Made by a program: the position numbers and the translations under genes. Below, one piece after another: positions 1 to 64,000 of a stretch of 64,000 nt of DNA. The notes below the pieces were generated by a model. The model was not told where the DNA came from, searched no databases, and worked only from the letters and a program-made list of their open reading frames with translations. How positions within the stretch are numbered: position 1 is the first letter of the stretch; each line of letters starts with the position of its first letter. The DNA is taken from assembly GCA_029775855.1 (NCBI GenBank), contig JARVJZ010000001.1, positions 64,001 to 128,000 of the forward strand. Reading direction: 5' to 3'. The DNA is from Nitrososphaeria archaeon. Lineage in GTDB: Archaea; Thermoproteota; Nitrososphaeria; Nitrososphaerales; JAAOZN01.

Positions 1-1410
1 AAGATTAAACCCAAGGCATTAATCCTCTCGGGAGGACCAGCAAGCGTCTATGATAAAGCAGCACCCCTTCCAGACCAAGCAATATACGATCTAGGGATAC
101 CAATACTAGGCATATGCTATGGTCTTCAAATCATAGTTCATCAATTAGGCGGTGAAGTTGTTAGAGCGAATAAGCGAGAATACGGGAAGGCTACACTCAA
201 CATAACAGATACATCTGACATATTCAAAGGGTTTAAACCTAAAGCGGTATGCTGGATGAGCCACGGCGATAGAGCTACAAAACTACCTATAGGCTTCAAA
301 TCTATTGCTCACACTGATAACTCGCCATATGCAGCCATAAGAGATAAAGCGCGAAAGATCTACGCCCTACAATTTCATCCAGAAGTTTCCCACACACCTA
401 GAGGCAAGAAGATCTTGAGGAACTTCCTCTTCGAAGTCTGCAAATGCAAAGCAAGCTGGGAAATGCCTTCTTTTATTGAACGCTCTATAGAGGAAATAAG
501 GGCTAAAGTAGGTTCAGAGAGGGTTCTCTGCGCATTAAGCGGGGGTATTGACTCTTCTACAACAGCAGCGCTCATACATAAAGCGGTAGGCGACCAGCTC
601 ACATGCATATTCGTAGATCACGGATTGCTTCGAAAGGGTGAAGCTGATGAAGTTATTCGAACATTCAGAGACACCCTAGGTATAAGATTGATAACTATAA
701 ATGCATCAAAAAGGTTCTTAGATAGATTAAAAGGTGTTGTTGATCCAGAGGAGAAAAGGAAGATAATAGGAGAAGAATTCTTAAATGTATTCACCGAAGC
801 AAGCATAAAATATGGTCCATTTAAATGGCTTGCACAAGGGACTCTATATCCAGATGTAATAGAATCAGCAGCAAACCAAAGTCCAGCTTCAAAGATAAAG
901 ACGCACCACAATGTAGGCGGTCTTCCTGAGCAGATAGAGTTCAAGCTGCTTGAACCCCTCAGAGACCTTTACAAAGATGAAGTTAGACGACTAGCAACCC
1001 TACTTGGGCTACCAGACAGAATAGTGAAAAGACATCCCTTCCCAGGACCAGGGTTAGCGGTCAGAGTTATAGGTGAGGTTACAGAAGAGAAGCTTCAAGT
1101 TTGCAGAGAAGCCAGCAGCATAGTTGAAGAAGAGCTTCAGAAACATAACCTTTACGATAAAGTGTGGCAAGCGTTTGCTGTGGTAGGAGACGATAAAGCT
1201 GTTGGGGTGCTTGGCGATGCTAGAAGCTACGGTTACATTGTTTCTGTGCGTATAGTTCAATCAAGCGACGCTATGACTGCAGACTGGGTTAAATTGCCTT
1301 ATAGGGTGCTTGAGAGGATAAGTAGCCGAATTACTAATGAAATACCCGGAGTAACTTGGGTCACATATGTGATCTCAAGTAAGCCGCCTGCAACGATAGA
1401 ACCCCAGTGA
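1..1410 (+). CDS. guaA: GMP synthase (glutamine-hydrolysing), 5'-truncated by window edge
   Basis: Frame is open from base 1 ([17 protein letters not shown]...GICYG), then QFHPEV, PP-loop [21 protein letters not shown] and terminal KPPATIE. Confidence 0.97.
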
Positions 1411-1412
1411 AC

Positions 1413-2648
1413 CTACCCCTTTCCGCTAATCCACTTAAAGATCAATGTGGTTGAGACAACCATTGTGGAGAAGCAGAGTGTAAAAGCCCAGAAATATGCA
1501 TCATAACCATAAATGCGTTCGCCAGCAACTACCATTTGAGGTGTGAAAAGGTCTATTACAAACCCCATCAGCGCTGGATAAGCGAAGGCGCCTAAAAATG
1601 CGAATGTGTTAACTATACTCAAGATTAAACCTAAGCTGTCTTCACCTCTCTCCTTCCTCAGAATAGCAGGCCAAATCGTGAAACCGCTTAACGCTAGCAT
1701 AGCTGAGGAGAAAGAGAGCGTTGTTAGTAGAACATCGCCCATAATAACTGTGTATAGCAAAGCAGCAAGCAGGAAAGTTGTAAGGAGGTGGCTAAACTTA
1801 TAGATTCTGCTCCAAGATCCTCTCCTATCTGCCAAGAGGCCCATAATGGGGCTTCCTATAGCCATCATGGCTGCTGGTATGGCTGCTACAATGCCCGAGA
1901 TATTCCTTTCAAGTCCGAATACATCGTAGAGATACTTGGGTATCCAGCTTACTAAGCCTACATAAGAGCCGTATGCAACCAAGACGGTAACATATATAAG
2001 TATAAGGTGAGGTGAAAAAAGTGTCTTTAACCTTATCATACTTGGTTCAGACGCGCTCTTAACATCTGCTTCTGTCACATTGCGTGCAATAAACAGAACA
2101 AAAAACAGATAAAAGATCAAGCTTGCTCCAGCAACGCCAATAAATGTTTGACGCCAGCTTAAACCTTGACCAAGCATCACACTAGGAATGATCATGCCCA
2201 GCAGACTTGAAGTATAACCCCAGCCTGTGTAGATTCCGACCACCTTCCCGTATGAGGCGCTTTTAAATGAGAGCGCAGTAGCCTTCAGACCAGCAACATA
2301 GACAGAAGCGATAGCCGCAGCCACCACTATCCTTGAAGCTATAAGCATATCAAAAGAAGGTGATATAGCAAATAGAAAGCACGCTACTACATAAAGAGGC
2401 ATAGTGAACAAGATCACTCTATTTGAACCATAGTTGTCTATGGCGACGCCATAAATTGGCTGAAGAAGACCATAAATAATAAAGTAAGATGATGTAAGCA
2501 CACCTACACCAAAGGCTGATACACCAAACTCTCTCATAAACTCTCCAGCAAGCGGTCCAATAGCTGTCCTATGGAATTGAGAAAAGAAGTATAGCCCCAT
2601 ATAGGTCGCTAAGATTAGAAGAGGGGGTATAGTAGTACTCTTCTGCAA
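1413..2648 (-). CDS. MFS transporter
   Basis: 411 aa, about 12 hydrophobic segments, motif-A-like GVAIDNYGSN and GLLADRRG. Confidence 0.9.
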   Translation of the reverse strand: MQKSTTIPPLLILATYMGLYFFSQFHRTAIGPLAGEFMREFGVSAFGVGVLTSSYFIIYGLLQPIYGVAIDNYGSNRVILFTMPLYVVACFLFAISPSFDMLIASRIVVAAAIASVYVAGLKATALSFKSASYGKVVGIYTGWGYTSSLLGMIIPSVMLGQGLSWRQTFIGVAGASLIFYLFFVLFIARNVTEADVKSASEPSMIRLKTLFSPHLILIYVTVLVAYGSYVGLVSWIPKYLYDVFGLERNISGIVAAIPAAMMAIGSPIMGLLADRRGSWSRIYKFSHLLTTFLLAALLYTVIMGDVLLTTLSFSSAMLALSGFTIWPAILRKERGEDSLGLILSIVNTFAFLGAFAYPALMGFVIDLFTPQMVVAGERIYGYDAYFWAFTLCFSTMVVSTTLIFKWISGKG

Positions 2649-2678
2649 TACTTATCTTCTCCTAAACTGTTAATTAGT

Positions 2679-4415
2679 TCAGCGGTCTGCATCAACCGCC
2701 CAATAGTTCAAGCTCCAGTGTATCACAGGGACATCAGCGATCCTATGCCCAGGAAGTATCTTCTTAACACCAGCTAACAAGTTTCTGAAAGAAGGTGTGT
2801 TGATCTTAACCCTATAAGGCTTCTCTTTTCCGTCACTAACAATATAAAATGAGATGCTGCCTCGTGCAGCCTCTGTTCGAGCATAGGCTTCACCAACCTT
2901 TCCCCTCACCCTTCCTCTGAAATGATACCTAACAGGACCAGGCTTCATCATCTTTACCGCTTGCCTAATTATTCTAAGACTCTGATACATCTCCATATAT
3001 GAAACCATGCACCTTGCATAAGAATCGCCATCCATCATAACCGGCACATCAAAATCGATTGTATCGTAAAGCGAGTAAGGCTCATCTTTGCGTGTATCAG
3101 AGTAAACACCAGAAGCCCTCAACGCAGGACCCACTATACCCAGATCTATAGCATCTTGCCTAGACAGCACACCGACACCTACCGTTCTATCCAAAAAGAG
3201 GGGGTTTTCAAAGTAGATCTCCCTATATCTATCTAAACGCTTTTCAAACTTATCACAAGCTTTAAGCACATAATCCTCCCAACCTTCAGGCGCATCGTTC
3301 CTAACCCCTCCAGGAACCAAGTAAGCGAATGTGACTCTAGCACCCCCTAGGCGCTGAGCAGCATCAATAATTATTTCGCGATCTCCCATAGCCCACATAA
3401 ACATAGTTGAATGACCTGTGAAGATCCCCATTATCCCAAGCCAATATGTGTGGTTAAGTATCCGGTTAAATTCTGCCATTATTATACGAAGATACTTTGC
3501 TCTTTCTGGAACCTTATCCGCTATGTCGAGAATTTCTTCTGCTGCTAGCACATAGGGGAAGATCATACCTGTGGAGTCGTGTATAGTTGGGCGTTCGAGT
3601 TGCGGGATATTCTGGAAGTAGTTTTTGTATTCACACATCTTCTCCTTTCCCCTATGCACATAACCGATATCCGGCTCAACTTCAGTCACGGTATCACCAT
3701 CCACACCTAAAACGAGGCGCATATGACCACTACCAGGATGCTGTATACCAAACGAAATCGCTATCGTTCTCTCATCTTTCTGAACCCAATCAAAGAGTTG
3801 CCTACCTAATGTATCATACTCAGGCACATCGAATGCTTGCTGGAACCTCTCTAAGAAACTAGGGTTTCTGACCTTCTTAAAGTCGTCAGCAGAAGGTATA
3901 CACTCAGGTGGTGGATGATGGAGAACTGCTCGTTCTATCTTAAGCCCAGCGTCTTCACGCTCCGCCGCTCCCCACTTCTTAACATGAAAATCTTTTCTGA
4001 GCGGGGGTATGTCGTCCCAATCATCAGGTAGAAGCAGTCTTGCCAGCTGAGGGTGCCCTTCAAACCGTATACCAAGCATCTCATACTCTTCCCTCTCGTG
4101 GAAGTAGGCGCCTGGCCAGATGTTAGTGAGTGTTGGAAAAATTGGTTCACCTCTAGGTATTCTACTTCCCAAGATCACGACTTTGGATTTCAGCTCTTCT
4201 CTAACTGAACCCACAAAATACAAAACTTCAATTGTGTTATCGGCGGGGTAGTCTGTGCCACAGACCGACTCTATATGGTCGAACCCGTAGCGCTTCACCA
4301 ACTCACCAATTTTTATAACGCTCTCTACAGGTGCTAGGATCTTAACTCTATTACCTTGAATGCTACATTTGGTCTCAGGAGCTACCTTTAGAGCTTCATC
4401 TATAAGATCCTTCAA
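2679..4415 (-). CDS. nuoCD: NADH:quinone oxidoreductase-like fused subunit C/D
   Basis: NuoC motif EREEYEMLGIRFEGHP...PLRKDF; NuoD motifs QHPGSGH, GYVHRGKEK, EAARG, PYRVK and C-terminal DADR; no NiFe CxxC motifs. Confidence 0.92.
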   Translation of the reverse strand: MKDLIDEALKVAPETKCSIQGNRVKILAPVESVIKIGELVKRYGFDHIESVCGTDYPADNTIEVLYFVGSVREELKSKVVILGSRIPRGEPIFPTLTNIWPGAYFHEREEYEMLGIRFEGHPQLARLLLPDDWDDIPPLRKDFHVKKWGAAEREDAGLKIERAVLHHPPPECIPSADDFKKVRNPSFLERFQQAFDVPEYDTLGRQLFDWVQKDERTIAISFGIQHPGSGHMRLVLGVDGDTVTEVEPDIGYVHRGKEKMCEYKNYFQNIPQLERPTIHDSTGMIFPYVLAAEEILDIADKVPERAKYLRIIMAEFNRILNHTYWLGIMGIFTGHSTMFMWAMGDREIIIDAAQRLGGARVTFAYLVPGGVRNDAPEGWEDYVLKACDKFEKRLDRYREIYFENPLFLDRTVGVGVLSRQDAIDLGIVGPALRASGVYSDTRKDEPYSLYDTIDFDVPVMMDGDSYARCMVSYMEMYQSLRIIRQAVKMMKPGPVRYHFRGRVRGKVGEAYARTEAARGSISFYIVSDGKEKPYRVKINTPSFRNLLAGVKKILPGHRIADVPVIHWSLNYWAVDADR

Positions 4416-4912
4416 CCCTCAACTCGCTCCTTCCTTTTACCTACCACATATGAAGGCTTGCCAACTGCTGGCTGAATACTCAACTCGAGCGGCGAGTAGT
4501 AGAGCTTCTTTCTATCATAGTCCGCAAGCCTAATTTCAGGGGTCATATGAAGGCATTCAAATGGGCAAGCATCAACACATAACCCACAGAAGACACACCT
4601 ACCGTAATCCACTGAGGGAAAGAGGCTCTTTTTGTTCTGTTCAAACCTAACCTCAGGCACCTCAACCATAATTATAGCGTTACTTATCTCATCACACATA
4701 AAAGAGCAGAGTTGGCAACCAGTACATTTGTCCATCTCAAGATAGTGGCGACCCTTCCAACCAGCTGTCGCAACACCCTTCTTAGGGTCAAAAGAATAGT
4801 ATCCTTCAGGCAACCCACTATCAACCTCAGGATATCTTCTCGTAACTCGACTATAGAATAAGTGCCGCAATCCACTCTGCATAGCTTTAATAATCTTTAA
4901 CGCCTCCACCAT
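4412..4912 (-). CDS. nuoI: Complex I subunit I-like 2x[4Fe-4S] protein
   Basis: TRRYPE...GRH, CTGCQLCSFMC and CVFCGLCVDACP. Confidence 0.9.
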   Translation of the reverse strand: MVEALKIIKAMQSGLRHLFYSRVTRRYPEVDSGLPEGYYSFDPKKGVATAGWKGRHYLEMDKCTGCQLCSFMCDEISNAIIMVEVPEVRFEQNKKSLFPSVDYGRCVFCGLCVDACPFECLHMTPEIRLADYDRKKLYYSPLELSIQPAVGKPSYVVGKRKERVEG

Positions 4913-4915
4913 TTT

Positions 4916-5566
4916 TCACCTAAACCTCCATTTAGGTGAAAGGCGTAGATACGCCTCAGAAGCAACACGGCCTTTCAAATCCATACAACGAATCTTCTCC
5001 TGCAACTTAACTATCGCATCTATAACTGCTGGAGCTGGGGGTGGACAACCTGGAATATACACATCGACTGGTATTATCTTGTCGACACCTTGAAGCACAT
5101 TATAAGACTGCTCATATAACCCTCCAGATATAGCACAAGCACCCATCGCTATGCAGAACTTCGGCTCAGGCATCTGATCCCAGATCAGCTTCAGCCTAGG
5201 TGCGAGTTTTCTCGTAACTGTGCCCATAACTAACATAAGGTCACATTGCCTTAAACTTCCAAAGGCTTCGAGGACGCCGAAGCGCTCTATATCCCATCTT
5301 GAACCAGCTGATGCTCCTATCTCTACACTACAGCAAGCGGTCTCCACATGCGTTGGCCAAAGTGAGTAGAGTCTTCCCCAGTTAACTAGATAGGTTAGCG
5401 GCTCCCCTATAATATAGTCGAATGTTCTTCTGAGTAAACTCTTAGGTTTGATAACTTCATCGACTTTACCTACCAGCACACCAGTTGGCTGAGGGCCTTC
5501 TTTTCTGCTTTGAATAATCGCTTCAATCGCCCTTGCGTCTATCTTACTTTGCATAACATTAAGCAC
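4916..5566 (-). CDS. nuoB: Complex I subunit B (N2 cluster)
   Basis: TACCSVE tandem Cys, MGACAISGG, PVDVYIPGCPP. Confidence 0.93.
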   Translation of the reverse strand: MLNVMQSKIDARAIEAIIQSRKEGPQPTGVLVGKVDEVIKPKSLLRRTFDYIIGEPLTYLVNWGRLYSLWPTHVETACCSVEIGASAGSRWDIERFGVLEAFGSLRQCDLMLVMGTVTRKLAPRLKLIWDQMPEPKFCIAMGACAISGGLYEQSYNVLQGVDKIIPVDVYIPGCPPPAPAVIDAIVKLQEKIRCMDLKGRVASEAYLRLSPKWRFR

Positions 5567-5654
5567 CCTCTCACTATCAACTATATATGTTTGCGCATAT
5601 TAAAGCATAAGTAGTTGTCTTAAGCGCTATTATAAGACTAACTTTGGTTAAGAG

Positions 5655-6674
5655 GTGTTTGCTCTTTTGGTTGAGATAAGAAAAGACTATTTTACAGAGT
5701 CCCTATGCATAGTGGGCGACGAAAGTATTGGCTGGGGTAGCGAGCAAGAAGAGACTGTTTGCCCCTATTGCGCTGGCAACGAGCATCTTACACCACCAGC
5801 CGAACTGATTCTACTGCAGTCACAAGGGTCGTTAGTTAAGACTTGTGATAGCGAAGATGAAAGGATTAAAAACTGGTCTATTAGAGTTATCCCAAGCAGA
5901 AAACCCTTCGTTAGCACCTCTCCTACTCAAAGGTATAACGATGCGCCTCTTTACAGCGAGCCGGCATTCGGCTACCATTATGAAATAGTTGCAACGCCTA
6001 GCCACTCAGAAACTCTATCAACCATAAGTGTTGAACAATGGTCAAATATACTAAGAGTGATTCAAGACAGGATGAAGTGGCTTTATGGCAAGAAAGGCGT
6101 TACCTATGTATCAGTTTACGCTGAGCATAAATGTGAACATGCGAGATTTAATGTGGTCACGCTTCCTAAGCTTCCTCCAATAATAGAGCAAGAAGCCACA
6201 ACCTTTCAAAAGACATATCACGAGACAGCTGTATGTCCAATGTGTAATGTTGTGTCAATTGAGACAGGGGGGCCTAGGCAGATACTATTGAGTGAGCACT
6301 ATATCGTATTTTCACCTTGGGCGCCCTCGACTCTACATGAGTTTTGGATCTTCCCGAGGAAGCATCAGACCAGTTTCCTTAAGGTGGGGCAGAAGGAGTT
6401 AAATGACCTTTCGCTAGTTATGCGTGCTGTATTAGGTGCATTTGATAAGACTTTTAACTCTATACCATATACATTGGTGCTGCATTCGTCTTCTGAAAAG
6501 AAGGTGTCCAAGCAGCTGCATTGGCACTTCGAAGTGCATACTAACATTTCTTTGGGGAACTCCTTACATGTGGGTACTGGTTTATACTTTAATTCTATTT
6601 CACCTGAGCAGACTGCTAGTAAGCTTGGTTCTGCTGCTAGAAGGGAGTTGGCTACGCTTGTTGGTGTAGCCTAA
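5655..6674 (+). CDS. GalT-like (HIT superfamily) protein with degenerate active-site motif
   Basis: CPYCAGNEHLTPP, CPMC, WIFPRKH and LHWHFE match galactose-1-phosphate uridylyltransferase-like proteins, but HxHxQ reads HARFN. Confidence 0.8.
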   Translation: MFALLVEIRKDYFTESLCIVGDESIGWGSEQEETVCPYCAGNEHLTPPAELILLQSQGSLVKTCDSEDERIKNWSIRVIPSRKPFVSTSPTQRYNDAPLYSEPAFGYHYEIVATPSHSETLSTISVEQWSNILRVIQDRMKWLYGKKGVTYVSVYAEHKCEHARFNVVTLPKLPPIIEQEATTFQKTYHETAVCPMCNVVSIETGGPRQILLSEHYIVFSPWAPSTLHEFWIFPRKHQTSFLKVGQKELNDLSLVMRAVLGAFDKTFNSIPYTLVLHSSSEKKVSKQLHWHFEVHTNISLGNSLHVGTGLYFNSISPEQTASKLGSAARRELATLVGVA

Positions 6675-7695
6675 TTCTGTTTTTTAGCAGTGTTATGTTT
6701 GGTGTAGGTGCTGGTGGTATGCCTCGTAGTACTGCTAGGTATAGTGTCGTGTATTCTAGTAGGTATAGTGTTGACATTAATTTCTTGAATAGTGTATCTT
6801 CCTTTGTATATATGATGTGATATTTGGAGCCCGCTTTTTCTACGAGCTCCATAAGTGTGTCGAATCTCTTCTTTAACTTTACATCTCGCTCTTCTAATAT
6901 GAAGAGTGCTCTTGTGTTCAAGGCGCTTGGATACCATGCTTCGATATCGTTGTGGCAAGCTTCCGGCAGCACTTCTACTAACGCGTGCATCTTAGCATTT
7001 TCGTTAAGTGAATTCTTGAATCTTATGAGCACCCCTCTATATTCTTGAGTACCATAGATTATAGGGTATCCGTCATGTAGATGATAGGCTATCTGCTTTG
7101 CTTCATTCATTTCCAAATTATTTAATACACCTATAGAACTCCTTACTCTGCGTAAAGTATCTATAGCGTTATTAAGTTCATATGCTGAAACTAATTCATA
7201 TCCGAGTTTGCTTAATATGATTAGGGTTGAGTAGAGTATAGATGGCAGTGCGGTTCTTGGCGTTAAAGCCTTGCCCAGCTTCACATGCTTTATGCCGTTC
7301 TCTACACAGATCTTTTCAAGCCTCCCGCCTGAGGAGAGTCCAACTACTATGCAGTTCCGCTTTAGAGCATCCTCTAAGGCTGTTAAAGTTTCTTCAGTTT
7401 CACCAGAGTAGCTGACGGCTAAGACTAAAGTCGAGCTATCTACGAAGTTTGGTAAATGGTAGCCCTTTACTACGAAGATTGGTGGGATATCTTGTTTATT
7501 GAAGGATAAGTCTTGTATGATGTCGCCAGCACATCCTGAGCCACCCATACCACAGTAAACAATCTTATCCACTTCTCTCTCTTTAAGGTCTACTACAATC
7601 TTCATGGCTTGCTCTGCTTGCTCAGGCCAACTCTCATAATCTTTGTATAGCCCTTCTCTATCTATACGCTCAACATCATCTTTTGTGGGTTTCAT
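6652..7695 (-). CDS. Bifunctional phosphoglucose/phosphomannose isomerase (SIS fold)
   Basis: GMGGSG, SYSGETEET, NENAK, PEACHN; ATG at 7695 overlaps the upstream stop (ATGA). Confidence 0.9.
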   Translation of the reverse strand: MKPTKDDVERIDREGLYKDYESWPEQAEQAMKIVVDLKEREVDKIVYCGMGGSGCAGDIIQDLSFNKQDIPPIFVVKGYHLPNFVDSSTLVLAVSYSGETEETLTALEDALKRNCIVVGLSSGGRLEKICVENGIKHVKLGKALTPRTALPSILYSTLIILSKLGYELVSAYELNNAIDTLRRVRSSIGVLNNLEMNEAKQIAYHLHDGYPIIYGTQEYRGVLIRFKNSLNENAKMHALVEVLPEACHNDIEAWYPSALNTRALFILEERDVKLKKRFDTLMELVEKAGSKYHIIYTKEDTLFKKLMSTLYLLEYTTLYLAVLRGIPPAPTPNITLLKNRIRLHQQA

Positions 7696-8948
7696 ATTAT
7701 CCACCCTTTTTTGCACATTTGAAAGAGCTTCTCTATCATTTTCAAGTATGCTTCGGTTGGGTCTTTTCCTCTTCTATTCATCATCCTTCTTTGAACCTTT
7801 ATTGCTTCCTCTAAACTCAGAGTTTCGATGCCAGCATTAAGCCCCTTAGGACAGAATGTGAAGGGTTGAATATCTGAGTCTATCAACCCACCTATATGGC
7901 TATGTGGGCCTATCTTTTTACCTGTGGTTATTTGTGTGCCTATTGAAGTCTTCACCCCATCGCCTACGAAGCAGCCTACTTTTACACGCTTCGTGTTTAT
8001 AGTGTTCTCTCCTATGTTGACTTTCACTTCACCGTATGTGTTTTTGAGGTCGGAATTGTTGGTTCCAGCACCTATATTTACCCACTCTCCTATGATTGAG
8101 TGCCCTATGTATCCTAGGTGAGCCTTGTTGGTATAGTTTAAGATTATTGAGTTAGAGACTTCGCCGCCTATCTTACACCCTTCACCTATTACACTACCTT
8201 CTATTGTAGAGAATGATTTAATGAGGCTATGTTTCCCTATGTAAGCCGGGCCAGAAATTCTTGTGGAGAATTGGATTTCACATCCTCCATCTACAATTAC
8301 AGGTCCTCTGCGTGTATCAAATATGGTGAAGCCTTCTAGCAACGCACCTTCGGCTATCCTCAACGCTGACCTATCACCCTTAACTTGGATGTTTGCGGCA
8401 TCAATCTTAGACGCATTAAACCTCTCTTCCTTTAAATCATCCATTAACGCGGATTCGATAAGCTCTATAAGGTGCCAAGGGTATCTTGCTCTAAGAACAT
8501 TCGGCGTCTCATAGGTAATTGTGGTATCTGTTAGTAGATGAGAGTAGGATTTACATTCTCTCACAGCTCGCGTAATCTCATCTAGCTTAGGTTCACCTAC
8601 CTTAGCAGCCGCGACAACATCTTGATCTAAGATTATGATATCTTTGTTTTTTGAAACCATCTTCTCCAGTAAATCTTTGCGGCTGGCGTCAAATAGTCCG
8701 TTTACCATTATCGCCTCTGCATCCACTGACTCAGGGTTCACATCTAGGTTAGGGTTCCTCTCCTTAACAACATCCTTTAGATATTCTGGCACCATCAAAC
8801 TAACATGGCTTGGTTTTAGAGCATCAAGAAGCCTATCTAATATGCTCTTCACACCTAACGGAAGTTCAAACGCTGCTCTAGTATAGGTGAGAGGCTTAAA
8901 ATTAGACGATAGGACCGGGTCGTCAAAGACTATAAGGTTTAACCTCAA
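7692..8948 (-). CDS. GlmU-related sugar nucleotidyl/acyltransferase with left-handed beta-helix
   Basis: PLTYTR N-terminus, hexapeptide repeats, NKAHLGYIGHSIIGEWVNIGAGT. Confidence 0.85.
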   Translation of the reverse strand: MRLNLIVFDDPVLSSNFKPLTYTRAAFELPLGVKSILDRLLDALKPSHVSLMVPEYLKDVVKERNPNLDVNPESVDAEAIMVNGLFDASRKDLLEKMVSKNKDIIILDQDVVAAAKVGEPKLDEITRAVRECKSYSHLLTDTTITYETPNVLRARYPWHLIELIESALMDDLKEERFNASKIDAANIQVKGDRSALRIAEGALLEGFTIFDTRRGPVIVDGGCEIQFSTRISGPAYIGKHSLIKSFSTIEGSVIGEGCKIGGEVSNSIILNYTNKAHLGYIGHSIIGEWVNIGAGTNNSDLKNTYGEVKVNIGENTINTKRVKVGCFVGDGVKTSIGTQITTGKKIGPHSHIGGLIDSDIQPFTFCPKGLNAGIETLSLEEAIKVQRRMMNRRGKDPTEAYLKMIEKLFQMCKKGWII

Positions 8949-8964
8949 GGGTGCATCGACTTAT

Positions 8965-9669
8965 CTAAAGGATTTTACCAAGTCTCTCAAGATACTTTCT
9001 GTATGCCAAAGCATACGACTTCTTGTCGCCTATGTCTATGAACCCATCTTCTACAACATAACCATAAATCCGTGCTCCACTCTTTATCATATTTTGAAAG
9101 GCCAAATCCATACTATAAACCACACCTTCAGGAATATAGTTGAAGATCTTGGGTTCCATAAAGTAGCAACCTATGTTAATCAATCCTCCAAATTCAGGCT
9201 TCTCTCTCCAGTTTTTCACAAAGCAGTCAGCGTCAACATCTATGAGACCATATTTTAACGCTACCTTGTATTGTTTTAACGCTATAGTTGCATCAGCCTT
9301 CTTCTCTTTATGCTTGTTGACCAAATCTTGTAGGTTAAAGTCAAAGATTGTGTCACCATAGACACATAAGAAGGCTTCATCTATAAAAGGTGCGGCGCTT
9401 TTTAGCTGCCCAGCTGTGCCCATAGGCCTACTTGTGCGTATGTAATTAATTTTAACACTGAATTCTGAACCATCCTTAAAGTATTCTTCAATCGTCCTCC
9501 TTAAGTAGCCTACGCACATGTATATGTCTGTGAAACCAAATTTTTTAAGCCAATCTAACACATACTCTAAGACTGGTCTTTCACCCAAGGGTAGCATCGG
9601 CTTAGGTAGAAAGAGTGTATATGGTCTAAGCCTTGTTCCTAACCCAGCGGCGAGTATAACAGCTTTCAA
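8965..9669 (-). CDS. NDP-sugar pyrophosphorylase (mannose-1-phosphate guanylyltransferase-like)
   Basis: ILAAGLGTRLRP...PKPMLP, GTAG, EKP, DIG. Confidence 0.92.
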   Translation of the reverse strand: MKAVILAAGLGTRLRPYTLFLPKPMLPLGERPVLEYVLDWLKKFGFTDIYMCVGYLRRTIEEYFKDGSEFSVKINYIRTSRPMGTAGQLKSAAPFIDEAFLCVYGDTIFDFNLQDLVNKHKEKKADATIALKQYKVALKYGLIDVDADCFVKNWREKPEFGGLINIGCYFMEPKIFNYIPEGVVYSMDLAFQNMIKSGARIYGYVVEDGFIDIGDKKSYALAYRKYLERLGKIL

Positions 9670-9726
9670 TTGACGACCACACAGAACCTAAATAAGCCAC
9701 TGTTAGTTAAAGTTTACACCAACATC

Positions 9727-10419
9727 CTACACGACGCCTTCAAAGATCTTAGAGCGGTACTCAGCCAAAACTAATTTTATGCTCTCAATAGAAGACCCTA
9801 AAGATAAGGAGTTAAGTATTACACCCCTACAACCTGTCTGACGCAAGATAGGTAAGAACTTAGGTTCAAATATCTTCTGAACCAGATCCAACACAGGCTT
9901 CTCCGAAAGTGACACAAGAAGCCTCAATGTGCCCAAATCCAGTGCACTCATATTCTGAGCTACTGCTTGGGAAGGTGTTATAGCCGCAACTAACGCATCT
10001 ATATTCGGGTCTTTAGACAACGCCCTAACCTGCTCAATAACATATCCAGCACCTACAGCAGCCAGCTTAGAAACTCTTGTATCAGCTAGAGCGAGTAGAG
10101 GCATCTGGTGTGCAAACATGATGAGAAAGTCTATGCCCGCCTCCACAACTCTCTCCCATTCTTCTGCTTCGATATGTATAGTGTCTCCTAGATATAGACC
10201 GACTGGTACGCTTACGGTTGATGCTACACTGCGAATACCTTCTTCTTCCAACTCAAAGTCTCCAAATCTATTTGCTCCAAAATCCGATGCGCCAGCACTT
10301 ACAATTATAGCGTCTGAACCTCCTTCCTCAGCTGCGGCTGCTAGGTCAACTCTATTCGCCAATAGAGCTGTTAGGAAAACAAAATTCTTTTCTGAAATTA
10401 TCTTTGTGATTTTAGGCAA
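9727..10419 (-). CDS. Hypothetical protein, probable (beta/alpha) barrel
   Basis: 230 aa with alternating beta/alpha pattern (AAEEGGSDAII, VPVGL, EAGIDF, GCRGVIL). Confidence 0.6.
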   Translation of the reverse strand: MPKITKIISEKNFVFLTALLANRVDLAAAAEEGGSDAIIVSAGASDFGANRFGDFELEEEGIRSVASTVSVPVGLYLGDTIHIEAEEWERVVEAGIDFLIMFAHQMPLLALADTRVSKLAAVGAGYVIEQVRALSKDPNIDALVAAITPSQAVAQNMSALDLGTLRLLVSLSEKPVLDLVQKIFEPKFLPILRQTGCRGVILNSLSLGSSIESIKLVLAEYRSKIFEGVV

Positions 10420-10485
10420 GAGTTAAACCTCGCGTCGCATCCTTCTCTAAGATTCATGCCTATTGATTTAAATTGTTTGTTAATT

Positions 10486-11367
10486 TTAAGAAACAACTTT
10501 GTCAAGCATCATCGCAATAAATAAGAGCGCAAGATATGGGCTTGACAGTTTGAAACCAATCCAAGCTCGCTTCTTAGTAGGCTTAACCACGAGCCAGAAG
10601 TTCAGCGCTAATACAACAGCACCTAAAATTGCTGTTGGAATCAAGTAGATCAATCCAAATGCTCCAACATAGTATATGCCGATGCTGAAAGCTACCATTA
10701 ATATTGATGTCGAGGCAATACATCTAACAGCAACCTTATCATCTACCACAACTGGTAGCATAGGCACTCTAGCTTTAGCATAATCCTCTTTCGCATAGAG
10801 TGCAAGTGTCCAGATGTGCCCCGGTATCCATAGAACTACAAGTGCTGCCATAAGAAGAGAAGTTAAGTCAATCATATTCGTGACAGCAACGTACCCTATG
10901 ACTGCTGGTGCGCCTCCTGAGAATCCTCCTAGAATTATGCTTACAGGGTTCCTCCGCTTCAAGAACTTGCTGTAGACCAAGATGTTATCCACAAGCCCAA
11001 AGATCATTAGTAAGGCTGCTAGTATGTTGATGAATAAAGCTAAGACTACAGATAACACAGACAGCGTTAAACCGTAGTAGAGCGCTTTCTCAGCAGGGTA
11101 AATTCGGCGTGTAGGCAGAGGACGAAGTCTAGTTCGATTCATAACCGCATCTATATCCCTATCAATGTAACAAGTGATGGCATTGGCGCCAGCAGAGCCT
11201 AAAGACACAGCAACCACCGTAAGCACAAGCATATATGGATCTATGGCTCTACCGGCTGCTACCACATATCCGCCAAGCGCTGTAAACACAAGAAGATACC
11301 ATATACGTGGTTTGGTCACTTCAAAATATGCCTTGACGCCCTCAAGCCAACCCAAGCCCGTCACCAT
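10486..11367 (-). CDS. cyoE: Protoheme IX farnesyltransferase (heme o synthase)
   Basis: TKPRI, DRDIDAVMNRTRLRPLP, EDYAKARVPMLP; ATG at 11367 preferred because the track's start lies in the divergent promoter region. Confidence 0.95.
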   Translation of the reverse strand: MVTGLGWLEGVKAYFEVTKPRIWYLLVFTALGGYVVAAGRAIDPYMLVLTVVAVSLGSAGANAITCYIDRDIDAVMNRTRLRPLPTRRIYPAEKALYYGLTLSVLSVVLALFINILAALLMIFGLVDNILVYSKFLKRRNPVSIILGGFSGGAPAVIGYVAVTNMIDLTSLLMAALVVLWIPGHIWTLALYAKEDYAKARVPMLPVVVDDKVAVRCIASTSILMVAFSIGIYYVGAFGLIYLIPTAILGAVVLALNFWLVVKPTKKRAWIGFKLSSPYLALLFIAMMLDKVVS

Positions 11368-11420
11368 AAAGTTAAGTCTTAACATAACTATAAATATAGT
11401 TTGTTCAAGCATTATACCGT

Positions 11421-12671
11421 ATGCAGATAGAGTATACCGATCCAGACGAAGTCTTCAAAGAACTACTTAAAGCGCAGCAAGTTAAACCCCAAGTACTTAC
11501 TGTTAATATCTCTGACGCTTTCAATTTCGTTTTAGCCGAAGATGTAGCCTCTCCAATAGATGTGCCAGCTTTTAACAGTTCTCATCTAGATGGGTTTGCT
11601 GTTAGATCTATGGATACAGAAGGTGCGTCTCTACAGAACCCCATAATACTCAACATTAAAGGCTCAATAGATCTAGGTGAGCTACCTCCAGTAACCATCC
11701 AGAAAGGCGATAGCTACCAAGTTAGAACTGGGAGCTATCTGCCAGAAGGTTGTGATGCGGTTGTAGGAAAAGAGGATGTAAAGGTTGAGGGAGACAAAGT
11801 TTACGTTACGAAGCCTGTAAAACCAGGATCAGAGGTTGTTAGAAAAGGGTCAGATGTAGCCAAGGGTATGGTCGTGCTTCGAGCTGGTCATAAGATCAAG
11901 GCTCAAGATCTGGGTATGCTAAGACTTCTGCGTCTCGACAAAGTAAAGGTCTACGCTAAACCAGTAGTTGCTGTAGCATCAATAGGCAGTGAGCTTACAG
12001 AAAGCATAGAGGAGGCTGAAAAAGGTAAGACCTTGAATACACACGCCTACACTCTAACAGCCTTGATAAAGAGCGCTGGAGGCGAACCTCTCTACCTCGG
12101 TATAGTGCCTGATGACACCGCAGCGATAAAAGACATAATAGTTGAGGGTCTCTCCAAAAGCAGCTTAATGCTCACTATAGGTGGCTCATCTATCGGCGAA
12201 GCAGACCTCGTCTCAAAAACTCTTCAAACCTTTGCACCAACAATGCACAAACATGGTTTAAAACTTCACCCAGGCCGAGTTGCTGGATGCTGTGTGGTTA
12301 AAGGAAAAGCGATAATCATACTCCCAGGCTTAATTCAATCTACAATAAACGCCTTTGTCTACTTAGCTCTACCTCTTATACGCCACCTCTCTGGACTTGA
12401 CACCTCTAGATGCGAAGCCACGGTAAGAGCTAAGCTCGCTGAAGACTTAGTCTTCCACAGATTCCCAGACTTCAAGAAGATGACTTGGGTCTCCCTTAAA
12501 AAGGCTGAAGAAGGGCTACTCGCATACCCTATACGTGGAGACTCGCCAATGCTTAATGTGCTTGTAAGAGCTGACGGCTACATCTTAACCGAACCAAACA
12601 AAATGATTGTTGAAAAAGGCACAGCGGTAGATGTAGCTCTTGTGCCTGGATTATCCTCCTTACCTAAGTAG
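11421..12671 (+). CDS. moeA: Molybdopterin molybdenumtransferase
   Basis: SHLDGFAV, TGSYLPEGCDAV, GSEL, GGSSIGEAD, LPG. Confidence 0.92.
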   Translation: MQIEYTDPDEVFKELLKAQQVKPQVLTVNISDAFNFVLAEDVASPIDVPAFNSSHLDGFAVRSMDTEGASLQNPIILNIKGSIDLGELPPVTIQKGDSYQVRTGSYLPEGCDAVVGKEDVKVEGDKVYVTKPVKPGSEVVRKGSDVAKGMVVLRAGHKIKAQDLGMLRLLRLDKVKVYAKPVVAVASIGSELTESIEEAEKGKTLNTHAYTLTALIKSAGGEPLYLGIVPDDTAAIKDIIVEGLSKSSLMLTIGGSSIGEADLVSKTLQTFAPTMHKHGLKLHPGRVAGCCVVKGKAIIILPGLIQSTINAFVYLALPLIRHLSGLDTSRCEATVRAKLAEDLVFHRFPDFKKMTWVSLKKAEEGLLAYPIRGDSPMLNVLVRADGYILTEPNKMIVEKGTAVDVALVPGLSSLPK

Positions 12672-12704
12672 AAACCCTTTTTTATCACACCTCCTCTAAA
12701 AAAG

Positions 12705-13547
12705 ATGATAATAATGCAACCAGCCTATACAACAAGCGAGATCTACCATAAGGTAGCCGAGCTCTTAGAGGATGGAAAGAGATTCGTCCTAGCCTCAGTT
12801 ATTCGTGCAGCAGGCTCAACACCACGAGGCACAAGCGCTAAAATGATAATTCTAGAGGATGGCAGCAGCATAGGCACGATAGGAGGAGGATGCTTAGAAA
12901 CCTATGTGTTCCACGAATCTAAAAAGGTCTTCGAAGACGGCATACTAAGAATCATAGAGGCAGATCTTGGTGACGATAGCTGGTCTGGGCTGGGTATGGC
13001 ATGCGGGGGGAAGGTAGAGTTAGCTTTGGAGCTTGTAGAGCCTAACCCTAGGCTGATAATACTTGGTGCTGGTCATCTTGCAAAGGCGGTAGCCAAAGTA
13101 GGGCGATTTGTAGGTTTAAGGATAGTAGTTATAGACCCATTCGCAAAACCTGAGGATTTCCCTGAGGCAGAAGCTGTAATCTCAGAAGGATACAGAGAGG
13201 GCGTATCCAAGATACCAATCTACACTTACGATAGTGTAGTTATATGCACAAGGCATCAAGGTGATGAAGAAGCGCTAAAATCAGTTATAAACTCCAAAGC
13301 AAGATACATAGGAATGGTTGGAAGCTCAAACAGGGTTCAGCTGGTCTTTAAAGAACTTATCAAGCAAGGCTACCCAGAAGAAAAGCTTCTAAAGATCAAC
13401 GCGCCAATAGGCTTAGAAATCGGCGCTGAAACACCAGAAGAAATAGCTGTCAGCATAATAGCCGAAGTAATAATGAGCCGCCGAGGCGGCACTGGCGCAC
13501 CAAAGAAGATAAATAAAATCGAGCAAGCAGTAATAGAAAAAACCTAA
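12705..13547 (+). CDS. xdhC: XdhC/CoxF-family molybdoenzyme maturation factor
   Basis: GSTPR, GTIGGGCLE, GMACGG, GAGH, YIGMVGS, APIGLEIGAETPEEIAVSI. Confidence 0.93.
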   Translation: MIIMQPAYTTSEIYHKVAELLEDGKRFVLASVIRAAGSTPRGTSAKMIILEDGSSIGTIGGGCLETYVFHESKKVFEDGILRIIEADLGDDSWSGLGMACGGKVELALELVEPNPRLIILGAGHLAKAVAKVGRFVGLRIVVIDPFAKPEDFPEAEAVISEGYREGVSKIPIYTYDSVVICTRHQGDEEALKSVINSKARYIGMVGSSNRVQLVFKELIKQGYPEEKLLKINAPIGLEIGAETPEEIAVSIIAEVIMSRRGGTGAPKKINKIEQAVIEKT

Positions 13548-13568
13548 CCTTAATCCAGAGGCTTCGTT

Positions 13569-14150
13569 TTGATAAGCGTAGTGGTGCTAGCTGCTGGTCT
13601 GTCGACCAGATTTGGCGAGAACAAGATGCTATACCCCATCGAAGGGGAGCCTATGGTTAGAAGAGTTGTGAAGACCGCTCTCTCTTCGTCGATAGATGAA
13701 GTTGTTGTAGTAATAGGATTTGAAGCTGAGAAGGTAAAAGCAGCTCTCAAAGATTTAAACTGCAAATTAGTAGAGAATCCAGAATATGCCACTGGAGGCC
13801 AAAGTTCCTCTGTGAAATGTGGTGTAAAGGTAGTAAGAAAAGATGCTGACGCAGTTATGATACTTCCAGCTGATGTTGCCTTTATAGACCGCGAAGTAAT
13901 CGATATGGTCGTTGAGAAGTATAAAAGAGAGAAGCCGAAGATAGTTATCGCATCATACAAAGGTAAGGCGGGGCACCCGATACTATTCGACAGAAGCCTC
14001 TTGCCAGAAATTCTAATGATAGATGAAGCAGGTTATGGGTTGAAGGCTGTTGTAAAGAGGCATCAGGACGAAGTGGTTCAGGTTGAAACAAGCACACCAA
14101 ATGTGCTGCTTGATATAGATAGAAAGAGCGATTTAGGCAGAAGAGCTTAA
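13569..14150 (+). CDS. mocA: Molybdenum cofactor cytidylyltransferase-like nucleotidyltransferase
   Basis: LAAGLSTRFGENK, GHPILF, DID; adjacent to xdhC. Confidence 0.85.
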   Translation: MISVVVLAAGLSTRFGENKMLYPIEGEPMVRRVVKTALSSSIDEVVVVIGFEAEKVKAALKDLNCKLVENPEYATGGQSSSVKCGVKVVRKDADAVMILPADVAFIDREVIDMVVEKYKREKPKIVIASYKGKAGHPILFDRSLLPEILMIDEAGYGLKAVVKRHQDEVVQVETSTPNVLLDIDRKSDLGRRA

Positions 14151-15037
14151 ACCAGAGCCCTACCGCACTTAGGGCAGAACGCGCTCTCAGAGCGCAACTC
14201 CGCTCCACAATATCTGCATTTTACTGCTTTAACAAGCGCGCTCTTTGTTTCTACTGCCGTTTTCTCCGGAAGACGCTGCTTCTCATACTTCTTAGCCACA
14301 AGTATACCTGCTTCGAGAAGTATGACGATAGGTAGGAAGAGCGCAACATCAGCTATAGGGCCACCATCTGGTGTAATAAGTGCGGTCAACACGAAAGCCC
14401 CAGCATAAACATACTTCCTGTTCTTAGTGAGAATCTCTGTGCCAACTATATTGAATTTAACGAGCAGCACAAAGATTACTGGAAAGGTGAATACTAGTCC
14501 ACACAGTATTACAAGAATGAACACAAGAGTATAGAAGTCCATCACGTAAACAATCGCTTCAACTTGAAGCGCTTCAAAGAAGGGTAGAAGTGCCCAAATC
14601 ATAAACGGTGAAAGGATCTTATATCCAAAAACCGCACCAACCACAAAAAGAGACATGAACGCAAACACAAACGGATAAACCATTCTTCTCTCCTCAGGGT
14701 AAAGAGCTGGGTCAACAAACCTATAGATCTGGAAGAAGATGACTGGAAGACTTACGGCAACGCCTAAGGCAAATGATGCAAGCACATACAGTTCAAGAGG
14801 TGTCGTAATTTCACCAGCTATAAGCCGAACCGATGGAGGAAGGATATCCCCCCTTATGTATGTGAGCAGAACCGAAACCAGCGGCTTAAAAACAGGCGGG
14901 TTATGCAAAAAAGATAAATCAGCAGGCAACGCCATAAAAATAATTGTAGAAGCTACAAGAGTATATAGAATAACCTTCAACCTACTCGCAAGCTCAGCCA
15001 TATGCTCTTGAAATGTAAGTTCCTTATCCTTCGACAT
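14147..15037 (-). CDS. tatC: Twin-arginine translocase subunit TatC with C-terminal zinc ribbon
   Basis: EHMAELASRL, FVDPALYPEERR, ITPD; tail CRYC...CPKC. Confidence 0.92.
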   Translation of the reverse strand: MSKDKELTFQEHMAELASRLKVILYTLVASTIIFMALPADLSFLHNPPVFKPLVSVLLTYIRGDILPPSVRLIAGEITTPLELYVLASFALGVAVSLPVIFFQIYRFVDPALYPEERRMVYPFVFAFMSLFVVGAVFGYKILSPFMIWALLPFFEALQVEAIVYVMDFYTLVFILVILCGLVFTFPVIFVLLVKFNIVGTEILTKNRKYVYAGAFVLTALITPDGGPIADVALFLPIVILLEAGILVAKKYEKQRLPEKTAVETKSALVKAVKCRYCGAELRSESAFCPKCGRALV

Positions 15038-15155
15038 ACTGCCACCTAATGGTCTACTTTCTACACCGCCCCTCTAGAGCATAAAAGCACTCTTTAATCG
15101 TTTACCTTATCATCTAACGCAAATAACTTGAAACTCAATTAATCAAGCAGTAAAC

Positions 15156-15521
15156 CTACGTTGGTTGACCGCTCTCTGTCTTAGTCTGCGGCTGCGTGGT
15201 TGGAGGTTGGGTAGTACGTGCCCGCTCTAATATTTCTTTAGATATCTGCTCCCTCGTCTTACCCGCAGTCTCTATCCCTAAGTTCTTGGCTGTTTGAATA
15301 AGGTAGTCGTCACTTGCCATTTTAGGTTCAGAAGTTGAAGCAGGTTCAGGCTCTGGTGTGGGGTTAGTAAACTCCTTCTGCGCCTTTTCAAACTCCTTTC
15401 TAGCCTGCCCCAAAGCTCTAGCAAGCTTCGGAATCTTATCCGGCCCCCAAATCATTATCACCGCTAGGATGGCGAGAATAACTATCCACTCCCAGCCAAC
15501 TATCGCCACACTATCCACCAC
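15156..15521 (-). CDS. tatA: Twin-arginine translocase TatA-family subunit
   Basis: GWEWIVIL...WGPDKIPKLARALGQARKEF. Confidence 0.92.
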   Translation of the reverse strand: MVDSVAIVGWEWIVILAILAVIMIWGPDKIPKLARALGQARKEFEKAQKEFTNPTPEPEPASTSEPKMASDDYLIQTAKNLGIETAGKTREQISKEILERARTTQPPTTQPQTKTESGQPT

Positions 15522-15742
15522 ACTATCTCCACCTAACGGTGGATATAAAGTATTCCCAGAAGTGATGTAAGCTATAAAACTGTCGACTCGTTTAAGAACT
15601 AGTTTAGAAAGGTCATATGCATATGTATTGTCTAACTGTACAAATAGCTCCCAAACACTTTTGAACTGACGAAAAGATTAAATGCGATTGAATCAGTGCT
15701 AACTTTACAAGTTGATGCACAATGTTATCAGAGCGTGGTATA

Positions 15743-15788
15743 AATTCTTTAATGATGTTCTGGCTACATTTAGCCATGTTAAAGAATT
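15743..15788. repeat. Nested inverted repeat upstream of the ion-transporter gene
   Basis: AATTCTTTAA (15743-15752) / TTAAAGAATT (15779-15788) enclosing TGGCTA / TAGCCA. Confidence 0.6.
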
Positions 15789-15837
15789 CTATCTTAATTG
15801 TCTCTTCAAGGTTCGCTAGAATGCCACATAGGAGGAG

Positions 15838-17226
15838 GTGAATTTGCGCCTACGGTTTGTAGCGTTAGCGGTGCTGATCTTTCTCATATTTTCTCTCAAC
15901 CTCGTGCTGGAACTCGACTTCAAGCAAACGATCTCACTTGTAGTCTTCATGGGCTTTATCTTTGGCACGCTCTTGTATTGGAGGTTTAGGCTGGCATTCG
16001 CTCTTACTGGTATTGTCATATTACTTGTTTTGGGTTTGATAGATGTGCCTACTTTGGTAGATTTCTCAGGTTTAGATATAATCCTCTTTCTTATGGGTAT
16101 GATGATAGTTATAGGTTTTCTTGAGGAAAGACGATTTTTTGAGTATTTAGTTGATAAGATAACAACTTTAGCTGGTACATCTGGGATTAGACTTGTAGTA
16201 GTCATGATGATCTTATCTGCTTTTTTTGCTGCGCTTGTAGACGAGGTTACTTCAATACTGTTCATGGCAGCATCCATGATACACTTGACTCTGCGTGTTA
16301 AAATGAATCCTGTGCCGTTTATAATTATGCTGGTCTTTGCTACAAACATCGGGAGTAGTGCTACGGTGGTAGGTAACCCTGTGGGTGTGCTAGTTGCTTT
16401 ACGTGGTGGATTGACTTTTGCGGACTTTCTGCGTTGGGCAACACCTATCTCAATCGGCGCTCTAGTAATTGCAATACCTCTATCAACTTTCTATTATAGA
16501 AAGGAAATAAAGATGCTTGATGAACGCCTAAAACTTTCTGTAGAGAGCAAAGTTAAAAGTTACGATAAGGCACATCCGCAATCTAAAGAGCTTTGGTTAT
16601 CCGCCTTACTATTTATCGGAACCATTACTGCCCTCATACTACATAATCAGATAGAGGTTGTCCTCCACTTAAAGAAGAACACAATGTTGGTGGGTACGGC
16701 TCTTGCTGCCGCAGCTATAGCGCTTTTTATAGACCGAGAAAGAGCAAGGCAGCTCGTTGAAAGGAGAGTTGATTGGTGGACTCTTGCCTTCTTCCTCCTA
16801 CTATTCGCCTCGGTAGGCACCCTTAACTATGTTGGTGTTGATAACAGGATAGCAAGTAAGATGATTGCCCTTCCTCTAGAAGAAACTAGTCTCCTAACAC
16901 TTTTTACAGCTCTAGCTAGTTTGATGAGCGCATTTATGGATAATGTGTTAGCGGTTGCAACACTACTTCCAATAGTAGATGAATTAGGTGGCCTTGGGAT
17001 AAACAGTCAACCATTCTACTGGGGCGCGTTATTTGCAGGCACATTCTTCGGAAACCTCACTTTAATAGGAAGCACAGCGAACATTGTGGCAATAGGAATC
17101 CTTGAAAGGAGGGAACTCGGACACATCACTTTAAAGGAGTGGATCAAACCGGGAGCGCTTGTTTCAGTGCCTACACTCGCGGTAGCTCTGCTCCTTATAA
17201 TTATTCAGATTCCACTTATGACATAG
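15838..17226 (+). CDS. ArsB/NhaD (ion transporter superfamily) permease
   Basis: DEVTSIL, NIGSSATVVGNP, SAFMDNV, GNLTLIGSTAN; GGAGG RBS. Confidence 0.9.
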   Translation: MNLRLRFVALAVLIFLIFSLNLVLELDFKQTISLVVFMGFIFGTLLYWRFRLAFALTGIVILLVLGLIDVPTLVDFSGLDIILFLMGMMIVIGFLEERRFFEYLVDKITTLAGTSGIRLVVVMMILSAFFAALVDEVTSILFMAASMIHLTLRVKMNPVPFIIMLVFATNIGSSATVVGNPVGVLVALRGGLTFADFLRWATPISIGALVIAIPLSTFYYRKEIKMLDERLKLSVESKVKSYDKAHPQSKELWLSALLFIGTITALILHNQIEVVLHLKKNTMLVGTALAAAAIALFIDRERARQLVERRVDWWTLAFFLLLFASVGTLNYVGVDNRIASKMIALPLEETSLLTLFTALASLMSAFMDNVLAVATLLPIVDELGGLGINSQPFYWGALFAGTFFGNLTLIGSTANIVAIGILERRELGHITLKEWIKPGALVSVPTLAVALLLIIIQIPLMT

Positions 17227-17234
17227 TTGCCTCT

Positions 17235-17672
17235 TTAGTCTGATGTAGGTTTGCTGCATATAAAGAGGTGTTTGTCATCCTTGCCCATCCACACCTCGTA
17301 ATGGTTCTCAAGCAGCAACTCAATAACTGAGCTCCATGGGAATTTGTATTTATCTGTGATTACTATTCGATATCCACCGTATTGGAGTGTTACTTCTGCT
17401 GTTTCACCTATATGCTCTTTGAGTTTGGTTTCGAGGTCGCGGTAAGGTGCTTGTATTTCAGAGATTTGTCGTTTTGCAGCTTCAAGCTCTTCTTTGTACC
17501 TCGCTAGGGTTGTCTCGAGTTGTGTAATCTTCTGTTTAAGGAGTTGTGTCTCTTTTCTTGACTCTGTTTCAGCTAACTTTGCCTCCAATTCTTTTATGCG
17601 TGCTTCGAGCTGCTGCACTTTAGTCTTATCCACAGAATCTTCGCTCAACTGGTTCATTCTACATTTGGGCAT
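17235..17672 (-). CDS. Hypothetical coiled-coil protein
   Basis: Long heptad, E/K/L-rich N-half followed by a small globular C-domain. Confidence 0.65.
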   Translation of the reverse strand: MPKCRMNQLSEDSVDKTKVQQLEARIKELEAKLAETESRKETQLLKQKITQLETTLARYKEELEAAKRQISEIQAPYRDLETKLKEHIGETAEVTLQYGGYRIVITDKYKFPWSSVIELLLENHYEVWMGKDDKHLFICSKPTSD

Positions 17673-17890
17673 CTCCTTTATATTCTTTATCGAGGAGTAA
17701 AGAGGTATGCATAGATGATAAAATAAGTTTATCCTGTTGATTAGGTAATATGAATTATAGCTCGTTTTGGCCTAATTTTCCTATTTTATTGGATAGTCAA
17801 CTAAGAAATGATCTTCGAAGTATTATATCATATAGATTTGGGGAAGTTTGGTTAGGTAACTCTGAGATTTTACTACATGTTTTCTGTCTG

Positions 17891-18055
17891 CTAACCTTTT
17901 AGTTCTTTTAGATGTGTTTCTACGGCGGCTATCTCTTTCTTTAATTCATCTAAATATTCTTCAAGTTCTTTTATATGCTCCTCTTTTGTTAAGAAGCGTC
18001 TGAACCTTCGATGGTGGTGACCATGTTCACATCCACAACTACAGCAACAACACAT
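17891..18055 (-). CDS. Small Cys/His-rich putative metal-binding protein (54 aa, not in ORF track)
   Basis: Translated by hand: MCCCCSCGCEHGHHHRRFRRFLTKEEHIKELEEYLDELKKEIAAVETHLKELKG*; GGTGAG RBS upstream. Confidence 0.8.
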   Translation of the reverse strand: MCCCCSCGCEHGHHHRRFRRFLTKEEHIKELEEYLDELKKEIAAVETHLKELKG

Positions 18056-18180
18056 TTCTACTAACTCACCTCTAGAATCGTATATACATTGAGAAATATT
18101 TAAACAGTATTGCCCTTATCAATTTTGCTCTTGAATAAATAAACTTAAATATGTTGTTAGCGTCAAAAAGGTTGAGAGAT

Positions 18181-19248
18181 ATGGCTGGGCTTCCGTGGTT
18201 GACAAGGTTCCTTACGCTTTGGATATTCTTGGCGATGATAATCGGTATAGGTCTTGGCTATGTTTTCCCTCACATTTCAGACGCTATTGGATCATTTAGC
18301 ATAGGAACAACTTCTATCCCTATAGCAATAGGTTTGATTTGGATGATGTATCCACCTTTAGCCAAGGTTAGGTATGAGGATCTAAGAAAGATAGTTACAG
18401 CTAGGGGCTCTAAGAGTATGCTGACACTTTCGCTGATTCAGAACTGGCTTGTAGGCCCTCTTTTGATGTTTATCCTAGCTTGGGTCTTTCTCGCTGATTA
18501 CCCAGCTTTTAGAAATGGAGTAATTATTGTGGGGTTGGCTAGGTGCATAGCGATGGTTATTGTGTGGAACAGTCTTGCAGATGGAGATAATGAGTGGGCG
18601 GCTATCCTTGTAGCACTAAATTCTGTATTTCAGATAGCGATGTATTCCGTCCTAGCCTACTTCTACATAACTCTGGTTTCTTCATGGATCTCAGGCGAAG
18701 GATATGTTGTTGAAATATCTTTGATAGAAGTGGCTCAGTCAGTTGCTGTTTACTTAGGTATCCCATTCTTCGGAGGAATAGCAACTCGATTTTATCTTCT
18801 GAAAAAGAAGGGTAGAGAATGGTATGATAATGTGTTTATGCCGAGGCTCAGCCCTACCTCCCTCTTTGCTCTCCTCTTTACCATCATCATTATGTTCTCA
18901 CTTAAAGGCGAGTATATTGTTGCGCTACCATTTGATGTAGCTATAGTTGCTACACCTCTTCTTGCATACTTCACGCTAATGTTCTTCATATCCTTCGCTT
19001 TAGGGTACTTTTCTAAGCTTGATTATAGACGAACTACTTCGCTCGCCTTCACAGCGGCAAGTAATAATTTTGAATTGGCTATTGCTGTTGCAGTTTCAGT
19101 CTTCGGCTTAGCCTCACAGGAAGCGTTTGCTACTGTGATAGGTCCTCTTATTGAGGTTCCTGTTATGATAAGTCTTGTGAATGTGGCTATCTGGCTTAGG
19201 AAAAAGATCTATCTATCTAAGGAGGCTGCTTCAATAAGGGTTGTTTGA
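18181..19248 (+). CDS. acr3: Acr3-family arsenite efflux transporter
   Basis: MMYPPLAKV, NWLVGP, GLARCIAMV, ASNNFELAIA, GPLIEVP; the ORF could alternatively start at 18151. Confidence 0.95.
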   Translation: MAGLPWLTRFLTLWIFLAMIIGIGLGYVFPHISDAIGSFSIGTTSIPIAIGLIWMMYPPLAKVRYEDLRKIVTARGSKSMLTLSLIQNWLVGPLLMFILAWVFLADYPAFRNGVIIVGLARCIAMVIVWNSLADGDNEWAAILVALNSVFQIAMYSVLAYFYITLVSSWISGEGYVVEISLIEVAQSVAVYLGIPFFGGIATRFYLLKKKGREWYDNVFMPRLSPTSLFALLFTIIIMFSLKGEYIVALPFDVAIVATPLLAYFTLMFFISFALGYFSKLDYRRTTSLAFTAASNNFELAIAVAVSVFGLASQEAFATVIGPLIEVPVMISLVNVAIWLRKKIYLSKEAASIRVV

Positions 19249-19263
19249 GCTTAATCTTTATAG

Positions 19264-20019
19264 TTAAAGTTCTCCTATCTTCGGAAACTTTTTGGTTGCT
19301 ACACCCGCCTCTATGACATACGGTTCGGCTTCGCTTAGATCTAATGTGTGAAGGATTGGTGAGAGCATCTTATCCGCTGGCACTTCGTTGAAGTCTGAGC
19401 CGTAGGCTAAGGGTGATACTGAGGGTAATATGATGTATCTGCTGCTTTCGGTCTTAAGGTGTATTAGTGCTTTGAATCTATGCTTTACGCCCACATCATC
19501 TTTAAGTGTTATGGCTGGGTGCTCGTGTCCTAAGATCACCTCTTTAAGCAGTCTATATTCTATCATCTTATGGCCGTGTGTTAATGTTATGCTACCTACT
19601 TTGAGGTGTGTGTTGTGTAGTGGTATCTTCAGATCCTTTAAAACTTTGATTATGTAGTTGTCGTGGTTTCCTCTTACGACTTCTACGGTTAGGTTGTTTT
19701 CTCTTATTTTAGTTATGAGTTTCTTTACGCCGAACCATTCGGGTTCTGTTACTGGTCCGAATTCGTGCTTTATGTCGCCAAGTAGTATTATGCCTCTGCA
19801 CCCTAGATCTTTGGCGGGTTTAATTATGTGCTTAATTATTATAGGTAGGATTGATGTGGGTATGTGTATTCCTTTTGCTTCCGCTTCATCCTCAAGTCCT
19901 ATATGTAGGTCTGCTGCTACAAGTAAGCCTTCTTTCTCTAAGAGGATTGCTGGGTAAGGTGATGCTATTGAAATTCTGCGAGTGATCTTTATTGTCTCAG
20001 CGACGGGCTCTACCTTCAA
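19264..20019 (-). CDS. Calcineurin-like metallophosphoesterase (Lhr-associated type)
   Basis: ADLHIG, GDIKH, GNHD, HGH, GHEHP. Confidence 0.9.
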   Translation of the reverse strand: MKVEPVAETIKITRRISIASPYPAILLEKEGLLVAADLHIGLEDEAEAKGIHIPTSILPIIIKHIIKPAKDLGCRGIILLGDIKHEFGPVTEPEWFGVKKLITKIRENNLTVEVVRGNHDNYIIKVLKDLKIPLHNTHLKVGSITLTHGHKMIEYRLLKEVILGHEHPAITLKDDVGVKHRFKALIHLKTESSRYIILPSVSPLAYGSDFNEVPADKMLSPILHTLDLSEAEPYVIEAGVATKKFPKIGEL

Positions 20020-22648
20020 GTCTTTTCTCCTTTATCCGTCTTAAAACGCTATCGTATAGCGCTTCAAGTAGCGCTTTCTTATCCTCCATGAGAACAACAT
20101 CGCTGTAGCCTAGCAGTATAAGGTCGTGGGTGAATGGAGAAGGTAGATCTGAGGATGGTGCGATAATATATCTTCTTTCACCCAAGTATATTTCACCCAG
20201 AACCTCTTCAGCCGTCTTCACATCCATAACATCTTCAAGCACCTCTCTATATGCTTCCTCTACAACAGGGAAACCCTCCAACTCATCACATAATTTAAAG
20301 AGTATTTGTGAGTTGGTCTGCTGCTTTGCGACAGTTATCTCATGTCCCTTATAGTTGCGTAGAACCATTAAAGATCTGGTAGCACAATGCCTAAACCTCC
20401 TTCTAATAAGCTCCGTATTTCTTATTGATGAGATAAGTAGGCTTCGTAAGTTCTCTTTACCGACTTGCTTCACTAACCAATGTGGATCCACACGCTTACC
20501 CCTAGGTAGTGTTAGCATAAAGCCTGAATCACTTACGGTGAGCATAATGTTAGCTTTGAGGTTGAGTGCGAGTATGTGCGCATACGCTCTTGAAAGTGCA
20601 TCGTTTACTCTTCTTCCGAAGGTTGCGTTGAATATTATATTCTGCCTTCCTTCGTTGTCTAAGTAGTCTTCAACTAAGAGGTTTTTATTGCTCGGCATCT
20701 CTGTTATGCCTAGTGTGGTTAGGAAGTCGTATTCTGCTTTCATGTAGCCTAGAATAGCTTTTGCTGCATTTAGTGTGCATTTGTAATCTTGCATAACCCA
20801 ATTTATAATTTCGTTTTTCGCGACTCTTTCTTTCAGTTTGCGGAACATTTCACCTCTGAATCTACCTATTGCTTCTCCTAGATCGAAGCTGAGTGGCAGC
20901 ATTTCGCTAAACCATGTTGGCACAGTTGGCTTTCCCTCCTTTATTGGTTTGACATATGCTTTTGCGCCTTTTGAATACCTGTATTCATAGAGTCTTCCTC
21001 CTAGTATGAATATGTCTCCTTTTGTAAGACGCTCTAGGAATTCTTCTTCTATTGAGCCTACCCATCTGCCCTCTACTGTGTAGACTTTTATCGCTACTTC
21101 ATCTGGTATTGTTCCTATGTTTGTTGCGTAGATAACCCTTAGAAGTGCCCCTCTTCTACCAAATGTTCCTTCATCTTCATCATACCATATCTTGCCGTAT
21201 ACTCTGAAGTTTTCTAAACTCTTGTATCCGCCGCTTAGATACTTGAGCAGCCTCTTCATTTGGTCTAATGTAAGGTCTCTGTAGCAGTAGCTTCTGGTTA
21301 AGACCTTATACGCCTCATCTATGTGCCACTTCTTTTCTATTGCCATACCAACGATGTGCTGAGCCAAAACATCGAGCGGCGCCTTAGGTATGTAGACTCT
21401 ATCTAGCCTACCCTTTGACGCTTCAGCTGCGAGCACGGCGTCTTCAACTAAATCATCTCGTTCAAGAGGTATTAACACTCCTTCTGAAACTTTGTTTAAT
21501 GCATGCCCAGATCTGCCTATCCGCTGTAAGCATCTGGAGATGGATTTTGGAGAGCCTATCTGCACAACAAGATCTATGCTTCCTATGTCTATCCCCAGCT
21601 CTAAGCTTGTGCTTGTCACTACAGCCCTCATAACACCCTCTTTTAGTTTGTCTTCGACCTCCTTTCTGATTTCTCTTGAGAGGCTGCTGTGGTGAGCGGC
21701 TAATTCATCAGCATCTACAACATTTAGCTTGGAGAGGTGGTATACAACTCTCTCTGTGCCCGACCTAGTGTTTGTAAATATCAGTGTAGTCTTATGCCTT
21801 CTAACCAGATTCTTTATCACCTTATACGTCCTTGAGGTAACATAGTTTGCTGAGGTATGAACTAGGTCAGCTACTGGCAAGTCTACTGTCAGTTTGGTGG
21901 GCTTAACGAACCTTGTATCAGCTATAACGCAGTCTCTTAGGGCGCCGTTTTCAAACCCTACTAGAAACTTAGCTACCTCTTCAAGCGGATGAATAGTGGC
22001 TGATAAACCTATGCGTGTAAAGTTTTCCGTGCAGAGTTCTTGCAGCCTTTCTAGTGATAATGTTAGGTGCACCCCCCGCTTCGAGCTGCATAACTCGTGT
22101 ATCTCATCTACAATAACCCATTTCACAGATCTCAACTTCTCGCGAAATTTTGGGGCACATAAAATTATGGCAAGGCTCTCGGGCGTCGTTATCAATATAT
22201 GTGGAGGCTTCCTAAGCATCTTAGCCCTCTCAGAAGAAGGTGTATCCCCAGTTCTAACAGCTACCCTAATTTCAGGAAGCCCCTTGTCTAATCCCTTTAT
22301 CTTAGCAGCCCTCTGTATGCCCTTTAGTGTTGAGTTAAGGTTCTTTTCTATGTCGTTATTCAGAGATCTGAGTGGCGACACATATATTGCATAGACTGCG
22401 TCCTCTAAGAGTCCTCTCTTTCCCATGCTCAGCAACTCATTGATAATAGATAGAAAGACCGCTAATGTCTTACCTGAGCCTGTAGGTGCTGCAATAAGTG
22501 TATTTTCGTGATTCTGGATAGATCTTATAGCGTAGACTTGGGGTGGTGTTAGAGAGCCGAATGTTGTAAAGAACCAGCTCGAAACTTCAGGCTCAAGAAG
22601 GTTAGCTACTTCAGACTCTGAGATCGCCCTAGCCACAGTGATAGCCAA
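19997..22648 (-). CDS. lhr: Lhr-family ATP-dependent SF2 helicase
   Basis: APTGSGKT, DEIH, SAT, TSLELGIDIG, QRIGRSGH; 883 aa. Confidence 0.93.
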   Translation of the reverse strand: MAITVARAISESEVANLLEPEVSSWFFTTFGSLTPPQVYAIRSIQNHENTLIAAPTGSGKTLAVFLSIINELLSMGKRGLLEDAVYAIYVSPLRSLNNDIEKNLNSTLKGIQRAAKIKGLDKGLPEIRVAVRTGDTPSSERAKMLRKPPHILITTPESLAIILCAPKFREKLRSVKWVIVDEIHELCSSKRGVHLTLSLERLQELCTENFTRIGLSATIHPLEEVAKFLVGFENGALRDCVIADTRFVKPTKLTVDLPVADLVHTSANYVTSRTYKVIKNLVRRHKTTLIFTNTRSGTERVVYHLSKLNVVDADELAAHHSSLSREIRKEVEDKLKEGVMRAVVTSTSLELGIDIGSIDLVVQIGSPKSISRCLQRIGRSGHALNKVSEGVLIPLERDDLVEDAVLAAEASKGRLDRVYIPKAPLDVLAQHIVGMAIEKKWHIDEAYKVLTRSYCYRDLTLDQMKRLLKYLSGGYKSLENFRVYGKIWYDEDEGTFGRRGALLRVIYATNIGTIPDEVAIKVYTVEGRWVGSIEEEFLERLTKGDIFILGGRLYEYRYSKGAKAYVKPIKEGKPTVPTWFSEMLPLSFDLGEAIGRFRGEMFRKLKERVAKNEIINWVMQDYKCTLNAAKAILGYMKAEYDFLTTLGITEMPSNKNLLVEDYLDNEGRQNIIFNATFGRRVNDALSRAYAHILALNLKANIMLTVSDSGFMLTLPRGKRVDPHWLVKQVGKENLRSLLISSIRNTELIRRRFRHCATRSLMVLRNYKGHEITVAKQQTNSQILFKLCDELEGFPVVEEAYREVLEDVMDVKTAEEVLGEIYLGERRYIIAPSSDLPSPFTHDLILLGYSDVVLMEDKKALLEALYDSVLRRIKEKRLEGRARR

Positions 22649-22714
22649 AGTTTCTTCTTCTAAAAGATTAATAGAATCGGCTTCCTAAAAGCATTACAGC
22701 TTTTCAATGAGTTG

Positions 22715-23731
22715 CTACTCATCAACATATCTACTTATACTCTCTTGTATAGGTGAAAGAGGTTTCGCATCGAACCCCTCTTTACATAGATATCCAGCGA
22801 ACTCTGAGGCGAAGCCGTGAAATGTGTAAATCACCTCGGGAGAGCATCTTCGAACAACCTCCATAAGCTCGTTGAAGTCACAGTGGTCACTCATCGGAAG
22901 GGCATAGTCTACACCCATAGCGTATTTGAAACTAGGGTCAGTAGCCCAGCCTGAGAAGGCTACCGTGACTGCGCCATATTTCTTTCTAAGATTGGATATA
23001 AATGCGCTACGCCCACTATACATTGGTGATATAAGCACCCAAGGCTTTCTCTCAAGCATATTCTTTTCTTGAGCTTCTTGATATGTTTTAATCTCTTTAT
23101 CCAACTCTAACCCAAGTTTTACGCAAGTTGAGTTTATTTTTGCAACCAAGCCGTGTTGATATAAAGGCTTCCAAGATGAGAAGATGCTGGTTAAGACTTG
23201 AGCTTTACCAAGCGGGTAGCCCATGAGAATTACGGGTCTGCCATATGAGAACTGCTCGGATATGATCCTATGCGCTCTATCAATTATCTCCTCGGTTGAA
23301 GGGAATCTATATCCTTCTTTACCATATGTGCTCTCGATTATGAGTATCTTACATCTCGGTGTCTCCCCTTCTTGAAGAAATGCTCTACTCCTAAGTGAAA
23401 AGTCTCCAGTATAGTAAATTTCGTCTTTAATAAGCAGGCTTCGTGAGCCAAATATATGTCCAGAATTAAGCATTTTAAGTCCTTCAACCTCAAAGACTGG
23501 GTTTCGAATAACCTTACCACGGATAGCAGCTAAAGAAATCGTCTCCTTAGAAGCTAAGACCTTATGGTGCTCTGATTCAAGAAGATGGTCATAATGCGCA
23601 TGCGATACAAATATCAAAGAATCCTTTCTTGGTTTTGAAGGGTCAAGAGCTAACTTTAGGTCGCCGTATTCAACAAATATGCCTTCGGCTGCTCTGACGC
23701 GTATTTGCTTCAAAGTCAACACCTTAAACAA
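22715..23731 (-). CDS. MBL-fold beta-CASP-like exonuclease
   Basis: SHAHYDH, GHIFGS, YTGD, ESTYG, SGW, SDHCDF. Confidence 0.88.
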   Translation of the reverse strand: MFKVLTLKQIRVRAAEGIFVEYGDLKLALDPSKPRKDSLIFVSHAHYDHLLESEHHKVLASKETISLAAIRGKVIRNPVFEVEGLKMLNSGHIFGSRSLLIKDEIYYTGDFSLRSRAFLQEGETPRCKILIIESTYGKEGYRFPSTEEIIDRAHRIISEQFSYGRPVILMGYPLGKAQVLTSIFSSWKPLYQHGLVAKINSTCVKLGLELDKEIKTYQEAQEKNMLERKPWVLISPMYSGRSAFISNLRKKYGAVTVAFSGWATDPSFKYAMGVDYALPMSDHCDFNELMEVVRRCSPEVIYTFHGFASEFAGYLCKEGFDAKPLSPIQESISRYVDE

Positions 23732-23816
23732 AGAGTTAAGGGTATCGTCCCCTATTTAGGACATACGCTGCCATCAAGCTACATTTAAAAGTCTATGCTA
23801 ACAAAATTAAGTTGAT

Positions 23817-25034
23817 ATGGCTCTAAAACTTGGACTTATAGGTAAAACAAACACAGGCAAGACAACCTTCTTTAACGCAGCAACACTCCTATCTGGAGAA
23901 GTCTCCACATACCCATTCACAACCAAAGCACCGTACAAAGGTACAGCCTCAGCGGTAACCTTATGCGTCCACAAAGAGTTCAGAGTAAAAGATAACCCAG
24001 TAAACTCCAGATGCATAGAAGGATGGAGGCATATACCAATCGACCTAATCGATCTACCCGGCTTAATAAAAGGCGCATCAGCAGGTAAAGGCTTAGGTTT
24101 CCAGTTCCTCAGCCACGCAGCCCAATCTGATGCACTGCTTCACATCGTTGATACTTCTGGAAGCGTGGATGCCGAAGGACGCATAACCGAACCTGGAGTT
24201 GGTGATCCTGTGGCTGATATAGGTGATATAGAGGAAGAGTTAGTTCTATGGTACCTAAGGCTCTTACAAAATAATGCTGACAAGATAGCTCGAAGTGTTA
24301 AGGGTGGAGAGACACTTGAATCAGCCATGAGAGCTGTCTTTAGCGGGATAGGTGTAAAAGAGCATCATGTGAAGATGGCTTTAGAGGAATCTAAGCTCGC
24401 AGGTAAGGACTTTGAAAACTGGTCTGACGAAGAATCTAAGCAGTTCTGCTGGGCGCTTAGAGATATATCTAAACCAACATTAATCGTAGCAAACAAGATG
24501 GATTTAAAGACAGCACCAGAGAACTTTAAGCGCATACAAGAAGCCTACCCAGACTTGATTGTTGTTCCAGCGAGCGCTGAAGCTGAATTGATTTTAAGAA
24601 GGGCAAGCGAAAAAGGTCTTATAGAGTATGTGCCAGGAGAAGAACGCTTCAAGATAATCGACTCCATCAATTTGAACGAAAAGCAAAGATGGGCACTAAA
24701 CTTCATCAAGAAAACAATTCTTGGCCAATTCATGAGAACAGGTGTTCAATTCGCAATAAATGTAGCGGTCTTTAAGCTTCTCCGGATGAACACAGTCTAT
24801 CCTGTTTATGACTACAATAAGTTATCAGATAAGCACGGAAACATCTTACCTGATGTACTACTTATGCCCTCAGGCTCAACTGTAAAGGATTTAGCAAAAA
24901 ATATACATACCGAGCTTGAAAAGGGTCTATTATACGCCATAGACGCTAGGACCGGTCTTAGGCTGCCTGTTGACTACGAGCTCAAAGACCGGGATGTCCT
25001 CTCAATAGTCTCAGCGAGCAGACTAAAGGGTTAG
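23817..25034 (+). CDS. Archaeal YchF/OBG-family NTPase with TGS domain
   Basis: GKTNTGKT, YPFTT, DLPGL, NKMD, C-terminal IHTEL. Confidence 0.88.
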   Translation: MALKLGLIGKTNTGKTTFFNAATLLSGEVSTYPFTTKAPYKGTASAVTLCVHKEFRVKDNPVNSRCIEGWRHIPIDLIDLPGLIKGASAGKGLGFQFLSHAAQSDALLHIVDTSGSVDAEGRITEPGVGDPVADIGDIEEELVLWYLRLLQNNADKIARSVKGGETLESAMRAVFSGIGVKEHHVKMALEESKLAGKDFENWSDEESKQFCWALRDISKPTLIVANKMDLKTAPENFKRIQEAYPDLIVVPASAEAELILRRASEKGLIEYVPGEERFKIIDSINLNEKQRWALNFIKKTILGQFMRTGVQFAINVAVFKLLRMNTVYPVYDYNKLSDKHGNILPDVLLMPSGSTVKDLAKNIHTELEKGLLYAIDARTGLRLPVDYELKDRDVLSIVSASRLKG

Positions 25035-26432
25035 ACGCTTAACTCTTCGCCACTTCACCCCTTGTGGTGTATCTTCAAGCTGTATACCTCGTCTACTTAA
25101 TTCATCGCGTATCTTATCTGCGGTAGCCCAATCTTTTCTTCGTCTAGCTTCTTGTCTTTGCTCAATTAGCGCCTGAAGCTCAGGTTCAAGCCTATCCTCT
25201 TGCGTTGACGGTATAACATTAAATATTGAGTTGAATGTGTTCAAGAAGGCTCTACAATACTCTAAATCGTTCTGTGAAACCTTGCCTTCATCTAACTTCT
25301 TATTTACCTCTTTGACAAATTCAAAGAAGACAGCTAAAGCTGTGGGTGAGTTAAGATCGTTATCCATAGCCTCCTCAAACCTAGCTTTATATTCTTTAAC
25401 CGATTCAACCAACCTATCTTCGTGTGAAATGGGTTTTGCCTCTGTTAACCTTAGACTAAAGTCTTGCAGTCTTCTAACAACAGTTTCGGCTTGAGCCAAA
25501 CCATCAAATGTAAAGTTCAACCTATCTCTATAGTGTGCTGAAAGAAGCAGAAATCTTATAGCAGATGGTGTATATTGTCTAGCCAGCAGTTCTCTTAGCG
25601 TAAAGTAGTTTCCCAGAGACTTAGCCATCTTCTGCCCATTAACCAATAGATGCTCACAGTGAACCCAATATCTGGCAAGAAGTTTTCCTGTGGCTGCTTC
25701 TGATTGAGCAATCTCATTCTCATGATGCGGGAATATGAGGTCTACGCCACCTGAGTGTATGTCAAATGTCTCACCTAGATACTTCATAGACATAGCGGAG
25801 CATTCTATGTGCCATCCTGGTCTGCCCTTTCCCAGCTCAGTAAGCCAGAAGACTTCACCATCTTCTTCGTCCCAACTTTTCCATAAAGCGAAGTCTCTTA
25901 TCTCCTCTTTAGAGTATTCGTCAGCCTTTATCCGTTCAGCTTTAAGCTCACCCTTAATCCCTGAGAGCTTACCGTAATCTTTGAAAGCTGAGACTCGATA
26001 ATAGACTGAGCCCTCGGAGAAGTAGGCTATACCTAAGTCCAGCAGCTTCTTAATCAAAGAAACCATATCAGCTATATGTTCAGTAGCTCTTGGGTATACC
26101 TCAGCTCTTTCTATGCCAAGTGTATCAATATCTTGAAAGTATGCTTGTATATATCTGTCAGTATACTCTCTTAGACTTACTCCCTGTTCTCTTGAAGCCT
26201 TTATCGTCTTATCGTCAACATCGGTTAGATTCTGAACTTGAAAGACCGAATAACCCTTATACTTTAGGTATCGTCTGAGTAGATCTTGGAAGACAAATGT
26301 TCTAAAGTTTCCTATGTGCGCATAGTCATATACGGTTGGGCCGCAAGTGTATATCTTAACTAACCCTTCTTGAAGCGGTTTAAATTCTTCGATTCTTCTA
26401 CCTAGCGTATTGTATAGTCTTAGTGTCATCAC
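25023..26432 (-). CDS. cysS: Cysteine--tRNA ligase
   Basis: CGPTVY, HIGN, GRPGWHIECS, FPHHENE, KMAKS. Confidence 0.97.
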   Translation of the reverse strand: MMTLRLYNTLGRRIEEFKPLQEGLVKIYTCGPTVYDYAHIGNFRTFVFQDLLRRYLKYKGYSVFQVQNLTDVDDKTIKASREQGVSLREYTDRYIQAYFQDIDTLGIERAEVYPRATEHIADMVSLIKKLLDLGIAYFSEGSVYYRVSAFKDYGKLSGIKGELKAERIKADEYSKEEIRDFALWKSWDEEDGEVFWLTELGKGRPGWHIECSAMSMKYLGETFDIHSGGVDLIFPHHENEIAQSEAATGKLLARYWVHCEHLLVNGQKMAKSLGNYFTLRELLARQYTPSAIRFLLLSAHYRDRLNFTFDGLAQAETVVRRLQDFSLRLTEAKPISHEDRLVESVKEYKARFEEAMDNDLNSPTALAVFFEFVKEVNKKLDEGKVSQNDLEYCRAFLNTFNSIFNVIPSTQEDRLEPELQALIEQRQEARRRKDWATADKIRDELSRRGIQLEDTPQGVKWRRVKRLTL

Positions 26433-26462
26433 TTCCAGCCTACGGTAGTAAGAGTTCTCTCC

Positions 26463-26693
26463 TTATTCAATCACCATCATAGTTAGTGTTGAGCGGACAC
26501 CATTTAACCCTCGTATTCTTCTCGATATCACTTCCTTAAGCCTATCCATCGTGGGGAGTTCAACTTTAACCACGATATCATATACTCCGTAGACTTCGTT
26601 AGCCTCAACAACTCCTTCTATGCTGCGCAGCTCCTTTAACAACGCCTTCTCAGACCCAAGCTCAGCATTAATCATAACAAATGCTATTGGCAT
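26463..26693 (-). CDS. Stand-alone Lrp/AsnC ligand-binding (RAM) domain protein
   Basis: 76 aa, VYGVYDIVVKV...IRGLNGVRSTLT; no HTH. Confidence 0.88.
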   Translation of the reverse strand: MPIAFVMINAELGSEKALLKELRSIEGVVEANEVYGVYDIVVKVELPTMDRLKEVISRRIRGLNGVRSTLTMMVIE

Positions 26694-26759
26694 ACCATCA
26701 AATTTATCAACCCAAATATATATCTCTTGCGAAGTAAACTCTTATACCAATTAAGCAGA

Positions 26760-26771
26760 AGAACTTATATA
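26760..26771 (+). promoter_or_regulatory. Putative BRE/TATA promoter of the aromatic amino acid operon
   Basis: Purine-rich stretch followed by CTTATATA about 150 nt upstream of the aspartate kinase ATG. Confidence 0.45.
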
Positions 26772-26808
26772 CCAAATATAAGATACCGCACGCAAGGTGG
26801 AGGGAGAA

Positions 26809-26868
26809 GTGCGAGGCGATCGACTTTACACAGAGCGTGATCACCTTTTCACTAACCACATACTCTAA
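26809..26868 (+). CDS. Putative leader peptide (19 aa) of the aro operon
   Basis: GGAGG RBS then GTG: MRGDRLYTERDHLFTNHIL*. Confidence 0.35.
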   Translation: MRGDRLYTERDHLFTNHIL

Positions 26869-26922
26869 ACCGCCATTTTCCTCCAGCATCAACTCAACCA
26901 CCTTAGAAAAGGAGTGTTCTTT

Positions 26923-28140
26923 ATGGCAGAGGTTATAGTCTTTAAATTCGGAGGCTCTATACTAGACAGCAGCGAGCATATCGAAAAAGCAGCACAAAGG
27001 GTCAAAGCCATCTACTCAAAGGGGTTCGGTGTTATAGTTGTGGTCTCAGCTCTGCGTGGAGTAACTGACTCATTAATCTCGACTGCGCGTAAGGCGAATC
27101 CCCATATTACTCCTGAGATGCTTGATGAAGTTGCATCTATGGGTGAGCGAACGAGCGCTAGGTTGTTTGCTTCTGCGCTTCAAGGTGTTGGATTGGATGC
27201 TGTAGTTGTAGATCCGGATTCTCCTTACTGGCCTATCTTGACTGATTCGAATCATTTAGATGCAAACCCTCTTTACGAAGAAACTAAACATCTCGTTGAA
27301 GAGCGGCTTAAACCCCTCCTTGATGCTGGTAAGGTTCCAGTGGTCTGCGGTTTCGTGGGTAAAACGGTAGATGGAAAGGTCACGACGCTAGGCAGAGGTG
27401 GTAGCGACACTACAGCTGTTCTTCTTGGTAGTATTCTTAGAGCAAAGGAGGTGGTATTGGTTAAAGATGTTGGTAAGGTCTTCTCAAGCGACCCGGACAA
27501 GGTTTCTGACGCTGTGCCTATCACTAGCCTAGATTCAGAAGAGGCGTTGGCCCTTAGTGTAGGTGGCGCAAAGTTTCTACACTACAAGGCGCTGCGCTAT
27601 AAGGTTGATGGTGTGCCTATACACATAGCAAGCTTAGACCCTGAAGATAAGGGCACTGTCATAGATGGTGAATCCCTTTTGAACGTGGATATCGAAGCTC
27701 TTGAAGACCCAGTTACTATGATAACTGTAGTAGGGAACATGAATGGTTCACACAAGGCCATTGGTGAACTACTAGCTAATGTCTACTCTGTGGGCGGCAA
27801 GGTAATCTCTTTAGGTTCTGAACCAAAGTCTATAGTGCTTTATGTGTTAAACGGAAGTAAGGTGCTGGGGCACCTACATTCCTGGGTTGTCTCAACAGGT
27901 TTCGGAAAAGCTGTCAGCAGCTATGATAACCTCACCATGATAACAGTCAAAGCACCAGCCATGGAAACAAGCCCTGGGATGGTTCAGCGTGTCACACAGC
28001 CTCTTGCGAGGCACGGCATAAATGTCTTCGGATTAGTTACAGTGGGCTCTTCAATAAGGGTCTTCATTTCTTTGGCAGATAGAGATAAGGCGCTTGCACT
28101 TCTCCGTGAAGCGTTGATGGTTTCCGTTTCAAAGAGGTGA
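26923..28140 (+). CDS. Aspartate kinase with ACT domains
   Basis: KFGGS, VVSAL, TLGRGGSDTTA; C-terminal ACT repeats. Confidence 0.92.
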   Translation: MAEVIVFKFGGSILDSSEHIEKAAQRVKAIYSKGFGVIVVVSALRGVTDSLISTARKANPHITPEMLDEVASMGERTSARLFASALQGVGLDAVVVDPDSPYWPILTDSNHLDANPLYEETKHLVEERLKPLLDAGKVPVVCGFVGKTVDGKVTTLGRGGSDTTAVLLGSILRAKEVVLVKDVGKVFSSDPDKVSDAVPITSLDSEEALALSVGGAKFLHYKALRYKVDGVPIHIASLDPEDKGTVIDGESLLNVDIEALEDPVTMITVVGNMNGSHKAIGELLANVYSVGGKVISLGSEPKSIVLYVLNGSKVLGHLHSWVVSTGFGKAVSSYDNLTMITVKAPAMETSPGMVQRVTQPLARHGINVFGLVTVGSSIRVFISLADRDKALALLREALMVSVSKR

Positions 28141-28925
28141 GTAATTTGGGTAAGAATCTTAGAATATCTCGGTTGACGAAGAATGGTAAGATGCTCTGCA
28201 TACCTATGGATCACGGCATAAGCATAGGCCCTGTAAAGGGTCTTGACACAATCTACAATACAATTCAGCTGGTAGCTGAGGGAGGAGCATCAGCTATTTT
28301 GATACATAAGGGAATCCTTAAGGCTCTAAGCAGCGCGCCTAATACAGGTATCATTATGCACCTTTCAGCAAGCACCGATATAGGTCCTTCCCCTAACCGT
28401 AAGATGCTTATAGCGGGTGTAGAGGAAGCGATTAGGCTTGGTGCAGATGCGGTCTCGGTTCACATAAACATAGGGTGCAAAGATGAACCAGAGATGCTTC
28501 AAGACTTAGGTCTGGTTGCTGACGAATGCGATAGTTGGGGTATGCCGCTTATCGCTATGATGTATCCGAGAGGTGAAAACATAAAGAATCCCTACGATCC
28601 AGATACCGTGGCGCATGTAGCGAGAATTGGCGCGGAAGCGGGCGCTGATATCGTCAAAACAGTTTATACGGGAAGCTCAGAGACTTTTAGCAAGGTTGTG
28701 CGCGGTTGTCCTGTGCCGGTGGTTATTGCTGGTGGCCCTAAGGTTAGTAGTGATAGGGAGGTGCTGCTTATGGCTAAGGGTGCTTTAGAAGCTGGTGCTA
28801 TGGGTGTGACCTTTGGTAGAAATGTGTTTCAACATTCTGATCCAAGGAGTATAACAAAGGCGCTCAGTAAGGTTGTGTTCGAAGGGTTAGATGTTGATGA
28901 AGCTCTTAAAGTAGTAGGTCAGTAG
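28137..28925 (+). CDS. aroA': 2-amino-3,7-dideoxy-D-threo-hept-6-ulosonate synthase (class I aldolase)
   Basis: PMDHG, MMYPRG, ADIVKT, AGGPK, GRNVFQ; next to DHQ synthase II. Confidence 0.9.
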   Translation: MSNLGKNLRISRLTKNGKMLCIPMDHGISIGPVKGLDTIYNTIQLVAEGGASAILIHKGILKALSSAPNTGIIMHLSASTDIGPSPNRKMLIAGVEEAIRLGADAVSVHINIGCKDEPEMLQDLGLVADECDSWGMPLIAMMYPRGENIKNPYDPDTVAHVARIGAEAGADIVKTVYTGSSETFSKVVRGCPVPVVIAGGPKVSSDREVLLMAKGALEAGAMGVTFGRNVFQHSDPRSITKALSKVVFEGLDVDEALKVVGQ

Positions 28926-28927
28926 AG

Positions 28928-29944
28928 ATGTTCGAAGGCAAAGAAGTTATAGTCGAGCCAAATGTCAATGAGAGCGACATCTCATCCTTTATAGGTGGCG
29001 CTATAACACTTGGGGTAAAGAAGTTCGTCTGCGAACCCGTTGAAGGTGTTGATGCTGAGTTTATTCAGCCTGTAGACATACCTGAGAAGAATGTTGGGGG
29101 TCTTGTGGTTAGAAAGAAGATTGTAGATAAAGCGGATCTGGAAGAGGTCATCTATGCAGCGAGGAGTGGTGCTAAAGCTGTGCTCGTTGAAGCGTCTGAC
29201 TGGAAGATTATACCTTTAGAAAATCTGATAGCTGAGATTCAGTCGAGCGGCTGTAAGATTTATGCTTATGCTTCCTCACCTACTGAGGTTAGGCCTTTAT
29301 TAGGCGTATTGGATCGTGGTGCGGATGGTGTTGTGCTTAAAACTTCGAGTCTTGATGCAGTTAAGCAGACCTTAGATTATCTTAAGGTTGTAGCTTCCGT
29401 GAATCTGGTGGCTGTTGATGTGCTTGAAGTCAGAGAAGCTGGTATGGGTGAAAGGGTTTGTGTTGACACATCGTCTATGCTCTGCTTAGGTGAAGGGCTG
29501 CTGGTTGGTAGCAGATCTAACTTCCTCTTCTTAGTCCATAACGAGTCTCTCGGTTCAAAGTTTACATCCCCAAGACCGTTTAGAGTGAATGCTGGTAGTG
29601 TAAGTAGCTACATACTTACGCCAAATGGTAAAACCAAGTATCTCTCTGAGCTTGAAGCTGGAGATGAAGTCCTTGTGGTAAGTGCTAAAGATGTGCCTAA
29701 AGTCGCTACGGTTGGGCGGGTTAAGATTGAGCGTAGACCACTAATTTTGGTTAAAGCAGCCTTCGGAGAAGAAGTTGGGAGCATACTACTTCAGAACGCT
29801 GAAACCATAGCCTTAGTTGGAGAAGGTGAAAAAATCATACCTGTAACTGAGGTTAAACGCGGAGACCGTATACTTGCCAATGTGGTTGAGGCTAAAGGTC
29901 GGCACTTCGGCTCAGCTGTTGACGAATACATATTAGAGAAGTAG
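28928..29944 (+). CDS. aroB': 3-dehydroquinate synthase II
   Basis: DWKIIPLENLIA, RVCVDT, RPFRVNAG, GRVKIERRP, LQNAET, GRHFG. Confidence 0.95.
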   Translation: MFEGKEVIVEPNVNESDISSFIGGAITLGVKKFVCEPVEGVDAEFIQPVDIPEKNVGGLVVRKKIVDKADLEEVIYAARSGAKAVLVEASDWKIIPLENLIAEIQSSGCKIYAYASSPTEVRPLLGVLDRGADGVVLKTSSLDAVKQTLDYLKVVASVNLVAVDVLEVREAGMGERVCVDTSSMLCLGEGLLVGSRSNFLFLVHNESLGSKFTSPRPFRVNAGSVSSYILTPNGKTKYLSELEAGDEVLVVSAKDVPKVATVGRVKIERRPLILVKAAFGEEVGSILLQNAETIALVGEGEKIIPVTEVKRGDRILANVVEAKGRHFGSAVDEYILEK

Positions 29945-29953
29945 AGTGCAAGC

Positions 29954-30637
29954 GTGTTGAATTTTAAAATGAAGATATGTGCCTCTATCGGTGAACCAAC
30001 CTACCTTCACTTGGAAAAGAGTGTTAAGAGAGCTTTTGAAGTTGGCGCAGATTTAGTTGAGCTCAGGCTTGATTATCTGAAGGATGCTCTTGATGTTCAG
30101 CAAATAAAACGTATCATTGATGGATGCGTGGATAGATGTATCTTAACACTAAGATCAAACAGAGAAGGCGGGTTATTTAAGGGGAGCGAAGAGGAGCGTC
30201 TTCAACTAATCCACCAATTAAGCGAGCTGAAACCAGCCTACTTGGATGTGGAGTTGGATGCTGTGAAGCGTGAAAAGAAGCTCTCTGAAGTATGCGAAGG
30301 AGTTACACTTATCGTTTCAAAGCATAGTTTCACACATACACCTAACCAATCCACTTTAAGCAAGTGGGTTAAAGAAGTTCTTAGACTCGGCAGCTTGGGT
30401 AAAGTGGTTACTACAGCAAAGAACTTCAGAGACAACATAACCATCATAGAGATACTTAAAAGAGCGCCTAAAGGGCGTCTAATATCCTTCTGTATGGGCG
30501 AGTTAGGCTTAGTTTCAAGAATACTCTCACCGCTACTCGGCTCACCTATCTTCTACGCGAGCCTAAAAAAAGCAACAGCATCTGGTCAAATAGAGTTAAG
30601 TGATGCGGTTAAGCTTTACCGCGTGCTTAGGGTATGA
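29954..30637 (+). CDS. aroD: Type I 3-dehydroquinate dehydratase
   Basis: ELRLD, REGG, YLDVE, MGELGLVSR. Confidence 0.93.
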   Translation: MLNFKMKICASIGEPTYLHLEKSVKRAFEVGADLVELRLDYLKDALDVQQIKRIIDGCVDRCILTLRSNREGGLFKGSEEERLQLIHQLSELKPAYLDVELDAVKREKKLSEVCEGVTLIVSKHSFTHTPNQSTLSKWVKEVLRLGSLGKVVTTAKNFRDNITIIEILKRAPKGRLISFCMGELGLVSRILSPLLGSPIFYASLKKATASGQIELSDAVKLYRVLRV

Positions 30638-31485
30638 AGATCAGCCGCAGCACAAGGCTTTACGGGCTTCTAGGTTACCCTTTGAAGCATACCGCCTCAC
30701 CATCTATGCACAACGCGGCCTTTGAAGCGCTAGGTTTGGATGCGGTCTATCTTGTGTTTGAGGTTGAGTCGAATATGCTTGAGGATGCGGTTAGAGGATT
30801 TAGGGCGCTTGGTGTCAGAGGGTTTAATGTCACAATACCGTATAAAGAGCGTATTATACCTCTGCTTAATCGCCTCGCCTCTTCAGCGGAGGAGGTTGGG
30901 GCTGTAAACACTGTGCATATAGTAGAGGGTTTGCTCATAGGCTACAACACTGATCTTGAGGGGTTTATTACTCCTCTTAAAGAGCTTAATCTTAAACTTC
31001 AAGAACTTAGAGCCGTCATTATTGGCGCAGGCGGTGCTGCAAAAGCGTGCATAAGGGCTCTTATAAACGAGAAGTGTCGAGCAATAACTTTAGTCAACAG
31101 AAGCAAGGAGAGAGCATTAAACCTAGCGCAGCAATACAAATACCCAAACCTCAAAGTTATCGCACTCAGCGAGAATAACCTAAAAGAAGCCCTAAATCAA
31201 GCAGATCTCGTGGTCAACGCAACACCCGTAGGCATGTATCCGAATGTAGATGAGTCAATCATACCGAAGCACCTTCTAAGATCTGATATGATAGTCTACG
31301 ACCTAGTCTACCGCCCAGTCCACACACAACTCATTAAAGACGCTATAGATGTCGGCGCAACTACTATACTTGGATATAAAATGCTACTTGAGCAAGCGGC
31401 GCAATCTTTTAGAATCTGGACGGGGTTTGAACCACCAAGAAAGATTATGTTAGAGGCGTTAAAGCGGGAACTAGGTGTGGTATGA
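30634..31485 (+). CDS. aroE: Shikimate dehydrogenase
   Basis: SPSMHN, NVTIPYK, GAVNT, NTD, GAGGAA, NATPVG. Confidence 0.96.
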   Translation: MKISRSTRLYGLLGYPLKHTASPSMHNAAFEALGLDAVYLVFEVESNMLEDAVRGFRALGVRGFNVTIPYKERIIPLLNRLASSAEEVGAVNTVHIVEGLLIGYNTDLEGFITPLKELNLKLQELRAVIIGAGGAAKACIRALINEKCRAITLVNRSKERALNLAQQYKYPNLKVIALSENNLKEALNQADLVVNATPVGMYPNVDESIIPKHLLRSDMIVYDLVYRPVHTQLIKDAIDVGATTILGYKMLLEQAAQSFRIWTGFEPPRKIMLEALKRELGVV

Positions 31486-32354
31486 TGAGAGGAAGAGCAG
31501 TAGCATTCGGCGCAATCTCTATCGTTAACGCTGTAGCAACCGGCTTAGGCTGTTCACTTGGTATTAATCTAAGAACCGAAGCAGAGGTGAAAATACTTGG
31601 AGAATCTGATGAGGTAAAAGTTAGAGTAAACGGTGTAGAGCACGAATCAAAAGATCTGGAATCAGCTAAAATCATAACCCAAGAAATAATTACAACCCTA
31701 GCTGGAAGAAGATTAGGTGCAGAAGTATCCACAACATCAAACATCCCCGTAGCAAGAGGGCTCAAAAGCTCAAGCGCAGCAGCAAATGCTATAGCCTTAG
31801 CAGCAAAATCAGCCCTAGATGCCGAAGTTGACAACTTAGAGTTGGTCAAGATAGGTGTAAAGGCAGTCATCAAAGCAAAAGTATCTCTCACAGGCGCCTT
31901 TGATGACGCATCAGCAAGCTTCTTCGGAGGATACTGTCTAACCGATAACACAAACCTTAGACTCTTAAAAAGAGAAGAGGGCCCAAAAGATCTACAAGTA
32001 GTAATATATGTGCCTGAAAGAAGGTTAGATAAACAAAAGATAGATAAGAAAGTGGTCGAGTACTTCAAACCATACGCACTCGAAGCCTTCAGAATAGCGT
32101 CAGAAGGAAGATACTTCGAAGCACTAACCATAAACGGGTTAATCTACTCAGCAGCCCTAAACTTCACCGTAACAGTCGCTACAGAAGCCATAAAACACGG
32201 TGCATTAGCAGCAGGTCTCTCAGGCACAGGCCCAGCGGTAGCTGCGCTATGCAAAAGCGAACATGTCAATGAGGTAGCCGAGGTGATGCGAAACTTTGAT
32301 GGTAGAGTTATCTTAGCGAAGGTCAATAACGAGGGCGCTAGGGTGTTGGTGTAG
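31482..32354 (+). CDS. aroK: Archaeal GHMP-type shikimate kinase
   Basis: SIVNA, PVARGLKSSSA, TGAFDDA, SGTGP. Confidence 0.95.
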   Translation: MMRGRAVAFGAISIVNAVATGLGCSLGINLRTEAEVKILGESDEVKVRVNGVEHESKDLESAKIITQEIITTLAGRRLGAEVSTTSNIPVARGLKSSSAAANAIALAAKSALDAEVDNLELVKIGVKAVIKAKVSLTGAFDDASASFFGGYCLTDNTNLRLLKREEGPKDLQVVIYVPERRLDKQKIDKKVVEYFKPYALEAFRIASEGRYFEALTINGLIYSAALNFTVTVATEAIKHGALAAGLSGTGPAVAALCKSEHVNEVAEVMRNFDGRVILAKVNNEGARVLV

Positions 32355-33646
32355 TGGTTAAAGTAAGGGTTTATCCATCGCGTGTGGATGGAGTGATTAA
32401 CGCTCCTCCTAGTAAGAGCTATACACATAGAGCGATTATACTGGCGGCTCTCAGCGAGGGTTCTTCAAAGATAGTTAGACCCCTACTGGCTAGAGACACA
32501 AAAGCTACTATAAGTGCGGTTGAAGCGTTAGGCGCCAAAGTTATACAAGGAGAAACTGCCTTAATAGTAAAGGGCTTAGATGTTCCACAAACCCCAGAGG
32601 ATGTAATAAACGCTGAAAACTCGGGCACAACAATTAGAATAATGACCTCTGTCTCAGCACTTACACCTCAAGGCTACACGGTGCTGACAGGAGATAGCAG
32701 TCTAAGGAGTAGACCTATGCAGCCTCTTCTAACAGCCCTAACGGATCTTGGTGTAAAATGCTGGTCAAGTAGGCTCAACGGCAAACCTCCTATCGTTGTG
32801 CAAGGTGGAGGGATAAAAGGTGGAGTGGTATCGCTGAGAGGAGATATCTCATCGCAATTCATCTCATCTCTGCTAATCTCCACACCCAAAGCAGAAAACG
32901 ACACAACCATAAAGGTAGTAGGGAAGATCGTTTCAAAACCCTACATAGATGCTACAATCTTCACCATAAACCAATTTGGAGGAAGCGTAGCGAACCCTGA
33001 AATAGGCATCTATCATATAAAACAAGGGCAAAAATACACACCCACTGAAGTAAGTGTGCCAGGAGACTTTAGTTCAGCATCATTTATATTAGCCTCAGCA
33101 GCCCTCACGGGTGGAGAAGTGGAAGTCAAGTCCCTATCAACTAACCGGCCTCAAGCAGACAGAGCAATCATAGACATTCTAAAAGATCTCGGGGCAGAAG
33201 TAGAGTTGAAAAGAAGTGAAGAAGCTGTTCGAGTAAAAGGGCCAAAAGGGCTGCTCAAAGGCGGAATATACGACTTAACAGACTCACCAGACCTTTTACC
33301 TGTGTTAGCGGTCCTAGGCTTAAGATGCAAAGATGGCATAGAAGTGAGAGGTGTAGCCCACGCCAGATACAAAGAAACGGATAGAATAAGCGTTTTGGCA
33401 GAAGAATTGAGCAAAACTGGGGCGCTTATATCAACATACGAAGATGGGTTAAAGATCAAAGCCGGCACATTTAAACACTGCATACTCGATGCTAGAGGAG
33501 ACCACCGCATGTTTATGGCATTCTGCCTCGCGGGATTAATCTCATCTGATGGTTGCGAGGTTATAGGCGCTGAAAGTGTAGATGTCTCCTACCCCAATTT
33601 CATAGATGATATGAAGAGGATAGGCGCGTTAATGGAAGTGAAGTAG
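32354..33646 (+). CDS. aroA: EPSP synthase
   Basis: PSKSYTHR, NSGTTIR, SSQFIS, KETDRI, DHRM. Confidence 0.97.
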   Translation: MVKVRVYPSRVDGVINAPPSKSYTHRAIILAALSEGSSKIVRPLLARDTKATISAVEALGAKVIQGETALIVKGLDVPQTPEDVINAENSGTTIRIMTSVSALTPQGYTVLTGDSSLRSRPMQPLLTALTDLGVKCWSSRLNGKPPIVVQGGGIKGGVVSLRGDISSQFISSLLISTPKAENDTTIKVVGKIVSKPYIDATIFTINQFGGSVANPEIGIYHIKQGQKYTPTEVSVPGDFSSASFILASAALTGGEVEVKSLSTNRPQADRAIIDILKDLGAEVELKRSEEAVRVKGPKGLLKGGIYDLTDSPDLLPVLAVLGLRCKDGIEVRGVAHARYKETDRISVLAEELSKTGALISTYEDGLKIKAGTFKHCILDARGDHRMFMAFCLAGLISSDGCEVIGAESVDVSYPNFIDDMKRIGALMEVK

Positions 33647-33647
33647 A

Positions 33648-34745
33648 TTGCCAGCCAACCTACTAGGCGAACGCTTCGCCGTTATGAGCTTCGGTGAAAG
33701 CCACGGAAAGTGTGTAGGCGTAGTTATTGACGGTTGCCCAGCAGGCTTACCCATAAAGCTAGAGGATATCCAGAGAGAAGTAGATCTAAGAAGACCAACC
33801 AGCATAATATCAACAACACGCGCAGAACCAGACCAAGTTGATATACTATCAGGAGTATTCAACAACAGAACAACAGGTGCGCCAATATGCTTAGTAATCT
33901 GGAACCGAGATATTGACTCAAAACCGTACGAAGAGATTAAAGACACGCCTCGACCCGGACACGCAGACTACCCAGCCAGAGTAAAATATAGAGGGTTTGA
34001 AGACTATAGAGGTGGTGGACGCTTCTCAGCAAGAGTAACCGCTGGCTTCGTGATGGCTGGCGCTGTAGCTAAGATGTTGCTTCGAAGATGCATAGGTGTG
34101 CGCATAGTAGCGTATACAAAGGAGATAGGCGGTATAAGAGCCTCTGAGATGCCTTTAGATGAAATCGAAAAGCGCAGATACCTTAACGAAGTCAGATGCC
34201 CAGACGAAGAAGCGGCCTCTCACATGAAAGAGAAGATACTCGAAGCCAGAAAGCAGGAAGACAGCCTAGGAGGTGTAGTCGAATGCATCGTCGATGGGTT
34301 AAAAACCGGGATAGGCGAACCCATATTCAGCTCATTAGACAGCGAAATTAGCAAAGCCATATTTTCCATACCCGCGGTTAAAGGTGTAGAATTTGGATTA
34401 GGTTTCCAAGCAGCTAGAGTCAGAGGTTCAGAAGACAACGACGAATACGCAATAAAAGACGGCAAGATCGTAGCCTTAACCAACAGAGCAGGAGGAGTGT
34501 TAGGAGGATTATCAACAGGGATGCCGCTAATCTTCAGAGCAGCATTCAAACCACCCTCATCGATACCAAAAAAGCAGAAGACCGTAGACTTAAAATCAAT
34601 GCGTGAAGTAGAGCTCGTTGTCAAGGGTCGCCACGACCCTTGTGTGGTTCCTAGAGCTGTCCCCATCGTTGAGGCGGTAACAGCTATAGTGCTAGCAGAC
34701 CTAGCCCTTAGGGGAGGATACATACCACCTATCCTAGATGGGTGA
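33648..34745 (+). CDS. aroC: Chorismate synthase
   Basis: GESHG, RPGHAD, GGGRFSAR, GRHDPC. Confidence 0.97.
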   Translation: MPANLLGERFAVMSFGESHGKCVGVVIDGCPAGLPIKLEDIQREVDLRRPTSIISTTRAEPDQVDILSGVFNNRTTGAPICLVIWNRDIDSKPYEEIKDTPRPGHADYPARVKYRGFEDYRGGGRFSARVTAGFVMAGAVAKMLLRRCIGVRIVAYTKEIGGIRASEMPLDEIEKRRYLNEVRCPDEEAASHMKEKILEARKQEDSLGGVVECIVDGLKTGIGEPIFSSLDSEISKAIFSIPAVKGVEFGLGFQAARVRGSEDNDEYAIKDGKIVALTNRAGGVLGGLSTGMPLIFRAAFKPPSSIPKKQKTVDLKSMREVELVVKGRHDPCVVPRAVPIVEAVTAIVLADLALRGGYIPPILDG

Positions 34746-34751
34746 TGCTGA

Positions 34752-36137
34752 TTGAATCCAGAAGAAAGACTTAGGGAGATCAGAGAGCAGATTGCTGATA
34801 AAACACGCATAATAGTTGAAGAATTTTGCCAAAGGCTCATCTTGGCTAAAGAGGTGGCAGCCCTAAAGACGCAGCTCAACTTACCCATAGAAGATTATCA
34901 AATCGAAAAGAAACTAACCCAGCAGATCAGAAATATATGCGTCAAAAACAACATAGATCCAAAGCTTGGATTAAAGCTGCTTAACATACTTATATCCGCA
35001 TCAATCTCTATACAGAAAGCAGCAACTAACAAACCGCTAATTACACCAACCACAATATTCGAAGAAACCAGAAGACTCGAAGAGCAAGGTGCGAAAATAA
35101 TACACTTAGAAGTAGGCGAACCAGACTTCGGACCACCACAAAGAGTCATAGACGCAACCATCAAAGCGCTTAAAGAAGGTAGAACACACTACACATCAAA
35201 GTATGGCATACCCGAACTAAGAAGAGCTTTAGCAAACCGACTAAGCGAAAGATGGCATACATCAATAGCACCCTATGAAACCATAGTCACACCAGGAGGA
35301 AGAGCTGCTTTAACGCTCGCTCTCTCTACTATACTAAATCAAGGTGACTCAGCTATAATATTTGAACCAGCGTGGCCAGCCTATAAAAATTGCGTGGAAT
35401 CACTTGGCTGTAGAGCTAGGGTTGTGAACACAACGATGGAGAATGATTGGCAACCAGAGGTAAGTCAAATAGAGGACCTAATAGATGAGACAACGAAGGT
35501 TATACTCGTAAACTCCCCTTGCAACCCCACAGGCAAAGTTTTAAGCAGAAAAGTCCTCAAATCGATAATAAACATAGCAGCTAAACATAACATAACCATA
35601 GTTAGCGATGAAGCATACACAGAATTCTCCTACAGAAACCGATACAGCCTACTCCAAGAAGACTGCAGAAAAATCGTCTTAGGCACATTCTCAAAAGCCT
35701 GGGGCATGACAGGCTTCAGACTAGGCTACATAATAGCACCAAAAGAAATATGCGATGCTATCTCTGAAATAGCTGGAGAATTCTACACTTCAGTGCCAGA
35801 ACCAATACAAGTCGCTGGTTTAACAGCACTAGAATGCTTCAACGAAGTAGACAAATATGTAGCGTTAATGAAAAGACGGCTTGAAACGGTTTTAACTCTT
35901 TTAAAACCTCTACCAATCACCTTCAAAGAACCTGATGGAGCCTTCTACATATTCTTCAAACTCAAAGATCCGATTAGTGGAGAAGAATTCGTTGAACAAC
36001 TACTAAAAAAACACCATGTAGCTCTAACTCCTGGCTCTAGCTTCGGAAGATACCAATCCTTCGTAAGATTCTCATTCTGCAGACCAGAAGAGGAGCTGCG
36101 TGAAGGTGTGGCAAGGATGCGTGAGTTTCTGCTGTGA
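34752..36137 (+). CDS. Chorismate mutase (AroQ-like) fused to class I/II PLP aminotransferase
   Basis: N-terminal LREIREQI...RLILAKEVAALK helices; GEPDF, NPTG, DEAY, SKAWGMTGFRLG. Confidence 0.85.
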   Translation: MNPEERLREIREQIADKTRIIVEEFCQRLILAKEVAALKTQLNLPIEDYQIEKKLTQQIRNICVKNNIDPKLGLKLLNILISASISIQKAATNKPLITPTTIFEETRRLEEQGAKIIHLEVGEPDFGPPQRVIDATIKALKEGRTHYTSKYGIPELRRALANRLSERWHTSIAPYETIVTPGGRAALTLALSTILNQGDSAIIFEPAWPAYKNCVESLGCRARVVNTTMENDWQPEVSQIEDLIDETTKVILVNSPCNPTGKVLSRKVLKSIINIAAKHNITIVSDEAYTEFSYRNRYSLLQEDCRKIVLGTFSKAWGMTGFRLGYIIAPKEICDAISEIAGEFYTSVPEPIQVAGLTALECFNEVDKYVALMKRRLETVLTLLKPLPITFKEPDGAFYIFFKLKDPISGEEFVEQLLKKHHVALTPGSSFGRYQSFVRFSFCRPEEELREGVARMREFLL

Positions 36138-36991
36138 ATATAGCAATAATAGGCGCAGCCGGCAACATGGGTAAATGGTTCACTTCATACTTCGTTAAAG
36201 CTGGAAACAAAGTCAAAATCTATGATGTAAATAAAGAGGCATCAGAAGCATTAGCTAAAGAGGCTGGAGTTGAGCACACAACTACACTGCATCAATGCAT
36301 AAACAAATCCGACATACTCTTAGTCTCAACACCAATCGATGTAACACCAAAAATAATAGCAAAAATCGGAAAGATAACAAAACAAAGCGCACTACTAGTC
36401 GAAATCACATCCATAAAGGCACAAGTAATGCCTGCTCTAAAACGCTTAAAGAAGCACATCACCCCCCTCTCACTGCACCCATTATTTGGACCAGGATTAA
36501 CTGATCTAAAGTTTGGACGCATGATCGTAGTTAAAGTAAACGATGTTAAGCGTGAAGTCGAGCTTGCAAGGATGCTCTTCCCAGAAGCAAAGCTCACTTC
36601 TTGCACTCTAAAAGAGCACGACAAGATGGTTGCATATTCACTAACTCTACCCTACTTTATGAACCTAGCTTATGGTTTGTCAATACTAAACCTCAATATA
36701 GCAGATTTACGGCAGCACGCTGGAACCACTCTCTCCCTACAGCTCGACTTACTCGAAGGTATAATTCAAGGCAGTAAACACCTTATACCTACAATCTTAG
36801 CCGAAAACCCCTATTCATTAAAGGTAACTAACAAATATTTCAAAGCACTTAAAACCATAAGCGAAAATCTCAACAAGGAAAAAGAGTTAAAGAAGATTCT
36901 GTTAAAACTAGAAAAACATCTATCTTCAGACCCAAACTATCAAAGAGCCTACCAAACCCTCTACGACTTAACAAAAAAGAAATCTTGTTGA
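36134..36991 (+). CDS. tyrA: Prephenate/arogenate dehydrogenase
   Basis: GAAGNMG Rossmann motif, SIK, HPLFGP, EHD. Confidence 0.92.
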   Translation: MNIAIIGAAGNMGKWFTSYFVKAGNKVKIYDVNKEASEALAKEAGVEHTTTLHQCINKSDILLVSTPIDVTPKIIAKIGKITKQSALLVEITSIKAQVMPALKRLKKHITPLSLHPLFGPGLTDLKFGRMIVVKVNDVKREVELARMLFPEAKLTSCTLKEHDKMVAYSLTLPYFMNLAYGLSILNLNIADLRQHAGTTLSLQLDLLEGIIQGSKHLIPTILAENPYSLKVTNKYFKALKTISENLNKEKELKKILLKLEKHLSSDPNYQRAYQTLYDLTKKKSC

Positions 36992-37015
36992 ATTAACATT
37001 AAGATAGTATGAAAT

Positions 37016-37327
37016 TTATAGATGAAGCCCGAAAGATTGAGCAAACTCTTCGAAACGAGAGTATGCTATAAGGAATTGACGCCCTTGATCACTTATTCGA
37101 TACCTAACACCTCTCTCAGCATTAATCTCCTCTATGAGTCCACATCTAACCAAGTCATTCAATAAACGGCTTAAGCGTGAGTAAGATATATTACCCTTTC
37201 TAAGAAGAGTTGTTATACCAACACCTTTAGACTCTATGTCAGAGTCTTTAGCAATCGTAAGTATGTCAACAACTATCCTTAGAGAGTTTCTATAAACCAC
37301 CTTAAACAACCCCCCTCCGTGAGGCAA
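37016..37327 (-). CDS. Small winged-helix DNA-binding protein
   Basis: YRNSLRIVVDIL...ITTLLRKGNISYSRL...YRISDQG; the real start is probably GTG 37300 or TTG 37309. Confidence 0.85.
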   Translation of the reverse strand: MPHGGGLFKVVYRNSLRIVVDILTIAKDSDIESKGVGITTLLRKGNISYSRLSRLLNDLVRCGLIEEINAERGVRYRISDQGRQFLIAYSRFEEFAQSFGLHL

Positions 37328-37937
37328 ACTTAACTATCGGAACAAAAAGTGTCGACAGCCCAATCACCTTAAGAATAAGAGAAGACGAATACCAGAAAGG
37401 CCAAGATAACTCAACATAGCTTAGCCACTTCGCAAGCTCGCTTACCGCTAGAAATATAAGGCCAAGAGATAACACTAAAGTCTCAGCCCTCCTTGTTTTC
37501 ACATAAGCTATAGCCGTCTCCAATGACCCATAAATAAGTAGGTAAAAAGAAATAGACTTCAAAGCAGCTGAAATTTGAATAACAGGCATACTGAGGGGAA
37601 GAAGCAATGGCATAACCAAAGCTCGTTGAGATGCTCTAACGTTAAGTATATGAGAGAAGGCTAAGAAAAAGAAGCCTACAGCTTGCAAGAAACTTGAGGC
37701 AACGGTAAAGAAGCTTGATGCAAGCGCAAATATGGGTATTAAACTAACATAGCTAAATACAGCCAAAGCTTCGAACGTGAAACCTAAGAAGAGAAAAATA
37801 AACGCAGAAGTAAGGCGTAGTAAAGCTGGGCTACCTGTTTCTCTATACCCAGCTAGCGCTATGTAGCCTATCGTTAGCCCTATCAGCGCCCCAATTAAAG
37901 CCAAGACTCCATCAACAATAAATAATGTAGATGACAA
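37302..37937 (-). CDS. Multi-pass membrane protein (about 7 TM), function unknown
   Basis: 211 aa, almost entirely hydrophobic helices; two related halves (GYRETGSP / AYVKTRRA). Confidence 0.75.
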   Translation of the reverse strand: MSSTLFIVDGVLALIGALIGLTIGYIALAGYRETGSPALLRLTSAFIFLFLGFTFEALAVFSYVSLIPIFALASSFFTVASSFLQAVGFFFLAFSHILNVRASQRALVMPLLLPLSMPVIQISAALKSISFYLLIYGSLETAIAYVKTRRAETLVLSLGLIFLAVSELAKWLSYVELSWPFWYSSSLILKVIGLSTLFVPIVKFASRRGVV

Positions 37938-38079
37938 GGCTATCTAGGCTCCACCTTCTTTGATAATAAGAGGCAATATTAAAGTCTTCTCTGCCTATCA
38001 ATCTAGACAAACAGCTAAATCTCTTCATCAACCACCTCTAAAATTTTTATACCCTTTTGTCCTAATCACAGATAGGAAG

Positions 38080-38139
38080 ATGGTGTCGGAAGAAGATTAC
38101 TTTACCACTACCAACGAAGTATTAGCGCCGGTGATGTGA
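38080..38139 (+). CDS. Putative uORF (19 aa) overlapping the aIF1 start
   Basis: ATG 38080: MVSEEDYFTTTNEVLAPVM*, with its TGA overlapping the aIF1 ATG (TGATG); TTTTTATA box at 38044-38051. Confidence 0.4.
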   Translation: MVSEEDYFTTTNEVLAPVM

Positions 38140-38447
38140 TGGCTGAAACATGTAGTAAATGTGGACTCCCACGAGATCTTTGTGTCTGCGAAGAACTTAA
38201 CAAAGAAGAAAGTAGGATAATCATCAGGTTAGAGATGCGGCGCTTCCGCAAACCTACTACGATGATAGAAGGACTTAATCTGAAGCGAGCAGAGCTTGAG
38301 AAGATTGCGCAAAACCTCAAAACTAAGTTAGCCTGCGGTGGTACAGCTAAAGATGGATATGTGCTCTTACAAGGAGATCATCGAGAGTCGGTCAAAGAAG
38401 AATTGATAAACATGGGATTTAACAAATCGTCTATAGAAGTGCAGTAG
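38139..38447 (+). CDS. Translation initiation factor aIF1 (SUI1 family)
   Basis: CSKCGLP..LCVC, LKTKLACGGT, LQGDHR. Confidence 0.95.
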   Translation: MAETCSKCGLPRDLCVCEELNKEESRIIIRLEMRRFRKPTTMIEGLNLKRAELEKIAQNLKTKLACGGTAKDGYVLLQGDHRESVKEELINMGFNKSSIEVQ

Positions 38448-38659
38448 TGAATAATTTGAAGGATGGAGATAAAGTAGAGCGTCTGGTTAGGAGATCACCT
38501 ACTAGTCTACCGCCTAAACTATGCCCTAATTGCCTTAAGCCGCTTAAACCTCTGTCTCAACTTAGTGGTTGGTTTACTCCAGAGTATTATTATTGTGATG
38601 GCTGTGGTTATTCAGGTGCTGTAGCGCTCGAGTCAGTTAAAGATGAAGATAATGATTAG
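38447..38659 (+). CDS. Small zinc-ribbon protein
   Basis: CPNC...SGWFTPEYYYCDGCGYSG. Confidence 0.75.
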   Translation: MNNLKDGDKVERLVRRSPTSLPPKLCPNCLKPLKPLSQLSGWFTPEYYYCDGCGYSGAVALESVKDEDND

Positions 38660-38662
38660 TCT

Positions 38663-39640
38663 ATGTCTTTGCTTAAAATCATCCAATTTTGTGTGAAGAT
38701 AGTTTTTTTAGCCCAGTTGATAATCTTCCTACTCCTTTTTACTTTATCCTTTCCGCTAGGCGTCTACGTCGCTTTAACATTCTTCGGTAGTGGGTCAGAG
38801 CATACTCTACAGACGATTCCCTTTTTTATCTTTGGTTTGGCTTTGCCGATTAAAGTTCAGGTTGATGCGCTTACGCTCCTCTTTTATCTTATAGCTCTCT
38901 ACCTCTTTTTTGTCTATATAGCTGCAAAATCTCCTCTCGAAAATCCAATACAAGCATTTAGATCAATATACCATAAAGGCATCATTTTTGTTCAAACTAA
39001 TACCCTAGCTACTGTATGTACAGTTTTCGCTCCTCTGCTTCTTGTAAACGTTGTTTTAGAATACGTGCAAACTATCTTTGGTGTATCAACAGGTTCGCTT
39101 CCAAGGGGTGAACCTTTGCTTGACTTTGTTTTGCTTACATATGCTCCTTTGTCTGAGGAGTTTGGGTTTAGGTTAACGTTAATTGGTTTTGCTGCCTCGT
39201 TGATTCCTTTGTACTATGGGGACTTTAAGAGTGCTCTTTATTCTCTTTGGCGTCCATCAGCCTATTTTAGTTATAGGAATCTGAGGGTTAAGTCTTTGTT
39301 AAATTCTTTAATAGTCTTTTCAGCTTTTATGTTTAGCTCGGCGCATGTTATTTATGGTGGGGGATGGGAGTTTGGGAAGATTATACCCTCATTTGTTGCT
39401 GGTTTATGTTTAGGTTGGCTCTATGTGAGATGGGGTTTCCACGCAGCAGTTTTGCTTCATCTGCTCTTTAACTACTTTGCCGGCTCCTTCGACTATTTTG
39501 CAGAACTTGTTGCCTCATCTTCTATTTTGGATTTTGTCTCGTTTACAGTGTATTCGCTAGGTGTTATAGTGCTTATTTGGCTTGCTCTAAAGGTGTTAAG
39601 CATACGTCTCATAGGCGATAAGGAAGGATTAAATTGGTAG
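38663..39640 (+). CDS. CPBP/CAAX-family intramembrane metalloprotease
   Basis: EEFGFR, FSSAH, HLLFN motifs; multiple TM segments. Confidence 0.88.
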   Translation: MSLLKIIQFCVKIVFLAQLIIFLLLFTLSFPLGVYVALTFFGSGSEHTLQTIPFFIFGLALPIKVQVDALTLLFYLIALYLFFVYIAAKSPLENPIQAFRSIYHKGIIFVQTNTLATVCTVFAPLLLVNVVLEYVQTIFGVSTGSLPRGEPLLDFVLLTYAPLSEEFGFRLTLIGFAASLIPLYYGDFKSALYSLWRPSAYFSYRNLRVKSLLNSLIVFSAFMFSSAHVIYGGGWEFGKIIPSFVAGLCLGWLYVRWGFHAAVLLHLLFNYFAGSFDYFAELVASSSILDFVSFTVYSLGVIVLIWLALKVLSIRLIGDKEGLNW

Positions 39641-40194
39641 AATTGGATGGGCTACTGTGGCTGGGTTTGTGCATCCTAGGGAAGGATAAACTATTAACCT
39701 TAATTGAAGAAAATAAGTGTATTTACCCATTCGACATGGCTCTTCTAGATGGAGACGGTTACATTCTAACAGTTAAGGAGGAAACCACTCTGAACTATCT
39801 AGAGCACAAGAATCTTATATCATACGAGATCATCTTCACACCGCCAAATATCGTAGCCCATTTGACAGCAAAGAGTAAATACGGTAGAATGGGTTTATCG
39901 TTCCTAAACGCTGCTAAAGTTCACAGCGGCTTTATAGGCAGACTTGCACTCGAATTAGTAAATCTAAATAATAACAGAGCACCTATTACTATAAAGAGAG
40001 GCGACCCGCTTATGCATATAGAGTTTATGACACGAGAAGGTTCACCTTCCCCCTACACAGGAGACTACCTCTTTCAATACATGACTGATGAAGAAGTGTC
40101 AATCTATCTGGATTTAATAAGCAAGAAGTTCGCAGAACTATTTCCTCCAGGCTTCTTGGAGAAGAGGGCTAAGAACCGAGTTATGAGCTTGTGA
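39634..40194 (+). CDS. Divergent dCTP deaminase/dUTPase (trimeric dUTPase superfamily)
   Basis: AKSKYGRMGL, VHSGFIGRLALELVN, PYTGDY; the start may be the TTG before CILG. Confidence 0.75.
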   Translation: MVELDGLLWLGLCILGKDKLLTLIEENKCIYPFDMALLDGDGYILTVKEETTLNYLEHKNLISYEIIFTPPNIVAHLTAKSKYGRMGLSFLNAAKVHSGFIGRLALELVNLNNNRAPITIKRGDPLMHIEFMTREGSPSPYTGDYLFQYMTDEEVSIYLDLISKKFAELFPPGFLEKRAKNRVMSL

Positions 40195-40215
40195 AAGTTA
40201 AACAAAATAAAGACG

Positions 40216-40758
40216 GTGCTTAAAATGGTTAAATCTGAACGCAACAGCGGCCCCTTAAGCGGCAAACAGCACACCCTTTTAGTATCAAGGCTTGCATCAG
40301 AGTTGCAGAAGAGCATCAACACTGGGCTCGCTTCAACTAAGATTATGAAGCAAATAGATGAATTAGTAAAATCTAATCTTGAACGAAAAATGAAAGGCAT
40401 ACTTAGGAAACTCGATAGGCTTCTAAGCAGTAATTCTACATCTAAATTTGGAGACTCAATAGGCTTACTATATGTCAAGATCGTATCTCTTCAAGAGTTG
40501 ATAAGAAGCGGTGATGAGGGTTATACGCTTAGCTGCTCACCTAAGGGGCGTGTTAAGACCTCGGTAATTAAAGACCTTTTAAAGTTAGATGAAGAGATCG
40601 CCTACTTCAGCAACGCGTTATACAACTCTATTCCTCAGAAAAATACACTTAAAGATGATACGCTGCGTGAAGTAGAGAATATCGTTGAAGACCTATATCA
40701 TCTTCTGAGTAAAAGGCAGCAATTTTTAGCTGCGATGAAGAAAGCTGCTAGAGGTTAA
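40216..40758 (+). CDS. Hypothetical helical protein
   Basis: 180-aa ORF co-oriented with the upstream genes. Confidence 0.6.
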   Translation: MLKMVKSERNSGPLSGKQHTLLVSRLASELQKSINTGLASTKIMKQIDELVKSNLERKMKGILRKLDRLLSSNSTSKFGDSIGLLYVKIVSLQELIRSGDEGYTLSCSPKGRVKTSVIKDLLKLDEEIAYFSNALYNSIPQKNTLKDDTLREVENIVEDLYHLLSKRQQFLAAMKKAARG

Positions 40759-41686
40759 GCGCTGCTTTAAGACCTTTGTATCTATTTCTTATAGTAACTT
40801 CAGTTACACCAGCAGCCTCAGCTACATCCTTCTGCGTCTTATTTTCGCCTTCTAGCACACACGCCACATATAAAGCTGCTGCAGCTAACCCCATCGGATC
40901 TTTGCCAGCTGAGGTTCTTGTTTCCGCGGCTTTTCGAAGTATTTCAAGCGCTTTTCTCTTTGTCTTCTCTGACAAACCAGCCTTACTCGCTATCCTTGAG
41001 ACACATTTAGTTGGATCTACGACAGGCATCTTAAGATCCATTTCGCGCAGTAGAAGCCTATAGCATCTCGCAATATCTTTCTTCTTCACATTACTTACTT
41101 GCGCAACATCTTTAAGTGTTCTCGGCGTCTCGGTATCTCGGCAAGCAGCATATAAAGCAGCTGCTATTAGGGCTGAGATGGATCTACCTCTAACCAGCCC
41201 TTTCTCTAACGCTTTTCTGTATATGTACGCCGCTTTTTCTATTACAGCGTCGCTTACACTCAGCTTATCCGCTAGTCTGTCAAGTTCACTAAAGGCTTGC
41301 CTAAGGTTACGGTCTATAGGCTCATGCACTTGACTCCTACCATCCCAAGTTCTAAGCCTCTCAATCGTAGCCTTCATAGATGCTGGCAGAGCTTTGCCTG
41401 ATGCGTCCCTATCCTCCACTCCTATCATCGTAGCTAGACCCATATCGTGCATAGCGAGGGAGGATGGCACACCCGCCCTACTTCGATTCTCCTTCTCCTC
41501 CTTTGAGAAGGCTCTCCATTCAGGCCCTAGCTCTTCTATCTTTTCTTTGACGACGTAGCCGCAGTTGCTGCAGAATAATTCGCCGCCAGCAGTATCCATT
41601 ACCATCGGTCCTTTCCCGCATCTTGGGCATCTGTCTACAGACTGCCGTAGCCTATATAAGTTTGCATACTCTTTGTTTTCACTCAT
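40748..41686 (-). CDS. tfb: Transcription initiation factor IIB (TFB), canonical copy
   Basis: CPRC..CSNC ribbon, GPEWRAF, two cyclin repeats, GKDP, VTEVTIRNRY. Confidence 0.96.
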   Translation of the reverse strand: MSENKEYANLYRLRQSVDRCPRCGKGPMVMDTAGGELFCSNCGYVVKEKIEELGPEWRAFSKEEKENRSRAGVPSSLAMHDMGLATMIGVEDRDASGKALPASMKATIERLRTWDGRSQVHEPIDRNLRQAFSELDRLADKLSVSDAVIEKAAYIYRKALEKGLVRGRSISALIAAALYAACRDTETPRTLKDVAQVSNVKKKDIARCYRLLLREMDLKMPVVDPTKCVSRIASKAGLSEKTKRKALEILRKAAETRTSAGKDPMGLAAAALYVACVLEGENKTQKDVAEAAGVTEVTIRNRYKGLKAALNL

Positions 41687-41821
41687 TTTTTCACCAGAAA
41701 ACTTTTTATCCAAAAGATAAATCCAAAGACTTCTTTATAAACTTTACTGAACAATATTAGCTAAATGGTAAGTGCATGGGGTTAATTGAATCTTTGGAAT
41801 ATTGTCTATTTGATACTTTTT

Positions 41822-42217
41822 CTAAATATAGAGTATTAGAGCACCTTTGGCTGCTTCTAAGAAAGCCGCAAGATCCATAACATCACTCCTAATTACCTCT
41901 GGCAATATTTTAGATTCCTCTTCAGTAATTTCACTTTTCGCTAAGATCGTTGCAAGATCTTTACCCCTTTTGACTATACGATCGTGGACGCCTAGTAAAT
42001 TTTCGAAGTATTGCTGCCTGAAGATCTTTATGTGAGAAGGGTAGAAGATCTCTTCTTCCCATCTGAAGTGAGGGCCAGTCAGCTTATCTAACTTGAGGAG
42101 AATCTCTAAGGCTTTAGTAGCGTCTCGTTTGCTGATTGTATCGATTAGTTCAAGCAGGATGTCTCGAACTTTTGTATGGTTGGATTTTATTTCAGTTATT
42201 ATATCTAATCTCGCAAT
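41822..42217 (-). pseudogene. Hemerythrin/HHE-domain ORF with ATT in place of a start codon (not in ORF track)
   Basis: 131-codon open frame IARLDIITEIKSNHTKVRD...GPHFRWEEEIFYP...LLGVHDRI; in-frame TAA four codons upstream and no ATG/GTG/TTG. Confidence 0.65.
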
Positions 42218-42356
42218 TTTCTTTCGCTGTTAAAGGGTATAACAGTGTAATATATAAATATATCGCTGCTATAAGAAAAATATCGAAAAAGCGGCGAACT
42301 AAATAACGGAATAAGTGTAAATAAATATATTAGCATCAATCAGCATCGCTTAAGAG

Positions 42357-42830
42357 GTGATATACGTGATGGAATCTCAGACTACACCTCTAGGGTTTAT
42401 AAAATATAGGATCAAGGTTTCAGATACCGATTGTGGGGGTCGAGTCTTCTTCCCTAGTTATGTTAGGCTTCTTAACGAAGCGATACTCCATATGTTTAGG
42501 GTGCGTGGCGTTACTCTGCACGGCACATTCTCCTTAACCTATATTGATGGTAAGCCGCTTGAAGGACATTTCGTTGTAGGCGAATATTCTTGTCGTATAG
42601 AAGCACCCTCTCAATACGATGATGTGGTGATTATAGAGGTGTGGATTAAGAAGATTGGGGAGCATTCTATAACTTTTGAAGGACAGATGATAGATACACA
42701 AGCCAGAAAAAAACTTGCAAGCGGTTGGATAACTTACGTCTATGTTCACAACGATAAATCCAAGAAGATTCCTGTGGAGCTTATTGAACGTATAAAAGCT
42801 ACTCCAAAGTCTTCAGAAGATTACTTCTAA
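42357..42830 (+). CDS. Acyl-CoA thioesterase (4HBT/YbgC hotdog fold)
   Basis: DTDCGGRVFFPSY, APSQYDD, SKKIP. Confidence 0.85.
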   Translation: MIYVMESQTTPLGFIKYRIKVSDTDCGGRVFFPSYVRLLNEAILHMFRVRGVTLHGTFSLTYIDGKPLEGHFVVGEYSCRIEAPSQYDDVVIIEVWIKKIGEHSITFEGQMIDTQARKKLASGWITYVYVHNDKSKKIPVELIERIKATPKSSEDYF

Positions 42831-42950
42831 CGACGAACCTACTACACATCCTTCTGCTTGGTTTAAAATTAAAGATGATAGCTGATTAAGCGATGCTTTC
42901 GGTGCACGTAAAGTTAAAAAAAGAAGGTAGAGTAGAAGTAGTGTAATAAT

Positions 42951-43844
42951 TTGGTTAAGATTCTGATAGTTGGGCATATAACAATAGATCAAATAGCCTC
43001 ATATAACAGAGTCCTCACCTCGGTGGGGGGTCCTCCTAGTTATGTAGGTCTTATGGCAACGCGGCTAGGAGCTCAGGTAGATGCTGCTACGAAAGTGGGT
43101 TTGGATTTTCCTGAGCAATACCTCCTATTCCTCTCTAGATATATCAATCTCCTTAGCGCAAGTTTATCCTATACAAAGCCAACTACAAGATTTTTACTTC
43201 AGCAGCAAGGTGATGATAGAACAATAAAGTTAATAGCTCGTTGTGAAGATATAGAAGAGAATCAAATAATCAGCAGAAACTATGACATATGTGTGTTAAA
43301 TCCCGTGGCTGGAGAAGTCTCTGCCAAAGTTGCTGCCGCTTCGAAGAATTCAGCTAAATGCTTGTTTATGGATCCGCAAGGTTTTCTTAGAAGATTCGAT
43401 TCAGAAGGTTTCTGCACACTATCCTCCATGGATAAAGATCTTTTAAAAGATGTGGATGTTTTGAAGGTTGATTATGAGGAGATGCGCTGCATAACAGGGT
43501 TGCAAGATCCACAGCAAGCTTTGAGTGAACTGCATAAGTTAGGGCCAAAATTAGTTATTTTAACTGCACATAGAGGGTATGTTACTATTTCTACATCGAA
43601 GAGTATCTACAAGATACCAATACCTGAATACGAAGGTGAAAAAGAAGTAACGGGTGCTGGTGATATTCTTGTAGGCGCCTTTGCAGCAACTTACGCTCAA
43701 AATATGGATGTGTTGTGGGCTGGTTGTGTAGGTGTTTCTGCGGCTTCTCTCTCGGTAAGAGGAGTAGGTATATCAAAGATACCTAGTCGTGAAGATGTCT
43801 TACAATTTGCTGAGGGGATATTCAGAGGAGTTGAAATCTACTGA
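42951..43844 (+). CDS. PfkB-family carbohydrate kinase
   Basis: GHITID, GGPPSY, DPQG, TGAGD. Confidence 0.88.
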   Translation: MVKILIVGHITIDQIASYNRVLTSVGGPPSYVGLMATRLGAQVDAATKVGLDFPEQYLLFLSRYINLLSASLSYTKPTTRFLLQQQGDDRTIKLIARCEDIEENQIISRNYDICVLNPVAGEVSAKVAAASKNSAKCLFMDPQGFLRRFDSEGFCTLSSMDKDLLKDVDVLKVDYEEMRCITGLQDPQQALSELHKLGPKLVILTAHRGYVTISTSKSIYKIPIPEYEGEKEVTGAGDILVGAFAATYAQNMDVLWAGCVGVSAASLSVRGVGISKIPSREDVLQFAEGIFRGVEIY

Positions 43845-44869
43845 TTTACACCTATTAGAGATAGTAGCTCATTGTATGTTGATAGCGCTTCTTCTTCGCT
43901 CTTAACGTTCTTTAGAAGCATTCTACCCTGCCTAAATAGGCTGACCTCAACCCCTTTATATTCAAAGACTAGAATGATAGGGGAGCTTATTAATACCTTG
44001 TAGCCGCTAATCTTCTTAAGAGCTTCATTTAGATCTATGCTTAGGGGCTTAGGTGGGTTGACGTTCACAGTGTCTCTACCACACATCCAAGTTAACTTCT
44101 CTCTCTGCTCCGCTTCTCTTTCAACCTTCTGCTGACAAACCCTACATCCCTCCGTCTTTATTAATTCAATTGTTAGGAACTCCATTCTTCTAAAGTCGCA
44201 GACCAGTAGCCTATTCTTTAGGCTGCCTTCGATTCCGGCTAAGAGCTTAATGGCTTCTAAAGCTTGGATGGCGGCTATGGCTCCAGGAGTGGCACCTATT
44301 ACTCCTCTCGTTGAGCAGGTTGGCAGTATGTCATCGTCTAACCCTGGGAATACACATTCTAAGCAAGGTGTTTCTGGCGGGTGGAAGATGGACACATTTC
44401 CTTCCAACCCTAAAGCGCCTCCAAAGACAAAGGGTATTCGTTTTTTTACACACGCTTCATTAACGATGTATCTTGTGCTCATATTATCTAAGCCATCTAC
44501 GACGCAATCTACGCCATCGATGATGCTATCTACATTAGAGCGTCTAACGTTTTCAGGAACTATATCAATCTTCACGTCTGGGTTTATTTCTGTCAACTTT
44601 TTAGCTGCAACTTCAACTTTTGGGTATCTGAGGTCTTTTCTGGTGTAGAGCGCTTGGCGATGTAGATTGTGGAGTTCTATCGTATCTTGATCTACTAGCC
44701 TAAGATAGCCTACACCGGCTAAAGTTAAGTAGAGTGATGAGATGCTTCCAAGTCCGCCTACCCCTATAATCGCAACTCTTGCTTTGCTGAGCTTCTGCTG
44801 TCCAACTCTACCGAGCTCTGGCATGGTTATCTGGCGTAGATAATATTCGCTGAAGGTGTCTGCTTGCAT
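43838..44869 (-). CDS. ThiF/MoeB (UbaA-like) E1 adenylyltransferase
   Basis: GVGGLG, DQDTIELHNLHRQ, CLEC, catalytic TC, CRVC; C-terminal CGRDTV domain. Confidence 0.93.
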   Translation of the reverse strand: MQADTFSEYYLRQITMPELGRVGQQKLSKARVAIIGVGGLGSISSLYLTLAGVGYLRLVDQDTIELHNLHRQALYTRKDLRYPKVEVAAKKLTEINPDVKIDIVPENVRRSNVDSIIDGVDCVVDGLDNMSTRYIVNEACVKKRIPFVFGGALGLEGNVSIFHPPETPCLECVFPGLDDDILPTCSTRGVIGATPGAIAAIQALEAIKLLAGIEGSLKNRLLVCDFRRMEFLTIELIKTEGCRVCQQKVEREAEQREKLTWMCGRDTVNVNPPKPLSIDLNEALKKISGYKVLISSPIILVFEYKGVEVSLFRQGRMLLKNVKSEEEALSTYNELLSLIGVNQ

Positions 44870-44923
44870 ACAGTTCGGGTTAACTATTAGTAGATATAAA
44901 GTGTATTAAACAATGTTTTAATG

Positions 44924-45322
44924 TCACGGAAGAATCTCTATCTTTTTGACGGTTTTGTTTTGGGTATAATATGCGCCTATAGATTTATCAAGCATAGATG
45001 CGATTAGCCACACCATAGGGTTCGCCTTCATATACTCAAGGTCAATATTTGATGGTTCTGCTGGCGCTGGATGGGAATGGAAGACGCCTATAACCTCTAA
45101 TCCAATTCTATCGGCTTCATCAAAAACCTCAAACACCTCAGAGGGGTCAATCTTAAAGGCTACAGCAGAATCTAAAATATTTGATGCAGGAGTTACCTTA
45201 AGCACAGTAAACCCCTCACTGCTTGTTCTGCCTAAAAGGAAAGCACAAGCCTCTTTAGGTCTATGCGTCTCAACCAATTCATAAAGAAATCTCCTATCTC
45301 TGAAACTTAGAAATAGGTACAT
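44924..45322 (-). CDS. JAMM/MPN+ (M67) metalloprotease
   Basis: EACAFL...FHSHPAPAEPSNID. Confidence 0.92.
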   Translation of the reverse strand: MYLFLSFRDRRFLYELVETHRPKEACAFLLGRTSSEGFTVLKVTPASNILDSAVAFKIDPSEVFEVFDEADRIGLEVIGVFHSHPAPAEPSNIDLEYMKANPMVWLIASMLDKSIGAYYTQNKTVKKIEILP

Positions 45323-45386
45323 CAGAATAAGGTTAAGCAGCGGTCTTCAAAAAGCTTAAGATTTTCTTGAAATAGGAGGTTAGGGT

Positions 45387-45746
45387 ATGAGCGGAGAACA
45401 AAAGAAACTAAAGCGCGCTACGCAAAAGAGAAAGACAAATTCCGAAGCTAAGACTGTTAGAAAGAGAGTATATTCCAAAGAGAAGAAAATTGAAAAGAAG
45501 GAGTCTAAGCCTAACATTCAACTGAAACCAAAGACTGAACCACCCAACGCAGTGGTGCTCAAAAGGCATCACCTCTTGGTTAAGCAAAGAAGCGGCAAAG
45601 GCTTTTCCATAGGCGAACTGAAGGCTATCGGGTTGTCGCTAAAGCAAGCTCTAAAGCTGAGGCTGAAAGTCGATAAAAGGAGGAAAACGGTTCACGAGTG
45701 GAATGTTAAAGCGCTTCAACTCTACCTAGGGATTAAGGCTGTTTGA
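45387..45746 (+). CDS. rpl13e: Ribosomal protein eL13 with Lys-rich N-terminal extension
   Basis: RSGKGFSIGELKAIGL...VDKRRKTVHEWNV. Confidence 0.85.
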   Translation: MSGEQKKLKRATQKRKTNSEAKTVRKRVYSKEKKIEKKESKPNIQLKPKTEPPNAVVLKRHHLLVKQRSGKGFSIGELKAIGLSLKQALKLRLKVDKRRKTVHEWNVKALQLYLGIKAV

Positions 45747-46628
45747 TCCCAAGCGCTCATATGTGAATAAGTACTGCTGAGCGTACCCAGCATATCCACC
45801 AAAATAATCTATCATCTTTAATCGAACCTTATTATACGCTGTAGTAGTAAAAGATTTGTCTTTTAGCTTGCTGATTAACTCGGTATCGAACAGTTGCCGA
45901 TAACATCTTACCAAGCTGCGTCTAACCCATCGATCTATTGGAAAGGCTTCAAGTTTACCATATCCAAAGAGTAGTATACAATCAGCAACTTTGTTACCTA
46001 CGCCCTTAAACAGCTTCTTATTTAGCAGTGTAAGTCTAGCTTCCTCATATTGCTGCTCTGCAAGACTGGGTAAAAGATCAGGATTAGCTTCTACTATTTT
46101 AGCAGCCTCTAATATCCAAGGTGCGCGATACCCTAAACCAGTCTCATATAACCCCTTTAAGCCGTGGCTTAAGATTGCTTGTGGTGTAGGAAATAGGTAT
46201 ACTCTCTCCTTATTAAACATACTAGCGACCCCGAATCTACGACATAATTCGCCTAGTGTAGTCTCAACTCTTCTTATGTTTGTGTATGTTGCTGTGATGA
46301 AAGAGATGAGTGTCTCCCAAGGATCTTGCTTAAGTATTCTTAACCCTCGGTATGCTTTAAGAGCAGCGTGTATATGTTGATCTTTGTCTATTGAATCATA
46401 GATCTTAAGGAGATCATCCTTTAGCCCAAAGTATCTTAAAACTATATCTTCCTCCAACGCTTCGTTAGCTTTAAGTATGAGCTTATCCTTAATTTGTAAA
46501 GCTTTTACAGCTGTTGAGCCTATTACACCATACCAGCTCTCATCTACTTTGCGCCATCTGAAGGTCTGACCAGAGTTCAATGTAAAATCGAGGTTGAACG
46601 GCTGATGCAACCTTATCTCAAACAACAT
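45726..46628 (-). CDS. 8-oxoguanine DNA glycosylase (OGG1-like HhH-GPD)
   Basis: TLNSGQTFRW, QDPWE, GLGYRA, KGVGNKVADC, FPID, AGYAQQY. Confidence 0.9.
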   Translation of the reverse strand: MLFEIRLHQPFNLDFTLNSGQTFRWRKVDESWYGVIGSTAVKALQIKDKLILKANEALEEDIVLRYFGLKDDLLKIYDSIDKDQHIHAALKAYRGLRILKQDPWETLISFITATYTNIRRVETTLGELCRRFGVASMFNKERVYLFPTPQAILSHGLKGLYETGLGYRAPWILEAAKIVEANPDLLPSLAEQQYEEARLTLLNKKLFKGVGNKVADCILLFGYGKLEAFPIDRWVRRSLVRCYRQLFDTELISKLKDKSFTTTAYNKVRLKMIDYFGGYAGYAQQYLFTYERLGSNSLNP

Positions 46629-46678
46629 ACAAACACTTATACAGCTATAAACTAAATAAGGCTATTCGTTAGTTTAAA

Positions 46679-47248
46679 GTGGTGTTGCAGCCAAATCGCA
46701 AAAAGCGTGTCGCTCTAGATGTGGACGGCACATTAGCAGATGTTATGCCGATGTGGGTTAAGGTCTATAACGAGGAATATAACAAGAACCTTGACTACCA
46801 GAATATAAGTCAATGGGCTTTTTGGATAAGTTTAGGCATAACCACGCGCGAGTTCTTTAGAATATTCTCAAAGGCTTGGTCAAGATGGGAGGAAATTCAA
46901 CCCACAGAAACGAATATAACACAGACTATAAAAACGCTGAATCGATTATGTGTAGTCGATATAGTTACTGGAAGAACAAAGGACACTTTAAAATTCGTTA
47001 AGAATTGGCTGCGCAAGCATCAGATCCAATACCAAAACTTTATAGCCGTATCTTCATGGCAACACAAGATCTATCTCCCATACGACCTTTACATAGATGA
47101 CTCACCAGACTTGGCACAGTTAGCGGCACATAAACAAAAGATGGTTTTACTCTATAACCGACCATGGAACACTATGGTAATGGAAGGTCCTTGGATTAAG
47201 CGTATCAACAACCTTAAAGAAGCTATTAAAACTATAGTTTGCGATTGA
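46679..47248 (+). CDS. HAD-superfamily 5'(3')-nucleotidase-like phosphatase
   Basis: DVDGTLAD, VTGR, IDDSP, PWN. Confidence 0.88.
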   Translation: MVLQPNRKKRVALDVDGTLADVMPMWVKVYNEEYNKNLDYQNISQWAFWISLGITTREFFRIFSKAWSRWEEIQPTETNITQTIKTLNRLCVVDIVTGRTKDTLKFVKNWLRKHQIQYQNFIAVSSWQHKIYLPYDLYIDDSPDLAQLAAHKQKMVLLYNRPWNTMVMEGPWIKRINNLKEAIKTIVCD

Positions 47249-47251
47249 AAT

Positions 47252-47839
47252 TTAAGGTCGGTTTAACCTACTAACATCAAATACGATGGTTGAAGGAGGC
47301 AGATGAATATCTAACATCCGCTCAGGCGGAGGTATAAAGTTCAACACATACATAAGAGTAGCCCTTTTGGTCGATCTACTTAAAGGTGCTTTTGAGTCGA
47401 AAAACACAGCTAGAAGGCGCTCCCCAAGAGCTTGTGGTAAATTAGGTCGGTCAAGCCTTATATGAGGCTCAAACAACACATCAAACTCGTGCCTATAGGT
47501 TTCACCCCAAAGAGTAAAACGATACTCTACATTCACATAAGGTATAGAGAGACGAAACTTATGGGGATTCGTCGCTGAATGCAAAATATCATTTTGCAAA
47601 TAAAGCCGTCTATGGAGCTCGTCGTAAAAAGGCACCTTAGCATAAACTGTCGCACGCTGCTGTCTTCTAGTAGCCAACACCTCATACTTCTTAAACTCTT
47701 GGTCGGGAAGATTTGAAAGCCCATACTTACCATCATCCTTTTTAGTAACCATCCTATTGACAATTACATGTATGTTAGAATCAGTCGCTCTTCTTAAATT
47801 CTCCACAAACTGATGCTCGTTGCAATCATAGGTGGGCAT
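47252..47839 (-). CDS. Conserved hypothetical protein
   Basis: 195-aa ORF with ATG and RBS; N-terminus CNEHQFVEN resembles thaumarchaeal hypotheticals (from memory, unverified). Confidence 0.7.
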   Translation of the reverse strand: MPTYDCNEHQFVENLRRATDSNIHVIVNRMVTKKDDGKYGLSNLPDQEFKKYEVLATRRQQRATVYAKVPFYDELHRRLYLQNDILHSATNPHKFRLSIPYVNVEYRFTLWGETYRHEFDVLFEPHIRLDRPNLPQALGERLLAVFFDSKAPLSRSTKRATLMYVLNFIPPPERMLDIHLPPSTIVFDVSRLNRP

Positions 47840-47852
47840 GCTTAACTACCTA

Positions 47853-48131
47853 CTAAAGTATGCTGCATAGCGCTTCAATCGTCTCCTTCTTCCCACAGAT
47901 CGTAACAATTGGGTCACGTAAATGATAAAATCTTCCGATTTCATCAGAAACGCTTACTACTTCTTGCCCATTTATGTAGAGCCTTCTACGCCAAAATCTA
48001 TCATCCGATACAATAGTAGCTTCGGAGTGCAGTTTAAAGCCGAGCTCTATCAACTTACTTTCTACAGTATCTGAAGGCACCATACTAGGAAGTGACTTTA
48101 TCCTTAGTTCACTTTTTCCCCTGATGTTCAA
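47853..48131 (-). CDS. Hypothetical protein
   Basis: 92-aa ORF co-oriented with its neighbours. Confidence 0.55.
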   Translation of the reverse strand: MNIRGKSELRIKSLPSMVPSDTVESKLIELGFKLHSEATIVSDDRFWRRRLYINGQEVVSVSDEIGRFYHLRDPIVTICGKKETIEALCSIL

Positions 48132-48252
48132 CCCTATCTGTGTTTATTAGAGGTTCTTAAAATGTTTAGCTCTAGCTAAAACAGCTAACGTTTAATGCCA
48201 TCAATTTTAGTAAAAGTTTGCTACAGTTAACCATTTAGGTAGCTACTTGATG

Positions 48253-49347
48253 TTAAGCGTGTTCGAACTTACAGATGTCTGATGGTTCTTCTAAGTATCG
48301 GTTGATCGTAATTTCACATATGGTGCTGCAATAGTCTGCAATCTGCCCCAGTGTCCAAATTATTGTTCTGAGCGATAGGTAGTAGTTGAGGTTCGGAGTA
48401 GCGCACTCAGAGGGCTCTTCACTGCAATATCTAATGGTTGTAAAGATCTTTTCTGTAAGGTTATTGACAACTAGGCTTACTTGATCCACTTTTTGTGCCG
48501 CTTCGTTAGCAAGCTTTAGATCCAGCTGGAAGAAGGACTTTACTGCTTTGCTGTATATCTCCTCAACAAGGTCAAAGAGCCCATACATCGCACCTAGTAT
48601 ATCTTCATCATACTGATTGTAATCTCCTTCTATCATGCGGATCGTCTCTATAGCAATTTCTTCTACACAGTCTCCTATCTCCTCGAGGAATTTGGCAACA
48701 GTTCTACTACCTATAATATGTAGAGGGTGATCTATCCCAAGCTTCTTTCCTATTGTTCTGTCCCTTATTGCTAATAGAAGCTGCCTAACAACCATCCAAT
48801 ATATTCTGTCTACTTCATTCTCCATATGCAACACTTCGTTAGCAAGGTCCTTCCGCTTCTCTTTTAAGCTGCGGTTAGTCGCATCTAGCATAGAAGATGT
48901 AATGATATAGAGCCTTCTTAGAAGCCCATTTACTGGAAACTTCGTTGGGTCAACAAAGTTTTGTAATATAGTGTAGGTTAATGTCTGCTCCACTATACTT
49001 ATTCCAGTAAGCCTCTGGACAGTTTTTCTAATTTCGTCTAGCTGGAATTTACTTAACCCCTTTCTAGAAACGATTTGAATGGTATCATGCCCAATGATAT
49101 ACATGCCAGTTATGAGCCGTGTAAGTAGCCCTTCATCAGCTATCTTATCTGCTTCAACAACCACTTTAAGAGGGCTCTTTGTCTCTTTGCTCACCCCAGG
49201 AAGTAGTCTGAGGGATCCATCTGCATCTCTAATTAGTGAAACTACATCACCTTGTTTCAGACCTACTTCTTTAACCCATTCTCTTGGCAAAGAAACGACT
49301 AATGTGGAATAGCCTACTTGCTGAACCTTCCTGACTTCTAACTCCAT
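48253..49347 (-). CDS. phoU: Archaeal phosphate uptake regulator (AbrB domain + PhoU repeats)
   Basis: RKVQQVGYSTLVVSLPREW; ENEVDRIY; EEIGD; QIADY. Confidence 0.92.
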   Translation of the reverse strand: MELEVRKVQQVGYSTLVVSLPREWVKEVGLKQGDVVSLIRDADGSLRLLPGVSKETKSPLKVVVEADKIADEGLLTRLITGMYIIGHDTIQIVSRKGLSKFQLDEIRKTVQRLTGISIVEQTLTYTILQNFVDPTKFPVNGLLRRLYIITSSMLDATNRSLKEKRKDLANEVLHMENEVDRIYWMVVRQLLLAIRDRTIGKKLGIDHPLHIIGSRTVAKFLEEIGDCVEEIAIETIRMIEGDYNQYDEDILGAMYGLFDLVEEIYSKAVKSFFQLDLKLANEAAQKVDQVSLVVNNLTEKIFTTIRYCSEEPSECATPNLNYYLSLRTIIWTLGQIADYCSTICEITINRYLEEPSDICKFEHA

Positions 49348-49573
49348 CCTCAGAAAATATATTACACTTACTACTATATATCATTTATTATGCCAGTGTG
49401 ATGGTGTACATACTATATACTTTGTTCTGAATCCGAGGATAAGGCTGCTCCGCGGGTTAGAAATCGGTGTAGCGTTTATGTCAAGAATAAGAAGGGGATT
49501 AAGAATAGTATATACAATAGTAAGAAAATTTAGGTAAGATATATACGCGTGGCTAAAGGTAGTATAAGCGAAC

Positions 49574-50503
49574 TTGGCTTCCGAAGTCAAGCCTTCATTA
49601 GTTCTAGGTCAAACGGTTGCTTGCCCAGTTTGCACCTCAACTTCTATAATAATAGACACTTCGGCGGGCGAAGTGCTTTGTAAGATGTGCGGTGCCGTGC
49701 TTAATGAGAGCGTACCTACTTTTACGCCTGAATGGAGAAACTTTGGAGACAATGATAATTCAAGGGCTGGACTACCATATACACTGCTCTCTTGCGATAA
49801 AGGGCTATCAACAACGATCTCTACATCATGTAAGGATGCCAATGGTAAAGCTATATCTGCTGAAGAAGCTGAATTGATCAATAGGATTCGTCTACTCGAT
49901 AAACGTGCCAACTTGCAGAACTCAACCAACCGTTCGCTGCAAAAAGGGTTAAGGGAACTCGAGAAGATCGCGGATAAGCTTGGAGTAAGCAAGACCATAT
50001 TGGAGCAAGCTGCTTGGATATACAGGAAAGTCCTTAAAGAAGGCTTCACAAGAGGTAGGCCTATCCAAGCAACAGCAGCTGCTGCGTTATATGCTGCTTG
50101 TAGAGATTTAGAGACACCTAGAACCATAAAAGACTTTGCAGCAATCACGAATGTATCAAAGAAAGACTTGGCTAGATGCTATAGGAAACTGTTATCAGTA
50201 ATAGATCTTCAGCTCCCTATCGTTGACCTCATGAAATGTGTATCTAGAGTAGCTGCAAGTGTAGGCTTCGGTGAACGGGCTAAACGAAGAGCGATAGAGT
50301 TGGTAAAGTTAGCACAATCTTCTGGGAATGTGACTGGTAAAGATCCCATGGGTACTGCCGCTGCAGTCCTTTATATTGCAGGAACATTAGAAGGGGAGCG
50401 TGTGCGGCAAAAAGATTTAGCTAAGGCTGCTGGCGTGACTGAAGTAACAATCAGAAATAGGTGTAGAACTCTTAAGGGCTTTTTGAAGATGAACAGTTTA
50501 TAA
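49574..50503 (+). CDS. tfb: Transcription initiation factor IIB, second divergent paralog
   Basis: CPVC..CKMC ribbon, PEWRNF, GKDPMG, VTEVTIRNR. Confidence 0.93.
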   Translation: MASEVKPSLVLGQTVACPVCTSTSIIIDTSAGEVLCKMCGAVLNESVPTFTPEWRNFGDNDNSRAGLPYTLLSCDKGLSTTISTSCKDANGKAISAEEAELINRIRLLDKRANLQNSTNRSLQKGLRELEKIADKLGVSKTILEQAAWIYRKVLKEGFTRGRPIQATAAAALYAACRDLETPRTIKDFAAITNVSKKDLARCYRKLLSVIDLQLPIVDLMKCVSRVAASVGFGERAKRRAIELVKLAQSSGNVTGKDPMGTAAAVLYIAGTLEGERVRQKDLAKAAGVTEVTIRNRCRTLKGFLKMNSL

Positions 50504-50556
50504 AAGCGAGTGCTCTTTGGGTTAGATTTATATCCACGACCTAACCCGCCTAAAGG

Positions 50557-50582
50557 CTGTTAAGCTTGATAGCGCTTAACAG
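50557..50582 (+). promoter_or_regulatory. Perfect 9-bp hairpin in the presumed dnaG leader
   Basis: CTGTTAAGC-TTGATAGC-GCTTAACAG, about 25 nt downstream of a TTTATAT box. Confidence 0.5.
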
Positions 50583-50599
50583 AGTAGGTAGATATAAGT

Positions 50600-51724
50600 T
50601 TGCCAGAACCGGGTATAGTAAAGTATCTAGTGAAGTTAAAGTTCGATGTAGAGGGTGTTGTTGAAAAAGCTGATGTAATCGGAGCGATCTTCGGTCAAAC
50701 TGAAGGATTGTTTGGCCCAGAGATGAACCTAAACGAGCTTCAAAAATCTTGGAAGGTGGGTAGGATAGAAATCAGCATAAGTTCAAAAAATGATAAAACA
50801 AGCGGCGAAGTTCTAATTCCGATGTCTACAGATATATCAACAGCTGCACTTGTAGCAGCGGCTGTTGAAAGCGTAGATAAAGTAGGGCCTTGCTCAGCGC
50901 ATTTCACGTTAGTAGGAATAGAGGATGTACGGGCTGCTAAGAAGAAGCTTATCGTTGAGCGGGCTAAGCAGATTTTAAGAGAATGGGCTTCAAAAACTAT
51001 GAGTGAAAGCGAAGAAATCGTCCGAGACGTCATCGAATCGACAAAAAGGGCTCGCCTAATTTCTTTTGGCAAAGAGGGGCTGCCTGCTGGACCTGGGGTA
51101 TATACAGCTGAGAAGATAATTTTGGTGGAAGGAAGGGCTGACGTGATAAACCTACTTAGAGCGGGTTTCGAAAACGTTATCGCCCTTGAAGGTGCAAAGA
51201 TACCTGAGTCGTTGATTAGATTTATCCGAGAAAAGAAGGTTATACCTTTTTTAGACGGAGATAGAGCTGGCGATCTAATACTGCGTGAATTAGAGCAAGT
51301 AGGTGCAAATATAGAACGTGTGATTAGAGCGCCGAGAGGCAAGGAGGTTGAGGAGTTGACACCCGTTGAGATCATAGAGCTGTTAAGAGAAGAAATTAAA
51401 CCTGTTAAACACATTCAAGTAGAAGACGCTTTTACTGGAAAGGTAAAAGACCTTTACAACACTCTTAACGGCACCTTGGAAGCTGTAATACTCGACGATG
51501 CTTTAAATGAGGTTGCACGAATGCCTGTTAACGAGCTCTATACGCGTTTGGAAAATGCAAGCGGGTATGCTCACATCGTCTTTGATGGTATTATAACGCA
51601 GAGGCTTGTAGATGCTGCTTCAAAGATCGGTGTAAAGACGCTTATTGGGCATAGATTGGGTGAGCTACAAAATATACCAAATGGTATTAAAGTCAACACT
51701 TTCAAAGATCTTGGAATAGAGTAG
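50600..51724 (+). CDS. dnaG: Archaeal DnaG (TOPRIM; exosome-associated type)
   Basis: DVIGAIFGQTEGL, VEGRADV, DGDRAG, FDGIITQRL. Confidence 0.95.
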   Translation: MPEPGIVKYLVKLKFDVEGVVEKADVIGAIFGQTEGLFGPEMNLNELQKSWKVGRIEISISSKNDKTSGEVLIPMSTDISTAALVAAAVESVDKVGPCSAHFTLVGIEDVRAAKKKLIVERAKQILREWASKTMSESEEIVRDVIESTKRARLISFGKEGLPAGPGVYTAEKIILVEGRADVINLLRAGFENVIALEGAKIPESLIRFIREKKVIPFLDGDRAGDLILRELEQVGANIERVIRAPRGKEVEELTPVEIIELLREEIKPVKHIQVEDAFTGKVKDLYNTLNGTLEAVILDDALNEVARMPVNELYTRLENASGYAHIVFDGIITQRLVDAASKIGVKTLIGHRLGELQNIPNGIKVNTFKDLGIE

Positions 51725-51734
51725 CATCTATACG

Positions 51735-52799
51735 TTGATAATCCATAAGTTCAACCCTAAGAAGGGTTTCATAGTCTTAACGCCTGAAGATGAAGATGAT
51801 CTTTGGGCGTTAAGAAGAGTGATAGAGCAAGGTGATTTATTGACTACACATGCGACTCGCTCCATTAAGCAGCAGGGTGAGTTCGTTAGGCCAGATAAAG
51901 GTAAGCGTATACCTGTTCGTTTAACGCTTGAAGTTGAAAAAGCGAGTATAGACAGTAGCTTGGGTCGTCTTAGGGTCTTTGGGCGGATATTTGAGGCTTC
52001 AGATGAGTCGGTTAAGAAAGGTGCTCACCACTCTTTCATTATAACACCAGATAAGCAAATTGAGCTTCAGAAAAATGCTTTCAGCAATCTGCACCTAAAT
52101 ATACTTAAGGCTTCTTCCACCTCTGAACCGAGCTTCATCATAGTCGCATTAGATAGAAGAGAAGCGGCAGTAGCTAGAGTTAAGGGGTCCCATCTTACTA
52201 TTATTACTAACATCGAATCCCATGCTGCTGGTAAAGCATTTCCGGAAGCCGCTGCAACTCAAACTTACTACCAGAAGATTTTAGAGGCTTTAAGAAGCAG
52301 TGTTAGAGAATGCGAGAAGATCTACATCGTAGGCCCAGGGGCTACCAAAAACGCTCTAGCAAACGTGATAAAAGAAGCAGATAAGAAGATGGGCAGCAAG
52401 GTTCTTGTTTTGGAGGGTATAGATGTGGCTGGTGAAGATGGTGCACGGATGGCTCTAAAGTCCCCTACCCTTCAGACGCTCTTAAAGGATAGCAAGCTCA
52501 TTAAAGCATCGTCTCTTGTGAAGGAGATTCTGCTTCGAATCTCAAAGAACGACAATAGAGTCGCTATAGGTCTGGATGATGTGGTTAAAGCTAGTGAAGT
52601 AGGTGCTGTAGAGTGCCTTCTTATCTCAGATAAAGCATTTGAGGATGAGAGGAATGAGGAGAGGTTAGTTCACGTCTTAAATAAAGTTGAGTCAAGCAGA
52701 GGTCAGATCTACTTAATGGACTCTTCGACTGAAGTCGGTCTTCAAGTATCTGCTTTAGGAGGGGTTGCAGCGCTGCTCCGCTACGCCGTATCAAGCTAA
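51735..52799 (+). CDS. pelA: Pelota (Dom34) ribosome rescue factor
   Basis: EDEDDLWAL, GAHH, GPG, GAVECLL, ALGGVAALLRY. Confidence 0.92.
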   Translation: MIIHKFNPKKGFIVLTPEDEDDLWALRRVIEQGDLLTTHATRSIKQQGEFVRPDKGKRIPVRLTLEVEKASIDSSLGRLRVFGRIFEASDESVKKGAHHSFIITPDKQIELQKNAFSNLHLNILKASSTSEPSFIIVALDRREAAVARVKGSHLTIITNIESHAAGKAFPEAAATQTYYQKILEALRSSVRECEKIYIVGPGATKNALANVIKEADKKMGSKVLVLEGIDVAGEDGARMALKSPTLQTLLKDSKLIKASSLVKEILLRISKNDNRVAIGLDDVVKASEVGAVECLLISDKAFEDERNEERLVHVLNKVESSRGQIYLMDSSTEVGLQVSALGGVAALLRYAVSS

Positions 52800-53108
52800 A
52801 ACTTCAAGCATCCACTTCAAGTAGCTTTCGCCGAGAGAATCCACTTTGATCTCAAGCAGCTCTGGAACCTTATAGCTGTGAGTTTTAAGAATCTCTTCCT
52901 TTAAATTATCTGCCTTTGACGACACGGTCTTGTAAATAACCAAGTATTCAAAACCATCCTCTACTTTACCCTCCCATGTATAGATTGATCTTACTCTAAA
53001 GAATGTTGAGCACGCTGCAAGTTTTCTCTCAACCATAGCCTTCGCAGCATATGCTGCCTCCTCCTCAGAGCCGTAAGTTGTTAAGATTATGCTTGCATCA
53101 CCCAACAT
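52791..53108 (-). CDS. cutA: CutA divalent-cation tolerance protein
   Basis: LAAC, SIYTWEG, HSYKVPE, YLKW. Confidence 0.92.
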   Translation of the reverse strand: MLGDASIILTTYGSEEEAAYAAKAMVERKLAACSTFFRVRSIYTWEGKVEDGFEYLVIYKTVSSKADNLKEEILKTHSYKVPELLEIKVDSLGESYLKWMLEVLA

Positions 53109-53156
53109 CAGCCACCAACTTTGTCATAATCAGCTACATCTCTTTATGGCTATCGA

Positions 53157-54398
53157 TTACTGAAACAAGAGATAAGGGAAAAATAACATAGAGAGGACTA
53201 AACCTAATACTATGAAGGTTACTCCCAGCGTAAGCCTCTTCACAAAAGCTTCACTGGCAACATTCCTAAGTGCGCCTTGTAGAAGTGCCCTAAAAGTCTG
53301 CCCGCCGTCAAGTGGATAGATGGGTAAGGCGTTAAAGATAGATAAGTTAAAGTTTACGAACCAGATCCAGAAGAACACGTTAGCCAACACAGGTAGAATA
53401 GGGCCTAGTGGTGATTTGTAGAAGCGTATCATAAGATCTGAAAAGGGTATAAGTTCTTGATTAGACGTTGAAAACGTGGGCCAAACCAGATAAATAAATG
53501 GGTTGAAGCTCCAAGCGTTTCTATAATTATCCAAAGCTTCTCTAAGAGCTACACCGCCCAACCCAAGATAACCTCGAGAGGAGTTATAGGGGTTTGCGGC
53601 AACAGAAACCTCAGCGCTATAGGAGCCCACCACAACACCAGCAGACAACCTTACAAACCCAAGTGTCACGACATCTCCAGGCTTAAGATTAGAAAACACA
53701 TTATAAGCATCAGCCATCTTCGTAATGTTAACATAGTTCACCGAGATAAGCACATCACCAGGCCGTATCCCAGCTGTATAAGCAGGGTACCCCTCAACAA
53801 CAGTAGACACGCCTATACCGTCAACGACTGGAGACGCGGAGCCGAGCATCATAAGCAAAATCAATAGACTAGCCAAAGCAACAACCATATTCGAGCCAGG
53901 ACCAGCGGCTAGAACCCTACCAGAATCCCTTGCTCTAGCCGCGCGTATCTCCTTATCATCAACTTCTACAAACGCGCCTATAGGTACAACTAGAAAGAAT
54001 AGTAAGCCTACAGATTTAACCGGGAATTTAAGACTCCTAGCTAACACGCCGTGAGCCCCCTCATGAACAACTAATCCAACTATAAGCGCAATCCAGCCGT
54101 ATACTATAGGAAGATAAGGGTTTAAACCGGGTATAAGGAGGTTCGCTAGCGGCGTAACAGAGCGTATAAACTCTCTTGCGAGTGCGTTTGATATTATGAG
54201 ATTTACTGAGCGTATCACGATATAGAGTCCCAGTATCGCTATAATAGGCATAAGAATCGTAAAGAGCCAACCCAGCCGATTAGTTAAAGAGTAGCTGCCT
54301 AGCTTATCAAGTAAACCAAGACCACGCCTACTCTTAACGATAATAAACGGTGGTTGAAACTCTAACATCCGAAACTTCTTCCTTTCCTCAGTAGACAA
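53157..54398 (-). CDS. Site-2 protease (M50) with PDZ domain
   Basis: HEGAH, AGP, NALPIYPLDGG; PAYTAGIRPGD PDZ segment. Confidence 0.92.
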   Translation of the reverse strand: MSTEERKKFRMLEFQPPFIIVKSRRGLGLLDKLGSYSLTNRLGWLFTILMPIIAILGLYIVIRSVNLIISNALAREFIRSVTPLANLLIPGLNPYLPIVYGWIALIVGLVVHEGAHGVLARSLKFPVKSVGLLFFLVVPIGAFVEVDDKEIRAARARDSGRVLAAGPGSNMVVALASLLILLMMLGSASPVVDGIGVSTVVEGYPAYTAGIRPGDVLISVNYVNITKMADAYNVFSNLKPGDVVTLGFVRLSAGVVVGSYSAEVSVAANPYNSSRGYLGLGGVALREALDNYRNAWSFNPFIYLVWPTFSTSNQELIPFSDLMIRFYKSPLGPILPVLANVFFWIWFVNFNLSIFNALPIYPLDGGQTFRALLQGALRNVASEAFVKRLTLGVTFIVLGLVLSMLFFPYLLFQ

Positions 54399-54458
54399 CG
54401 CGTCTTCTAAACCATGGTTAAAAGTTCACCTATATAATCTAGTAAGCCTAACTATCCA

Positions 54459-55406
54459 TTGATAGCTATGCAGAGATGCCTAAGATGCGGTGGAGAACCT
54501 TTCTATTACAGAAAGTACTCTGGTGAAATGCTTTGCAGAGGGTGCTTCGTAGATTCCATCCTAGAAAAGACTAGGAGAACGATATCAAAGTATAAGATGC
54601 TTAAGTACGGTGATAAAATCGGTGTAGCAGTTTCAGGTGGAAAAGACAGTCTATCTCTACTACATATATTAGCAAACATAACAAAAGGGCATGCCTCAGA
54701 GATCGTTGCGCTTATCGTTGATGAGGGCATAGAAGGATATAGGGAAGAAGCGGTAAAGCACGCCGTAGATGAAGCGAAACAACTAGGAGTAAAATATCAT
54801 ATACTTAGCTTCAAAGAAGCATACCACATAACACTAGATGAAGCCATCAAACAAAGACAAGACAGTGATCTAGCATCCTGCACAATTTGCGGTACTCTAC
54901 GTCGAAGAGCTTTAGACCTACTCGCTAAAGATGCCGGAGTAGATGTTTTAGCAACAGCCCACAACTTAGATGATGTACTCCAAACCTTCATCATGAATCT
55001 ACTTTCAGGCAGCACGGAGCGGATTGTAAGAAGCAAGCTCTCTGAAGATTCTCCACCCATCTTTCTAGTGAGGCGTATAAAGCCTCTAATGGAGATACCT
55101 GAAGATGAAGTAGCACTCTTCGCTTACCTTAGAGGAATACCTTTTCAAAGGGCAACTTGCCCCTATATGAATGAATCCATAAGGTCAGAAGTTAGATCTA
55201 TACTCAATGAGATGGAGTTAAAGCATCCGGGAATAAAGTTTAACCTACTTAGATCATACCTTACAATATCATCAAACTTAAAAACAGAAGCAAAGAATTC
55301 AATCTGTAGCATCTGTAGTGCACCATCCTCAAATAAAGTCTGCGCTGTCTGTACAATTCTAACTCGGATCAAACACGAAGAGTCAGCAAACAAAATAGCC
55401 AAATAA
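54459..55406 (+). CDS. tRNA 2-thiolation protein (NcsA/TtuA/Ctu1 family)
   Basis: Terminal Zn fingers, SGGKDS, CTICGTLRR, AHNLDD, CPY. Confidence 0.9.
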   Translation: MIAMQRCLRCGGEPFYYRKYSGEMLCRGCFVDSILEKTRRTISKYKMLKYGDKIGVAVSGGKDSLSLLHILANITKGHASEIVALIVDEGIEGYREEAVKHAVDEAKQLGVKYHILSFKEAYHITLDEAIKQRQDSDLASCTICGTLRRRALDLLAKDAGVDVLATAHNLDDVLQTFIMNLLSGSTERIVRSKLSEDSPPIFLVRRIKPLMEIPEDEVALFAYLRGIPFQRATCPYMNESIRSEVRSILNEMELKHPGIKFNLLRSYLTISSNLKTEAKNSICSICSAPSSNKVCAVCTILTRIKHEESANKIAK

Positions 55407-55427
55407 TACCCACAAGTAAATCCTATT

Positions 55428-55744
55428 GGTGGCGGGGAGGGCTGGGAGGCTAGCCGTCTCCCGAACCTGAAAACGGCTATACGCAGGGGCCAGCAACCAT
55501 CAGGTAAAACACCATAACCGAAGCACCCGCCAACTAGATGGGAATGAAGCCGCGCTGCGGTGGGTAGCAGCAAGGAGCAACCCTCTCGAAGGAGAGGTGT
55601 TGACTCTCAACCGCCGAACCGGGTCAGGTCCGGGAGGGAGCAGCCCTAAGGCGGGGCTGTCTACGCTGCTGCATCTACGTGGTAGACTTCATCTGGTTGG
55701 AGATGGGGTTTGGCTGTGGTGTGAATTCTGGTGGAGCCGCCACC
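55428..55744 (+). ncRNA. ffs: Archaeal SRP (7S) RNA
   Basis: About 317 nt, GC-rich; termini GGTGGCG / CGCCACC pair; helix-8 signature GGGTCAGGTCC-GGGA-GGGAGCAGCCC with a GNRA loop. Confidence 0.93.
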
Positions 55745-55783
55745 GTTCTCCTGAATTCAGTTATCCAAAAATCTTTTCCCAAC

Positions 55784-55969
55784 TCACTCCGACCAGTATA
55801 TGAGGGCTAGCCCTATTATGAGTAGTATGATTCCTCGCCCTACCGTGTCCCAGCCTAAGTTAAAAGGCTCGAATCTCCAGTATCCAGTTATGTAAGCGTT
55901 GCCAAGATGTATGCCAGCAAATAGGCATACCAAGCCTCCAACATACTTTGTATACTTTCTCCACTTCAA
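55784..55969 (-). CDS. Small two-TM membrane protein
   Basis: 61 aa with two hydrophobic helices; starts 3 nt after the aRF1 stop. Confidence 0.55.
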   Translation of the reverse strand: MKWRKYTKYVGGLVCLFAGIHLGNAYITGYWRFEPFNLGWDTVGRGIILLIIGLALIYWSE

Positions 55970-55972
55970 ATA

Positions 55973-57217
55973 TTACACCTTATAGCGTAGAAGAGCTGCA
56001 ACGCCACCAAAGCTCTTTAACATAGCCCCTTCTTCACTTCTAGACGAGATCACCTCAACGTTAGCGCTTGATATGTTAGCTTGGTCTTCTAGGTATTCTA
56101 TAAAATCCATCTCTGAGACCTCGTATTCTAAGGAGCCGCAGTTATCACAAGGTGTGCTTAGAAGCCTCTGCTTTTCTTGAATATAGTTTACTCTAGGCAC
56201 GTTGACTTCACGCGTAAAACCGCATTTACTGCAGACCGCCTTCATATGCAGCCATTCAAGGTCTTCAGAGACCAAAACAGTTTCTGCGCTGCCCTTTTGG
56301 AGCGCGTCTAAAACATCCTTAACACTGTAGGCTGCTAGACCATTTGACGTGTTGACTTCTCTAAGAAATCTGTTTACTAGCTTTTTCTCTTCAATCAATC
56401 TAACATCTTGTAGAACATCGGCGGCTTTATCAACAAGTTCTCTTAATCCTTCACGCCCAGCATAAGATGTATCGAATACAGCCAAAACGATCCTACGCAA
56501 CCTATAATCAAGAAATTCACCTTTTAAGAATGTATCCTTTGTCCCACCGGGTCCACCAACTATAAGCCCCTGAACGGTTTTCTCTTCAAGTAAAGCCTTG
56601 TTTACATGTCTAGCTACTCTATGGTAGTACTCTGTAAGTTCCATCTCTCTCAGCCTCTCAAATCTTCGTGCAGATTGCCCTCCTGCTCTATGCTTGCCGC
56701 TTACACCAGAAGTTATTTCGTCAACTACCTCAAACCTAGAGCCTGCAATTATCCCTACAGCTGCTTCTGTAGCATCTATAGAGAGTAGCCCTATGGTCTT
56801 CTCCTCCTTTAGCATATCCTTTAATATGTCGAGGTGGAAGTGGTCGTCACATCGATATAGGTAAGTCTGAACTGGTTTAGGGGGAAAGACTTCATATAGA
56901 AAGATTGTTTCACTTCCAGGACCATTAGTAGGTAAAGCGCCGCAGAAGATAACTAAACCATTTTCAGGTGTTGCTTTATATAGCTTAAGCCGCTGCATAG
57001 TTTTAACAAGAGCATCCATCACATGATTTCTTGTTGAGTCTGATTTGATGTTTGATGCTGTTCCATATTCATCCCTCAAAGCGGCTATAACTTCGTGCAG
57101 AGCCTTCTTCGGCGGAATATACAAGGAAATAAGCTCAGTCCCCCGCCCCTTCTTTTCAGAGAGTTCGCTCAAAAGGCGCTTCACCTTGTATAATGCGACA
57201 GAGCTAGAAGTAGGCAC
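55973..57217 (-). CDS. prf1: Peptide chain release factor aRF1
   Basis: NIKS, YRCD, GGQSARRF; CSKC/CDNC minidomain. Confidence 0.97.
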   Translation of the reverse strand: MPTSSSVALYKVKRLLSELSEKKGRGTELISLYIPPKKALHEVIAALRDEYGTASNIKSDSTRNHVMDALVKTMQRLKLYKATPENGLVIFCGALPTNGPGSETIFLYEVFPPKPVQTYLYRCDDHFHLDILKDMLKEEKTIGLLSIDATEAAVGIIAGSRFEVVDEITSGVSGKHRAGGQSARRFERLREMELTEYYHRVARHVNKALLEEKTVQGLIVGGPGGTKDTFLKGEFLDYRLRRIVLAVFDTSYAGREGLRELVDKAADVLQDVRLIEEKKLVNRFLREVNTSNGLAAYSVKDVLDALQKGSAETVLVSEDLEWLHMKAVCSKCGFTREVNVPRVNYIQEKQRLLSTPCDNCGSLEYEVSEMDFIEYLEDQANISSANVEVISSRSEEGAMLKSFGGVAALLRYKV

Positions 57218-57362
57218 AACGCTTCACCTTAAATCATTAAATCGAGTTTACCAGCAGCCAATCTAAATCTTCTTCAAAAAGCTTCTTAGCAACACCTTAT
57301 AAACTTACGGATTAAACAAGTTTAAGAACCAGTGTCTACAAATAGGTATCTAGTAGTCGGCG

Positions 57363-57917
57363 ATGCTCCCCGATCTTGAAGAGATCCGTAACATCAGATT
57401 AAGGCTTGGTTTAACTCAGAGGAAGCTAGCATCTTTAGTTGGGGTAAGCACTTCGCTAATAAATCAGATTGAGTCAGGCAGAAGTAAACCGAGCTACGAG
57501 ACCGCTAGGAAGATTTTCCAAGTACTAAATGGGCTTGAAGCTAAGACCTCTCCTAAGGTTGGTGATATATGTAGCAGAAGCGTGATATCAGTCTCAGGTA
57601 AAGATACTGCCGCTTATGCCGTTGAGGTGATGAGGAAGCACGGTTTTAGTCAGCTTCCTGTCTTTGACGGCGAGAAGGTGATTGGGCTTATCACGGAAGA
57701 GGGGATTATGAGGAAGATGATGAGCGGGGATCCCGATAGAGTGGGCAAGTCTTTGGTTTTTCAGATAGCCGATGCTCCGCCACCTATAGTTGATACCTCA
57801 ACACCAGCTAAGGCGATTATTCCTCTCGTAAAGTATTGTAAGGCGGTCTTGGTCGCAGAGAAGGGTAAGATCATTGGTATAATAACCGCTGCTGATCTGC
57901 TTAAAATGGTTGAGTAA
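57363..57917 (+). CDS. XRE-HTH plus CBS-domain regulator
   Basis: LGLTQRKLA...QIESG; FSQLPV; GIITAAD. Confidence 0.9.
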   Translation: MLPDLEEIRNIRLRLGLTQRKLASLVGVSTSLINQIESGRSKPSYETARKIFQVLNGLEAKTSPKVGDICSRSVISVSGKDTAAYAVEVMRKHGFSQLPVFDGEKVIGLITEEGIMRKMMSGDPDRVGKSLVFQIADAPPPIVDTSTPAKAIIPLVKYCKAVLVAEKGKIIGIITAADLLKMVE

Positions 57918-57924
57918 GCTCTTT

Positions 57925-59166
57925 CTACTCCTTTCTTAAGGCTACTACAGGGTCTAAGCTAGCAGCCCTCCAAGCCGGGTAAACTCCAGCTATCAAGCTT
58001 AAAATTACGCTGAAGAGCAAAACTGTAAGCAGCATATCTGGTGTGAAGATGGGCTGTATATTGAATGTTTGAATGCTCTGTGTGTTAAATTCATTAAAGG
58101 TTTCGTTGTTTCCACTAAGTAAACCTATAAGGAGATAGGCTGCTCCTATTCCACCTATGTTGCCTACAATTCCCCCTATCACACCTATTAACAACGCTTC
58201 CCCTAAAAATAGCTGTATGATTGATAGTTTCGGGAACCCTATGGCTTTAAGAAGCCCTATCTCACGTGTTCTTTCTAGGACTGATGTGTAAAGCGCTGCA
58301 AAGATTCCTACAGCTGCAACGATGAGTGATACGCTTGCTATGCTTCCTAGGAAGGTGTTTATAGTTCCGGTTATGTTTTGAATCGTTCTGATTATTGATC
58401 TAGAGGAAAAGATTTCCGCGCCACCTCCAAAGATCTCCTTTAATTCATTGGTCACCGCGTCTACGATATCAGCGTTTTCAGTTACAACATAGAGTCCATC
58501 ATATCTTCCGCCCCTACCTAAGAAGGCGTTGGCTGTTTGCGTGGATGTGAAGACCATGCGATCTACGGGTATGAACATTCCTTGGCTACCCATATAGTCG
58601 AGCACGCCGTCAACGAGCAGATTTCTTGTTTCTATTATGCGTCTACCTTCAACTACACTACTTATTTCGAGAACAATTACTTGCCCTACATCTATAAAAT
58701 TCTCTTCACCCGGGGGGTTGCTGATGAGGTTGCCTACAAGAACCGTTGGTTCATTCTGAGAACCAAAGCGCCCCTCCTTTAACCTTAAAGTTGGAAAGAT
58801 TGTCGTGAGTCTACTTCGATCTATCCCAACCAAAGTAGCTGTTATAGACTTCCCAGAAGATTTAACTGTAAGCACCTGTTGTATGAAAGGTTCACTTAAA
58901 ACTACGCCAGGTATGCGCTCTACTAACGCTGCGGTTTGGTCTGTAATCTTAGCTGCAGACCCGCTTCTAAGTCCTCCGGGTATAACTATTATTACGTTGG
59001 CTCCGAGTGTGCTGAATTCTTTTATTAGATAGTCGTTCAGTCCAGCAGACATGCCGTTTAATCCTGTTAGTAGGGCTGTGCCTACAACTACCATGATTAT
59101 GGTGATGGTGGCTCTAAGTTTTCTTTCTATTAGTGCTTGATAGGAGAGTTTTAGTAGTTTGAGCAA
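57925..59166 (-). CDS. MacB/FtsX-like ABC transporter permease
   Basis: SVLERTREIGLLKAIG; YPAWRAASLDPVVALR. Confidence 0.92.
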   Translation of the reverse strand: MLKLLKLSYQALIERKLRATITIIMVVVGTALLTGLNGMSAGLNDYLIKEFSTLGANVIIVIPGGLRSGSAAKITDQTAALVERIPGVVLSEPFIQQVLTVKSSGKSITATLVGIDRSRLTTIFPTLRLKEGRFGSQNEPTVLVGNLISNPPGEENFIDVGQVIVLEISSVVEGRRIIETRNLLVDGVLDYMGSQGMFIPVDRMVFTSTQTANAFLGRGGRYDGLYVVTENADIVDAVTNELKEIFGGGAEIFSSRSIIRTIQNITGTINTFLGSIASVSLIVAAVGIFAALYTSVLERTREIGLLKAIGFPKLSIIQLFLGEALLIGVIGGIVGNIGGIGAAYLLIGLLSGNNETFNEFNTQSIQTFNIQPIFTPDMLLTVLLFSVILSLIAGVYPAWRAASLDPVVALRKE

Positions 59167-59177
59167 CGTTGCATCAA

Positions 59178-59903
59178 CTAGTATATTGTCTTCTCTAGGC
59201 TTATGTCTTTCTCTACAGTGCCGTCTCTGAGTCTTATTATTCGATGGGTTTGGTTGGCTACTTCCATGTTGTGTGTGACTATGATGAAGGTTGTGTTAAA
59301 TTTCTTATTCAAGTCTTGTACCAATTTGACGATTTCTTGTGTGGTTTTGCTGTCAAGATTACCTGTTATTTCGTCACCTAAGATTATAGAAGGGTTTGTG
59401 ACTAGGGCTCTTGCAATAGCAACTCTTTGCTGCTCTCCTCCACTGAGTTCATTAGGCTTTCTATTTATCTTGCTGCCTAGCCCTACTGCTGTTAGTAAGT
59501 TGATTGCCCTTCTCCTTCTTTCATCTGGGTCAATTTTTCTTATGAGTAAAGGTAGCTGCACGTTATCGATTGCTGTTAGACGTGGTATTAGGTTGAATGC
59601 TTGGAAGACAAACCCTATCTTTCTGTTGCGGAGTTCTGCCAAATCCTTGTCGCTGAGTCTATAGATGTCTACTCCATCGATGTAGACCTTTCCTGAAGTA
59701 GGTCTGTCTAAGGCTCCTAAGAGGTTCAACAGCGTGGATTTACCGCTACCTGAGGGTCCGACAACAGAAACGAGTTCTCCTCGCTTTATGGTTAACGAGA
59801 CTCCCTTTAATGCCGAGTAAATCTCTTTCCCGGTCACATAGTCTTTTCTAAGATTAATGGTCTTTAGCACCACTCCGTCTTCGCCCGTCTTTTTTGCCAG
59901 CAA
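59178..59903 (-). CDS. LolD/MacB-type ABC ATPase
   Basis: GPSGSGKS, LSGGEQQR, DEITGNLD, VTH. Confidence 0.95.
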   Translation of the reverse strand: MLAKKTGEDGVVLKTINLRKDYVTGKEIYSALKGVSLTIKRGELVSVVGPSGSGKSTLLNLLGALDRPTSGKVYIDGVDIYRLSDKDLAELRNRKIGFVFQAFNLIPRLTAIDNVQLPLLIRKIDPDERRRRAINLLTAVGLGSKINRKPNELSGGEQQRVAIARALVTNPSIILGDEITGNLDSKTTQEIVKLVQDLNKKFNTTFIIVTHNMEVANQTHRIIRLRDGTVEKDISLEKTIY

Positions 59904-60017
59904 CCCATTAAAGATTTAGATATTAAGGATATTTTAAAGTATACTAAGACCGTTAAGAATATAATCTATTACCTGCATCTCTCATCAAGATGGGTCCTGA
60001 AGAGCAAAGGAAATGTC

Positions 60018-60677
60018 GTGCTCAAACTCACAGGAAGCCTCTTTGATAGAGACGCTGAGGATATTAGAGCTGTATCTAAAGTGCTTACAGATGTTCTTAA
60101 AGAGTTATGTGGGTTAACAGTAGTTACAGGAGGAGGTAAAGCGGCTAGGCACTACATAGATATTGCTACGAGGTTGGGTGCAGACCAATCTACCCTAGAC
60201 GAAATCGGAACAGAAGCTTCAAGAATAAACGCTAAACTCCTAATAATCACATTAGGCTCCTTAGCCTATCCTTATCCGCCAGACACCCTAGAGGAAGCGG
60301 TTAAAGCTGTATCTACGGGTAAAGTGGTTGTAGCTGGAGGATTCCAGCCTGGGCAGAGCACTAATGCTGTAGCCTCGCTTTTGGCTGAGCGTCTCTCAGC
60401 ATCCCTCTTCATAAATGCTACTGATGTTGAGGGTGTGTATGATAAAGACCCTAAGAGGTTTAGAGATGCTAAGCTTCTTAAAAAGGTCTCCGTTGCTGAG
60501 TTAAGGCGCATATTAGAAGGCAGCTCAACTTATGCCGGAACATATGAGTTGATGGATCCTCTGGCTCTTAAGATTATAGAGCGCTCTAAAATACCTACCC
60601 GCATCATCAAGTGCAGCCCCGAGTGTATAAGAGGTGCTTTAGTAGGTAGAGATATAGGCACGTTAATAGTAGGTTAA
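60018..60677 (+). CDS. pyrH: UMP kinase
   Basis: KLTGS, TGGG, PGQSTNAV, DGVYDKDP-like motif; the frame extends upstream to a CTG at 59997. Confidence 0.93.
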   Translation: MLKLTGSLFDRDAEDIRAVSKVLTDVLKELCGLTVVTGGGKAARHYIDIATRLGADQSTLDEIGTEASRINAKLLIITLGSLAYPYPPDTLEEAVKAVSTGKVVVAGGFQPGQSTNAVASLLAERLSASLFINATDVEGVYDKDPKRFRDAKLLKKVSVAELRRILEGSSTYAGTYELMDPLALKIIERSKIPTRIIKCSPECIRGALVGRDIGTLIVG

Positions 60678-60682
60678 GTGGT

Positions 60683-60898
60683 ATGTCACAGCAAAAGACG
60701 TTGATACCCCCTCATACACATTGTAAGGTATGTGGTAAAGCTATACCAGTTGGAAAGAGCTACTGCTCTAATGAGTGTAGGGAGAGCGAGGTTAAGAGTC
60801 AGCAGAGAGCAAAGAGGCTCTCAAGAATATATACGCTCTTCTTCATAGCCTTAATGATAATAATCATCCTAATGACAGCTTTAACACCACGGGGGTAA
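60683..60898 (+). CDS. DUF2116-like Zn-ribbon protein with C-terminal TM helix
   Basis: PPHTHCKVCGKAIP...YCSNEC followed by a hydrophobic tail. Confidence 0.85.
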   Translation: MSQQKTLIPPHTHCKVCGKAIPVGKSYCSNECRESEVKSQQRAKRLSRIYTLFFIALMIIIILMTALTPRG

Positions 60899-60946
60899 AA
60901 GCAGTTTAAATTAGAGCAGAGCAATAGGGGGTATAGGCGGGGGCGC

Positions 60947-61106
60947 GCGGGGGTTAGTCCAAACACCCCCAACCCGAGCCAGGTCAAAGCCTTGAGTTAG
61001 GCGACAAAAGGGGGCAGAGCAAAAGCGCCTAAACTCAAGATCTGCTCGGTCAGCCGTTCGTGGGTTCAAAACCCTCTAGTAGAGGGTGAAACTCCCACCC
61101 CCCGCA
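60947..61106 (+). tRNA. tRNA-Leu(CAA) with four predicted BHB introns (9/10, 21/22, 30/31, 59/60)
   Basis: Removing 60956-60972, 60988-61008, 61018-61032 and 61071-61092 gives GCGGGGG TT CCCG AGCCAGGTCAA AGGG G GCAGA CT-CAA-GA TCTGC, a long variable arm, GTGGG TTCAAAT CCCAC CCCCCGC A; TTTAAATT box at 60905-60912. Confidence 0.85.
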
Positions 61107-61119
61107 CTAGTATTCTTAG

Positions 61120-62433
61120 CTAGGTTTGTTGATAGGGTTCTATTTTTAATATGGGTCCATCTTTTTGAATTACTTTTACTTTTTGCCCCTTGGTTATGTC
61201 TTGGTCTGAGGTTGCTTGCCAATATTCTGCTCCGCATCTCACTAAGCCAATCTTTCCCTTAGGTATATCTTCAACCGCAACACATACGCCGCCTACGATG
61301 TCTCCTATTGCTGGCGGTCTCTTTCTGGCTTGAATCACCTTATAGGCTGCAAATATGAAGAAGGCGCCGATAATCAACGGAGCCAATAGTGTGATTAGAA
61401 GTAGTTGATTTAGTAAGTCAGTTGAAACAAGCCACGGGCCGGTGGGCAGCGTTGGGAAGAGTAGTATCCCGCCGATTATTATGCAAGCAAAGCCGGCGCC
61501 GCCAAGCAACCCGAAGCCTGGTGTGAATAACTCAGCGAGAAGCAAAACCGCACCCAAAGCTATCAGCAGTATCCCACCTATGAATATTCCCGTTAAGCCA
61601 AGACCTATTAAGCCAAGTATAAGGCAGATACCTCCTATTACCTCGCTGCCGTAGCCTGGTGATGTTAACCCAAAGATTAGTGCGTAGAGTCCTGCAATAA
61701 AGAGTATATAGGATATTATTGGATCTGATAGAACCTTCAGGATCTGTAGTCTTAGACTTGGTTCCCACCACACAATCTTTAGCCCTTCTGTTTTGATTAC
61801 GTATTCTCCTTCAAGAAGTTCTACTTTGACCCCATCTATCATCTTAAGCAGTTCTTCAACGGAGTCAGCTACATACTCTATTACCCCCATCTTTTTCGCT
61901 TCTTCTGCTGAAAGGTTTAGGTTTTCTTTTATGAAGCGTGCCGCTGTAGTCTCATTTCTTCCGTGCATCCTTGCCTTTTCAACCAAAAATGTGGTTAAGG
62001 CGTTGATAGTTTTCGTGTCATTTATAGGTTGTGTGCCGCCTAAGGGGTTATAGGCTACTGGCTGGGCTGAACCTAGGATTGTGTGAGGCGCCATAGATGC
62101 TATATGTGTGGAGAGGAGGATGTATGTGCCTGCTGACCAAGCTCTAGCGCCCTTTGGGTAAACGTAGCCTATTACTGGCACGGTTGAGCGCTCTATTCTA
62201 TCTATTATCTTTATTGTAGCATCTAGATTCCCGCCTGGTGTATCAATTAATATTATAAGAGGAGTGTTAAGTGCTTCCGCTTCTCTTAGTGCTTCATCTA
62301 TTACCTCACTTGACATCGCGGTTATGGTTCCATCTACCTTTACTGCTATTATGTGGTCTGCTTTTGCTGAATATGCTGCGCCTAAAAGCGTTAATAGAAG
62401 AATAAATATTAGGGGTATCGCTTTCTTCAGCAC
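61120..62433 (-). CDS. nfeD: NfeD membrane-bound ClpP-class protease
   Basis: DTPGG, AWSAG, TM block, C-terminal OB fold (EYWQA); paired with slipin. Confidence 0.92.
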   Translation of the reverse strand: MLKKAIPLIFILLLTLLGAAYSAKADHIIAVKVDGTITAMSSEVIDEALREAEALNTPLIILIDTPGGNLDATIKIIDRIERSTVPVIGYVYPKGARAWSAGTYILLSTHIASMAPHTILGSAQPVAYNPLGGTQPINDTKTINALTTFLVEKARMHGRNETTAARFIKENLNLSAEEAKKMGVIEYVADSVEELLKMIDGVKVELLEGEYVIKTEGLKIVWWEPSLRLQILKVLSDPIISYILFIAGLYALIFGLTSPGYGSEVIGGICLILGLIGLGLTGIFIGGILLIALGAVLLLAELFTPGFGLLGGAGFACIIIGGILLFPTLPTGPWLVSTDLLNQLLLITLLAPLIIGAFFIFAAYKVIQARKRPPAIGDIVGGVCVAVEDIPKGKIGLVRCGAEYWQATSDQDITKGQKVKVIQKDGPILKIEPYQQT

Positions 62434-62447
62434 ACTTAGGTTCCTCT

Positions 62448-63230
62448 TTACTCGCTCTTTGCCTTCTCTCCTTTTAGCAGCCCGATAAGAGTTCCTAAGT
62501 CTGTTTGGGCTCCTGTTGTTGTGACTACGATAAGGTTTTTCTCTCGTGCTATCTCAGCTAATGTTTGAAGCTCTCTTAGCCTCATAGCCATAGTTGTCTT
62601 CTCATACATCGCTGCTGCTTCAGCCATCTTGGCTGCTGCTTGGTATTCACCGTCAGCCACTATGATTCTTGATCTTCGTTCACGCTCAGCTTCGGCTTGC
62701 TTTGCTATAGCTCTTTGCATAACTTCCGGTAATGTGACATCCTTTATCGCTACAGCTTGAACCTTTATCCCCCAGGCATCTGTTGCTGCGTCAAGTATCT
62801 CAGTCAACCTTTTGCTGAGTTCTTCCCTCTTAGAGAGCAGCTCATCCAACTCAACTTGCCCGAGCACGTCTCTTAAGGTGGTTTGCGCCAAAAGGTTGGT
62901 TGCAAGAATATAGTTCTCCACAGAGACTACTGCTTTCTGAGGGTCGAAGACACGGTAGTAGACTACTGCGTCAACATCAACGCTTACATTATCGCGGGTT
63001 ATCACCCTCTGTTTTGCGACGTCAAAGGTTATCACCCTTAGATCAACCACTCTAAACACGTCTATTATAGGTATTCTGAAGAAGAGCCCCGGTCCTTTGG
63101 CTCCTATGAGCCTACCTAATCTGAACATTACTGCCCTTTCATATTCTTTTACGATTCTTATCGAAGCTCTCAGAAAGGATAAGACGATGATTACCACTAA
63201 TATTCCAGCGAATATTTCGACCTCCGCCAT
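62448..63230 (-). CDS. Slipin/stomatin (SPFH) protein
   Basis: EYERAVMFRLGR, ITRDNV, AQTTLR, QAEAERERR. Confidence 0.95.
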   Translation of the reverse strand: MAEVEIFAGILVVIIVLSFLRASIRIVKEYERAVMFRLGRLIGAKGPGLFFRIPIIDVFRVVDLRVITFDVAKQRVITRDNVSVDVDAVVYYRVFDPQKAVVSVENYILATNLLAQTTLRDVLGQVELDELLSKREELSKRLTEILDAATDAWGIKVQAVAIKDVTLPEVMQRAIAKQAEAERERRSRIIVADGEYQAAAKMAEAAAMYEKTTMAMRLRELQTLAEIAREKNLIVVTTTGAQTDLGTLIGLLKGEKAKSE

Positions 63231-63570
63231 CTAAAACACTGCCAGTTACTTATTTTAGGCTGTAGATAAAAGTTACTAAAGTCTTTCTCACTTAGGCTCC
63301 ACATAGCAATATTATATGCTACAAGATTGCTGGTCTGCTGTGTGGTAAAGAGTTTCAGAGAGAGTGTTATGACTGTAGTAGAATTATCTATCTTGATTGT
63401 ACTAAAACTAGCTTGTCCCCGCGGGGTTTTGACGACTGCTATGAAGTCTTCCAAGCCATCGATACATAATGACGAATGGTAACCACAAGATACTAAGGGG
63501 AGCAGATAAGATTTGGAGAACTAAACCCTACCAATTCCAATTAAGAATTACAAGCTTAGCTCACAGTGTG

Positions 63571-63642
63571 AGGAGGGGGTGGGATTTGAACCCACGTGTA
63601 TCCGCTCTGCAGGCGGACGCGTAGCCGCTCCGCCACCCCTCC
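63571..63642 (-). tRNA. tRNA-Cys(GCA), intronless
   Basis: Minus strand: GGAGGGG...TCCGC-CT GCA GA-GCGGA...GTGGG TTCAAAT CCCAC CCCCTCC T; U73 discriminator; TTTATATA box at 63670-63677. Confidence 0.95.
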
Positions 63643-63703
63643 ATACATCCTATCTTTGAGTTTAAGAGGTATATAAAGGGCTTAAGGGTGTATGCCTCAG
63701 CTT

Positions 63704-64000
63704 TTAGCTTTGTTTAGCTGCTTGTCTTTTATGTTGTGTGTATACTTCGATTGCTTTCTCTACTGCTGCGAGTGGTGCGAGTCGCTCTATGCTTAGTAGG
63801 ATTATTTTGTTGAGCCAGTAGAATACGAGTATACATAGCTTCTCTCTTACTGCTAATATGCATTCGACTGAGCCCATCTTTTCGTTCCAGCTTTCTCTTT
63901 CTTTCTTTCTTGCTGCTGCTTGCTTAGCGTATCTTTGGAGGTCTTCTTTTGTGAGGATTATGTCTACGTTGGGTTTGCAGGCGAACTTTAGCACTTCTCC
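63704..64000 (-). CDS. C-terminal part of a DUF6659/roadblock-like protein, truncated by window edge
   Basis: Frame is open to base 64000; QAAAR...MGSVECILAVREKL...IILLSIE resembles a thaumarchaeal family (from memory). Confidence 0.5.
   Translation of the reverse strand, partial: GEVLKFACKPNVDIILTKEDLQRYAKQAAARKKERESWNEKMGSVECILAVREKLCILVFYWLNKIILLSIERLAPLAAVEKAIEVYTQHKRQAAKQS

Follow-up and report, generated by a model that had tools for sequence, protein, structure and literature searches.

A candidate four-intron tRNA-Leu(CAA) gene with a leader copy of its own acceptor strand in a Nitrososphaeria-like archaeon

Archaeal tRNA genes with several introns are a test of how far a small structured RNA gene can be disrupted and of how EndA locates its sites. 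Three introns is the maximum given for an archaeal tRNA in the parts of the literature drawn on here (PMC4033280, PMC4390854, PMC3218864, PMC3293823, and PMC8450103). An earlier note on the present DNA, made from the letters alone, claimed that 160 nt of the forward strand hold a tRNA-Leu(CAA) gene broken by four introns, at 9/10, 21/22, 30/31, and 59/60, with none at the canonical 37/38. This raises the question of whether the locus is a working gene and, if so, how a bulge-helix-bulge (BHB) motif could form at 9/10, where half of it would be locked in a 7-bp G+C-rich acceptor stem. The window, by which is meant the whole stretch of DNA analyzed (64,000 nt; G000:C1:64001-128000 in assembly coordinates), is archaeal, as seen from an archaeal SRP RNA at 55430-55742 (Rfam), and comes from an assembly of 1.51 Mb in six contigs with 43% G+C and 98.4% completeness.

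Analysis of the raw window with ARAGORN revealed a tRNA-Cys as the sole tRNA called, the interrupted Leu gene being missed. At 60947-61106, the Rfam tRNA model gave no match, even when a 700-nt slice was searched with E up to 10; genome-wide, it did not detect the interrupted gene at E up to 1. When the four inserts were removed by script, leaving exons of 9, 15, 9, 38, and 14 nt, the 85-nt joined product was identified by ARAGORN as tRNA-Leu(caa) with a long variable arm, an acceptor stem of 7 bp, a D stem of 3 bp, and anticodon and T stems of 5 bp each. The coordinates and sequences of the inserts were as given in the earlier note, and the comparison of raw and spliced sequence that it had proposed bore out its class II Leu(CAA) cloverleaf and, for ARAGORN and Rfam, its expectation that standard scanners would likely miss the gene. 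The product has the long variable arm, CAA anticodon, discriminator A73, and Leu-like body of a class II tRNA-Leu; CCA is not encoded at the 3′ end of exon 5. With five exons colinear within 160 nt, this is not a split or permuted tRNA gene. The predicted features are collected in Table 1. The TTTAAAT element is a putative promoter by comparison with archaeal promoters in general; on the same basis, the transcript start would fall just upstream of the leader copy.

Table 1. Predicted features of the interrupted tRNA-Leu(CAA) locus in window coordinates, with their occurrence in 20 parsed orthologues
Feature	Position	Strand	Description	Basis	Occurrence
TATA-box-like element TTTAAAT	60905-60911	+	∼26 nt upstream of leader copy	Alignment	Same alignment columns in 4/4 genus genomes (L001-L004)
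Leader copy ("decoy") of acceptor 5′ strand, GCGGGGG	60937-60943	+	10 nt upstream of true 5′ end		
Exon 1	60947-60955	+	tRNA positions 1-9	Splicing in silico; paralogue and orthologue alignment	
Intron 1	60956-60972	+	17 nt, site 9/10; central helix of G4-G7 with CCCC		7/20 (window genome, G001-G003, G008, G010, G024; families f1, f6, f8); precisely absent in 13
Exon 2	60973-60987	+	Positions 10-21; D-stem 5′ strand and D-loop	Splicing in silico; orthologues	
Intron 2	60988-61008	+	21 nt, site 21/22; relaxed BHB		19/20; absent in G007
Exon 3	61009-61017	+	9 nt, positions 22-30; D-stem 3′ strand, position 26, anticodon-stem 5′ strand	Orthologues	
Intron 3	61018-61032	+	15 nt, site 30/31		20/20; length 11-17 nt
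Exon 4	61033-61070	+	Positions 31-59; anticodon CAA, variable arm, T-stem 5′ strand, most of T-loop	Splicing in silico; orthologues	
Intron 4	61071-61092	+	22 nt, site 59/60; complete hBHBh′		3/20 (window genome, G001, G005); absent in 17, including two congeners
Exon 5	61093-61106	+	Positions 60-73; T-stem 3′ strand, acceptor 3′ strand, discriminator A	Splicing in silico; paralogues	

The BHB motifs were scored by script in a fixed register with a 4-bp central helix, a 5′ bulge made up of the last two exon nucleotides and the first intron nucleotide, and a 3′ bulge made up of the last two intron nucleotides and the first exon nucleotide. The central helices were GGGG/CCCC in intron 1 (4/4 pairs; inner helix 2 bp, outer 1 bp), GGTC/GACA in intron 2 (3/4 pairs; inner helix 4 bp, GCCT/AGGC, outer 0), GGGC/GCCT in intron 3 (4/4 pairs including one G-U; inner 2 bp, outer 2 bp), and TTCA/TGAA in intron 4 (4/4 pairs; inner 6 bp, outer 5 bp, the latter being the T stem). 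Helices and 3-nt bulges in register were thereby reproduced as described earlier, with intron 2 again having an imperfect central helix. Introns 1, 3, and 4 have the archaeal 4-bp central helix between two 3-nt bulges in full and intron 2 in relaxed form; at least one of the flanking helices h and h′ is present in each of introns 1-4, and the full hBHBh′ arrangement in intron 4 only. The boundary of intron 3 can slide by 1 nt and that of intron 2 over 4 positions with the product unchanged, and it is the BHB register that selects 30/31 and 21/22.

As a control for chance, a SPLITS-like brute-force search was performed in which BHB-like segments of 10-50 nt with at least 3/4 central-helix pairs and a flanking helix were sought, up to four of the 50 best candidates were removed in all non-overlapping combinations, and the survivors were passed to ARAGORN. 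The real strand yielded 21 solutions, the parse of Table 1 among them. Seventeen were Leu(caa) variants that had introns 3 and 4 in common and drew introns 1 and 2 differently; the remainder were three 3-intron solutions (Leu-tag, Thr-agt, and one tRNA of undetermined identity) and one Leu-gag. The same search gave no tRNA in any of 40 dinucleotide shuffles and no solution on the reverse strand. The tRNA signal is not due to chance. BHB scoring by itself leaves the boundaries of introns 1 and 2 ambiguous, so independent evidence was needed, and one set of probable boundaries is singled out by the orthologue and paralogue alignments described below.

Leu(TAG) (C1:294824-294909) and Leu(CAG) (C6:605-690), both uninterrupted, are encoded in the window genome, and the spliced product aligned with each free of gaps. 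Across junctions 1 and 2 (positions 1-27), identity was 25/27, and across junction 4 (positions 57-85), it was 29/29. Both paralogues carry T8-T9, matching the 9/10 parse; the spliced product has C10-G25 as opposed to G10-C25 in the paralogues. A search of the 98%-complete assembly for another Leu(CAA) gene, which the earlier note had named as a check, found neither a second copy nor an intact CAA anticodon arm. About 33 tRNA matches were detected in this genome. A G+C-island scan returned 617 islands and was not selective. Intergenic G+C-rich cores numbered 58, and the brute-force intron remover, applied to the 21 that were unexplained, gave solutions for 3, one of them highly ambiguous (200 solutions). 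Scans for T-arms and acceptors uncovered a few further hidden genes.

Orthologues were sought in 61 relatives and then in 401 genomes of the same order. The order-wide search found the interrupted Leu(CAA) gene in 21 genomes, distributed over families f1 (3/3 plus the window genome), f2, f3, f4 (1/9), f5, f6 (2/2), f8, f11, and f12 (9/10), and did not find it in three large families searched (0/97, 0/112, and 0/112). Twenty complete orthologues were parsed, L036 (truncated at a contig end) and L044 (a duplicate) being left out, and all 20 gave an 85-nt product with constant exon lengths. Intron lengths ranged over 16-23, 19-25, 11-17, and 22-31 nt for introns 1-4, respectively. The full set of four introns was confined to the window genome and its congener G001; three were present in G002, G003, G008, G010, G024, and G005, two in 11 genomes, and one in G007. 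The absences were exact to the nucleotide and fell at the boundaries of Table 1. Removal of the inserts restores a canonical tRNA, and relatives lacking the insert at the exact site exist for introns 1, 2, and 4; intron 3 rests on paralogue alignment and compensatory changes. Within the genus, the exons of four species differed at 0/85 positions, whereas the introns differed from those of G001 by 7 mismatches and 7 gap columns in 80 aligned columns. A pattern scan of the genome collection returned 16 loci, among which there was only one other four-intron copy (L053), identical to the G001 gene. Among 25 metagenome contigs found in a scan for Leu-type T-arms with a 59/60 intron, none was a further four-intron Leu(CAA) copy.

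With an exon-aware parse, 23 cloverleaf pairs examined in 20 sequences contained no non-pairs, and seven of the pairs were changed on both sides. A MAFFT alignment (A1) had 99.4% of cells paired and five pairs changed on both sides; the T stem was left out of this count because MAFFT misplaces the intron 4 gap, and two cells classed as "other" appear to reflect a one-column misalignment of G007. None of 500 shuffles reached the A1 covariation score, and pairing fell to 33-60% when the partner strand was slid. Across the orthologues, the BHB central helices were 88.6% paired, compared with 29.8-57.6% when the partner was slid. The central helix of intron 1 was paired in 7/7, that of intron 3 had four pairs in 19/20, and the first central pair of intron 2 was non-standard in 17/19. 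Compensatory changes linking exons 3 and 4 were found in G007 and G061, and the intron 3 central helix has compensatory variants, GGGT/ACCT in G007 and GGAC/GTTC in G061. In the latter, G has become A at position 27, and the intron strand and position 43 of the mature stem have both changed to match. The intron 4 helix changes from TTCA/TGAA to TTCG/CGAA in G005. Intron 1 has an inner helix of 5 bp in G008/G024 and in G010, the sequences differing between them, but of only 2-3 bp in the genus of the window genome. Presence and absence among the orthologues, colinearity with the paralogues, and these compensatory changes together uphold the four non-canonical positions, none of them at 37/38.

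Two other readings of the locus must be weighed against this evidence. That it is a pseudogene in decay, or that selective excision has yielded a cloverleaf by chance, might be suggested by the number of parses possible and by the fact that three of the four BHB motifs can be called relaxed. Against this are the empty shuffles, exons that are identical in four species while the introns diverge, an 85-nt product and compensatory changes kept in 20 orthologues, and the finding of no other Leu(CAA) gene; this reading is very improbable indeed. Somewhat less remote, but still improbable, is the same gene spliced in another way, with intron 1 at 8/9, which would put A at position 9, or with the upstream copy serving as exon 1 and the downstream copy lying within a longer intron. 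A9 would be tolerated, since intron-free orthologues have C, T, or A at position 9; some brute-force parses use the upstream copy, with introns starting at 60946-60948; and in G008, G010, and G024, the nucleotide after that copy is T, as expected for a genuine position 8. However, the genus of the window genome has C, A, or G after the upstream copy in place of the otherwise invariant T8. In G008, G024, and G010, moreover, it is the downstream copy that the 5-bp inner helix abuts, the upstream copy having ∼1 bp as judged by eye. Because T8-T9 is found in both Leu paralogues and the 3-nt bulge register fits 9/10, this site is favored over 8/9, which the earlier note had likewise ranked as the weaker alternative. 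On these comparisons, 60947-61106 (+) is very probably a functional, single-copy tRNA-Leu(CAA) gene with four BHB introns that would be processed by EndA, RtcB, and RNase P.

Inspection of the sequence upstream of the tRNA revealed a perfect 7/7 match to the 3′ acceptor strand, 8-25 nt before G1, in all seven orthologues that have intron 1. In the 13 orthologues without intron 1, the best upstream match was 5/7, and no leader copy was found. Given that these genomes are kin and not independent, the association may reflect a single event. Folding without the leader gave the true acceptor stem a probability of 0.88-1.0 and the intron 1 helix a probability of 0. With a 30-nt leader, the true acceptor pairing was at most 0.03 in 7/7, and minimum free energy folds of the window genome, G008, and G010 paired the leader copy with the 3′ acceptor strand. 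The exact intron 1 helix then reached 0.33-0.87 in G008, G010, and G024, and was at most 0.05 in the four genomes of the window's genus, for which a helix slipped by one nucleotide was predicted instead. The central helix of intron 1 uses G4-G7, which would otherwise be held by the G+C-rich acceptor stem. We consider it somewhat better than an even proposition that, in the precursor, the leader copy base-pairs with the 3′ acceptor strand and so frees G4-G7 for the intron 1 helix. After splicing, the true 5′ strand would displace the leader copy from the 3′ strand, and RNase P would then cut.

A second gene of this kind came to light in a scan for T-arms that have a choice of two 5′ strands. 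The tRNA-Gln(TTG) gene at C1:16901-17018 (−), misread by ARAGORN as Gly(acc), has a 17-nt intron at 10/11 with its central helix on positions 5-8, and its acceptor strand is duplicated in tandem 9 nt upstream. From the 61 relatives, 30 Gln loci were obtained, and one (L095, at a contig edge) was left out; three intron-bearing loci missed by the script pattern (L088, L094, and L096) were classed by eye. In the 21 genes with the 10/11 intron, the copy pairs with the 3′ strand at 7/7 (18 genes) or 6/7 (3 genes). None of the eight genes without the intron, two of them apparently a CTG isoacceptor, has a 7/7 copy, and the three that reach 6/7 do so through scattered matches only. The acceptor pair, leader copy, and intron strand have all changed together in family f14, and within genus g18, G032 has both intron and copy and G020 has neither. 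Without the leader, the probability of the Gln intron helix was at most 0.04 in 17/18 folded genes; with it, the value was at least 0.43 in 14/18 and below 0.1 in four. The tRNA-Gln gene is an independent second case of the leader-copy rule.

That the Leu 9/10 and Gln 10/11 introns of this order depend on a cis-acting folding switch in the leader is, on this evidence, an evenly balanced proposition. The leader copy might instead be a passive footprint of how a 5′-proximal intron originates, for example by local duplication, with no role in splicing. In favor of this, the copy always adjoins an intron-bearing 5′ end, and intron 2 resembles an inverted copy of neighboring sequence, a hint that introns of this lineage arise through local duplication. 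A mere footprint sits less well with a 7-mer that has stayed intact while its spacing (8-25 nt in Leu and 8-20 nt in Gln) and flanks vary, with a copy that in family f14 changed in step with the acceptor stem (AGCCCCG), with the joint presence and joint absence of intron and copy in genus g18, and with the predicted displacement of the true acceptor pairing by the copy. We regard the footprint as a serious contender but on balance the less probable account, and prefer the one in which the leader copy acts on precursor folding.

A further feature of the precursor is a stretch of ∼13 nt in intron 2 with complementarity to the last nucleotides of intron 3 together with the anticodon loop. The resulting helix was far stronger than in shuffled sequences in 11/19 orthologues (0/300 each) and was absent or weak in eight; compensatory differences were present between the window genome, G010, and G024. 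A role for the helix as part of a BHB was considered and rejected, since it would pair and bury the 3′ splice site of intron 3, does not fit the bulge spacing, and would compete with the intron 2 hairpin. It may impose an order on splicing or may be a relic of intron 2 having arisen as a local inverted copy.

The genome encodes two PF01974 EndA paralogues, of 185 and 180 aa. The 185-aa protein was closest to PDB chains 3p1z_B, 2cv8, and 2zyz_B, which we take to be catalytic subunits of crenarchaeal heterotetramers. The 180-aa protein is divergent, with sub-threshold matches only to "subunit beta"; catalytic residues were judged by eye. Such a pair is consistent with an EndA of the alpha-beta type, which the part of PMC4090602 drawn on here characterizes as broad in specificity and typical of Crenarchaeota, Thaumarchaeota, and Nanoarchaeota. 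A gene for RtcB is present, as is an RNase P RNA at C2:289770-290051 (225 bits). Of six RNA runs listed, four were compared with the window: two metatranscriptome contig sets provided coverage of the neighboring gene at 61110-61500 only and two raw-read RNA runs gave no coverage at the locus, so that neither constitutes a test of splicing or expression.

The following scheme can be proposed. The gene would be transcribed with a short leader into a precursor of 160 nt plus that leader, comprising five exons and four introns. A two-subunit, alpha-beta type EndA would cut inside the 3-nt bulges, RtcB would ligate the exons, RNase P would take off the leader, and CCA would be added post-transcriptionally to give an 85-nt class II tRNA reading UUG. 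The analysis shows the structure of the gene with its exon/intron boundaries, the conservation and covariation, and the presence of the enzyme genes; cleavage itself, the order in which introns are removed, and the roles of the two EndA paralogues are inferred.

How the gene compares with known systems bears on the suggestion, also made in the earlier note, that four introns may be unreported. The suggestion stands with respect to the three-intron maximum stated by 2014-2015 reviews and by the 2021 tRNAscan-SE 2.0 paper, but it does not stand for archaea at large: the part of an October 2026 bioRxiv preprint on Asgard archaea drawn on here reports "up to five in a single gene," with a few acceptor or junction insertions. 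Four introns is above the classical maximum and, as far as searched, new for this lineage; given the Asgard figure, it is not the archaeal record. As to the sites themselves, the portion of PMC4090602 consulted includes 30/31 and 59/60 among known intron positions and 3/4 as an extreme, and does not list 9/10. Literature searches returned no four-intron archaeal tRNAs, Thaumarchaeota tRNA introns, or leader/acceptor duplications relevant here, "9/10" not being searchable as a term, and as far as searched, no published description of a leader copy was found.

Like known multi-intron archaeal tRNAs, the present gene has short introns of BHB or relaxed-BHB type at non-canonical positions, resides in a host with a probable two-subunit EndA, and gives scanners trouble. 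It differs from those with three introns in having four, none at 37/38, in belonging to a different lineage, and in that its 9/10 intron draws on nucleotides of the acceptor stem and occurs together with a leader copy. The Asgard genes of the preprint resemble it in having several non-canonical introns per gene, many of them in the D-arm, in being missed by annotators, and in showing repeated gains when relatives are compared; they belong, however, to a different phylum, have up to five intervening sequences, and the word "leader" does not occur in the main text of the preprint. Closer at hand is Caldiarchaeum subterraneum, a related lineage whose multi-intron tRNAs, tRNA-Leu(UAA) included, have D-, V-, and T-arm introns. 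In the portion of PMC3293823 drawn on, however, "as many as three introns" is the maximum, and neither a four-intron gene nor a leader copy is described. Leader sequences also help to form the EndA-recognized structure in split and permuted tRNA genes, according to the parts of PMC3218864 and PMC4390854 consulted, but in the present case, the exons are colinear at one locus and the copy is proposed to act on the 3′ acceptor strand, not in the BHB.

A gene with four introns, none of them canonical, and two 9-nt exons would extend heavy interruption to a Nitrososphaeria-like lineage, and orthologues with one, two, three, and four introns provide a dated ladder of intron gain or loss within one order and even one genus. 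With only ∼33 tRNA matches detected in a 98%-complete genome, inference from gene content and codon usage would undercount tRNAs in such metagenome-assembled genomes. The leader copy offers a testable answer to how a BHB can form when half of it is locked in the acceptor stem. If the folding switch is real, it would represent a previously undescribed class of pre-tRNA leader element and would explain how introns persist in sequence that would otherwise be sequestered in the acceptor stem.

Examination of the tRNA-Leu(CAA) precursor revealed ~13 nt of complementarity between intron 2 (window 60988-61008) and the tail of intron 3 together with the anticodon loop (61025-61040), and in 11 of 19 orthologues this pairing is conserved and shows compensatory changes. 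The helix belongs to no bulge-helix-bulge motif. In minimum-free-energy folds of the precursor, the D-arm exon (60973-60985) additionally pairs with the 3' strand of the anticodon stem and variable-arm sequence (61039-61049), and the two pairings form a single long rod.

Only ~33 tRNA matches were obtained in the window genome (G000), which is 98% complete, and its assembly yielded no intact Leu(TAA) or Leu(GAG) anticodon arm. Four further interrupted tRNA genes that scanners overlook or misread are present (Asp, class II, Ser-like and Met). Outside the window, tRNA-Gln(TTG) contains two introns, one at 10/11 and the other in the D-arm/anticodon-stem region, and is accompanied by a tandem leader copy of the acceptor 5' strand; ARAGORN misassigns this gene to Gly(acc) and gives it a 40-nt intron. 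A hidden gene read by eye resembles Ile(GAT) with three introns, located near 21/22, near 30/31 and in the variable region, and has two intron sites in common with the Leu(CAA) gene. A brute-force search of this locus, in which BHB-like segments were removed in combination and the remainder was tested by ARAGORN, was ambiguous, yielding 200 solutions.

Locations of interrupted tRNA genes and other RNA genes (C, contig of G000; L, locus)
Feature	Location	Strand
Archaeal SRP RNA, 135 bits	window 55430-55742	+
tRNA-Cys(GCA), uninterrupted	window 63570-63642	-
tRNA-Gln(TTG), L086	G000:C1:16901-17018	-
Ile(GAT)-like, hidden, 136 nt	G000:C1:256791-256926	+
Class II tRNA, 143 nt	G000:C3:22792-22934	-
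Ser-like; ARAGORN, 96-nt Thr(agt)	G000:C4 about 138834-138970	+
Asp(GTC), 59/60 intron	G000:C4:207338-207463	-
Met(CAT), one intron	G000:C5:155785-155875	+
Leu(TAA), 59/60 intron	L081 (metagenome contig) 1366-1416 and upstream	
Leu(TAA), 185-186 nt	L069, L083, L085 (metagenome contigs)	

Metagenome contigs carry Leu(TAA) genes. Three of these exceed a mature class II tRNA by ~100 nt and probably contain at least three introns each. In the fourth, on L081, the ends of the 59/60 intron are the same as those of intron 4 in the window Leu(CAA) gene. Because the 3' halves of the Leu isoacceptor genes are identical, the 59/60 intron may be shared or exchanged between them.
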